Origin: Adineta vaga
Lineage: Eukaryota > Animalia > Rotifera
Length of the DNA stretch: 64,000 nucleotides
Assembly: GCA_021613535.1 (NCBI GenBank)
Contig: CP075497.1
Coordinates: 1,116,001 to 1,180,000, forward strand
Reading direction: 5' to 3'
Numbering within the stretch: the stretch's first letter is position 1; every line of letters begins with the position of its first letter. Under the pieces are notes generated by a model, which did not search any database, had not been told where the DNA came from, and saw only the letters and a program-made list of their open reading frames with translations. Both the position numbers and the translations under genes were made by a program. This document shows, in pieces, positions 1-64,000 of this stretch.

Positions 1-11844: not shown

Positions 11845-13197
11845 ATATACATTCATGAGAAAGTCAAGCTTGAATCGCATGTTGTTCTGTCCACTTTGTG
11901 TTTTTATATCTTATGCGATACAGTTAGAAACATATCACGTCTATTTTTTGGATATGATCATATTTTCAGAGAAAAGTTGTGCTTATCCTTTAGATCCTCT
12001 GGCCATTTTCTGAAAAAATAAGAGTGTCCAGTTGAGTCCATCGGACGCATCCAAGCTCTTTTGAAAACAGATCCAAGCAAATTTTAACACATAATTATTT
12101 TGTTTCATTTTTCTTCATCTCTCTACTCGTTTCAAAGTATTTTCAACTCTTCTATAAAAAGATGAAGCAAAACTGAAAATGAATAGGCTTTGCAAACACT
12201 GACGCATCGAATCACTTATCATGCCGCAAAGATCTATTCACTCTTCCTTAGTTTGTTAGCTATAAACTTATGTAATAAACGACTAGTCGTTCGTCGGCCA
12301 CTCTCCGGTCGGCCACTCACGGCTAGCTGTCAATATGCACGCCTACACTGTTTCGTTTATTCATTATTCGGTTTTGAAATAAACAAATGACTATTCCTTA
12401 AATTCTAAAAGCACAGCATTTATGCTATAACCATTCTCCGATAGAAACTAAAAATGGATGATATTTCTTGACGTAATGTTAGATTCACGGTAAACTCCTT
12501 CACCATAATTTTTTACATGTTGAAAATTCTGTTTACATCTTTGATATCAAATAAGATTTAACATTGCAATCGCAATCTTTCATGCAGTTTTTATCCCTAT
12601 ATTTCTCTTGATGCTTTGGTCAAAAGTCTGATGTATAACAATCGACGATGTAAAAGCCTTTAAATAGAACTGATATCAAAGTAATCTCTGCTTCCAGTCC
12701 TTTACACTATTTTTCAAGGAGTTAGTACAGCACTTATTCTCAAAACTCCAATATTATCCTCATGACATTCGCAGTCTTGAGCACAGTCAGATTGATTAGG
12801 TTCCAAGACGGCTTCAAAAAGAAATATATATACAGTTCTTCTAAAAAATGATAGGTAAATAAAAAGTGCACTCAGTTAGCAAAAGTTGATATCGGACTCG
12901 TGATCCTTGACCCCGAAAACTGTTCAGTTAACCAGTATAGAAAGACACACGTTTTCGCAAAAAAGTGATTCCTTATCCAGAAAAACAGAAGCGATTTTTT
13001 TGACAAAATTAACCTCAGATTTGGATTCCTCGACCCCGATTACCCTTCGGTCAATTCTTATAAACAGTTCTTCAAAGAGAGAAAAAACAAGATTTTATTT
13101 GATTTCAATTGATAGCATTGTTGAGTTTGCTCTATGCAAGTTCTTTATTGAGAGAAATTATTTTTAAGTATAATAACGATCGATAAAAAAAACAGAT

Positions 13198-14172
13198 TTA
13201 TTGATCATCCTCATTATCGTTTGTTTTTGGTATTAAATCCATGACAATAATAGGAACTTCAAGTTTAATATTAGTAAACATTCCACGAAGGTGAACTTCA
13301 AAATGAAGTTTATAATAGTTAGCAATCGAATCACCAAATTTAAATGTCACTGGAGTTGTTGATGGTATAGGTATTTGAAAGTTTCTATCAATATGCTTAT
13401 GTTTTAATGATTTAATATAATCTAAATCTTGTTTGATAATATTAAAAGTTTTTACTCGAGAATTGCATTCAACATATTCAGTAAGAACAATGGATACGTA
13501 ACGTATCAATGCTCCTTTTGGATTAATTAAATCAACATTGAAGGAAAGATCATTTCCAGTAATGACAACATTTTTGTCGAAAGTAACACGAAGACGAACA
13601 CCGTTTCGACTTGTTTTTTCTGTTTTGAGTTTAGTTAAACTTAAAAGTCGTCCTGGTTGTTTCACAATCATCGAGCAAGTTTTATCAATATTGAATTTGT
13701 ACCATTCAGAACGAATGAAAGAAAAACGGATATAATAATGAATTTTGACTAGAGAAATTTTTTTTTGTTCAAACGATGGTGGTAAATCTTCATTAAGTTG
13801 AAAATGAAATGGCCAACTTTGTTTACCACGTCGTACAGAAAACGAACCTTTTGTATTACGTGGATGCACGAGAACTTTTTGATTGAATATGATTTCTTTC
13901 ACTTCAGTTTCTATATCACCGGCGTCGGTTTCTTCTACTACTTGAGCAACAACTTCACCAATTAGTTCACCATCGATACGTTCTAACTTTAAATCTGTAT
14001 TATCTTTGTTAATAAAATCAACAAAACCAGTAATGGTTTCACCAATCCAAAATATATTATCATCTTGTTCATCAAATCGACATTCAATATTCGATTGCGA
14101 TGCAACGAGATTTTTGTTTAATAATATGAAAATCAAAAGAAAATATCGACAGTAGCGAGAATGATTTTTCAT
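13198..14172 (-). CDS. Arrestin-domain protein (arrestin N and C folds), intronless, with a hydrophobic N-terminal leader
   Basis: Arrestin-N hallmarks FWIGETITGFV, GKQSWPFHFQLNEDLPPSFE and IHYYIRF. Arrestin-C hallmarks FQIPIPSTTP and YYKLHFEV...IKLEVPIIV. Confidence 0.8.
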   Translation of the reverse strand: MKNHSRYCRYFLLIFILLNKNLVASQSNIECRFDEQDDNIFWIGETITGFVDFINKDNTDLKLERIDGELIGEVVAQVVEETDAGDIETEVKEIIFNQKVLVHPRNTKGSFSVRRGKQSWPFHFQLNEDLPPSFEQKKISLVKIHYYIRFSFIRSEWYKFNIDKTCSMIVKQPGRLLSLTKLKTEKTSRNGVRLRVTFDKNVVITGNDLSFNVDLINPKGALIRYVSIVLTEYVECNSRVKTFNIIKQDLDYIKSLKHKHIDRNFQIPIPSTTPVTFKFGDSIANYYKLHFEVHLRGMFTNIKLEVPIIVMDLIPKTNDNEDDQ

Positions 14173-14970
14173 TGAAGCTTTGTGTTGTATGAGAAATATG
14201 TTTTTCTTACAAGTAAATCAAATTGAAGAAAAGGGTAAATATATAAAATCCTTATCAATCGGCATTTTTCTTCTTTTTCATATCCAATAAAATCTAATTT
14301 CGTTACCTTTGGTACAAGTCAAAATACAACGAATGACATTTCGTCGAAAGGTAATTATATTGTTCTTATTTTCTTACGGTGAAGACAAAAGTTCACATAT
14401 GTTGTTGGTTAGTTTCTTTCAATAAACTATCTAGCATTGATATCATACGATTTTTTCCTGTATCCTGTATGGACAAAACAGCTTTTGACCGACAACATTA
14501 CTAACAATACAACAACAAAGAAAAGTACACAAATGAATTAACATACATAAAATATCCAGTAAAGATAGCAGTGACTTTTTTAGAGACGGCAAAACAAACT
14601 TATATGCAACTACAGTCCGTTAAGTTTCAAATGGCAAAGATAAACATGCTTAACCATCAGAATTGATTAAATATTATACTCAGTGTATTTTGAATTTCAA
14701 ATTTTATTCTAATTATAATAGTATAGACTTGTAACACATCTGTAATGCTTATAGTTTTAGTGGTGTGAGGATTTTAAGATAGGATATGGGTAGTTTCTCA
14801 TCACTCACACCCAGAGAATGGTGTCGAATAACAGAAGTGAAATTATAATATGTATGTCAAAAAATCTTAAGCAAATATAAGATAAGAATATATAAAGGCA
14901 ACTTTTTTTGTGTCTATTCATCATTCTATGACGATTTTTTTCTCTGATTAATCGACAAAATTATTAAACC

Positions 14971-15933
14971 ATGAAAATATACTTCTATTCTATATTATGT
15001 ATTGTATGGTGTTACGCGGTTGAAACTGCTCAACCATATTTCCCATCTCAAATTGTGTTTTCTATTGATGATGGTCTAACACTTTATGCAATTGATGAAA
15101 TTAATCAACGAGCTTTCGGAAACTTCACTTTTGGTGTTAGAGGTCGAGACATTGTTTATGCTATGGAACATCTTCCATTCGCCATTCCGGGTACATTACA
15201 ATCAAAATATTATGTTCAATTAGTGACAGGTGCTGAAGCCTATGATTGTATGTATGCAACATATTGGAAATATGGTGCACTTAATTTTAATAGATTTCCA
15301 GAACATTGGTTGGTAAATAGTTCATTTAAAGTGAACAATTATATGAAATTTAGTTACCCAATGATTCATTCAAATGATTCATCGATAGATGAAGATTATT
15401 GGTATGCAAATACAACATGTCATGGTTATCCATGTCAAGAGATTTATTTTCAAAAAAATACGGATATCCCTCGTCGACTTATTAGAGTTATTCGTCGTAC
15501 AGAAGATTTTGTTCGAATAACAACAAATTTTAAAGTTATATCAATGGGAAAGCCAGATGATAAATATTTTAATTCAATACCGAAAAATTGGTATAGCTCT
15601 TGCCGTGACTATAACTTGGGACCTGTAATCTGCCCACGATTTGTAAGAATAAATATAACACAAAGCACACAACTTCGCCTTTATCTTGCAGCTCCGCCAC
15701 ATCGCGTAAATGGAAGTGATACTGTTCGTATTCGATGGAAAGCAACTGAATGCATTGATTGTGTGACATGGACGCCCTTCGAATTGATTTTCAATACCAA
15801 TAATTATGCAGAAGAACAAATATTAACAATAACTCGTGTTAAAAATGCACTACAGACATTCCTTAGTCCATTTTTTTATGGTGGTGATTATGATTATGTT
15901 CAGCCAGACACTTATAATATTGGAATTGCATAA
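14971..15933 (+). CDS. Secreted protein of unknown function (possible ependymin-like N-domain plus C-terminal Ig/Calx-beta-like strand)
   Basis: 320-aa ORF with signal peptide MKIYFYSILCIVWCYA. PYFPSQIVF..YAIDEINQR is ependymin-like and TPFELIFNTNNYAEEQILTIT resembles bacterial Ig-like repeats. Both domain calls are tentative. Confidence 0.65.
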   Translation: MKIYFYSILCIVWCYAVETAQPYFPSQIVFSIDDGLTLYAIDEINQRAFGNFTFGVRGRDIVYAMEHLPFAIPGTLQSKYYVQLVTGAEAYDCMYATYWKYGALNFNRFPEHWLVNSSFKVNNYMKFSYPMIHSNDSSIDEDYWYANTTCHGYPCQEIYFQKNTDIPRRLIRVIRRTEDFVRITTNFKVISMGKPDDKYFNSIPKNWYSSCRDYNLGPVICPRFVRINITQSTQLRLYLAAPPHRVNGSDTVRIRWKATECIDCVTWTPFELIFNTNNYAEEQILTITRVKNALQTFLSPFFYGGDYDYVQPDTYNIGIA

Positions 15934-15943
15934 ATTTTTTTAG

Positions 15944-15997
15944 TTGAAGGGTGTGGATGAGGATGATACTCTTCTCTTCATCCACACCCTCGAGATG
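15944..15997. repeat. Telomere-like hairpin element copy
   Basis: Perfect 13-bp stem AGGGTGTGGATGA (15948-15960) / TCATCCACACCCT (15978-15990), ending CGAGATG. Confidence 0.85.
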
Positions 15998-16294
15998 GCG
16001 ACACCTGGTGAACACGTTGACTTTTTCGTGCATCAAAGAGGTTTTCCCTATAGATCCCCATTGGCGATTTAATCGAGATCGATATTATTTTAAAATAAAT
16101 GTAATCTTGATGAATTGAATTGATTTTTCAAAGTTTCGTTTTTAACTAATAAAAATATAATTCGTTTCTTTCCAATGAATATGCATTGGCACATAAATGT
16201 ACTTTTATTTTGTGTTACTCACACTATACACTTGCACTTTGTAATGACACGCTCCGATGTACTTTTTCCATATTTTCCTACAGATAAAACATCG

Positions 16295-17461
16295 ATGAAT
16301 CAAGCAGTGTGTACAATGGCTGAAAAATTGAATATTATTATCGTAGGTGCATCGTATCTTGGCAGCAAGGTTGCACGAGCTCTCGCAAAATCAATGCCTC
16401 AAGATTTAGCTGCAAATCATCGTATTTTATTAATCGAGCGAAATTCCCACTTTTCACATCTATTTACGTTTCCAAGGTTTGTTGTTGTACCGAATCACGA
16501 ACAGAAAGCATTTATTCCTATGAACAAAATATTTAGTGAAGCACAGTGCAATGCACAAATTATTTATGCTTCGGTAGAAACTATCAATCAAAATGAAGTA
16601 GTTCTCGATAGAGACACATCATTTGGACGTAGATTACCGTGGCATATATTAGTTATGGCAACTGGTTCGAGATTACCACCACCTGCAAATATGCCAACAA
16701 CAACAAAACTTGATTCAGTGCAATATTTAAAAGATTTACAAGAAAGAATACGAACTGCGAAAAGTATCGCATTGATCGGTGGTGGTGCTGTTGGTGTACA
16801 AATTTCAACGGATATAAAAAGTTATTATCCTGATAAAGAAGTACATTTAATACATTCGAGAGATCGATTAATGTCGAGATTTCATTCAAGTCTTGGTGAT
16901 GTTGTTCTTCAATCGTGTAAAGATCTTGGGATTAACGTTCATTTAGGATCGAGAGCAAAACTTCCCGATACAAATGGACCTTGTGTAATAGAACTTCAAT
17001 CTGGACAGACAATATCTGTAGATTTCTATTTAAAATGTACAGGGCAGATTATTAATTCCGAACCTATTCGTGAATTAGTAAAAGAAAGTATTAATTCGGA
17101 TGGAACTATTCATGTCTTACCTACTTTACAAATTGAAAAACATCCTCGAATTCTTGCAGTTGGTGATGTAAATGATCTATTACAAATTAAATCAGTCCGA
17201 CCTGCTATAGGTCAAGTAGAAGTTGCTCAGAAAAATATTATTTCTCTTTTGCGAGGTGAAACTCCGGAAGCTAAATTTGAAAATAACGCAGCTGGAATTC
17301 ATCTTACACTTGGACTCAAACGTGATGTCTATTGCAAACAGACTCAAGATGGTTCGTCTCCGGCTAATATTGAAGTAGAAAATGACGAAGGACTTGAAGA
17401 TATGGGAGTCGAATTTATGTGGGATGAACTCGGTGCGGATAAAAATGATTTTTGGGCTTAA
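16295..17461 (+). CDS. AMID/AIFM2 (FSP1)-like FAD/NAD(P)H oxidoreductase, fungal-type
   Basis: FAD motif NIIIVGASYLG, ILLIERNSHFSHLFTFPRF..HEQKAFIP, LVMATGS, NAD motif IALIGGGAVGVQ and ILAVGDV. The start is probably ATG 16295 or 16316, after a CTACAG acceptor. Confidence 0.85.
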   Translation: MNQAVCTMAEKLNIIIVGASYLGSKVARALAKSMPQDLAANHRILLIERNSHFSHLFTFPRFVVVPNHEQKAFIPMNKIFSEAQCNAQIIYASVETINQNEVVLDRDTSFGRRLPWHILVMATGSRLPPPANMPTTTKLDSVQYLKDLQERIRTAKSIALIGGGAVGVQISTDIKSYYPDKEVHLIHSRDRLMSRFHSSLGDVVLQSCKDLGINVHLGSRAKLPDTNGPCVIELQSGQTISVDFYLKCTGQIINSEPIRELVKESINSDGTIHVLPTLQIEKHPRILAVGDVNDLLQIKSVRPAIGQVEVAQKNIISLLRGETPEAKFENNAAGIHLTLGLKRDVYCKQTQDGSSPANIEVENDEGLEDMGVEFMWDELGADKNDFWA

Positions 17462-17518
17462 AGATTTTGAAAATTTTAATCACGATCTTCTAAAGATGAA
17501 CCCATAGATTCATATATT

Positions 17519-20500
17519 TTATTGAAAAGAAATAAGATCATTTAGATGTTTGTCCATGTCATAAACATTAATTTCATCAATGGTTAATTTATTTGTTGTA
17601 TTCTGTTGATTTCTTTGTGAACTCCAACCAATTCTTTCATTCAGATTCTCTCGCGCACGCGTACTTGCCTCTTGAACTCGTGTTGCTCTCGTTTTCCGTA
17701 ACATTTCATACATTTTTAAGCCGTACTCAACCGTATGTATTCTATTTCGCCAATATTTAGGTGAGAATATGATACCCAATGCAGCTGCATCTTCAATCGC
17801 CATACATGCTCCTTGACTTTGATCAGGTAGCATGGGATGTGCAGCATCTCCAAGTAATGCTACACAGTCATTTACCCAATATGGATATGGTTGATGAATA
17901 ACCAATTTCCATAACTTAATATCTTCACAATGTTGGAAAATTGTCAATAAATCTGGATCAAGATCAGGAAAACGTTCGATTAGCATTGATGGTGTTGCAC
18001 TGAAATTCCAACCTTCTTCACTTTGATCATTATGAGAAGCTGGATAAAAACAATAGAATGATACAATCTCACCCGCACAACAAGGAGCTAAAACAATCTT
18101 ATTAATTCCGAAACCACCCCAAAATTCAATTGCATTATTCGGTGCAAAATCTTTCAAACCAAATTCCTTTACACGTGATGTCGAAACAATACAACGGTAA
18201 CATGCACTTGTTGACGGTATTGTTTTAGCTACAATTCCAATCAAACTACGTACTGTAGAACGAACACCATCAGCACCAATAATCAAATCGACAGATATTG
18301 TTTTACCTGTATCGAATCTTACAGTACGATTACGACAATCAATATCAATTGCTTTATGATCTACAACAATCATTACTCCTAAAGCTTTTGCTCTTATTTG
18401 TAATTGTTCATGAAGATCAATTCGATGAAACATATTGTAAACATAACCCCATTTTTCTTTATAATCACTCAAATCATAAACATCGTTGATTGTACCGTCT
18501 TTCCAATTGTGCATAATTAATTTTTGTAGAATAACAGATCTATAGAAGGAAAAATTTAACTGATGAATTTGTTATACAACAAAAACTACCAACCTTCCAG
18601 CAATCGTGTCGACACCCCACTCCTCGAGAAATTTCGTTCCATTTGCAGCAACAGAAATTGATGCACCGACTTCACTTGCAAAATGAGTTCGTTCATAGAC
18701 AGTAACTTCATGGCCATGTCTGCGTAGAGCGATAGCAGCTGATAAACCACCAATACCACAACCGATGATAGCCACTTTCAAAGTTGTAAACAGAGTTGAT
18801 TTGATCGCTCGTGCCAATTGTCGAATCGATGGATTAGCAAATAAGTGAATCGCATTGATCATAGGACAAATATCTTTTTGAATGAGAGAAAGCATTCGTA
18901 AAACAGTTAATGATGTTCCACCCATCTCGCTGAATGATTGATTTACATCCGCAGATTCACAACCAAGTACTTGACTGAAGATGTCACGTAGACGTTCTTC
19001 TAATTGTAAATCATTATATGAGAAGTTATTGGACGCTACATTTTGAATTTCTTCAAATTCATCTGGTAGAATAAGAGACAATTTGTCAATCTGATCAACT
19101 GTTGACTTTGTTGAAAATATCTGAGAAAATATCACTTGAAGTTTTCGAGCCATTTTCTCAATCGTATTTTCATCAAAAACATCACGTGAACCATAAACAT
19201 TACATAACAATTTTCCATTTTCACTTGTTGGATCGTAAACGAACATTGTATTTAAATCAAATAAAGTTGCTTCATGTAATCGTTCAACTGATACTTGTTG
19301 CAAATTTGTTCCATCCAAAGAGAATTTATGAATATCAGAAGATACAGTAAGAAGTTCAAATAAAATATCAAGAAATGAAACATTTGAATAATTAACTCGA
19401 AAATCTGCAAGAATATTTTGTAATGGATAAGAAGTATGTTGAAAAATTGCTAAACAATTCTCTTGAACTTGTTTAACAAGATTCTCCAATGACCATTGAC
19501 AATTAAGTTGAAGTCGAAATGGTAATGTGGCAACAAACATTCCAATAAGATTCTGTAATTCATTTCTATATCGATTAGAATGTAAACAACTAAAGCATAA
19601 ATCATTTTCTCCATCAGTTAATTTAAATAAATATAAATAAAATACACTCATTGCTAATTGAAATGGTGTTACATGATATAAAGTTACAAATTTAAGAAAT
19701 TCTATGCAAATCTCATCATTGAAATAAATCTGAGTAACAAAATGATAACCCGATCGATAATCTGTGGATAAACAATGTCGATCAACAGGTAATGATAATG
19801 AACGAATGAAATTATAATCTTTTAATTGAGAATACCAAAATTCATGTGATTCTTTCATATCAATTAAACGTTCGTGTATAGCACTATCGATACATTGAAG
19901 AAGATTTTTATCAATAGATAATGAACTATCAGTTGTATAAGCAAATGAAAGATCATTGAGAAAAATTGAAACTGATGTTCCATCGAATACTAAATGATGG
20001 ATTGTGAATATAATTAAATCATTCATTTTTAATATATTTTCATGATGACGACGAATTATATGACAATACAAAACACGTCCTTTAGATAAATCAAACAAAT
20101 CACAACGATTTACAATTTTTCTAATAATTTCATCAATTTCAACATCGTTGTTGACATTAATTACTGAAAAACCATATAGTTCTTCATTATTACTATTAAA
20201 ACAATGTTGAATGATCATTCCATTGATATCGAGATAAAATCCTGTACGTAAAATTTGATGTTTTGTAATAACAGTGTGTAATGCTCGATGTAATCGATCA
20301 ATCGATAAAGGATTATTGATCGATAAAATTTGATAAACCAATGGAATGACGTACATAAAATTGTTTTGTTTAGATGGAAAACGAATTTGTTCATCGAGAA
20401 AGATTCGTTCTTGTGCAAATGTTACTCTACCTACAAATATAAACAATCGCAAGAAGATTTTCAATAAATTTAAATTTTACCTTGAGTAAGATGCAATGGA

Positions 20501-23500
20501 AACCAAGATTCTTCAAGATTATTTTTTGTTGAAATCACTTGAGAAATCAAACGAGAATGATCGAGAATGGTTGAATATGTAAAGAGATTTGTAATTGAAA
20601 GTGAATTGATCTTTAATTTAAATGTAATTTGATATCGATAGAAGAGTTTCATTACAAGAAGAGAATGTCCACCGATAGTGAAGAGATTTGAATCGATTGA
20701 AATTTCATCACGATGGAAAATATCACACCAGAGTTGATGAACAAGAATTTCAATTTGATTATTTGGTCTTTTCAATTCGAAATTATTCGCAATGGAAAAA
20801 TTACGATGAGAAAGACTTTTTCGATCGATTTTTCCATTTTCATTTCTCGGGAATTGTTTAAGAATAATAAACATCGATGGTATCATATGAATCGGCAAAT
20901 AAGATCGACAATGTTCATATAAATCTTGTTCTGTTATATCACAACTTTCGATATATGCAATTAAATGATCATTATTCGATTTCATTACAACACATGACGA
21001 GATTGATGTTTTCAGTAAACATTGTTGAATTTCATCAAGTTCAATTCGTTGTCCATGAAATTTAATTTGATAATCTTTTCGATATTGATAATGAAGAAAA
21101 CCATTTTGATCTAAATGAACAATATCACCTGTTTTATAAAATATTTCATCATCAATTGCAATTAGAACATCTTTTGTTAAATCATCACGTTGAAAATATC
21201 CATCAAATACACCAACACCAGTTACAACTAATTCCCCACTTTGATTAACAATACATGATTGAAGAAATTCATCCAAAATCAAACATCGATAATTTGGAAT
21301 TGGTAAACCAATTGGAATAGTTTCTTTATCTTTGAGAATATTTACAAGATGAAATGTACAATCAATTGTTGTTTCACTTGGTCCATATGTATTCCATACA
21401 CGAGCATTTTTAAATAAAGAATTAGATAAATTTTTAACAAGATCAATTCGACTAACATCACCTACAATAGTTTAAGCTTAAAGATTTTAATAAATATAAG
21501 AAATTTCTTACCACCAATATCGAGAGTTCGTAAAGTAGATATTTTAGATTTTAATACGAATTCATTGAGATTATTGAGATATGATGGAACACTTTGTAAA
21601 TAAGAAATTTGTTTTTCATTTAGAATTCGAAGAAGATAATCAATATTAAGATTTCCTTGAGGATGAAGCATAATTAAACTCGCACCAATCATTAATGTCC
21701 CAAGAATTTCTTGAAGATGAACATCATATGAACATTGAGCCATTTGAAGAATTGTATCTTGATTATTTATTAAATCAATAGAACAAAGTGATTGAATACA
21801 TTCAATAACATTTTCATGTCGAATTTGAATCGATTTTGGAATTCCTGTTGAACCACTTGTAAATATAATATATGCAATATTTTCATTTGTTATTCTTATA
21901 TTTGATAAACAATCAATATTAAGATCATCACAACATAATATCGAATCGATATCTATCAAAAGAAAATCATTATCAACAAACTTCGACATTGTTAACCAAT
22001 GAGTTAAAATAACACGACTTTTCATTTGTTGAATAAGTGTATTTAAACGATATTGAGGATCATTGGGTGATAATGGACAATAAATACATCCAATCATTTC
22101 AATCGCAACAATACCGATTATCTAAATACAAAAATATTTGCTCATCGTTCTATATTCTATACTATATAAACTTACCATTGATAAACTTCGTTCAACACAT
22201 TGGCAAATAATATCACCTGGAATGATATGATAGATATTTAAGAGATTTAATGATACTATTTGAGTATAATGTAAAAGTTCAGCATAAGTAAAAGATTGAT
22301 CATCAAGTTCGACGGAGATTTTTTGAGAATATTTTCTAATTTGATCAATTAGTTTATGATGAAATGGAGTGAATGAAGAAAATGATCTTTGTGTATTATT
22401 CATAGTTTTCATAAGTAATTTTTCATCAGATAATAATAAAGAATATTGATTTAGTTCGTTATCAGGAAAAAGAAATATTTGTTTTAATAACGAATGAAAT
22501 CGTTGAGAAATTGTAGAAATTTTTGATTGATCATATAAATCTAATGAAGCATTGATTGTCACGGAAATTGTTTCATTTCGACGATGTTCAAAAAGTGAAC
22601 AAACCATATCGAATTTTGCAATATTTCCCGTAAAAAATCGTCGATCGATAAAGTTCAATGAATTTTCTTGATTAATTTCGATATTTTGTTCATTATCATC
22701 AATTTTTGTTTCGATAAGAAAAAGTGTTTGAAGAAATGAAGATCGTAAATTAGAATTTAATTTCACCATTTCTTGATAAGGAAAATTTGAATATGGGAAG
22801 ATTTCTAACCAAGTTTGTTGAATTCGATGAGAAAATTCAAGAAATGTTTCAAAAGGATTAATTTTGATAAAAAATGGAATTGTATTTACGAAGAAACCAA
22901 GAAGATTTTCAAGTTCATATTGAGATCGATTTGCAGCGACAATACCCGTGCAAAATTCTAATTGATCATTATTTGAGAATTTGAAAAGAAAAACGAAAAA
23001 AGCAGCAAGACCAACTTGAAAAAGTGTCAAATTCAATTGAGATATAATTTGATTTAAAGATTTAACAATTGTTTGATCTAAATCAAATGTAATTGTATAA
23101 CCTTTACCTGTTCTTATAGGATAAGTTTGTTGTTGATTAATTGAAGGATGAATTGATGTTAAAATATTTTCCCAATATTGTCGAACATTTGACCAATCGT
23201 CTAATCTTTCATATTGAGAATAATCAAGATAAGTTAAACATTCTTGTTCATCATAAGATAACTTATCTGTACGAAGAACTTGACGAAGATCATTGATAAA
23301 TATTTGAATTGAATTTCCATCAATTGCAATATGATGAAAATTGAAAATAATTAAATCATTATGTTTTAAAACATTTTCAGATGATTGAAGAAGTAAATGA
23401 CAACGAAATACTTTGCCTTGTTCAAGATTAAATAATAATCGATTAGTTTCTTCATCATAAAAAATCTTTTCTATTTCAATTTCATTTGTTACACGTGTCA

Positions 23501-25745
23501 TTTCGATATGATAATGTTCAGATGATAATGGAAGAATTTTTTGTATTAATTTTTCTTGATCAAATAGTATTGCTGTACGAAGAATTGAATGTTTATTAAC
23601 AAGAAGTCGAAGATTTTGATGAAGTCGATCAATTGATAATGAGCTAATAGATTTGAATTTATAAATCAATAATTCATTGAAAACAGAAACTTCTTCATGA
23701 AAACGAACTTGTTCGTCCATCCAAAGACGATTTTGTGCAAATGAAGCAACGCCTATAGACAAAGCAATTCAAATATTTAGTTCAGCTAAATCAATGATTT
23801 ACCTTGTGTTAAATGGAGTGGTGTCCAAATGAGTTTTGATTTTGGTTTACAATTTAATAAGAGTTGAACATGATCGGCAATTGTTGGAGTGAGAAAAAAA
23901 TCGAGAACGTTAAGTTGCATATCGGGAGCGAAATGAAATTGATAATAATTGAAAAATTGGATTAATGATAAGGATGAACCACCCAATGCGAAACAATTTG
24001 CATGACGAGAAATGGAATTCAATTGTAATACATTGCACCATAGTTTGTGTAGTTTCTCTTCTAATTCTGAGATTGGTTTATCAACAATCTGAATGTTGTT
24101 GATGAGTAAGGATGGAATTGGAAGTTGTTTTCGATCGATTTTTCCATTCGAATTCAATGGAAATTTATCAAGAATGATGATATAAGATGGAATCATATAT
24201 TGACGAAGATGTTTATGACAATGATTTCGAATTTCTTCAATATTAAGATCGGAATTATGCGAAACAATATAAGCAACTAATAAATCTTTATTTTGTAAAG
24301 ATTTTGTCACAAGACAATCGGAGATTTGATTTCGAGACCAATTCATAATTGTATCTTCAATCTCTGTTGTTTCAACTCGTTGCCCATGAATTTTAATTTG
24401 AAAATCTGCACGTCCAGAATGAACGAATTCATTCCATTCATTATATCGAGCTAAATCTCCTGTTTTTAAATAAATCTTATTATCAATAGTAACAAGAATA
24501 TCATTTGTACGTTGTCGATCATTTAAATAACAATTGAACAAAGTTGGTCCTACAAAAGAATACAAATCATTTGATAATTTGATAATCAAAATCAATTGCT
24601 ATTCACCTCCTATAAGAAGTTGACCAATTTGATTTAAATTGATCGTCTTATCAATAATATTATTTTGTTCATCAATAAGTAAACAATGAACATTGGTGAA
24701 TGGACAACCAATCGGTATAATTGTATTATAAACATCTGACAATCGACAACCAAGAACTCCATTGCATTCTGACATTCCATATTGAGAATTGATTCGAATA
24801 GTCGAGAGATTTAAATAACTAAGAAATTTTATCCATTGTTGAGGATTTATTGCTTCACCTAAAAAAAGAATTATTATACATATCGAAATATCTATTACTA
24901 TTTCAATTACCTGTTATACATAAATTACGCACAAATTTGAATGTATCAAACTGTTGACTAATCTCAAAAAAATCGATCAAAGCTCGAATAATTGCTGGAA
25001 CAATGATCATTGTTGTTACTTGTTGATTTATTAGAATTTTCGATAAATACGACATATCCAAATGTCCACCGGGTCGTAAAAGTACAACGGAACCACCTAC
25101 AACCAATGGTAATGAAATTTCTGATATTTGTAAAATCCATGTACAAGTAGAAAGTTGAAGAATTTGATCTTGGATTGTGTACATATTTGCATTCCATTGA
25201 ATATAAGCTTCGTTACTTGCTGCAAAACTTTTATGAGTATGAAGAATTGCTTTTGGTCGACCAGTTGTTCCTGATGTAGAAATAATAAATGCAGGACCAT
25301 TTTCTATACAATATGGAAGTTTATCAATATCTTCATTTTGTAATGATGGGAAAAGGATTTCTTCTAGGAAAATAACGTGTTTAACTATATCGGTTGGAAA
25401 TTGTTTGTATGTCAGTTGATGAACTAAAACATATTGACTTTGAATTTGTTCTAAGATGGAAAGAAGACGTGATGAAGAATCTGTTGGATTTAATGGACAA
25501 TATACACCATCAATGCACATAATACCTAAGAATCCACAGACCATTTCTAAACTACGTTCAACAAATTGATAAATGATTTGACCTTTAACAATGTTTAAAT
25601 TATGTAAATAATCAACGACATGTTCAACTTGTTCAATCAATTCACTGTATGTCCACGATTGAAAATCAAGGATTAGAGCGATTTTTTGAGGATGAACTTC
25701 AGCCATATGAAATAGTTGATGTAAAACATAATATGATGACAACAT
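17519..25745 (-). CDS. 8-exon NRPS A-T-C-A-T-C-T fused to a C-terminal FAD-dependent monooxygenase, about 2619 aa
   Basis: Exons 25745-24911, 24858-24607, 24549-23803, 23752-22176, 22121-21512, 21461-20481, 20430-18594 and 18539-17519. All seven introns are GT-AG, 50-57 bp and phase-consistent; the spliced CDS is 7860 nt. A domains: TSGTTGRPK/TSGSTGIPK, YGMSE/YGPSET, KTGD, NGKIDRK. T domains: LGGSSL, IGGHSL, MGGTSL. C domains: HHIAIDG, HHLVFDG. Monooxygenase: GCGIGG, GADG, LLGDAAHPM. Confidence 0.9.
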
Positions 25746-26070
25746 GAGTAACTATTTGATGAGTGACGATGTGTATGTACTATTTTTTTAAATAGAATAT
25801 TTTAAAGAAAAAAAATGATTGACTAATATATTGACATTCTGTTTGACGCAATATCAATCAATGGTAACCTTTCTTTCCGAACTATCGAGAACATAGGTTT
25901 CAAATAACATGATTTTCTTGTTCACCTGAGAAGAACATATGAATATTAGTAAACAAAAAGTACATTGCATAATTGTTTGACCTCCCATATTGATTACTCA
26001 TCAATTCTCATGCCCTTTTTCGTGTCTTCGAAAACAAATTTCACAACGAAATGAATATCAGTGCAACGTA

Positions 26071-26110
26071 TGGGGTGGGTGTGATCTATATAGATACCCA
26101 CACCCTCAAG
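26071..26110. repeat. Telomere-like hairpin element copy upstream of the NRPS
   Basis: GGGTGGGTGTG...ACCCACACCCTCAAG. Confidence 0.75.
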
Positions 26111-26774
26111 TAAGGTGTAGTTATCTCTGAAATTAATATTTCGCCGTCATCTTTCTATAATAATATTCATTCTCTGCAGTCCTGCAAATGGGAGTTGCAA
26201 TGTATTGGTGCGCGTCGTTAAAACATATTTTCGTACTGTTGGTAATTAAAAATGCTACATGAAAAAGCAGATACTTGAGAACAATGTAGTGATTCTGATC
26301 AAGAATCGGGTAGCGATATTTTTAACTACTAATTTTACTGTTCTGTACTAAGTGCAAACAAAAGTGTTCTCAAGAAATGATGGCTTATTTTTCAGATTGA
26401 TCTTTTGCTGTTTGCTGTGAAACGATATAATCCTAGTATAAATATTTTTCTCGTAAAATTTCACTTTACATGCCCAAATATGTTGATGATGTTAATATCG
26501 AAAAAAGGTCAACACTCGAGCGTTCTCGATGTGAAACATATCGAAATTTTAATTTCTATATGAAACCAATGTAACATGACATACACGAATGGTACGCTTC
26601 TTCAAATAGTTTTTTTTTTTTAGTTTTTTCTCTAGAGAAATAAATATATAAATGAATTCTTTTTAACAGAGTCTGGTATCCACTCATTTGGTTGCTGACA
26701 AGAGAAAGTTTGGTAGTAACACTAAAATTGAATTTATTGGCCAAGTGATTTTAATAAACTTGAAAGATAGAAAG

Positions 26775-29700
26775 ATGCAGTTCACACGCATCTCGGAGAA
26801 TTCCTATTGGCCTCGTAAGAGCCGTGTACGTCCAAGCGAGGTCCCATCGATTTATACAAACAACAACAAAAGTAATCCTGCTTTTTCATCGGTAAGTCTA
26901 TTTATGTGTCCAAAGAAAATTAATTAATTTAAGTTTATATCTTATTCTCTAGTCAATGAACAAACAGATGAAACTTATGCAAGATGATAGATTTGGAAAG
27001 ATCGAAGATACATGGAAGATAACTACGAGAAACTCAAGCCAGAAAAAAAAATACCGAATGTAAGTAGGTCAAAATATTGAATCGTAGCTTTTGAAGACAT
27101 GACACGGTGAAAGATTTAATCTTAGTATATTTAATTCTTTTTTTCCTGAGTGTTTTTTATTCTGCAATATAACTAATAAATATTGAACATTTGTTCTGCT
27201 TTTGATCAACTAATGAGAGCAACAATCAGTCAGTTGATTGTAATCTCATCAACTGAATATGTGTACTTTATCCTTTTTTATTATGATCTTTAATTGTAGG
27301 AGATGTTCTTATCATCAAATAGCGTGTTGCTTTTTCTTGGCTGTCATCGTTCCTCTTTTAGTGAGTGCACTCATTGGTACTATACTTGCTTTTGTCTTAC
27401 GTGAGTATTCTATCTCTTTTTTATTATTTTTATTTATCTTTATACAATAACAATATGATCATTAGCACATAAAACCACCCTATCAACGTCAACAACGACT
27501 GTTACAACAACAACAGCAACAAGTAAGTAAAATTATTGTCACGATGAAAATAATTCTGCAAGATAACTAGTTTCGAATCAAATAATAGGATGACATAGAT
27601 ATGCACAAATGCCATATAATAGAAACTTTTTTGGTTTCGGACGTTCCTGTATTTTAATTATTTACACATAATAAGTTCAAGAATCTAGTGGGCGATCAGA
27701 TTCGATTCTTTTCTGACGAGAACAAGCGCATGACCTGATTTTCAAGTGTGCTATAGCCTATAGGGCCTAGATCGGTCAACATTTACAATATATCCGTTAG
27801 AATAAACTAACATCTTAGATAGGCCACATCAGATGAGCCCGTAATTGATTGTAGATTTATCTAATAAATGTGTTTTTAATTAAAAAATACATTTTGAACT
27901 TGAGTGCACCACAATTAAATCGGTCATTCGGTTATACCAAAATACATTAAAATCTATCAGAGTTAGGGTCTGGCGGGACCGAGTTCAAGAAAAAAATAGG
28001 AATTGGACCAGTTCCGCTGGACCCTTTTCTCTTCTGAAGATTTCATAGGTGATTTTTCTTCTCGTTCGCCATCACCTATCAAAGATTTCATGTATAAATG
28101 ATTTGTCTTTATTTATCACCTATATAAACACATCTGCTGGAGTAAAAGAAGATCGACTGTGAACACATTTTACACGATCTAATTTAGATATGTCAAAATA
28201 AATAAAAATATTTACATAAAAAGTTTTTTTTTCACATAAATCAAGAAGAAAGGAGAACTTCATGTTGATAAGACCGAATATCCCTTCCAAAGGACATACA
28301 GTATCTCCATGAAAAAAAAGATAATTTTTCTCCACTATAATGCAATCATATTAAAGGTTAATAGATTCTAACTATCACTGTATTTATCAAAATCCACCAT
28401 AATCTGCCAAAATTCACCACGCTCTCGATGTTCTGCGTAATGACTTTTTATATAGCAGCCAGATGATAATAAAACAAAATGAAAAATACACACACCCTCA
28501 ATCGGAACAGGGAAAGGATGTATCATTACCAACCACGGACATGACATCCTGAGTTAACGCTTTCTTTATTAACTAGAATTTTGGGAGTTTAATCTTTGTT
28601 CATTTGTCTCGCTCCTGTCCACTTTTTTCTTCTTTGGAAGGCTTACAGAAGACGGACCTGTTTAGTCTTTTGTTACACAACTCACATAATCCTTTTCTCT
28701 TAATACTGTCTAATATACATGATTATTTTTCGAATAATAGCTTCAACATCGACCAGTAAGAAACAAATTTTGAAAAAATATATTTATAATTGCAATGTGT
28801 ACGAATACAGCTTCAACCTCGACAACAAGTGTCACTACTAGCACCACTTCGACTTCATCGACTAGTAAGTCAAAACATATTTGAAAAGCAGGCTTTTAGA
28901 GTCAATTATTCGTGTGATGACTAACCATGAAAATCGAGCGAATATGGTTCATTTGATTTTTCCACAATAAGTAACTACAAAAATATTAAGCAAAGAACGC
29001 CTCAGAATCCTTCTGAGGAATCATATAATAAAACTGATAAAAACAATAGGGGCACTATGTCATAAAATCATATGTTCACGGTAACTTAGTGTCTGAGATG
29101 CAATTAACATTTGACAAGTTCAACAATGTGATCAATATATGAAGTCTATTGAAAGAATGACGTTCCTTTCAATCCTATCAAAACTATTTTAGACGATAGA
29201 ACACAAAGGTTTGATGTAGCATTATCGAAAAATATATTTCAAATCTTAAACTGAAATCTCTTGAATTAAATTCGATTTTATTGAACATGTACTCTTACAA
29301 CAATACGTCTTCTCCGACAGGTTCAACATCAACTTCAAGCTCAACGTCATCTAGTAAGCAATATGATTTGAAAACATATGTTGACAACTAAAATATGTTC
29401 TATAATCTAGCTTCAACCTCGACAACAAGTGCCACAACCAGTACGACCTCGACAACAAGTACTTCAACTACCAGTACGACCTCAACAACAAGTACTTCAA
29501 CAACAAGTATGGATGCAAACATATTTCGAAAACATAATTGAGGATCTGAATATAGATCGAGATCGAACTTGACAGAATTCAATGATTATTGTCAAGAGTT
29601 ATCAGAGTATTTCTAAAAGCAGGGCTTTTCAGGGCTTTTTGACTTCATGTACGGATAATTAGCACAAGTACAAAAGAAAATGCTCAGATAATTAATACAA

Positions 29701-31990
29701 AAGAAGCTTACGATAGTATATAGGGGGATTTTTCAATAAACCCTAGAGCAAAACATCATACCGATAACATGAGGAAGCTTTTAGAGTCATTTTTGTTTTC
29801 ATTTTTTCAATAAAGATTTTGTTTATTCCATCTTGAGGATATGGTTGGTAGTGAGTCAGGGTAAGATCGTGGATGGATGTGAGTAAGGCTGAAAATCACA
29901 GTTAATTATCACACTCGCATTCACTCTCTCATTGATTGTTTTGTCGGCAATAAGATTATCAGAGAGTGGACTGCCAATCTTGAACTGAAAACTTTGAGAT
30001 GAAACTCAATTTTAGTATACACTTATTAGAATAATTATATATATTTCTCAATAGGTACTACATCAACCACGAGTACAACAACAAAGACAACGTCGACAAC
30101 AAGTAGTACAAGTATGAACTTCTGACAAACAAGAAGAATTGAAAGAGAATGAAAATCCTTTTGACAAAGTAGAATTTTGAAATACGAAATGTATGTATAA
30201 GTTATTGATTCTGCTATGATCATTTCTCAAACATAATAGCCCTAAGTTCATTGTAAATACTCAAACAAATGAATGAGTTAGAACCGGAAATTTTTTAAGC
30301 AGTTTCATCACTCGTATGTAAAAATTTTTAATGGCAAATGCGAAGTTATATGAAATTACATGTTTTGCGTTGGATTCCGGATTTGTTCTAATCACAGTAT
30401 TTGCTATTTTTTCTCTTCCCTCATAACTATTCTTACAGGCTCACCATTACTCTGAATAAATAGATAATAAATGTTTCATCATGAATCATTAGCTGTATAT
30501 GATGATTCTTGAAGGGTTTAATGTCATTCTTCATTATACGAAGCAATTCTAAAATAAGTAAACATGGAATCCATAGTCTGGAATTGCATCATGCATTTCA
30601 TAATAATTCACATACTATTAACAATCGTTATAATGATTGATTGAGATCTGAAGTTTTAACTTCTCGATAGAATGTGATAGTGTATGTATTACTATGAAAT
30701 AACCAGATCTCCAAATAAGATTTTTCACATAGTATGAATATTCGAATTTAAAATTAGCGATATTTCTACTCCCTAAGTGTATGTCTAGTTTTCATTTCGA
30801 GATAGTGATGTTAATAGTTCGGAATTGAGATCTTCAATTATAGATCAGCCACAGATTTGCTTAAATCATGTTTTCAAATATATTTACTACATAGTTCAAT
30901 GTGCGTTAATCTTCTCTTTCTGACCATGAAAATCTCACAAGTCTGTCACCTTCTCATTGACTAGCTATAAACATTTTCTTTGAAGTCAGTAATAGCTAAT
31001 TAATTATAATATGCATGTGTTAATTGAGCGGATATTTCATCGGTCGCATTCTATGATTAAAAGGAATAATTTCTTTTTTCGTTGTACTCAAGATTTCCAA
31101 CCGATCGGCTTTTGCCAGTTGCATCGTCCAATGAATAATCATTTATGAGCAGAACATCTTTTAGATTAAGCCTAAGTAAAAGTCACTCATCGTTTTATAA
31201 AGAAATATTTGAGAAATATTGGTAATTGATAAGAATATATTGAGAAGTTCCAATGAAAGCTAGAGCCGTGATGTTTTACTTCTCTTTCAAAATATATTAG
31301 TAAGTTGTTATAATGTCATTTGACCTAACTTCGTATCGGTTTTCTCTTAAATATATGATCTCTAGTAGTAATTTATCATTTCGTACTTTTTTAGGCTCAA
31401 CTTCAGTGACAACAGTAACAACAACAACAACGACAACAAGTAGATTACCGAACGTACGATTATTCTTTTTTGTATCGAGTGTTATTTGACTTTCAATAGC
31501 ACCATCATGTGGTAGTGTCAGCAATCCTCCAGGACAAATTTTGAGTTTGGCCTCTGGTTCTGCATCGAGCACGTATACACATTACACTTATGGTTTCACA
31601 GCAAATGATTCTTCAGCAACTCTATCATTTATAACGACGGGTGACGCCGGAGGAGGTGGCAATCACTATTGGTTATTAGACCAAATATTTGTGACCGATA
31701 TGAACACAAGTACAAATGTTCTAATTAATGGTGATTTTGAAACGGGAGATTTAAGTGGTTGGTCACAGTTTTGTAACAACGATGCCAATTGTAAATCAAC
31801 TGGTTACTATGCACATACGGTATCAAGTTCGTGTTATGCAGGAACATACTGCGTTTACGATTCATGTCAAAATTATGATTATCTATTTCAATCGTTTTCT
31901 ACTGTAGCTGGACATTACTATTCCATATCATATTATCTCAAAATCTATAATACTGGAGGAGGTGAACATATATATGTCACATTAACTTAG
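26775..31990 (+). CDS. 11-exon type II membrane protein with Ser/Thr mucin stalk and C-terminal galactose-binding-like (CBM4/9 or DUF642-like) domain, about 390 aa
   Basis: Exons 26775-26891, 26953-27059, 27300-27400 (TM CFFLAVIVPLLVSALIGTILAFVL), 27466-27522, 28741-28755, 28811-28864, 29321-29353, 29411-29506, 30055-30111, 31395-31439 and 31500-31990. GT-AG junctions are in phase. The last exon has NVLINGDFETGDLSGW and LFQSFSTVAGHYYSISY. Confidence 0.75.
27965..28025. repeat. Small inverted-repeat (MITE-like) remnant in an intron
   Basis: AGGGTCTGGCGGGA and TTCCGCTGGACCCT are imperfect inverted termini. Confidence 0.3.
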
Positions 31991-32405
31991 CTAAGATCAC
32001 TTTTATTAACAGAATAACAATGATAAATGCTACGTCATTTCTGATTCTTTTTAGTTTTATGCACATTACTTGTGTGATTGAACAGTTTTGAAAAACTAGA
32101 TCTTCTCATTTTCCATACGACATATCTGTAACAATACAATGTTACGTGCCCTATAATTTTGTTTCTCTCATATTTGTTCCGTCCATAAATAAATACTCCT
32201 ATCTTCTTCACCCATGAATAATATTTATCTCTCTTGAGGGTTGTAAGTTATTGTAAAGAACACAGACCTTCACTTCACATAATTATAAGTTTATTTACTA
32301 TGGATGATAAGAGATAATGATTGAGTACTGCAGTATAATTCTTCCCTTTTGTCAGACTTACACTACATAAAGATTTGAAAACAGAAGAAAAAATTTATGC
32401 AAACT

Positions 32406-34923
32406 TTAAACAGTTTTATGTTCATCGGTGGGTTTGTGTTTGCATTCATAATCGATATGAACAAATGCCTATAAAATGAATCAGTATAAGTATGAAAATG
32501 AATAAGAGTGAATTGCTTTCATACTCGTTCAACTTCTGATAATCGTTCGATTTTCTGTTGAAGTTCTTCCGCAATATCGTGTGCTTCTTTTACCTGCATC
32601 GTTTCAGGCAAGACAATATGAACTTCAACAAGAAACGAGGTACCAAAGTGAAATGCACGAACAGTTTCTATCTTTTCGATGAGTGGCGAATGATGATAGG
32701 TTAACCACTACAGAGCGAAATGAAGAAACAAAATTCGTTAAAGAAAGTAAGAAAAATGATATTTACTGTAATCTGTGATAAGAATTGAGGTTTGGCTGTA
32801 TAGCCAGTTAAGTGTTTGATTTGACCTAGGAAGAAAAAGTCAGATAGAAGAATAAGAAGAAACTGATGATTTACGATTAGCTTGTCGAATCCATGCGATA
32901 ATGATATAGATGGAAATAAGCACTGCACCAACTGGATCAATGACAATGGCTCGTTGATTGATCTTATTTCGATAGGCATAGGTACCTGCAAATGAAAATA
33001 AAATGTATTAAGTGAAAGATGTTTTCGATTGTTGATGCTGATAAGTGAAACAAATTAGAGATACATGATCTCAACCGTAAACTTAGTCAATGGATGAAGG
33101 TAAGAAATTCGTTGTAGTTTTTCTTGTTCCTTATATATTTAAATAAATTGAGATAAAATCACTTTTTACACGCATATAAATCCATGAGAAGTTATTTGAT
33201 TATTGTCTGTAATTTGTATGAGGGAACTATTGATCTCTACTATACTTCAGTGGATGGATTGTAGTCGAGCATCTTTTTGGTTCTCCATTTAGACATATAT
33301 GAATTAGTTTACATGGTTACCATGAAATCGAAGTTCTCAAATATGAAATTCCTTAGGTTTTAATACTCACTGATAAGACCACAACCGAGTGCGATTATGT
33401 TCGAGGCCACGTCATTGCGATGATCTTCAGCCAATGCAGACATCGTCGGATTCTTCACACGGTAACATAGAAAGAATAGTATGGCTTTGCTGATCGCTGT
33501 CGCGCACATCACTCCCATTGGAAATGGACTCATGTTGATTTCAGATAGAGTTTTGGTTGTATTGGTTTCGGTAAAATAACCAACATCATTAATGATTGTA
33601 TTGACTGAATTATAAACGACTATTACTGATGCGGCACACATAATTACCGACAAAATAATGATAGTAACAGGTTCTAGACGTGTACGACCTATCAAGGTAA
33701 AAAAGAAGTCATCAAAATCCGAAACTTCGACTACTACCGAGATGAATAGTGAACATTTAGATGGCGGCATAACCAGGTATTGGTCACTCTACATGATAAA
33801 GGCTTTAATCTTGTTTCAATCCAACAAAGGTTAACACTACAACATTAGACGCAGTTTTTTGCAGACAATTGTGTCAAATTAAAAACGGGTGAGTATTGCT
33901 CTGGTACAGAAAAATATATACGAAATCATCTGCAAGAGGAAAAATAAGATAAAATTCTGTAACGACCACTTTTTTAAAGTCTTCTCTACTAGAGAACATA
34001 TTCGAATCCTGACGTAAGATATTCTACGTGCTGTTTTTCATATCTCATATGAAGGCAGACCTTTGGTGAAGAAAAACGTTTGATGCTCTATTTCTTATCT
34101 CAAATATGTTGTTACATGAATTGATCAATGACATTTTGAATACTTAAGTCTTCGACTTTCAAAAGAAGTTCACATTACATAACGGAAAAATTCGTTTGTA
34201 ATAATAGAATTCTCTGACTCATCTATGGAAATATACCTTGTGGATATCGATAATCGTCTCGTTTCTTCATAGCTCGAGATGCCCACAGTAGAAGAACAGA
34301 TGATGTCAAATCAACAGCTGAGTCGACTACAGTTGAAACAACCGAGAGTGATTTGGACAATATCGCAGCAACGATTTTGATGAGAAACAATATCTAAAAA
34401 ATGCAATATCATATCGTTGAATTAATTAATTAAACTGCTTACAATATTGACGGCGAACGAGGCTCGTGACAAAATATCTGTCATTTTCTTTGTTTTTGTA
34501 TTAAAATTGTTATTCTTTTCTTGTTCTTTTTCATCATTGTTTGCTCTTCTATCGGTACGTTCATAGTTATCGATGAGTGCATCTTGTTTCTGGTAATACA
34601 TTTTCACACGTTTTGATAAGCCTGATTCTTGTTGACGAGTATCTTGTTGCTGACGAAGAATATTTTTGAGAAAATCGGGCTGTATATCTATACAATGAAA
34701 TAGAAAAGGTAATGAGAATATAAGAAACTATTCGATGATCTTTATGCTTACCGTCGCTGTTCGCTACTATTTCACCTTCCGGTGCTATCTGTTCCATACG
34801 AATGAGTGTTACTGGCGATATTTCTGATGTTTGATTGTCAGTTTTTTCTTGTATATTACTTTGAAAGATTGATTCATTGTTCTTTGATTCCGTAAACGGT
34901 ATTGTCTCAGTTGTATGTTTCAT
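32406..34923 (-). CDS. Cation diffusion facilitator, Mn-CDF/metal tolerance protein-like, multi-exon
   Basis: Pieces YYQKQDALIDNY, ILSKSLSVVSTVVDSAVDLTSS..YPQG|RTRLEP, AEDHRNDV, IDPVGAVLIS, VRAFHFG..FLVEVHIVLPE and AFVHIDYE..HKTV* (stop 32406-32408). Start probably MKHTTET at 34923. Confidence 0.85.
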
Positions 34924-37524
34924 CACATGAATCTCTTTGATTGTTAAGTTGTTTTTTGAATTATCTAGTAAAAATTTACGATTACAGGAATGCATTTTCA
35001 ATAACAACTTCTGAAGATATCCTGTACTCATTAATAACCTGTATAACATCAACATGTGTCATTCTCTACTGAAATGAATACTTATCTATCTCACATGAAA
35101 AGGCAAATTCTTGAACTATCAAAATGAATATTGGTACACTATAAGATTTAGTTTATTCTTCCGTTTCTCTTATTCGTTCATTGAAAACCCAAACTAATAA
35201 GTAGAATACTATATATATATTAAAGTAAATAATAATGAACATATAGCAATCTTGATTTTGTAATGAAATCAAACAAATGTAATCCTAGCATTTTAGTCAC
35301 TAGTAGAATAGATCTGTTAACAATTAACAAGAATTTCATATAAACGATGAAGTGGCAATAATATTTGACTAATTCAGTTCTTTTTCTACTTTCAGTGAGA
35401 AATTTAAAGAATGGATGTAAACGAAATAATAGAAATATACTACGAAATTCTTATAACTAGAATATATTCTAAGTCGATTCGAAAATTGATCGAGTGACAT
35501 CGCTGCACGAGTATTGTTATGTTTTTTTTCTTCGTTAAAGTAATCCTTAGAGAATGACAATGATACTTGTATTATTACCATCTCCATCGTACATGATATG
35601 AATGTCAAAGTTACTTTTTACAAATGTTCTGCTTTTACCTTCATAAAAAATGATTTTCTGTAAAAATCAAACGTTTATCTGATATTCGAATATCGTTATT
35701 CTAAGACAGAAAAAAGCGCATGAAAAGTATGGAACTATAGGTTAATTTTCATTGTACATGAAATAGAACGCAAATGAAATCAGTATGAAGAAAAAACATC
35801 AAAGTTACACCAGAGGAAAAAGAAAGAGAGAAAATCATCGTTCGTTTGTTTTTCTCTTTGCTGACTAAGAAGAAACGACAGAACGAAAGAAAAACGTCGA
35901 CAGAAGTGAACCAAACAGACTAACTTAAGGCAGTTGGTTCACTTCTTATAGAAAATTTGAACTTATTAAATGACGAGTTTATGTTATATAATCGTCGATG
36001 ATTGATTCTTTTCTTTTCTTATATACATACAAAAAACATTTAAATCGTGTTCAATGTATTTGTAGTTATGGTTAATAACATACTTTTTTAGAACTTTTTT
36101 AAATATAAAATGGTTACTATTTTAAATGAACAAAATATTTCACCAGTAATAATATTTTACTTTCAATTTTATTTAAAGATGACGTTGCATCAATCTTAAA
36201 AGAGTAATCAATCGATTTGTAAGAGGGTGTGGACAGAGTAATGTTGTTCAAAGGCTTAGCTCACTCATATGCTTAAATATCTTGAGAATCAATTTAGAAT
36301 TGTTAGAGTGGTTTTTTTTATGGAAGATCAAAAAAGGAACTCTAACAACTATCTTTGTCACTATGCCTCGCAAGGTTATATTTCTATACCTTTTTTTAGC
36401 TATTAATCGTGATAATTTCTGATCAAAAGAGAATTAAATTTTCACCAGTATGTGGAGATATCTTTTTCAAAAGAATATCAAATTAAAAAGTATGATGGAT
36501 TCCATCTCATAATCACTATCATTATATTACTTTACATATATTCTTCTATGAAGAAGGCGTATAAAGGAGGTGAATAACCTTCGAGTGAAAGTATGATCAA
36601 TCTCTGCAGAAATATTATTCTAGATTAATTTTGTATTGCATAATGTATTAAATACTTTGATGAATATGAAATCTGAATTTATACAAAAACTCTTCCATAA
36701 TACTTCATCTTGTTCGAAATAAATAAGGTTGACTAATGATAAGCGGGCGAGAGTGAGGATGTTCTCCTTATTCTCACATCCACATCAATATCTCCTAACC
36801 ACACCCACACCCACACCCACCCTTAATATTGAGTGTAGAGGAATCAAACAAGGTCAAGAAGATAATGTAGATTCATATCATATGAGCTGTGTTTTTTTAT
36901 ATATCGTATTTAGTTTATTAAGAAGATATTTAAAGAGTTTTTCATTTGATAAATTACATGAATTCCTATATCCATATGATTTCATATTTGGCTAGAATCT
37001 ATTACTTGAATACAAGCTGCTAGTCAACATTGGGCATAATCATAGTTGTATCCAGATAAAAAGAAGTGGGTCGCGTTTAATGTGTTGTCCTTTACTGATC
37101 GCATCTTCGGCTGATCAATTTTACAAAATCAGATCGATATAAATCTTCGTATTTGTACCTGATCTTTTCCTAAGTTTTTCGATTCGATTAGGCACGATGT
37201 GGAGTGAATGCGATCAAAAGATCACTTCGTTCCTGTAATATAAAGATGAATAAGCTTACGCAAACATTGAAATGAATGTTTTTTATATTTCACTGATTAT
37301 TCAAGTACTTATATTCATTATGCATATTTATTCCTTACGTCTAACATTGATACATGTACATCAATAACATTATTATCGCATCAGTTCATAAACAAATATC
37401 TCGAAAGTTTATTAAATTCATCATGTTGACTAATATCTCGACAATATTATGTTGAAAAAAATGATTTCATCAATAAAAGGCATCAGCATTTTCAATTAGA
37501 AACATACCATTTGAAATAAATACG

Positions 37525-38510
37525 ATGCAACGATTCTTCAATATTATAATAATAATAACAACAATGTAAGAAACTTTTTATGCTACGAGTTAGATGATGA
37601 TTTAAGAGAATTTTCTTTTCTAGATTTGTTCTTTGCATTGTCAGAGGTATGAAAAATGAGATTCAATGATAAGATGTTTCAAAAAGTGATATTCTAGGTG
37701 AAGATGGTGAATCAAGTGGTTGTGGATGTTGTCCAACAGCATATTGTCGATTGAAATCAATACCATGTTCAATGAATGGTGATTGTGAATGTTTGTGGTT
37801 GTCGATGAGTGGTGGCGGAATGTGTGCTGATACTCTTGTATCGTGTAATGATTTGGTTAGATGTGAAAGTGATAATGTGACATGTTCTGCTCCAAATACT
37901 GTATGTGTGAATAACACACGATGTGCAGGCCATGTGTGTTATCCGATAGAACGTGCATCATCTCAACGATGTCCACCACTCGGTTCAATAATGACAAATA
38001 GAACGACACGTAAGTTTCTCTATAGATGGAGATTTATCAATAACAGTGTTGATGAGACGAAGAGTTATTCATTCAGTTGAGTACGTAGCATTATAACATT
38101 TGTTTTCGATAATGATGAAAGAAATTTGATACTTATTTTTCTGTTACAAAGCTCCATTGAACATCACTGCAACAGCAACAACTTCAAAACCTATCTTAGG
38201 ACCGGTAACTACAGGAAGAATGGGAGCACCGGTAACTACGGGAAGAATGGGAGCACCTATAACTACAGGAAGAATGGGAGCACCAGCAACTACGGGAAGA
38301 ATGGGAGCACCAATAACTACGGGAAGAATGGGAGCACCTATAACTACAGGAAGAATGGGAGCACCGGTAACTACGGGAAGAATGGGAGCACCGGTAACTA
38401 CGGGAAGAATGGGAGCACCGGTAACTACGGGAAGAATGGGAGCACCGGTAACTACAGGAAAGCCAGTAGCATCAGTTACAACGGGAAAAAATCCTGCATT
38501 AGCCCTCTGA
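37525..38510 (+). CDS. Secreted Cys-rich protein with C-terminal PVTTGRMGA tandem repeats, 4 exons
   Basis: Exons 37525-37565, 37624-37646, 37698-38009 and 38152-38510 are in phase. Signal peptide MQRFFNIIIIITTIFVLCIVRG is followed by a Cys-rich domain and a Thr-rich repeat tail. Confidence 0.7.
38201..38460 (+). repeat. 27-bp coding minisatellite, 9 full units plus a partial unit
   Basis: Unit ACCGGTAACTAC(A/G)GGAAGAATGGGAGC is near-identical across copies and encodes P(V/I/A)TTGRMGA. Confidence 0.95.
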
Positions 38511-38767
38511 GGGTCGGTTTAATTCTGAAAAGAATTAAGCTTTAATATTTTTATTTCTACTTTTACTTTCTAAAACACATAAAAGAGTCGCTATCTATTT
38601 TAAAATGGTTAATATTATGATATTTTTTAAATCATTCGTCAACACACAAACTAACAATGCACTCCACACATTCGTATGAAATTTTAGTGACATGTCATTT
38701 TCAATGAAATCAAAAGTTAAATTTGTCAATGAGAAAGTTCTTGTAATTGATAGATAATCTGTGTTTT

Positions 38768-38849
38768 ATCTTGAGGGTGTGGGTGTGGGTGTGGATGGGT
38801 GATATATTTACTGATCAATCCCACTCAGACTCACACCCCTCACTCTCAA
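38768..38849. repeat. Telomere-like hairpin element copy
   Basis: ATCTTGAGGGTGTGGGTGTGGGTGTGG...CACACCCCTCACTCTCAA. Confidence 0.8.
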
Positions 38850-39313
38850 AACAAGTCGAAATGGTGTTCATCTTCGTGTTACTTTGAATAAAAATATTTT
38901 CATTATTGAATACAATACTTCCTTCAATGTTGATTTGATTAATTCGTCGTGTATCAATTTTTCTTACTCAATATATTGAATGCAATTCTCGAGTAGAAGA
39001 ATTGAATTATCATCAAACAAGATTTGGATTGTATTAAATCATTGAAACAGAAATATTTCAATAGAAATTATCAAATAAATATACCATCAACAACTCCAGT
39101 CACACTCTCAAGATGACACTTCAATTACGATTTATTATAAACTTCATTTTGAAGTTCATCGACATGAATTTTTTTATCAATATTCGACTGGAAATATCAA
39201 TTGCCATTATGGATCTATTATCAGAAAAAGATAACTATAATGAAGATGATGACTAAATTTTTGTTTCTGTAAAAAATAAAATTTGAAAGAAAAAGTCAAT
39301 TAGTTCAAAAACG

Positions 39314-40330
39314 TTAATCATTATGTTTTTGATATTGAAAATGAGCAATATGAGTTGGAGCAATTCGATTGGGTATATTGAAACAACGATTTTGACAAAG
39401 AAGATAAAGTAAACACTTTTTGATCATTTGCTTGAAATTTCTTCGAAGCGATCGAGAAACTGCTATATAGATATAGAAATTAAAGGTATAACCTGTATAA
39501 GCAAGTATTCCTGTGATAGTAAGAGCAAAATTTTCATAAGATCGATATGAAGTACTTTTAGGTGTTGATGCAGTTACTAAATTATAAACTGTTTGTCCTG
39601 TATATGCAATCATACCAATCAAACCAAATACTGCTTGAGCACTAACCATTCGTGTTATTTGTTGTTGAATTCGTGATCGCATTTCTTGTCGATGAAGAGA
39701 ACTAATATTCACATATGCTAATATAGCAAAGATTATTGTAATAATAGCAGGTATAATACCAAGCACAAATGGTACAACAAAGTATACAATATACTTTTGA
39801 TAAACTACATTTCCAGAAAGGGAACATGAAGTAATATTTGTAACTGACGAAATAATCAGTTCATTATAGATAATCAATGGTAGACTATGTAAAAGTGAAA
39901 AGAGAAGAGTAAACCAAACTAAATAAAGAGCTATTTTCACTGTAGAAAATTGTCGAAATCGAATATGTTCTGATGTTATTAGATATTGATCGATCATTGC
40001 CCAAGAAGTGGAAAATAGAGAAAGAGTAGCGGATACATGTCCAAAATATTGACGTAGTTTACACCATGATAATGATGTTGCTGATGGATCCAAATAAAAA
40101 TTTGGTAAGAAGATGCGAGAAATAAATGAAGTATTATATAGAAATAAATTTGCAATAGATGCAAGGAGAAGATAAATTGCTGATGGATTCTTTTTTAAAC
40201 GTTTCATTGAAAGAAAAATGAGTAGACATAAAATATTATTGATAAGACCCGAAATATAAAAGAATGAACCGACATAAAGATTGATTTGTTTACTAATATA
40301 ATTCAAACTTTCGATCATTGACGATGACAT
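39314..40330 (-). CDS. Rhodopsin-family 7TM GPCR, intronless
   Basis: Seven hydrophobic segments, NPSAIYL, extracellular WCKLR, DQY in place of DRY, and FNFYIY TM7 motif. Confidence 0.85.
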   Translation of the reverse strand: MSSSMIESLNYISKQINLYVGSFFYISGLINNILCLLIFLSMKRLKKNPSAIYLLLASIANLFLYNTSFISRIFLPNFYLDPSATSLSWCKLRQYFGHVSATLSLFSTSWAMIDQYLITSEHIRFRQFSTVKIALYLVWFTLLFSLLHSLPLIIYNELIISSVTNITSCSLSGNVVYQKYIVYFVVPFVLGIIPAIITIIFAILAYVNISSLHRQEMRSRIQQQITRMVSAQAVFGLIGMIAYTGQTVYNLVTASTPKSTSYRSYENFALTITGILAYTGYTFNFYIYIAVSRSLRRNFKQMIKKCLLYLLCQNRCFNIPNRIAPTHIAHFQYQKHND

Positions 40331-41078
40331 CTTTTTCTTTTTGAAATGTTTTCAAAGTTTTATTTCTTAATGATATATATATATATGTCATTTATTATTT
40401 GAATCCATAGATTAATTGACTTCATCACAAAAGAGTCATGCAAAGTATCTGTTCATGCATCATGTTTCATCCACAGGCATTGAAAACGTTCTTTCTTATA
40501 TTAATGATCCAGATAGAAACGTGCAGCAAATAATACAACACACACACACGACATCTCATTCTATTTTATATAATTATTTAAATGAGAATGATTAGTAAAT
40601 TAGGCGAAAGAATCACTAAAACTGGGTGACACGTAAGTCATGCAAACGAGCAAAAAAACAACGAATATCTCTATTATAACTCGAGAAAACAGGCCGATAT
40701 TTCTCCCAATAACAGGGGCACGTTCATGCTCTAGATGCACAAAGACATGTTTCTATTTGTGGTAAAAGAATCAGCCGATTTACTCGAATCATAACAGTGA
40801 TATTCTTTTTTTCCTTGGTTCCGTGACTTATAGGCCACTCAGTAGTTATATCACCGACGCTATTTTAACCTTATTATAATGTCTAATAACATTTTCAACT
40901 AGTCTAATGTTTTGTCTGATATACTCATCTATTTTTATATAACAATGTCATTCGATTACTCTGGTAATATTAAAGTTTTCTTCATATTTTATGATCTAAA
41001 TTACAATACTATATTTCTATCTATTAAACTACATTAATATATCAAAATCATACTTCGATCGAAATGTTTTATTTCATT

Positions 41079-42794
41079 TTACAAGAAAAAATAATTCCCA
41101 TGATTATCATTGTAAAAGAAACAATTAGAACGATTAAATCGAGTTTGTTGAGTTTCTAACCATTCCATTGTTAATAATTTTGATCTTGCTAATTGTCTTT
41201 TTATTGTTGATTGAGGATTTGCTGGAATGAATACAGATAAGTAACATAATTTTAACATTTTTAATAAAATATAATCAATTGTATGAGTTGGATTTTGAAT
41301 ACCTATTATTAAACATTCACATTTGTTTCCAAAAATTGATACCATTCGTTCAATTTCATATCGTGTTAAACATTCCGATATGTTTTCATATGAATGAAAT
41401 TTTACAAATCGAATCTTTTGTGATAAAAGTCGACATATATGAAAATCATTCCAATCATCTGTCATTTTCATTAATTGACTTTTTCTTAAACTTAATAAAT
41501 ATAATTGAGGTGTATTATCTAATAAAATTCGAAATTGTTCTATTGAAATATAACCATAATTATCTATATGAATTTCTTGTAAATTCGTTAATATATTTAA
41601 CCAATGTATAGATTCAAATTGAGTACTAATTATTAAATTATTTATCTTAATTTGATTGAAATCATGATTTGGTATTATATAATTTTCAAATCTTAATGTT
41701 TTTACATTTCGATAGATGTTAACATAATTATTGGTAGGTAATGTTGACATTATTTTCTTAAATGAATTTTTGTAAATTGTTAATTCTTTCATTGGATATG
41801 GTAATGTATAGAATATTGAATGTTTGTAAACATGTCGACGTCTTTCGGAAGCACATAAATGACAATTAAAAAACCATTTCTTTTCTTGAAGAAAGAATGG
41901 TGTTGAATAGGAATTCATAATTTGTTTTAAATCTTGTGTTGATAATGGATGAAATATAAAATAGAATTGAAATATTTTTAATAATGGACATGATGAATGA
42001 ATAAGTTGTTCCCATCGATGACCAAATAATGGTACTTGTCCTGATTGTATTTGATAGATTTCAAGTTTTGTTAATTGTGATAAAGAAACAAGTGAATTAA
42101 GTATTAGTAAATGTTCAGTATGAACCATTAGAATAAATTTAAGATATTTAACTGTTAATGGCCAATTAAATTTATCTGTATTTTCACAAAAATGATTGAT
42201 TGTATATTCAATTGTTTGAAGTTGAGTAAAATTCTAAATAAAAGAACATAATAATGAAGAAAAGAAGACTTGTAATAATACTTGAATCCAATCGATAGAT
42301 AAACATGAACCGAAAACAAGTTTTTTCAATTTTGGTAAATCAAATGGTAAAATATCTTTTCCACATAGTGAATCAATTGATAAAGAAATTAAATTTGTTA
42401 ATGATGGAAGTATTGAAAAGAATAATTGTTGAGATTTATCTGTCAAATTTCCAATAGATAAGAATTGTAATGTAGAAAAATTCTTTATTGAAATATAATT
42501 TTCAATGAAATGATCAATCCAAAATGGTTTTTGATCATTATCCAATATTCGTAATGATTTCCATTGATTTGTATTATGAATTTGAAAAATAAAATCACAT
42601 TTAGATTTATTTATTAAATTTAAATCAAATATTTCACAATATTGTAAAGTTAATGATTGAAAACGTTGGTTTAAATTTGAAAATGCAAAAATTGTATCAA
42701 TTGAAGTTAAATATGAGAAAATCTCAACGAATAATTCATTGGGAATAGTTTCTAATGATGTTACACCCTCAAAATTATCTTTAACGCTTTGCAT
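41079..42794 (-). CDS. F-box / LRR-like protein, 2 exons
   Basis: F-box LETIPNELFVEIFSYL..FSNLNQRF followed by LxxLxI repeats. GT-AG intron 42281-42234 joins ORFs 42234-42794 and 41079-42128 in frame. Confidence 0.8.
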
Positions 42795-42997
42795 TTTTCA
42801 AGAGAAAAACAACTTATGAGGCAACCTTTTCTGTATTAGACCATGCTGAGTTATTATTTCATCATTACATGTAAGAACATGATTCATCGATTATCTTATA
42901 TTTATTGAAGAATGAAAGAAAAAACAAATATTCAAAAAGAATTATGATTAAATTTTCATATATTTGTCGATCTTAAGATCCAATGAGATATTTAAAC

Positions 42998-43058
42998 CAT
43001 CTTGAGGGTGTGAGTGTGGGTATCGATTCTTTATTTCAACCCACACCCACCCTCAAGA
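42998..43058. repeat. Telomere-like hairpin element copy overlapping the ART-TPR stop codon
   Basis: Perfect 11-bp outer stem TCTTGAGGGTG (43000-43010) / CACCCTCAAGA (43048-43058). Confidence 0.85.
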
Positions 43059-45838
43059 CTCTTTAGTACATATGCTATATTGGCATAGGTGTAGATCAGA
43101 TTCGGATGATCAGAACCAAGAGATTTTTGTTCGATTTCAAGTGCTTTTCGAAAAAATAAAAGTGACTTCGAATAATATTCCATTGAAAAATATGTTGCAC
43201 CTTTATTATTATAGGCAATCGCTAGCTCAGGCAGATTAGGAATCACAGCTTCTTCATGGATCTTTACAGCCTCTTCAAAGTGCGAAATTGCGGTTGTGTA
43301 TTCTCTTGTGTTGAGATAGTATTTTCCCAAATTGTTATAGCTGCAAGCGAGTTGTGGATGATTAGTGGGAAGACTTTTCTTTCGAATCTGAAGTGCCTGT
43401 TGATAATTTAAAAATGCTTTCTCATTCTCACTATTGTCTTGATAAGCTAGACCAAGATTATCATACGTTATAGCTAAATCTGGATGATTAACAGACAGGT
43501 GTTCTTTGTCGATATCAAGTGCTTTCTTATAATATGAAATTGCTTTATCGTATTTTTTCATATTATAATATACTTGACCGATATTATTATATGTGGTAGC
43601 TATATCTAGATTATTGTGAGATAAAGACGTCTTTTGAATTTTCAATGCTTGCCGGCAAAACTTTAGTGCATTGGTTAAATCTCCCATATGATTATAAGTG
43701 CAACCAATGTTGCGATAGAACAGAGCCAAATCGAGGTGATTTGAAGGAAGAGATTTTTCTCGATATTCGAGCACTTCTTTGTATATTTCAAGTGCATTGG
43801 AATATTGTCCCATTGAATCAAAGGTTGAAGCAATATTATTTCGAGTCGCGAGCAACGATGCATGATTGTAAGGAAGTGTTTTTTGTCGGATATTAAGTGC
43901 CTTCTGATAAAAAGTGAGTGATTCCAAATAATCACCAAATAATGAATATACAGAAGCTACTGTATCGTAGATGTTGGCCATATCTGGATGATTAAGGAAC
44001 GAACAATTTTCTGCAATTACAAGAGCTTCTTGCGCAGATAATCGAGCATTCGGGTAATCTCCCATAGAACTATAGAGTCTAGCAACGTTATTGTGAGTAG
44101 CTGCTAATAATGGATCGCTACAAGGACGATTTTGTTCACGAATTGTAAGTGCTTTTTGATGAAAACGAAGTGCGCATAAATTGTTTTTCATCGCATGGTA
44201 TATTTCAGCAATGTTGTTATACGTCGTTGATAAATCCGGATGATTTGTAGAAAGAAATTTTTCTTCAATATTACACGTCTCTTGAAAAAATGATAGCGCT
44301 CTCTCATATTGACCCTTTTTTTCGCTGATAATTCCGAGTTGATTATTTAGTGCTGCAAGGTTTTGCCGTTTATCATTAGATGTTTGAGAGAGTAACCTTG
44401 TATAAATTTCTTCCGCTTGATCAATTTTATCTAACATGATCATCAAATATCCTAATTGGTGCCAACCATTTCCTTCTCCAATTTCTTTTCGAAGAGAAGC
44501 AGTAAAACGTTTCAATTGTTCATCATTATCATTTGTTAATGTTAGCTTAACGTGCCACAAACAATCGGTGATCTGTTCCGTATCACCGATGCGAAAAATT
44601 GTATTCATTGAAAAAAGTATTTCTTTTTCTCCAGCAAACTGACTGAGGTTACCAATTGTAGCAAACGAAGCGTATGAAATCTTACGATCAACTTCTATTT
44701 CAAACAGAACTCCAGTCTTGTCGGTTTCGTTTCCATTGCTCTCCGCATACGTACAAGATATTTCGCAATCAGTACTAGTCGATAAAAAATTGTTGAAAGA
44801 CAGTAGACCATCTTTCCTATTTCTTAGTTTATAAAAATCACTAGTTGATAAGGCCTGTCCTCGATAAACAGTTGCCGGTATTAGATCCACACTTGTCAGA
44901 TGTAAATGATTGATCTGTCGATGAAGATCTCGAATAAAAAATCCCATTTTAATGATAATATTGATATTTTGAGTTCTCAAAGCTTCATTCAAAGTTGAGT
45001 AGATAAAATATTTTGTTGTATACCATTTAATTGATGAAGTCCAATTATAGTTTTTTTCAAAGTCATCAATTGATCGTAATTCATTATTCTGATTCTTATA
45101 TCGATCACGAAGAAATTCAACTAGTTCTTTCATTTCTTTTGTTTCATCATTATGATTCATTTCGAGAAGAATATCTTTCAATAATTGTGAATACATGAAT
45201 GATTGATCGAGCTCATTTAAACCTCGAGTCGGATCATTAATCAAAAGAAGACTATTGACTCCTCTTAAATAATTGTCATCATGACGAATATTGGCATTAA
45301 TCGAATTACAAATATACGTCATTTCAGTAAATACACCTTTAATTTTCTTGCATTGTTCAATCCACACTTTATCATTCGATCGTTCAGAACAAAATACATA
45401 TATGAATTTGACTTGAGATATATCTTGCATTAAATGTACGATCTTTTGACCTAATTCATTAGATATGATCATAAAAATATACTTATGATTTCTTTGAGTG
45501 ATAAAATCGATAGATTCATCGACTTCGATAAATGTATAAACGGATTGTATGATTTCTTGAAGTTGCAGAATACTATTTTGGTAAATTTCATTAAGCTTGT
45601 CAATATTGGAATCCAACCAAACAATACTATAATCTTTGGTTGTAGAAGCAGATGAGTAACTTGAAGAAATATTTTTATTTTCTTTATCTCTTTCATTAGA
45701 GTCAGTATTTGTATATCGGATTACTTCCGTATAGGAAAAAGGTACTTCTTCATTAGAGCTTTCAATATCGTTTATGTTTATTGGTTCGAATAATGTTGAT
45801 CCAGTTTTAGATGCTAAGCTTTCTTCCATTTCATTCAA
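43031..45838 (-). CDS. R-S-E type ADP-ribosyltransferase domain plus TPR repeats
   Basis: ART motifs TVYRGQ, FLSTS and EKEILF. About 11 kinesin-light-chain-like TPRs (HPDLxxxYNN.G..Y). N-terminal IVWLD pseudo-receiver-like segment. Intronless; the first ATG is a few codons into the ORF (MEESLASK). Confidence 0.9.
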   Translation of the reverse strand: MNEMEESLASKTGSTLFEPININDIESSNEEVPFSYTEVIRYTNTDSNERDKENKNISSSYSSASTTKDYSIVWLDSNIDKLNEIYQNSILQLQEIIQSVYTFIEVDESIDFITQRNHKYIFMIISNELGQKIVHLMQDISQVKFIYVFCSERSNDKVWIEQCKKIKGVFTEMTYICNSINANIRHDDNYLRGVNSLLLINDPTRGLNELDQSFMYSQLLKDILLEMNHNDETKEMKELVEFLRDRYKNQNNELRSIDDFEKNYNWTSSIKWYTTKYFIYSTLNEALRTQNINIIIKMGFFIRDLHRQINHLHLTSVDLIPATVYRGQALSTSDFYKLRNRKDGLLSFNNFLSTSTDCEISCTYAESNGNETDKTGVLFEIEVDRKISYASFATIGNLSQFAGEKEILFSMNTIFRIGDTEQITDCLWHVKLTLTNDNDEQLKRFTASLRKEIGEGNGWHQLGYLMIMLDKIDQAEEIYTRLLSQTSNDKRQNLAALNNQLGIISEKKGQYERALSFFQETCNIEEKFLSTNHPDLSTTYNNIAEIYHAMKNNLCALRFHQKALTIREQNRPCSDPLLAATHNNVARLYSSMGDYPNARLSAQEALVIAENCSFLNHPDMANIYDTVASVYSLFGDYLESLTFYQKALNIRQKTLPYNHASLLATRNNIASTFDSMGQYSNALEIYKEVLEYREKSLPSNHLDLALFYRNIGCTYNHMGDLTNALKFCRQALKIQKTSLSHNNLDIATTYNNIGQVYYNMKKYDKAISYYKKALDIDKEHLSVNHPDLAITYDNLGLAYQDNSENEKAFLNYQQALQIRKKSLPTNHPQLACSYNNLGKYYLNTREYTTAISHFEEAVKIHEEAVIPNLPELAIAYNNKGATYFSMEYYSKSLLFFRKALEIEQKSLGSDHPNLIYTYANIAYVLKSLEGGCGLK

Positions 45839-46597
45839 TTGAGTAAGAATATTTTGCTTATAGTGTAATAATGAGTCTCATTTTGTTGATTTTATATCAT
45901 TTGCTAATAGAGAATTTTCCCATGTAGTCATACTCATTCTGTTTGTTTTTGCCAGTTCTATTACGACGAAAATACCGTCAAAATTTCATCATCGATCAAA
46001 AAGTTGAAAAATGACACAATTCGTATTTGCATTTCGTTTACGAAAGATGTTGTCAGGTTTTTTTTCCATGTGTAAACAATCAAAAGAAAAACATCGTATG
46101 ATTTTACGGTACTTTTTTGGTCCAAAAACGCAATGGGAATGCTGATTTCAATGTGGGTGTGGATGAGGGTATCTGGCGAGGCTTCATCATTTATTTTATG
46201 GATGGTTTTGGTCATTGTAACTTCTTCTTTACTTTCATCTTTGATTGAAATAGATGGAAATACATTTTCTAATGAACTTTGCCACAACGTTGAACGACAT
46301 GAATTCATTCTATTGGAATTCTAATTCTAATAAGTGTCAGTTGTCATATTGATGATCCAGTAGAGTATCTCATTAAGTCTTTACTTCCCCGGTCACCTAT
46401 CGTAATTGATAGTGATGGAATCTATTACAAAAAAAACCAATAAAGTATTGGAGAAATTTTTGAAACAAGAGAGTTGGCAAATAGTATAACCAAGTTACGT
46501 AAATTTATTCGAATTCTGTAACAATAATATCTCAAAATGAAGGTTTTAAATATCAGAGAGAGATATTCGTTATGAACAGAGTACGATAAAGGTTATA

Positions 46598-46924
46598 TTA
46601 ACAGCCGCAATCGAGACAATGACCAATCCAGCATGGAATGCTCAATCCACCCGTGAGAAAACAAATAAGACAGCAAAGACCATTATTGTTTGGTCTACTG
46701 ACGTTAACTATGTATGATGGCTGTGGTTGTACTACAATGGTTCTGTTACCTACTGGTGGCATGTGGGGAGAACCCATGTATTGTTGAGGACCATAATTGT
46801 TCGATGGGGAGAAACCGATATGAGGAGGAGCACCATAGTAGGACGGTTGTTGGTGTGTTGACGATTCGTAAGGTGGTCCTGGATGATTTTGAGGCATATA
46901 GTTCGGCTTTTGGTTACTATACAT
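46598..46924 (-). CDS. Small Pro/Tyr/Gln-rich protein with a Cys-rich C-terminal membrane segment (CYSTM-like)
   Basis: Start MYSNQKP at 46924. PPY-type low-complexity N-terminus, then GLCCLICFLTGGLSIPCWIGHCLDCGC*. Confidence 0.7.
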   Translation of the reverse strand: MYSNQKPNYMPQNHPGPPYESSTHQQPSYYGAPPHIGFSPSNNYGPQQYMGSPHMPPVGNRTIVVQPQPSYIVNVSRPNNNGLCCLICFLTGGLSIPCWIGHCLDCGC

Positions 46925-47588
46925 CTCTTCAGCACGTTGAATCAATGAAAATAACTTGAATACTGCTTGTATCTTCTTTGCTTGTGCACACACCAATGAT
47001 AAGACGTGTTCTATTCGGTATCTTGGCTATATGCACTATGCTGAATTTGATACTATTTGATGAATTACAACTGATAGAGACGAAAAATATACTGAGCGTC
47101 TTCTACACCTGTGAAAACGTTTTTGTAACCCCTTTATTGACACAATTCAAACTCAGCTATGTATTATTATGAAGATACTTGTATTCGTATGTCACACACC
47201 ACTAACACTCGTACATTATTATACTAATTCTTCTTGTTTGTGTATCTGAAATTCACCGATTGGTCAAAAAATACAATGAAACTAAAATGGATATCTTCGT
47301 TTAAAGCTTGATCGAAGAGTAACCAGGGTCAGAGAATCTGTATCTAGGCTTGAGTGTATGTGTGTGATTGAACAAAAGATATTATCACCGTCGCCTATAC
47401 CCATACTCTGAAGATGAACGTATTTTCTTTTATTTCAACAATACAATTAAAGAAGATTGTAATAAAAGAAATATTGAGAAACTTAACTTTCTACTACATT
47501 TTCCACACCGTATATATACAAGCTTCGTCATCTAATGGTTAATATAACGTTTATTTAATTGACAGTATAGTGTTAATTGAAATGTTCT

Positions 47589-48155
47589 TCAAAATGATAT
47601 AGTAACTTTCAGATTTTGAAATGAACTTGTAACATTCTGACATTGATTATAATTCGTTTGACATAAACATTGAATATTTCCCGACTGACACCAACATTGT
47701 ACAATACCTGGTAACTTTTTAATAAGAACACCTGTAAAAAAGAGAAGAAGAATTTTTATTTATTTCGTAGAAATTTCAAACAAACCATGAGGAAATGATA
47801 ATTCATTGAATTGACATGAATTAGTAGAAATATCATTTTTACAGTGTGAACAGCATTGATCAGATTTATAAATTGGTTTTGTATTATCACTGCAAGTTCT
47901 TGATACACATTGTAACGTTATACAACGAATTAAACGCGAAATTGTACAATGACACATTGTACAAATACTATGTTGAAATACATAACCCAGAGGAATAGAA
48001 GTACCATTATTAAAACGACACCAATCAGAACGATTAACAGATGGTTGATTTAACAAAGTCTTGATTGAATTGAAAGATTTTGATTCTGAATTATTAACAT
48101 TAAGAATTGATAATAAAAGAATTATTTTGATAATCACATTATTTCGTTCAACCAT
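47589..48155 (-). CDS. Secreted von Willebrand factor type C (VWC) domain protein, 2 exons
   Basis: Signal peptide, then CTMCHC...C...C...DQCCSHC. A second partial VWC continues across intron 47785-47732 (FPHG|VLIKKLPGIVQCWCQSGNIQC). Stop at 47589-47591. Confidence 0.75.
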
Positions 48156-49592
48156 CTTTTTTTTTGTCTTCGTATAATATCGAATATATGATAGTTCAAC
48201 TCATTAAATTCGTGACCTTTTCTCCTTTCTACGTTATAAAAGCAAAACATCCAATTATATCTTTTTTCTCTTTCTTTGTCATTGAACATATCGATAAATG
48301 TTTCTACAATAGGATTTATTTGTTCATTTTTATTTCGAATAGAATTGATCAACCATTCAAAACCTTCATAAAGACCTTGATTTTGAATAGCAGATGATGA
48401 TTGTAAATGTCATTTGATATTTTTATTATTAAGTTTGTCTAACTGAAGTTTATCTCGAAGTTGATCATTATTTATTGCATTGGGTAAATCTTGTTATTAG
48501 GAGATATAAGAATAGGGTTTTCTTCAAAATCGATCATTATGAACTATTTGAATCAACAACAAAAGGATGTGGGTGTTTCTTCTGTACCTCAACCACACCC
48601 TCAGCTGAAGAATTCTGGTTTGATACAATAGAATGTGATGAACAACTCGAATGAGGGTGTGGGTGGGTGTCTCAATCCACGCTCACTCACACCCACTAGT
48701 CATAAAGGTCTTAATCGTATGGAAAGAGAAAAATCCTAACTGGAATCAGAATAAACGATATAAACGTTGCTTATTCCTTGAAGAAGATGAACAAATAGGA
48801 AAGATGGTGAAATGTGAACTATATGTTATCATATGTAACATATTTGAAGAACAGATAAAAAAAGAACGAGAGCATGACATATATCATTCTTTAACAATGG
48901 GCTATCCTGTAATGGAGGAAGAAGCACAAAAAGTAGATAAAAACTCGATTCTATATAAACGAAAAGCATTTTCAATTTGTCATCTTTCTAGAGATTGAAA
49001 AACTTCAACAAAATGTTATAAATGTTTAGAATTTCTTTGTCGAATCGAATATGATGATACCATACATTCAGAGTAAAACATTGATGCAAAAATAATATAA
49101 TCCAATAACAAACAAAAGTGTATGGTATCAGTAAAGTACTAAAAAAAGAGCGATTCAATTATTCTACGTAAACGAACAATGAACAAATATTTAACGGATC
49201 TTTATAAATAGACGTTGTTATTCGGAATGAAGTTTTTCTTAGAAAATTATTCATTCATTGAAAATGTAATTAATCGATGACAGTAAAATGTGTAATCTTA
49301 AAAATACGAAAAACCAGGAAAAATACTTGTTTTTGTCAAGTAGAAATATTTTCTTCGTTATTGACAAATTATACTAAATCAACTCAATTAAGGCAATAAT
49401 TTTTCAGGCGAGAAATAAATCCTTTCTTCCAGTTTCCTGACGGTGATAAATTAAAAGTTCATTTTAATGATGAATTTGTTAGACAGCTTACTTCCTTTAA
49501 CATTTTGTGTATATAAGAGAAGAAATCTTGGAGAAAGTGGTGTTTTAATTAGTGAAAATATTTAGTGTTTTTTCTTATCGTTAAACAGGAAA

Positions 49593-51813
49593 ATGACGTC
49601 AGCAAATGTGAGTGATGCTGAAGCCAAAATCGATGCTCTGAAAGCAACTTGGATTCTATTTGACAAAGTCTATTGCTTTTCAATGATTACTCTTGGTACT
49701 ATTGGACATCTCTTAAGCATTTATATCTTTACACGACGTTCAATTCGTATGAATCCCTGTGCACGCTATTTTTTAGCGTCAACATTATGTGGTTGGTTTG
49801 TTGTCTGTTTTGGTATACCTTTTCGGTTTCTCCAACTTGTCTACGATATTAATCCGAGTGGTTATTCGGAACCAGTATGCAAAATTTTTAATTTTTTGTT
49901 TTTTACCTCAAGGTAAATAATAGATTCTTCTCTGTAAATAACTTCGGAATCAACTCTCTAAACTAACAGAAAAAAAGACTTTATTTTTATTACATTAAGT
50001 CAACATTTCATGACGAGTTCTAAGATAATTTTATATAAGAACGACTAGTCTAACATAGGATCAAAGATGAGCAAGTCAAGTCTGACTTCACTTAACGATC
50101 ATTGTGCAGAACATTAGCACGTAAAAAAACTGTTCGGTGATGTTCAGTATAAATTATTAAAGAATAATAACGTTGTATAGATTAATCGACTACTGTTAAT
50201 ATATTAAAAGACAAAATTGAGTGTGTGGATAACACTATTGAATCGATAATCACGGTTAGACAATCCTGTGAATAAATATCGATCTATGATTTTAGCAGAA
50301 AACTGACTCTTAGAAAAATATTTGAGTTAAAATAGTTTTGCTATCGATCAATCACGTATACCAGTGAATGATCATATTTTATAAGACGTCTTTCAATAAC
50401 ATAAGCAGCATTTTCTGTATTTTTTTTCTAGGGCATTAACTTCATGGATTATTGTGTTGGCTTGTGCTGATAGGTTAGTTTCACAAAACATAGAGCTCGA
50501 ATCGAATCGACTTTGGTTAGTTCAAGTTCGATTCGTTTCGATCTAACTCAGATTTGATCTGCTTCCTACAAGAAAAACAAATACGTTTAAGACATACTAG
50601 TACTATTGCTATTACTTGTAGTTTTAATAGCATCTTGGGGTGAGAGTGTGGGCGTTAAATAGATGTGATACCCACACCGTGATACCCCTTTTTATCCATG
50701 TTAATTTTTCAAACAATAAAAAATAGAACATCTTTCTTTAATTTGTAGTGATGAATTCAACTTCCATTATAATATAGAAACAGAATAGAAAAAGGAAAAT
50801 GATTTTAAAAAAAATGTAATCTATTTAATGTCGACTTCTTACAATCCTTTTCATTTCAAATCTGATAATCAATGAAACGTCCATTGAGAAGAGTCTCTCT
50901 TAAGAAAGATCTCTAATTAAATAGTGAATTTATTCTAGCCTAAAGATTTATTTTGATGACAAAGCAGAACATCATTTCAGTGTTTCAATGTACTTTCAAA
51001 TTATAATATATCTGTTCATAATTAGTTTGAATTCTCTAGATATTCTTATAATACAGTCTCCACAGAATAGAATAATACATAGAAATGACGGATTAACTGA
51101 AAAGAATTCATTAGCGAGTGTCCAAAAATATGTATAATAAAGATATTGTTCATAGGTTTGTGTCGAGTTCAACATCTGCGAAGATGCGTGCATGGAGTAG
51201 TATTCGTGTTACTTATTATGCAATTTCAGTGACAACTGTCATAGTCGGTTTGTTTTACATTCATGTGCCTATCTTCTATTACCTGAACCAAAACACTAAT
51301 ACATGTTTGGCGCCACCAGGTACTTACTCAAAATTTTATGGTATTTGGAATTTATTCGTATTCAGTTTGGGTCCACCGCTCAGCATGTTCATATTGGGAG
51401 CATTGACGATTCGTAATGTTCGTCAATCAGTAAAGCGAACTGCTCCCAATAATCCGGATAATGTAACTGGAAACGGAAACCAAATACACCAACGTCGAAA
51501 AGCAATAGACCGACAAATGATTAGAATGCTTCTCGTGCAATGTTTAGTGTTTATTCTTACAGGAACTCCCGTTTCCATTCAGTACATTTATGGAGCAGTG
51601 GTAATAGCATCGGATCCTGTGGAATCAGCTAAAAACAACTTGGCTTGGAATATGATCGGCTTTTTATCGCTCACTGGTCCATGTATCAGTTTCTATTTAT
51701 TTTCTTTATCAAGTAAATTATTTCGCGGTGAACTGATACGTCTGTTTAAAGGTCTAAGGGGATTACTAAGAGGGACAAACATAATTCCCCTCTATCCCAT
51801 ACAAAGACTCTAA
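49593..51813 (+). CDS. Rhodopsin-family 7TM GPCR, 3 exons
   Basis: Exons 49593-49912, 50432-50473 and 51156-51813 join at phase-2 GT-AG junctions and rebuild ACADRF. NPCARYF and SFYLFSL are present. Confidence 0.85.
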
Positions 51814-52719
51814 TCTGGCAATGTTCTTTAAACAACTAACTACATAAATATCATGACTTATATGTCAAACTATTTATATTTGCTACTGAAATAAGAAAAA
51901 AAAGTTTTCGTTTCACTCTCTCTCGCTGTTTTATTTTGTAATATGCTAAACAAAATATCCTATTCCTTAATAAATGTATAGTCACGTCTCTTGGTAAAAT
52001 GTATGTTTGATGTATCCGAATATAAGAATTAGAATCAACCAATCAACGGTAAATAATGAGATAAAAATCATGTGTATATTAATAACGAACGGATGTCATA
52101 ATTATGTGGGTGCTAATGTTAGAAAGATGTAGTACTCACACCAATACTCTCACACCCTTAATTAGAAAAAAAATTAACAAGACATGTGAACAGTAGGAGA
52201 ATAATTTCTTGCGCGAAAAGCATTTTTAATAAACTTTGATTTCTTTTTGATTGTTGTTGTTCATTTTTTATTGTCAACAAACCGAAGATGGTCATGAATA
52301 ACAATGGCAAAGGTGTTGAACCAAATACATAGATGAGATCTGTAGTATGAGACGATAAATATATGTTTGATCCACAACAACCACGAAGCGTTCCAATTAA
52401 ATTGACTCTATGACAGTAGAGTATTCAAATATTAATGGGAGATGTATAAATATAAGTACAATAAATATGCTTCGTCGAACATTTTTCAAATTACTCAGAT
52501 GTCGTAAATATACGTGAATAATTTATGATAACCATCGATCGATTATAGTCGCTAAGATAATCATTCATATAAAAGACGGCTGTTCTTGCACTATATAGAA
52601 TAATATTTCGAAATTTACAAATCTGTTTGACAACTAAAGTTAAATCAATTGTATAATCAGACATGATCCTACTGATAAATGCACTCAGAATAACAATAAG
52701 GTCAACCAAGGATGAAACA

Positions 52720-52779
52720 AGGGTGTGGGTGTGGGTGAGTATGGAGACGACTCCCATGCCCACCCATACCCTCAAGATG
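52720..52779. repeat. Telomere-like hairpin element copy
   Basis: AGGGTGTGGGTGTGGGTGAGT...ACTCCCATGCCCACCCATACCCTCAAGATG. Confidence 0.85.
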
Positions 52780-53133
52780 GTTCTCGCATCATCGGTGTAG
52801 TGTGAACTCATAGATTCGACTTGATATATTTCACAAAATCGAATCAAAGAGCATTGGAAATCCATATACGCATAAACGAAAACAAAAAAATTTTTCTTTC
52901 GATTATCAATGCTTCCAGAGCAGTATCTTGCGCCATCTTTGATTGTATCTAGTTGGAATAAGAGCACCAATAGAGAAACTTTCATTTCTTTTTTTATTTA
53001 TCTTTGACCTACATTTTTAGATTAGTGAAGAGAAAAACAAGTGATCTGACAAACTTTAATCGTTATTTCGCAACTTTTACATTTATATAAGACAACAAAA
53101 ATACAATATATTTTAAAAAAAACAAGATTCAAA

Positions 53134-54459
53134 ATGACTTCTTACGTTGATGCATCTATTCCATCAGGAAATGGTCGTCGAATTACATTACTCGGTACGG
53201 ATTTGATTTTTGCTAGTATTGAGAATGTTTTTGTTTATCCAACTCTTGATGTTGATCGATTACGAAATGCTCTCGGTGAAACACTTTCTCTATGGCCAAT
53301 TCTAACTGGTCGTATTATTGTCAATGATAATCAATACATGATTGAATGTTCTGATAATTCTATTCCATTTAATTATACTGAAAATAGTGAATTGGAATGT
53401 TGGCCAGATTTACCTGTTGTTATTGATGATAAAACAATACTTGAACCATTTATTGATTCCGTTCAATATAAACCTGAAATTGAACCACTTCTTCGATTGA
53501 AAGTTACTTATTTACTTCGTAGTAACGAATATGTTGTTGGTACAAGTACATCACATTTAGTTGGTGATGCTAATTCAAATATTCATTTTCTAAGTGATCT
53601 TTCTCAAATTTATCAACATCTTGAACCTTTACTACCTCGTCCTATTTTTCAACGATGTTTATTAAATAAAGAAAAAATAGATCTTTCTTTTCCGCTTATT
53701 AAAGAAATCTCGGAAAAAGCTGAAAAGATAGAATCTTTTTTTGGACGTATTATCAAAGGAAAATCCGAAACTGAACAAATCAATTTATCTTTTTCTTCCG
53801 AACAACTCATTACATTACACAATATTGGTAAATCTGATGATGAAGAAGTGACGATTCATGATACACTTTGTGCTTATATTATTATTACTTTAAATAAACA
53901 TTTTTTTCTTACAACAGATGAACATATTCAACGTGCTCGCATGATTATTAATTATCGTGGTATATGTGATTCATTAGTAACACAAGGTCATGTAGGAAAT
54001 TACATTATTTCAATACCATCTTCTGAGTTTACAGATTCACTTTCTTTACCTTCTATTGCCAAAACGATTCGACAAGCAATTAAAACGATTCGTAATGAAG
54101 ATTTTCTTGAAAAATGGATTGTCTCTGCTGATGTCTTAACAAGAGAACTTATCAAAGATAGTCGTGTTAATTATGTATTAGATCAGAATGAAGTTGTTTT
54201 TAATTCAAATTTCAAATATGACTGGGCAAATCAATTTAATTTGGGTATGATAAATCAATGTCGATTTCATACAGCAATATCATTTAAATTTTATTTTCGA
54301 ATATTTCAATTGAATCCTATTAAAGAAAAAGATGGACGTTGGACAAGAGATAATGGAGGTGCACAAGTCGCTGTTAGAATTCCAAAAGGAGAACGAAAAC
54401 AGAATTTTTTAGAAGCATGGAAAAAAGATATTCAAGAAAATTTTATAAATGTTAAATAA
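53134..54459 (+). CDS. BAHD/transferase-family acyl-CoA acyltransferase, intronless
   Basis: LRNALGETLSLWPILTGR, PLLRLKVT, catalytic HxxxD (SHLVGDA), HVGNYI and a degenerate DFGWG-like QFNLG. Confidence 0.8.
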   Translation: MTSYVDASIPSGNGRRITLLGTDLIFASIENVFVYPTLDVDRLRNALGETLSLWPILTGRIIVNDNQYMIECSDNSIPFNYTENSELECWPDLPVVIDDKTILEPFIDSVQYKPEIEPLLRLKVTYLLRSNEYVVGTSTSHLVGDANSNIHFLSDLSQIYQHLEPLLPRPIFQRCLLNKEKIDLSFPLIKEISEKAEKIESFFGRIIKGKSETEQINLSFSSEQLITLHNIGKSDDEEVTIHDTLCAYIIITLNKHFFLTTDEHIQRARMIINYRGICDSLVTQGHVGNYIISIPSSEFTDSLSLPSIAKTIRQAIKTIRNEDFLEKWIVSADVLTRELIKDSRVNYVLDQNEVVFNSNFKYDWANQFNLGMINQCRFHTAISFKFYFRIFQLNPIKEKDGRWTRDNGGAQVAVRIPKGERKQNFLEAWKKDIQENFINVK

Positions 54460-54944
54460 ATAAATCTACTAAAGAAAATCATATAAGAATCTTGAGGGTG
54501 TGACTGTAAATATAAAAACTGTGTAGTAACTGAATCAAGTCAACTGCTGAAATTACAATTATTAGTTTGAATGAAATATCAAGATCTGCATAAAATCAAT
54601 CACCTAACACAACATCAGATGATAATGGATCTGTTTATATTCACAAACTCTTGATCGTTTCTGAGAAAGACGAGAAATATTTTGACATTCTTGTCAATTC
54701 AAACTATGAGGTGGAAAGGCAGTTTTCATCTTCCTGTTACAAAACTGTGAGACTTAATATACCTTTTGACTTAATGTGATAAGACATTTTAATTTAAATA
54801 ATGTACGTCATGTTGTTTTTTCTTTGAGTGAAGCTTAAAGACAACTTTTTTTCAATGCTGAGTAGAATTAATAATTCGAATATGTAAGGAAAGTGCATAT
54901 GTCATTACAATTATTCTACGGTCACATATAAGCGTGAATAAACT

Positions 54945-55928
54945 ATGTCGTCTTCTGTATTACCAATTCTACAAGTTCAACTCAATCGATATGCATTACC
55001 TATTATTCTGATTTTGGGCAATATTGGCAACATTTTTATTGTGATTCTATTCAATAAGCATTGTCATAATTCTTGCTCGATGTATCTCATATGTGCAGCA
55101 ATAATGAACAATGCTTTTATGACTTTGAATATTCCAATATCTGTTTACAGTATTGATTACGGAGATCCAACAGTTCAGTCGTTGTTTTTTTGTAAAATAC
55201 GATTCTACCTGTATCACGTCTGGGGTCAAGTAGCCAGATATTTTCTGATACTTGCATGTGTTGATCGATTTTTATTGACACATAATCAAGCTCATTTTCG
55301 TTTTTTTAACCGTCCATTGATAACGAAACGAATTATAGGAATAACATTTATCTTTTGGCATATATTCTCTATTCATATACTAATCTTGACAACAATTACT
55401 GGTGGACGATGTGTTCCAACTGGTGTTTATTATATGTTCTATTATACTTATCTTCTTCTTTTTGTTTGTTTAATTCCAGGAATAATAATGACAACTTGTG
55501 CTTTTTTGACCTATCGTAATATAAAAAAATTACATAGACGTATTCAACCACTCAACAACACTATTAATGGTAATCGAAATGCCATCACAATTCATCGTCA
55601 AGATCGAGACTTACTTAGTATGGTACTTATAGAAGTAGCTATTTATGTAGTGACAACATTTGTTTATCCATTTATTATTATGGAAGTTTCAGTGTCTAAT
55701 TACATGAGTATCAATAAAAGTATTACATATCTTCAGATTGAAAACTTTATTTCTAATCTTGGAACACTACTCATTTACTTCAATAGTGCTGTCCCTTTCT
55801 ATACATACTTTATTAGTACAAAACCATTTCGTAGAGATTTCAAAAAGTTATTTACCAAATTCACATTTCCAGCAAATAGAACAATCAATATACCTGAAAG
55901 TCAAAGAACGGGACAAGTGCAACAATAA
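54945..55928 (+). CDS. Rhodopsin-family 7TM GPCR, intronless
   Basis: GNIGN in TM1, NSCSMYL, FCKIRFY, ACVDRF and PFYTY. Confidence 0.85.
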   Translation: MSSSVLPILQVQLNRYALPIILILGNIGNIFIVILFNKHCHNSCSMYLICAAIMNNAFMTLNIPISVYSIDYGDPTVQSLFFCKIRFYLYHVWGQVARYFLILACVDRFLLTHNQAHFRFFNRPLITKRIIGITFIFWHIFSIHILILTTITGGRCVPTGVYYMFYYTYLLLFVCLIPGIIMTTCAFLTYRNIKKLHRRIQPLNNTINGNRNAITIHRQDRDLLSMVLIEVAIYVVTTFVYPFIIMEVSVSNYMSINKSITYLQIENFISNLGTLLIYFNSAVPFYTYFISTKPFRRDFKKLFTKFTFPANRTINIPESQRTGQVQQ

Positions 55929-56193
55929 AGACGACATTATTTTGACTTTTGACACTTCAGATGAAATTTTGATGTACATGTTTATTTAGATTGTTCTCAA
56001 AAAATTTATCTTCAATATTTCTTTGTAATATGATCGAGGAGGATTAATTTGCAATAGAGTTGTTTCAATAGTTCAGATTACAGAGAAATTAGAAAGAAGT
56101 ACTAAAGTATATCTTGGTTGAGAATATAATGATTTCACAAATGAATGTAGACATTTTCTAGAATTATTAGAATTGTACGCAGATGTATTTTTA

Positions 56194-56982
56194 TTATTTC
56201 AATAGAAGAATGAAAAACATGATAGAAATATATAACATAATATTTAGAGATGAATTACAGTTCATACTACCTGGAATCGAATTAGATATAGTTTGACATA
56301 CGTCACAACTCAACTGATGCGTGACAGTATCGGCGTTAAATGAGACGGCTGCTGTTTGTGCATAAATATTACCATAATAAGTTACGTTGATTGCAAATTC
56401 AACGGACGCATAAGCGAGAATATTACCAATGAAGAGACTGTATTGACCAAGTGTGGCACTACTACCTATCTGCCAGAATATACAACCAGCTTTAACACCA
56501 TTTATTAATCGAACTTCACTATTGGCAGATGTTATGAGAGTACTACCGACCTGAAATATATATATACCAGTTCCATTTAATGTCAAAATGCCTGCGGGTG
56601 AATAGATTCCAGCAGCCGAATCGAATTTGTAGACGCCTGGTGCAAGTATCTTACCTGCTAGATCAACACCAGTCATTTGTGCAGTGAGTGGTATACTTCT
56701 TAGCTCGTTATACGCCGTGGTCGCATCTTGTTGAGCTTGTAAAGCGATACCAGTGCCCAGTTCAGTGACGCCATTGATTACACCCGGTGGATTAAAACCA
56801 GTTAATGCGACGCTTGGACTAATAGCTAAATTACCATTAATAACGGTAAACCCAGTATTACTTATCGCACTTGCAGCAACTACTGTAAAATTGGCAGCAC
56901 TTCTCATGGTTGGACAAACTGTCAAACTATCAGTAGTCGTTATTAAACATAGTAGAGCAATAGAAATTATACTCAATAACAT
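56194..56982 (-). CDS. DUF3494 (IBP-1) ice-binding-like protein with signal peptide and hydrophobic C-terminal tail
   Basis: Start MLLSIISIALL at 56982. Motifs FTVVAASAISNTG.T.INGNLAISP, AQQDATTAYN, LAPGVYKF, IFQVGSTL, IFWQIGSSATLG and GNILA. Confidence 0.9.
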   Translation of the reverse strand: MLLSIISIALLCLITTTDSLTVCPTMRSAANFTVVAASAISNTGFTVINGNLAISPSVALTGFNPPGVINGVTELGTGIALQAQQDATTAYNELRSIPLTAQMTGVDLAGKILAPGVYKFDSAAGIYSPAGILTLNGTGIYIFQVGSTLITSANSEVRLINGVKAGCIFWQIGSSATLGQYSLFIGNILAYASVEFAINVTYYGNIYAQTAAVSFNADTVTHQLSCDVCQTISNSIPGSMNCNSSLNIMLYISIMFFILLLK

Positions 56983-58838
56983 ATTTGTGTAGAAGATAAT
57001 TCTAGCTGATGTATGAATATGAAAATTACATGCGTTATTTATACGTCTAACTTTTAGTATTAATATGCATACAGTGTATGAAAACATAAAAAGAAAAGGG
57101 TATTCAAAAGTTTTATATAGAAGAAAACCTTTGCCATCAATGAATGTTGTGAAATGTATATCATACAGAACAAAAAATATTTATATATACATTATTAACA
57201 TTTTCTTCTTTGATAATAAATGAAGAAATAAAAGAAAGATTAAAGTTCATGACCAATTCATACAAAATGTTGTTTGGAATATTAATTATATGGTTACATC
57301 AAACATAGTTCCATCTTCAACAGTGATACACGGCGTGGATCAACACAACATTGTATGATTCATGGAGATCAACGAGGACAAATTTTCATTTTTGATACGA
57401 GTGCATAATAATTAAAAGGAAAAATATTAGATTATTTTATTCTTTTTCTATCTATGAAATGGAAATAAAAATAAATTGACAGTAGGGATTTCAGAGCAAA
57501 TTTGAAACTCAGCCCTTCACATTTATTCCTCTTTTTAAATCGTGTAAAAGTGAAAATACAATTTCATGTAGTGAAAAGAATATTGTGGTTATCTTACTTC
57601 GTTAGTCAATCCCGACGGATCATTTAGCAACTATAAAAATCCTCTGTAGAATGAAGTAGATGGGAAATAGGTAACTTTTTGTTGTGTTTGGAATGTTTTT
57701 ATTTCTATTATTGATTTAATTTCGTCTTCAAATATCAAAACTCTTAATCGCATATTTTCTAGGTCTTATGTATAGAACGTATGGGATCAGTAAAGTACTA
57801 ATTGTAGCAGATCGGGCGAAATGATACCTTGTTTTAGTTACGCTATACCCAACATCTGATCTTTGTCATCTATACTATGAGAGGTGTTTTGTTTATTGAT
57901 TTAATTCAAGATTGCTGAACATGATAATTTTGTTTAATTATCGTTTTTGATTGTTTTGATCATTTCTCTTGGTTTATCAACATTTAAATCCATCATAATT
58001 CGTTGAATAATTATAATAATTGGGTGAGAGTGTGGGTGTTAGATGGATGTAGTACCCACACACTTCTCTTTTGGATTGTATAAAAAAGAGTTTATATAAG
58101 TCTACTCAAGGACATTAAACTGTTACTGCTTGCACTTTTCCGATGCATTCAGTACTTTAATAGAAACAATTTATTGCGCAGACATTTAAAATATTGCTTA
58201 CCTTTTTCTTTCTTTCTGTTCTGTCATGTTTGTACGTCTAGCAAAGAGGCAGAGAGTAGACGACGAGGAAAAACGACTATATTTTCTCTTCTCTCTAAGT
58301 CTAAATAAGTTTATTTATTTTCAAGAAATTATACTTTAATTTCAACTTTCTTGACAAAATTGTCACTAATTCAAACGAATATTGTTATTTGAAGTGTGTT
58401 GATCAAGAACGTATTACATGATTTATTATTCAACACTTGCAGTTATAATATTTTTCTTCCATTCTGTCATGCTTATGTAAGAAAAAAACATGTAGAGTGT
58501 AAGAAGAAAAAATGAGTCCATTTTCTCTATAAACTTCGAGTGCGACGACGTTTGCATTTTACATAAGAATAATTTCTTGTAATAGAAATATGTGTTGATT
58601 TTCACATAGGTTGATGAGAGAAATCATTCGATGTAAAGAGTAATTACTAGTAAATCAATATGAGTAAAGTGAAAACTTTTGAAAAACTAATTAACACAAA
58701 ATATTGTTCCTGATTTCTATGAGAAATAGTTTGTCTATGTTTTCGATCAAAGCGTTTTTACCGTAATAGAAAAGGTTGTGAGAAGAAAGAATATAATTAA
58801 TCAAATATTTTTTTTACATTTAGATCTTTGATTGAGCA

Positions 58839-60672
58839 ATGTCTGGTGAAGAAATTTGCATTATTGTTATTCCGAACGATTTACCGCCTGAGAATGATAA
58901 TCAGCAAAGTACTGTTGCTGATAACAAGCACATAGCAGATGAGGTTTGAATAACTGTTTTAAAACTTGGATGTATGTATTCAGACATTTTTCTTGTTAGA
59001 GTATATCACAGATCAATGAAATTAGAAGATCGATAGACGGCGGTAGTAATGAACAGAATGAATCAGTATTTGTATCGTCTGGACAGCACACAGAAGAATA
59101 TCCATGTCGACAATGTGAACAATCCTTAGCTAGTCGATTACGGTTTCATATTATTCCAAAACTGAAACTACGAAAGACTATTTGGATTCCAACCAATTAT
59201 AATAAAAGTTTTTTTGTTATTTGTTATACTGAGTTAGGTCTTCAATCTGATGGCATTCTCGATGAATTGCGCCGCGCAGAAATCGGTATTCGTGGTGAAT
59301 CACAAGTTCTCATTATTCCCGTGAGTTGTTCTCTGGGATTACAAAATGTTATAGAAAAACAAAGAACCATGGCCGATAATAATAATACATCTGGAACTGC
59401 TCTTGATGGCGAAAATCATGCAGCGAATTTACCTAAAACATTATTATCAGTTAATGAAAGACCATTGCATCCATTCTTGAAAAGTATTCGTGCTCGTTTA
59501 ACCGTACATAAAATTCTCGGAATGATTCGACAACAAAGTTCATTTACATTCGATTATTTTTTCTTCTGTATCTTGGCTTCTTTAATTGCATGTTTAGGTC
59601 TTTTAGAGAACAATACTGTGTAAGTTTAATTTACTGTAATATCAGAAATAATACTACTCTTTTTTATAGAGTTTTGGTGGGAAGCGCACTACTCTCACCT
59701 CTGATGGTAGAAATCAGTTCAATTCTTTTTTAGTATCTTTTTTTTCTTGTTTTTGTTAGGGTCCTATCATAGGTTTTGTCATTGGTATTCGCACTCGTGA
59801 GAAGAAATTATGGTTCTCCGGATTGAAGTCTGAATGTCTAGGAATTATGATTGGCATGCTTACCGGATTTCTTTTTGGACTATGTACGACCTGGTCCGAA
59901 ACTAAATGGGGTTCTAGTGACTCCTTTCCTACTGACGAAATGCGATCCAGGTGGAATTTGATATCTTCGTCTAAAAAAAAATAAATAATCAATTATTAAT
60001 CTTCTAGAGGTGACCACCGACGTTTATGGTTTGGTACTTTGGTTGCGTTAGCCAGTGTAAATCAATCTAACCGAGAGCGCTAGAATAAATTGTTTGATTT
60101 CTATTTCTTAGGGTGCTGCAGCAGCTCTATCCACTCTCGGCGGCAATTTTGGCTCGTTAGTTGGAGTGGCAATTAGTGCTTCTATTCTTCCTCCTGCCGT
60201 CAATACAGGCTTATTGTTTAGTTACAGTCTTCTAGCTTTTTCTCGATCAAACATAGGTCGTCATTCCACAATACAAACAAATGGAACAGCAACTTTTCAT
60301 TCACTTCCAAATTTTGTTAATTGCACAGAACTTATCAACAATAAATATATACCTCTCTATTCGTGTGATATGCCTCGAGAAGCGGCTCAGTTAGGAATAT
60401 TTTCTTTTATTATAACCTTGATTAATATTCTTAGTATTTGTTTGATGGCCATATGTATCCTTTTAATCAAAAGAGTTACACCAATTGTTTCAGATGATGA
60501 AATAAGTAAGTTTTGACTTTTCAATTATACTTTTGTTCTTTAAAAAGAATTGAAATTTTATTTTACAGCTCGATCTTGGCGTTCAGATCTGAAGAATACA
60601 CATACTTTGCCGAATAATCAATTGAATACTGTGTCTGATAGAGAAAATGATCAAGAGCTTACTGAAGTTTAG
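58839..60672 (+). CDS. DUF389-family multi-pass membrane protein, multi-exon
   Basis: IACLGLLENNTV|VLVGSALLSPLM|GPII and SLVGVAISASILPPAVNTG motifs lie across short GT-AG introns. Stop TAG at 60670-60672. Confidence 0.75.
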
Positions 60673-61745
60673 AAAATTATTCTCGATATCCATGCTTATC
60701 CACAACAATGTAAAAAAGCATACGATCTAATGAATTCTCTTCATAATATTTCATGTTTGAATAAATTTTACTATAACTACTAAATAAAATAATACGCTAA
60801 AGTTTAACAGGTTATACAGAATATTTAAAATGGTGTCTTCGAGAGGATGTTGATTAAGATTATAGTCTCATCATCATCACTCACACCCTCGAGATGCAAT
60901 ATGTTACACTTCGTGATGGTAGTGGTCCGCAAATCGATGCTGGCGGACATTCAATGGGACTTGCCATATTACCTAAAAATATTGGGGGTGTTTATTGATT
61001 TTGACTGATTTATACTATGATCGACCACTTGAAGTTTTTATTTTGTCTAATAAAAGAAAAATCTATTCAATTATTTTTTTAAGGTGTGGATGAGAGAACG
61101 CGCCCTCTGATTCTCAACAATAAAGAAACACATCTCTATCACCTATAGTATCCGATGATTCAGTCGATCAAAGTAGAAGACATGAAAGTGACATACAACT
61201 TCATGTTGATGAAAACGAACAGATTTGTACAAATACACCTTTGAATTTTAAGAATCTTAGCATCGATGATCACTACGATATGATAGACACTGACAATCAA
61301 TCCTTTTTCGAATAAAATCATTCAGATATATCTTTAATTGTGAACGATTTTCCAACTGATGGTCAACCAGAAGTGATGGAAATTGATGAATAATCTTCTT
61401 TTGAAAGTTATGAAAATACTGATTTGAACACGAGAAGGGTTCTTGATTACTTTTTTCTTACGTCTAATTTTAAAAACCTCACATACACCGATCAGATTTC
61501 ATGTCGAGGGAAAATAATCATTCGTTTAATAGAAAAATTACCATTTATAACTGTACACAATAAAGATCAATCCGCACAATTAAAATCGAAAAAAGAATAT
61601 TCTGTTCAAGCATTTGATTGAGTTTATGCTAGAACTCGTACAAGTGGAGATACGGCAATTGTTTATATAGTTCTCTTTCGATAATTAATAATTGATGTCT
61701 TTATTTCTCTGTAAAAACGAATATTCGCATTTCTATTGATTTTTT

Positions 61746-64000
61746 TTATAATGTTCGACGAAAACGTTGTTCAATTTGAGTTCGATATCGTGCAATGGAT
61801 TTCTTGTATTCTTTTTTATAAAATTTTGATAGTAAAACAAAGATAAGAAATGTAATCATTGGTGGAATAAATGAAATAAAATATCCCGAAAGAAATATCC
61901 ATGAATCGTGTGTTGAATTCATACATTTCGATACATAAGAAAGAATTAATCGTGGTAATGCAAGAATAAATAAGACCACAGGTGCAATTAATAAATGTTG
62001 ATGTTGTCGAAATTGTTCACGTAACATATATTTATATGGTCGATCTTTACGAATATAAAGTTTTTGATGAGATTTTTTTGTTATCAAAATAATTGATGAA
62101 ATAAAATTAATTAAAAATGGAAGAAAAAAAATGAAATGTATTTACAATTCGATTATAAATTTGTAAATGAGATGAATATTTCAAAACACACCAGATTCGT
62201 TTCTTATCATCATTATCATTTTCTCGTTCTTCAAATAAATTTCGATGAAATGGATCATGAATAGATGTTGAAATAATGAAAATTACAAGAATAATTAAAA
62301 CTTTTTTAGCGAATTTTTTACTTGTTTTTTTATTAAAACGAGTTTCTTGACACACTGTTATAGCTCTTTCTAAAGCAACATATGCATTTAACCATTGATC
62401 CATATTTAAACAAATTCGTAGAAGAAAATCCAATGAATAACATTGAATTTTGATGAACAATTGATTTGATGGTATTGAAATTCGTGTTGAAAGATAAGTA
62501 AAATATTTTAATCCAAAGAAAATCATTGTGAATATTGTTGTTATTGATGAACCAAATAAATAAATTTCACAACCGACTTCACGTAGACTTTTATTCTTAA
62601 ATGTAATTAATGAAAGAATTCCATTACTTAATCCTATGATCATAACTAAAAATGTCAATGAAAAACTTATTTTTACAATAGGTGTTTGATGAATAAGACT
62701 AACAGCAGGAATAATATGATAAGCTAAAATAGCATCAAGTGATAAAGCAAATTCATTGGTTGTAAATTGACATCGTGTTCCATAATAACATGAATCACAA
62801 ATACATATGGATCGTTTTGGACAATCGAGTGAATCTTGAAAACATTGTCCACCATTTTCGCATTCATTTTGTCCAAAACAATCAAATCGCATTTGATGAT
62901 TAAAATTGAAACAATTTGCTGAACGTTTATCTTGATGATTATAACATAAACAAAGATAAATATCATCATGAAAACATAAAAGATTCGATGAATAATTTTG
63001 ACAAATTAAATGATAAGATTTTATACGACGAAGAACATGCAATTGAGAAAATGTTTTATTGACTAATGTATTTATGGATGGACAACGTTGAGATGAATTT
63101 ATTCTTTCGATTATTGTCGTAGAATAACGATAAATTGGTTGAAGAATAACTAAATAATAGATTTTATCTAATGTTTCAATAAAAGTTAAATGAAATGGTT
63201 GTAACCAATAAATTCTTATAGAATTTGTTGCTTGAGATATTGGTTGTAAAGTTGTTAATCTTTGTGGATTATTTTCTAGAAGATCAGGCGAAGGATTTAA
63301 ATAAGGAATAATTGTAATAAAATGAATAAAAACTGAATGAGATAAATCAATATTCTTATCAAATATAAGATCAATTCGATTTGCAATTAATTCACATTGA
63401 TTTCCATGAAAATCTTTTGGACAAATACAAAAATATTTTCTATTGGTTGATGACATAAAATCATCATAAGGAAAACATGTACCATTATTTTGACAAGGAA
63501 AACTTTCACATATTCGATTTCGAAGATAACATTGAGAACCAAATTGATTATTTGGACAAATACATATGGATCGATTATTATTTAATTTTCCAATACATAA
63601 CGAATTCGATGAACATTTACAATTATACGGTATATGACATTATTCACCAGATCATCCTTGTTCACATTGACAAAATATTTGTTTGGTATTGAAATAATTT
63701 AGACATTTTCCATGAATAATCATTTTCTAATGGAATATTTATAAGAAATGCTAAACGATGATGAACAGGTAAAAATAAAAATTTGATTGGATAAAAAAAA
63801 CTTCCTCGATAAATTTTTAATGAAAATGTTTCATAAATATCAATATGTATTGAATAAGTTTTATTCATATCTTTTGGTCGATTTAAATAATATAAATGAA
63901 TATTAAATTTGATTTTACAATCTCGTATTGATAAATATGTAAATTGTTCATAAGAATGAATCATTCGTTGATTTGCATTATCAATAAGTAAAATAAAAAT
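61746..64000 (-). pseudogene. 3' part of an EGF-repeat plus rhodopsin-type 7TM receptor, disabled
   Basis: EGF repeats (CICPKDFHGNQC, CENGGQC..CYYGTRC) and 7TM (GCEIYL, QWLNAYVALERA). In-frame stops at 63652-63654 (TGA where Trp is expected) and 63640-63642 (TAA where Tyr is expected), a frameshift near 63715 and a +1 homopolymer frameshift near 62125. Confidence 0.8.

Follow-up and report, generated by a model that had tools for sequence, protein, structure and literature searches.

The question raised by this locus is how a nonribosomal peptide synthetase (NRPS) of the rotifer Adineta vaga came to end in a flavin monooxygenase, and what that enzyme does there. Among animals, bdelloid rotifers provide the clearest example of stocking up on microbial biosynthetic genes, but this locus goes beyond acquisition: a bacterial-type NRPS and a fungal-type flavin hydroxylase appear to have been joined once both were intron-bearing rotifer genes, and at least three species have kept the fused product under purifying selection. 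The gene lies at 25745..17519 on the minus strand of the 64,000-nucleotide window (the whole stretch of DNA analysed, to which all coordinates refer; all features of the gene are on the minus strand), equivalent to A. vaga Av20 Chrom_6 1,133,519-1,141,745, about 1.1 Mb from a chromosome end. Supplementary Data 9 of Nowell et al. 2024 (PMC11258130) already catalogues it as "Cluster 6.2, intact, 2606 aa, UbiH", the single "UbiH" entry among the roughly 40 clusters of A. vaga; how the fusion arose and what chemistry it performs had not been worked out before. In that paper and in Suring et al. 2023 (PMC10531068) the accessory domain is a table entry only, and neither its fungal affinity, nor a fusion within the lineage, nor the unusual A1 pocket is discussed. 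The preliminary description's suggestion that the architecture was undescribed is therefore half right: the gene is listed and its orthologues are public, but the fusion is nowhere discussed. What is new is the differing ancestries of the two parts, their single fusion inside Adineta, a dN/dS of 0.08-0.24 and a first adenylation domain without the alpha-amino-binding Asp.

Cluster 6.2 is a real, intact A. vaga gene, conserved under selection. Eight exons (E1, 25745..24911; E2, 24858..24607; E3, 24549..23803; E4, 23752..22176; E5, 22121..21512; E6, 21461..20481; E7, 20430..18594; E8, 18539..17519) give a single frame of 7860 nt without internal stops (2619 codons, counting from the first ATG, and TAA), and this frame encodes A1-T1-C1-A2-T2-C2-T3 followed by a complete group A FAD monooxygenase, as had been read from the sequence at the outset. 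Counted from the second methionine, Met14, the product has 2606 aa, an exact match to the published manual annotation, which grades the gene intact (Nowell et al. 2024, PMC11258130). The seven introns are all GT..AG and 50-57 nt long: 24859..24910 (52 nt), 24550..24606 (57 nt), 23753..23802 (50 nt), 22122..22175 (54 nt), 21462..21511 (50 nt), 20431..20480 (50 nt) and 18540..18593 (54 nt), the last with a weaker donor, GTTGGT at 18593, that the exon model requires. Downstream of the stop codon a convergent ORF lies just 57 nt away. Putative RNA runs yielded small pieces only, among which no spliced RNA of the gene was seen, and one low-depth contig from these runs (X2, 18528-18686) is unspliced through intron 7; the baseline expression of bdelloid NRPS/PKS genes is low (Nowell et al. 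2024, PMC11258130).

Pfam scans run on individual ORF pieces give, in order, AMP-binding, AMP-binding_C and PP-binding; Condensation; AMP-binding, AMP-binding_C and PP-binding; Condensation, PP-binding and an FAD Rossmann fold; and FAD_binding_3. Adenylation domain A1 (24140..25709) runs across E1, E2 and E3, and A2 (20830..22340, its start approximate) across the end of E4, E5 and E6; AMP-binding and AMP-binding_C are each matched twice, and the A3, A5, A8 and A10 motifs that mark a modular NRPS are present (SGTTGRPK and SGSTGIPK, GRADFQIK, and two copies of NGKID with the A10 lysines). The carrier domains T1 (23861..24058), T2 (20560..20742) and T3 (18803..18997), which account for the three PP-binding matches, carry the phosphopantetheine serine in GGSSL (23983..23969), GGHSL (20673..20659) and GGTSL (18922..18908). 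Both Condensation matches (E = 8e-56 and 1e-47) contain HHxxxDG, as HHIAIDG (23336..23316) in C1 (22419..23747) and HHLVFDG (19999..19979) in C2 (19058..20425); the published annotation has C1 as Condensation_LCL and labels C2 LCL (Nowell et al. 2024, PMC11258130).

The two adenylation domains differ in their pocket codes, taken by an extraction procedure that recovers canonical bacterial codes. The A2 code, DVQQDGTIDK, has Asp235 and Lys517 in place together with acidic pocket residues, and A2 would load an amino acid. In A1 the code is ILSICTQGVK, with Ile (codon about 25136..25134) at the position of the alpha-amino-binding Asp235. Because that Asp is missing, the substrate of A1 is most likely a non-amino carboxylic acid, and the pocket would fit an aryl or other non-amino starter, a possible source of an aromatic ring.

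At the end of the assembly line Pfam finds no thioesterase, NAD_binding_4 or third Condensation domain in any exon and gives only PP-binding after C2, so that the third module indeed lacks an A domain. The claim that the gene has no release domain stands as regards a thioesterase, a reductase or a further C domain but was overstated, since an A-less C-T end is the release unit of GliP (A-T-C-A-T-C_T-T3), in which this terminal pair does the cyclising release (PMC11610984). GliP-type fungal diketopiperazine synthetases have all seven NRPS domains in the identical order, including the A-less C-T end. The C2 of the rotifer gene, however, resembles an ordinary elongation-type C domain of the bdelloid family with bacterial affinities (49-52% identity to C domains within other A. 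vaga clusters, the best of >80 paralogues in the genome; best PDB matches LgrA and TycC), and a flavoprotein follows T3. A GliP-like diketopiperazine of two amino acids is an unlikely product because of the Ile at the Asp235 position of A1.

The junction between T3 and the monooxygenase (18811..18746) lies within E7, where T3 and the FAD Rossmann fold share one uninterrupted ORF (18575-20464) with neither stop nor start between them and a short linker (..KSTLFTTLK.., 18782..18802); it is thus no splicing artefact, as had been argued. A misassembly at this point, raised earlier as a possible objection, is not found: a 1339-nt contig of 2013 from independent DNA (X6) covers 17733-19071 unbroken. 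The monooxygenase (17522..18781) is interrupted by intron 7. Its FAD_binding_3 match spans E7 and E8, with the GxGxxG, DG and GD fingerprints in one polypeptide (GCGIGG, 18763..; GADG, 18277..; GDAAH, 17851..), so that all the catalytic motifs first listed as intact have been located. E7 matches positions 6-65 of the NCBIfam 3-hydroxybenzoate 6-monooxygenase profile and E8 its positions 75-351, which makes the flavoprotein complete across the intron, and the AF2 model has pLDDT >90 throughout this domain, with T3 at low confidence.

The sequence places the domain in an uncharacterised, "salicylate-hydroxylase-like" subfamily of fungal type among the single-component group A monooxygenases. Flavoproteins of this group are known to hydroxylate activated aromatic rings and not to cleave thioesters. 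All of the best PDB matches belong to group A, PcMNX1 (8X38, E = 8e-54) among them, and 8X38, 8GSM, 3-hydroxybenzoate 6-hydroxylase (4BK1) and salicylate hydroxylase share the fold and cofactor motifs; 8X38 and 8GSM are decarboxylative vanillate and 4-hydroxybenzoate 1-hydroxylases. The rotifer domain differs from these in its subfamily and in being fused to a carrier protein. Identity with the salicylate 1-monooxygenase or 3-hydroxybenzoate 6-monooxygenase equivalogs was rejected, E8 alone reaching 117 bits where the cut-off of NF006021 is 459, and 88 where that of TIGR03219 is 446, a gap far too large to be due to the first ~70 domain residues that the E8 query lacks. An MNX1-type decarboxylative phenolic-acid hydroxylase was likewise rejected. 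PcMNX1 uses His247 as general base and Gln79 and Tyr251 as carboxylate ligands (PMC13559804), and in A. vaga and A. ricciae these are Asn, Ser and Leu, respectively, with only Tyr134 kept. With these residues missing and the subfamily uncharacterised, aromatic hydroxylation is an expectation at the level of the family only. The active-site residues checked are the same in fused and stand-alone rotifer copies, and also in some fungal relatives, so that the sequence gives no sign of adaptation to a carrier-bound substrate.

The two parts have different nearest relatives. Matches of the NRPS part are bdelloid NRPSs (Adineta and Rotaria, 31-59%) and then bacteria (24-29%), with no fungi among the best 120; its A, T and C domains are nearer to other bdelloid NRPS domains than to any microbial sequence, in common with the published bdelloid NRPS/PKS genes (PMC11258130; PMC10531068), and the earlier placement of the gene among intronised bdelloid NRPSs is borne out. 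The nearest relatives of the monooxygenase are stand-alone fungal proteins at about 50% identity, and these matches together with the tree agree with the fungal affinity first proposed. A. steineri also has two stand-alone monooxygenase genes (P0002 and P0003) with no NRPS within 10 kb upstream, and the codon position of intron 7 is interrupted in stand-alone A. steineri genes (L009, L010) and in A. ricciae as well. On the tree P0003 branches first, then P0002, then the fused clade (SH-aLRT 92-93); the fused copies thus form one group within a stand-alone grade, which argues for one fusion within Adineta, not for intact transfer. A trace of the event is preserved in the linker, where the A. 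steineri fused proteins have an in-frame "MES", the former initiator of the stand-alone gene.

It is very probable that the anatomy and the fusion history are as described here. The monooxygenase gene would have been at first stand-alone and intron-bearing in the Adineta lineage, and a single fusion, with T3 read through into the 5' end of this gene, would have preceded the divergence of A. vaga, A. ricciae and A. steineri. That the fused architecture was instead born in a microbe and moved intact into the rotifer is hardly credible. A bacterial NRPS with C-terminal FAD_binding_3 does exist (P0298, on a Logan contig of 65% GC), the sole other NRPS-length protein found with such an end, but it is only 28% identical, has another module order (C-A-T-C-A-T-TE-FAD_binding_3) in which a thioesterase separates the flavoprotein from the last T, and is an independent fusion. 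A search for such fusions gave only Adineta proteins and this one distant protein, no microbial A-T-C-A-T-C-T-monooxygenase counterpart being found, and an Atlas search gave stand-alone clusters only and no fused one. Intact transfer is also at odds with the bacterial-like and fungal affinities of the two halves, with the intron 7 common to stand-alone rotifer copies and with the old start codon kept in the fused linker. The proposal that the chimera was built inside the animal lineage is thus upheld by the shared intron, the fossil Met, the nested fused copies and the lack of a microbial counterpart in these searches.

Full-length A. ricciae and A. steineri orthologues of identical Pfam architecture are public. 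P0292, the colinear orthologue of A. ricciae, shares 73-89% identity, the Pfam order and all seven intron positions with the A. vaga gene, and three A. steineri proteins are 77-78% identical across T3 and the monooxygenase. Against A. ricciae, dN/dS is 0.08-0.24 at dS of about 0.5-0.7 and well under 1 in every exon; it is lowest in the monooxygenase (0.055-0.08), the most constrained part of the gene, and higher, at 0.66, in T3 plus the linker, a value from 78 codons only. FSEMGGTSL of T3 is invariant in all five aligned fused proteins from the three species. The linker is not of constant length (about 9 to about 28 residues, depending on the species), and this speaks against a fixed docking geometry. 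Separately, the GxGxxG of one A. steineri copy is broken (GxDxxG), and a second A. ricciae copy carries an internal deletion. These two copies, the lack of spliced RNA in the reads and the contig that keeps intron 7 are what could be said for an annotation or assembly artefact, with NRPS and monooxygenase really separate genes or transcripts, or for a decaying, non-functional locus. Such an explanation is very improbable in view of the single ORF through T3 and the Rossmann fold, the independent DNA contig across the junction, the same continuous frame in A. ricciae and A. steineri, the low dN/dS of all exons and the published grading as intact.

What the fused enzyme does is less certain, and the substrates, hydroxylation site and route of release set out here are inferred. 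A1 and A2 would assemble an acyl-aminoacyl chain, with one further unit possible if A2 also loads T3, and the chain would terminate on T3. There the monooxygenase, using NAD(P)H and O2, may hydroxylate an electron-rich aromatic ring of the T3-bound or freshly released product; its role would be in-cis tailoring rather than catalysis of release, for which C2/T3-type chemistry, a spontaneous cyclisation or a hydrolase acting in trans could account. This tailoring role is favoured by the intact and strongly constrained FAD/NAD(P)H motifs, the invariant serine motif of T3 and the fact that the closest solved relatives are aromatic hydroxylases; taken by itself it is put forward tentatively, at a little short of even chances. 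A real gene of two ancestries with the monooxygenase tailoring in cis is, as a whole, the best explanation, held with a moderate degree of confidence. The monooxygenase might instead be merely co-expressed with the NRPS and act on a free small molecule, either making a building block (e.g. an aromatic acid hydroxylated and then activated by A1) or modifying the product after release, with T3 presenting nothing. The shared active-site positions of fused, stand-alone and some fungal enzymes, the variable linker, the stand-alone state of the fungal relatives, yeasts among them, and the similar domain of P0298 lying after a thioesterase and so past the release point all agree with this. Such a fusion without channelling is nevertheless rather unlikely, because three species have retained the fusion, its monooxygenase is the most strongly constrained part, and this domain directly follows a conserved carrier without its own A domain.

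The position of the monooxygenase, where a release domain usually stands, its strong constraint and the lack of a thioesterase, reductase or terminal C domain also recommend an oxidative release domain, the bolder of the options first proposed, that off-loads the chain from T3 in place of a thioesterase or reductase. This is quite improbable, given that the group A family is known for ring hydroxylation and not for thioester cleavage, that GliP-type enzymes are known to use such an A-less C-T end for release, that other bdelloid NRPSs also lack a thioesterase, and that the PcMNX1 residues supporting decarboxylative ipso-attack are missing. It is similarly doubtful that T3 and the flavoprotein form a new NRPS termination module, whose monooxygenase would work on the chain while it is still tethered as a thioester and would be needed to off-load it, by oxidative release or hydroxylation-triggered cyclisation; if true, this would be an assembly-line solution invented within an animal genome from a bacterial-type NRPS and a fungal-type catabolic hydroxylase.

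Tailoring in cis by a flavoenzyme has precedents among the redox domains embedded in NRPSs, the luciferase-like MOx of MtaG and MelG and the nitroreductase-like FMN "Ox" of EpoB, BlmIII and the indigoidine synthetases, which oxidise the growing or carrier-bound chain within the NRPS polypeptide. The families are unrelated, however, the rotifer domain having the NAD(P)H-dependent aromatic-hydroxylase fold of FAD_binding_3 and following the last carrier domain instead of lying within a module; no characterised example of a group A monooxygenase right after an A-less carrier domain was found. Stand-alone copies, a common intron and the relic of a start codon within the linker keep the steps of the fusion legible, and the locus is a compact and tractable case of an animal remodelling an assembly line rather than only inheriting one, and as a small NRPS of 2.6 kaa with two A domains it is a realistic target for heterologous expression. 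Nowell et al. 2024 (PMC11258130) also list an accessory "Nitro_FMN" for other clusters of A. vaga.

On the minus strand of the window, positions 25745-17519 hold a run of long ORFs; the introns between them are short, AT-rich and of the GT..AG type and lie, all on the minus strand, at 24910..24859, 24606..24550, 23802..23753, 22175..22122, 21511..21462, 20480..20431 and 18593..18540 (introns 1 to 7). Removal of the seven introns joins eight exons into one frame of 7860 nt with 0 internal stops and a terminal TAA, bearing out the spliced NRPS-monooxygenase fusion of the preliminary description; the motifs that it had named were all located where it had placed them. Scanned separately, the ORFs give the Pfam order AMP-binding/AMP-binding_C/PP-binding, Condensation, AMP-binding/AMP-binding_C/PP-binding, a 630-aa ORF, and FAD_binding_3. 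The 630-aa ORF by itself carries Condensation, PP-binding and the start of an FAD/NAD Rossmann fold. The junction between the last carrier domain (T3) and the monooxygenase, 18811..18746, lies within exon 7 and, as had been argued, is not a product of splicing. Positions 6-65 of the NCBIfam 3-hydroxybenzoate 6-monooxygenase profile are matched in exon 7 and positions 75-351 in exon 8, so that the flavoprotein is complete and merely split by intron 7. In an independent 2013 set of DNA reads a 1339-nt contig of ~105x depth runs unbroken over 17733-19071, spanning exon 8, intron 7 and the junction. Among the sequencing runs that contain the stretch, none is recorded as RNA; three putative RNA runs yielded short low-depth pieces only, with no splice joints, and one piece keeps intron 7. 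A joint in one contig from the 2013 reads, at 19578-20378, skips 799 nt inside exon 7; its ends are AA..GG and its shorter side is only 20 nt, and rather than a true deletion it most likely reflects similar sequences or haplotypes wrongly joined in assembly.

The orthologue in A. ricciae is colinear with the A. vaga gene (identity 83% in exon 1, 73% in exon 7 and 89% in exon 8), shares 7/7 intron positions, and is continuous as a protein over the exon 7/exon 8 junction, matching the prediction of the splice model. By the Nei-Gojobori method, dN/dS between the two species is 0.08-0.24 per exon at a dS of ~0.5-0.7. The most constrained part is the monooxygenase, where the N-terminal piece has 0.055 and exon 8 has 0.08; T3 with its linker gives 0.66, a value drawn from only 78 codons, and the T3 core FSEMGGTSL is invariant in 5/5 aligned fused proteins from three species. 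Upstream of the A. ricciae orthologue (L011:1-5888) lies a tandem second NRPS-monooxygenase copy, in which the counterparts of exon 6 and of ~190 residues at the start of exon 7 (the end of A2, T2 and the start of C2) are missing, and which in its monooxygenase matches A. vaga exon 8 at 90% identity. In the fused A. steineri proteins the modules upstream are arranged differently, which could reflect merged gene models; one of them, P0295 (3582 aa), may be a decaying paralogue, since GCDIGG replaces GCGIGG in its FAD dinucleotide-binding motif.

The two halves of the protein lead to different relatives. Searches with the window gene took its exons singly, and those that needed the whole protein used the A. 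ricciae orthologue P0292. A HMMER search with exon 8, without length limit, finds stand-alone proteins of ~415-435 aa at 46-57% identity before falling to ~35%, with 0 NRPS-length proteins among the best 150 matches. The named relatives are all fungal (Hirsutella, Ogataea, Aspergillus, Fusarium, Saccharata, Saitozyma), in agreement with the fungal-type affinity proposed for the monooxygenase. A search with A1-T1-C1 of the orthologue finds first a large bdelloid NRPS family (31-59%) and then bacterial NRPSs (24-29%) of Tumebacillus, Caldithrix, Bacteroidota and myxobacteria, with 0 fungal proteins in the top 120 matches. The A. vaga genome holds >80 paralogues of C2, the best at 49-52%.

A search with the region of T3 and the monooxygenase, limited to candidates of NRPS length, returned, besides the proteins of Adineta, a single distant match from a bacterium, P0298. 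The latter, 28% identical, is a single ORF on an 8764-nt Logan contig (L012) of 65% GC with the order C-A-T-C-A-T-TE-FAD_binding_3, a thioesterase thus preceding the flavoprotein, and is an independent case, apparently uncharacterised, of a group A monooxygenase joined to an NRPS end. The ESM Atlas search gave stand-alone clusters only, and no fused ones. Stand-alone monooxygenase genes are present in A. steineri: P0002 is 82% and P0003 68% identical to exon 8, the 10 kb upstream of each contain no NRPS sequence, and both genes are interrupted at the exact codon position of intron 7. The gene of P0003 (A. steineri L010:6868-8298) and an acyltransferase gene of BAHD type (PF02458) are arranged head-to-head; the latter may be another foreign gene, and the arrangement hints at a small metabolic pair. 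In the junction alignment the stand-alone proteins start MES..., and the linkers of the fused A. steineri proteins hold an in-frame ...MES(T/I)P.LTP... just before the Rossmann strand, a segment shortened in A. ricciae and A. vaga; the in-frame MES is a fossil of the stand-alone start.

Domain trees, made as "quick" IQ-TREE searches with SH-aLRT values as the only support, unite the rotifer and fungal sequences in one clade with 100% support, and monophyly of the eight copies from Adineta is supported at 97-100%. Within Adineta the first branch is P0003 and the next P0002, and all six fused copies fall together in a single group (SH-aLRT 92-93). When rooted on the outgroup, the trees show the rotifer and fungal clades as sisters, the monophyly of the fungal one being supported at only 74%. 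The simplest reading would be one acquisition of a fungal-type monooxygenase gene, which would then have gained its intron and duplicated and, ahead of the divergence of A. vaga, A. ricciae and A. steineri, been fused once, by read-through, to an NRPS with a C-T end. The earlier proposal of a chimera built within the animal from separately acquired parts is thus well supported by the stand-alone copies, the shared intron 7, the MES fossil and the single fused group. A possible unfused relative is P0302, an A. steineri NRPS (L013:9993-16857) with a C2 68% and a T3 71% identical to those of the window gene, which stops ~15 codons past T3, with a 100-N scaffold gap directly after the stop.

As to what the enzyme makes, the pocket codes of its adenylation domains were read after aligning them with 43 A domains from bacteria, an extraction that yields what we take to be the canonical codes for Asn, Ser, Thr, Orn, Gly and others. 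The A1 code ILSICTQGVK, identical in A. ricciae, has Ile in place of the alpha-amino-binding Asp235, so that the probable substrate of A1 is a carboxylic acid lacking an alpha-amino group. The A2 code DVQQDGTIDK describes an amino-acid-type pocket with two acidic residues, and C2 is, as judged by sequence, an ordinary elongation-type domain. Pfam scans found no thioesterase, reductase or third C domain in the ORFs of the gene, as first reported; to conclude that there is no release domain was an overstatement. The A-T-C-A-T-C-T order of GliP, a fungal diketopiperazine synthetase, is identical to that of the NRPS part here, and in GliP the terminal C_T-T3 pair carries out cyclising release (PMC11610984), so that a C-T end without an A domain has a known precedent and does not mean that release is missing. 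Unlike the case of GliP, a classical diketopiperazine product is unlikely if A1 loads no amino acid.

The best solved relatives of the monooxygenase are the fungal decarboxylative phenolic-acid hydroxylases 8X38 (PcMNX1; E = 8e-54) and 8GSM, followed by tropone 2-monooxygenase, 3-hydroxybenzoate 6-hydroxylase and NicC. Among the PcMNX1 residues shown to matter, Tyr134, Gln79, His247 and Tyr251 (PMC13559804), the rotifer domain keeps Tyr134 alone, whereas the other three are replaced by Ser, Asn and Leu, respectively. The Ser/Asn/Leu pattern is common to the stand-alone P0002 and several fungal relatives, which assigns the domain to an uncharacterised fungal subfamily and shows that fusion was not followed by remodelling of these positions. 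An AF2 model of the T3-monooxygenase didomain is confident for the monooxygenase and gives T3 a pLDDT of 45-75, low because only four sequences cover T3.

The scheme that we tentatively favour, with somewhat less than even confidence, is that the monooxygenase serves as an in-cis tailoring domain. A1 and A2 would build an acyl-aminoacyl chain ending on T3, the fused flavoprotein would hydroxylate the product, still bound to T3 or just released, at an electron-rich aromatic part, and release would follow by C2/T3 chemistry, spontaneous cyclisation or a trans hydrolase. That the fusion involves no channelling, the monooxygenase instead supplying a precursor or tailoring the product after release, appears rather unlikely, and oxidative release by the monooxygenase itself is quite improbable.

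The locus was not new to the literature, and the description of it as undescribed was too strong. For Chrom_6 (CP075497.1) of the Av20 assembly (100.8 Mb, six contigs), the entry "region6.2: 1119233..1156595, intact, 2606 aa, UbiH" stands in Supplementary Data 9 of Nowell et al. 2024 (PMC11258130), and its CDS pieces equal the window ORFs + 1,116,000. Counted from the first ATG the gene model has 2619 aa, and counted from Met14 it has 2606 aa; the published manual annotation thus has the same exon structure, flavoprotein included. The "UbiH" label appears just once for the ~40 A. vaga clusters in that table, the monooxygenase has no mention in the main text, and the accessible portion of the supplements maps no Av13 gene model or expression value to Cluster 6.2. 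Suring et al. 2023 (PMC10531068), who counted 69 NRPS clusters in A. vaga, likewise leave the fused monooxygenase unmentioned. The same Pfam architecture is carried by P0292 of A. ricciae (CAF1364062.1, 2605 aa) and by P0294, P0295 and P0296 of A. steineri, all of them public. On the table entry, the silence of the main text and these public orthologues, the gene is already catalogued and its fusion not yet analysed.

Only 57 nt separate the NRPS stop from the end of a convergent ORF at 16175-17461 on the plus strand, which is intronless and encodes a 428-aa Pyr_redox_2 flavoprotein of AIF/NDH-2-like type. No Pyr_redox_2 homologue adjoins the A. ricciae orthologue (L011), whose downstream neighbour encodes a 540-aa carboxylesterase on the same strand, and a "mini-cluster" of the NRPS and the Pyr_redox_2 gene was consequently dropped. 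Right where the Pyr_redox_2 ORF ends, at 17460, contigs from two studies (X3, from a putative RNA run, and X6, from the 2013 reads) lack one base relative to the window, owing either to a polymorphic indel or to a wrong consensus in one of the assemblies.
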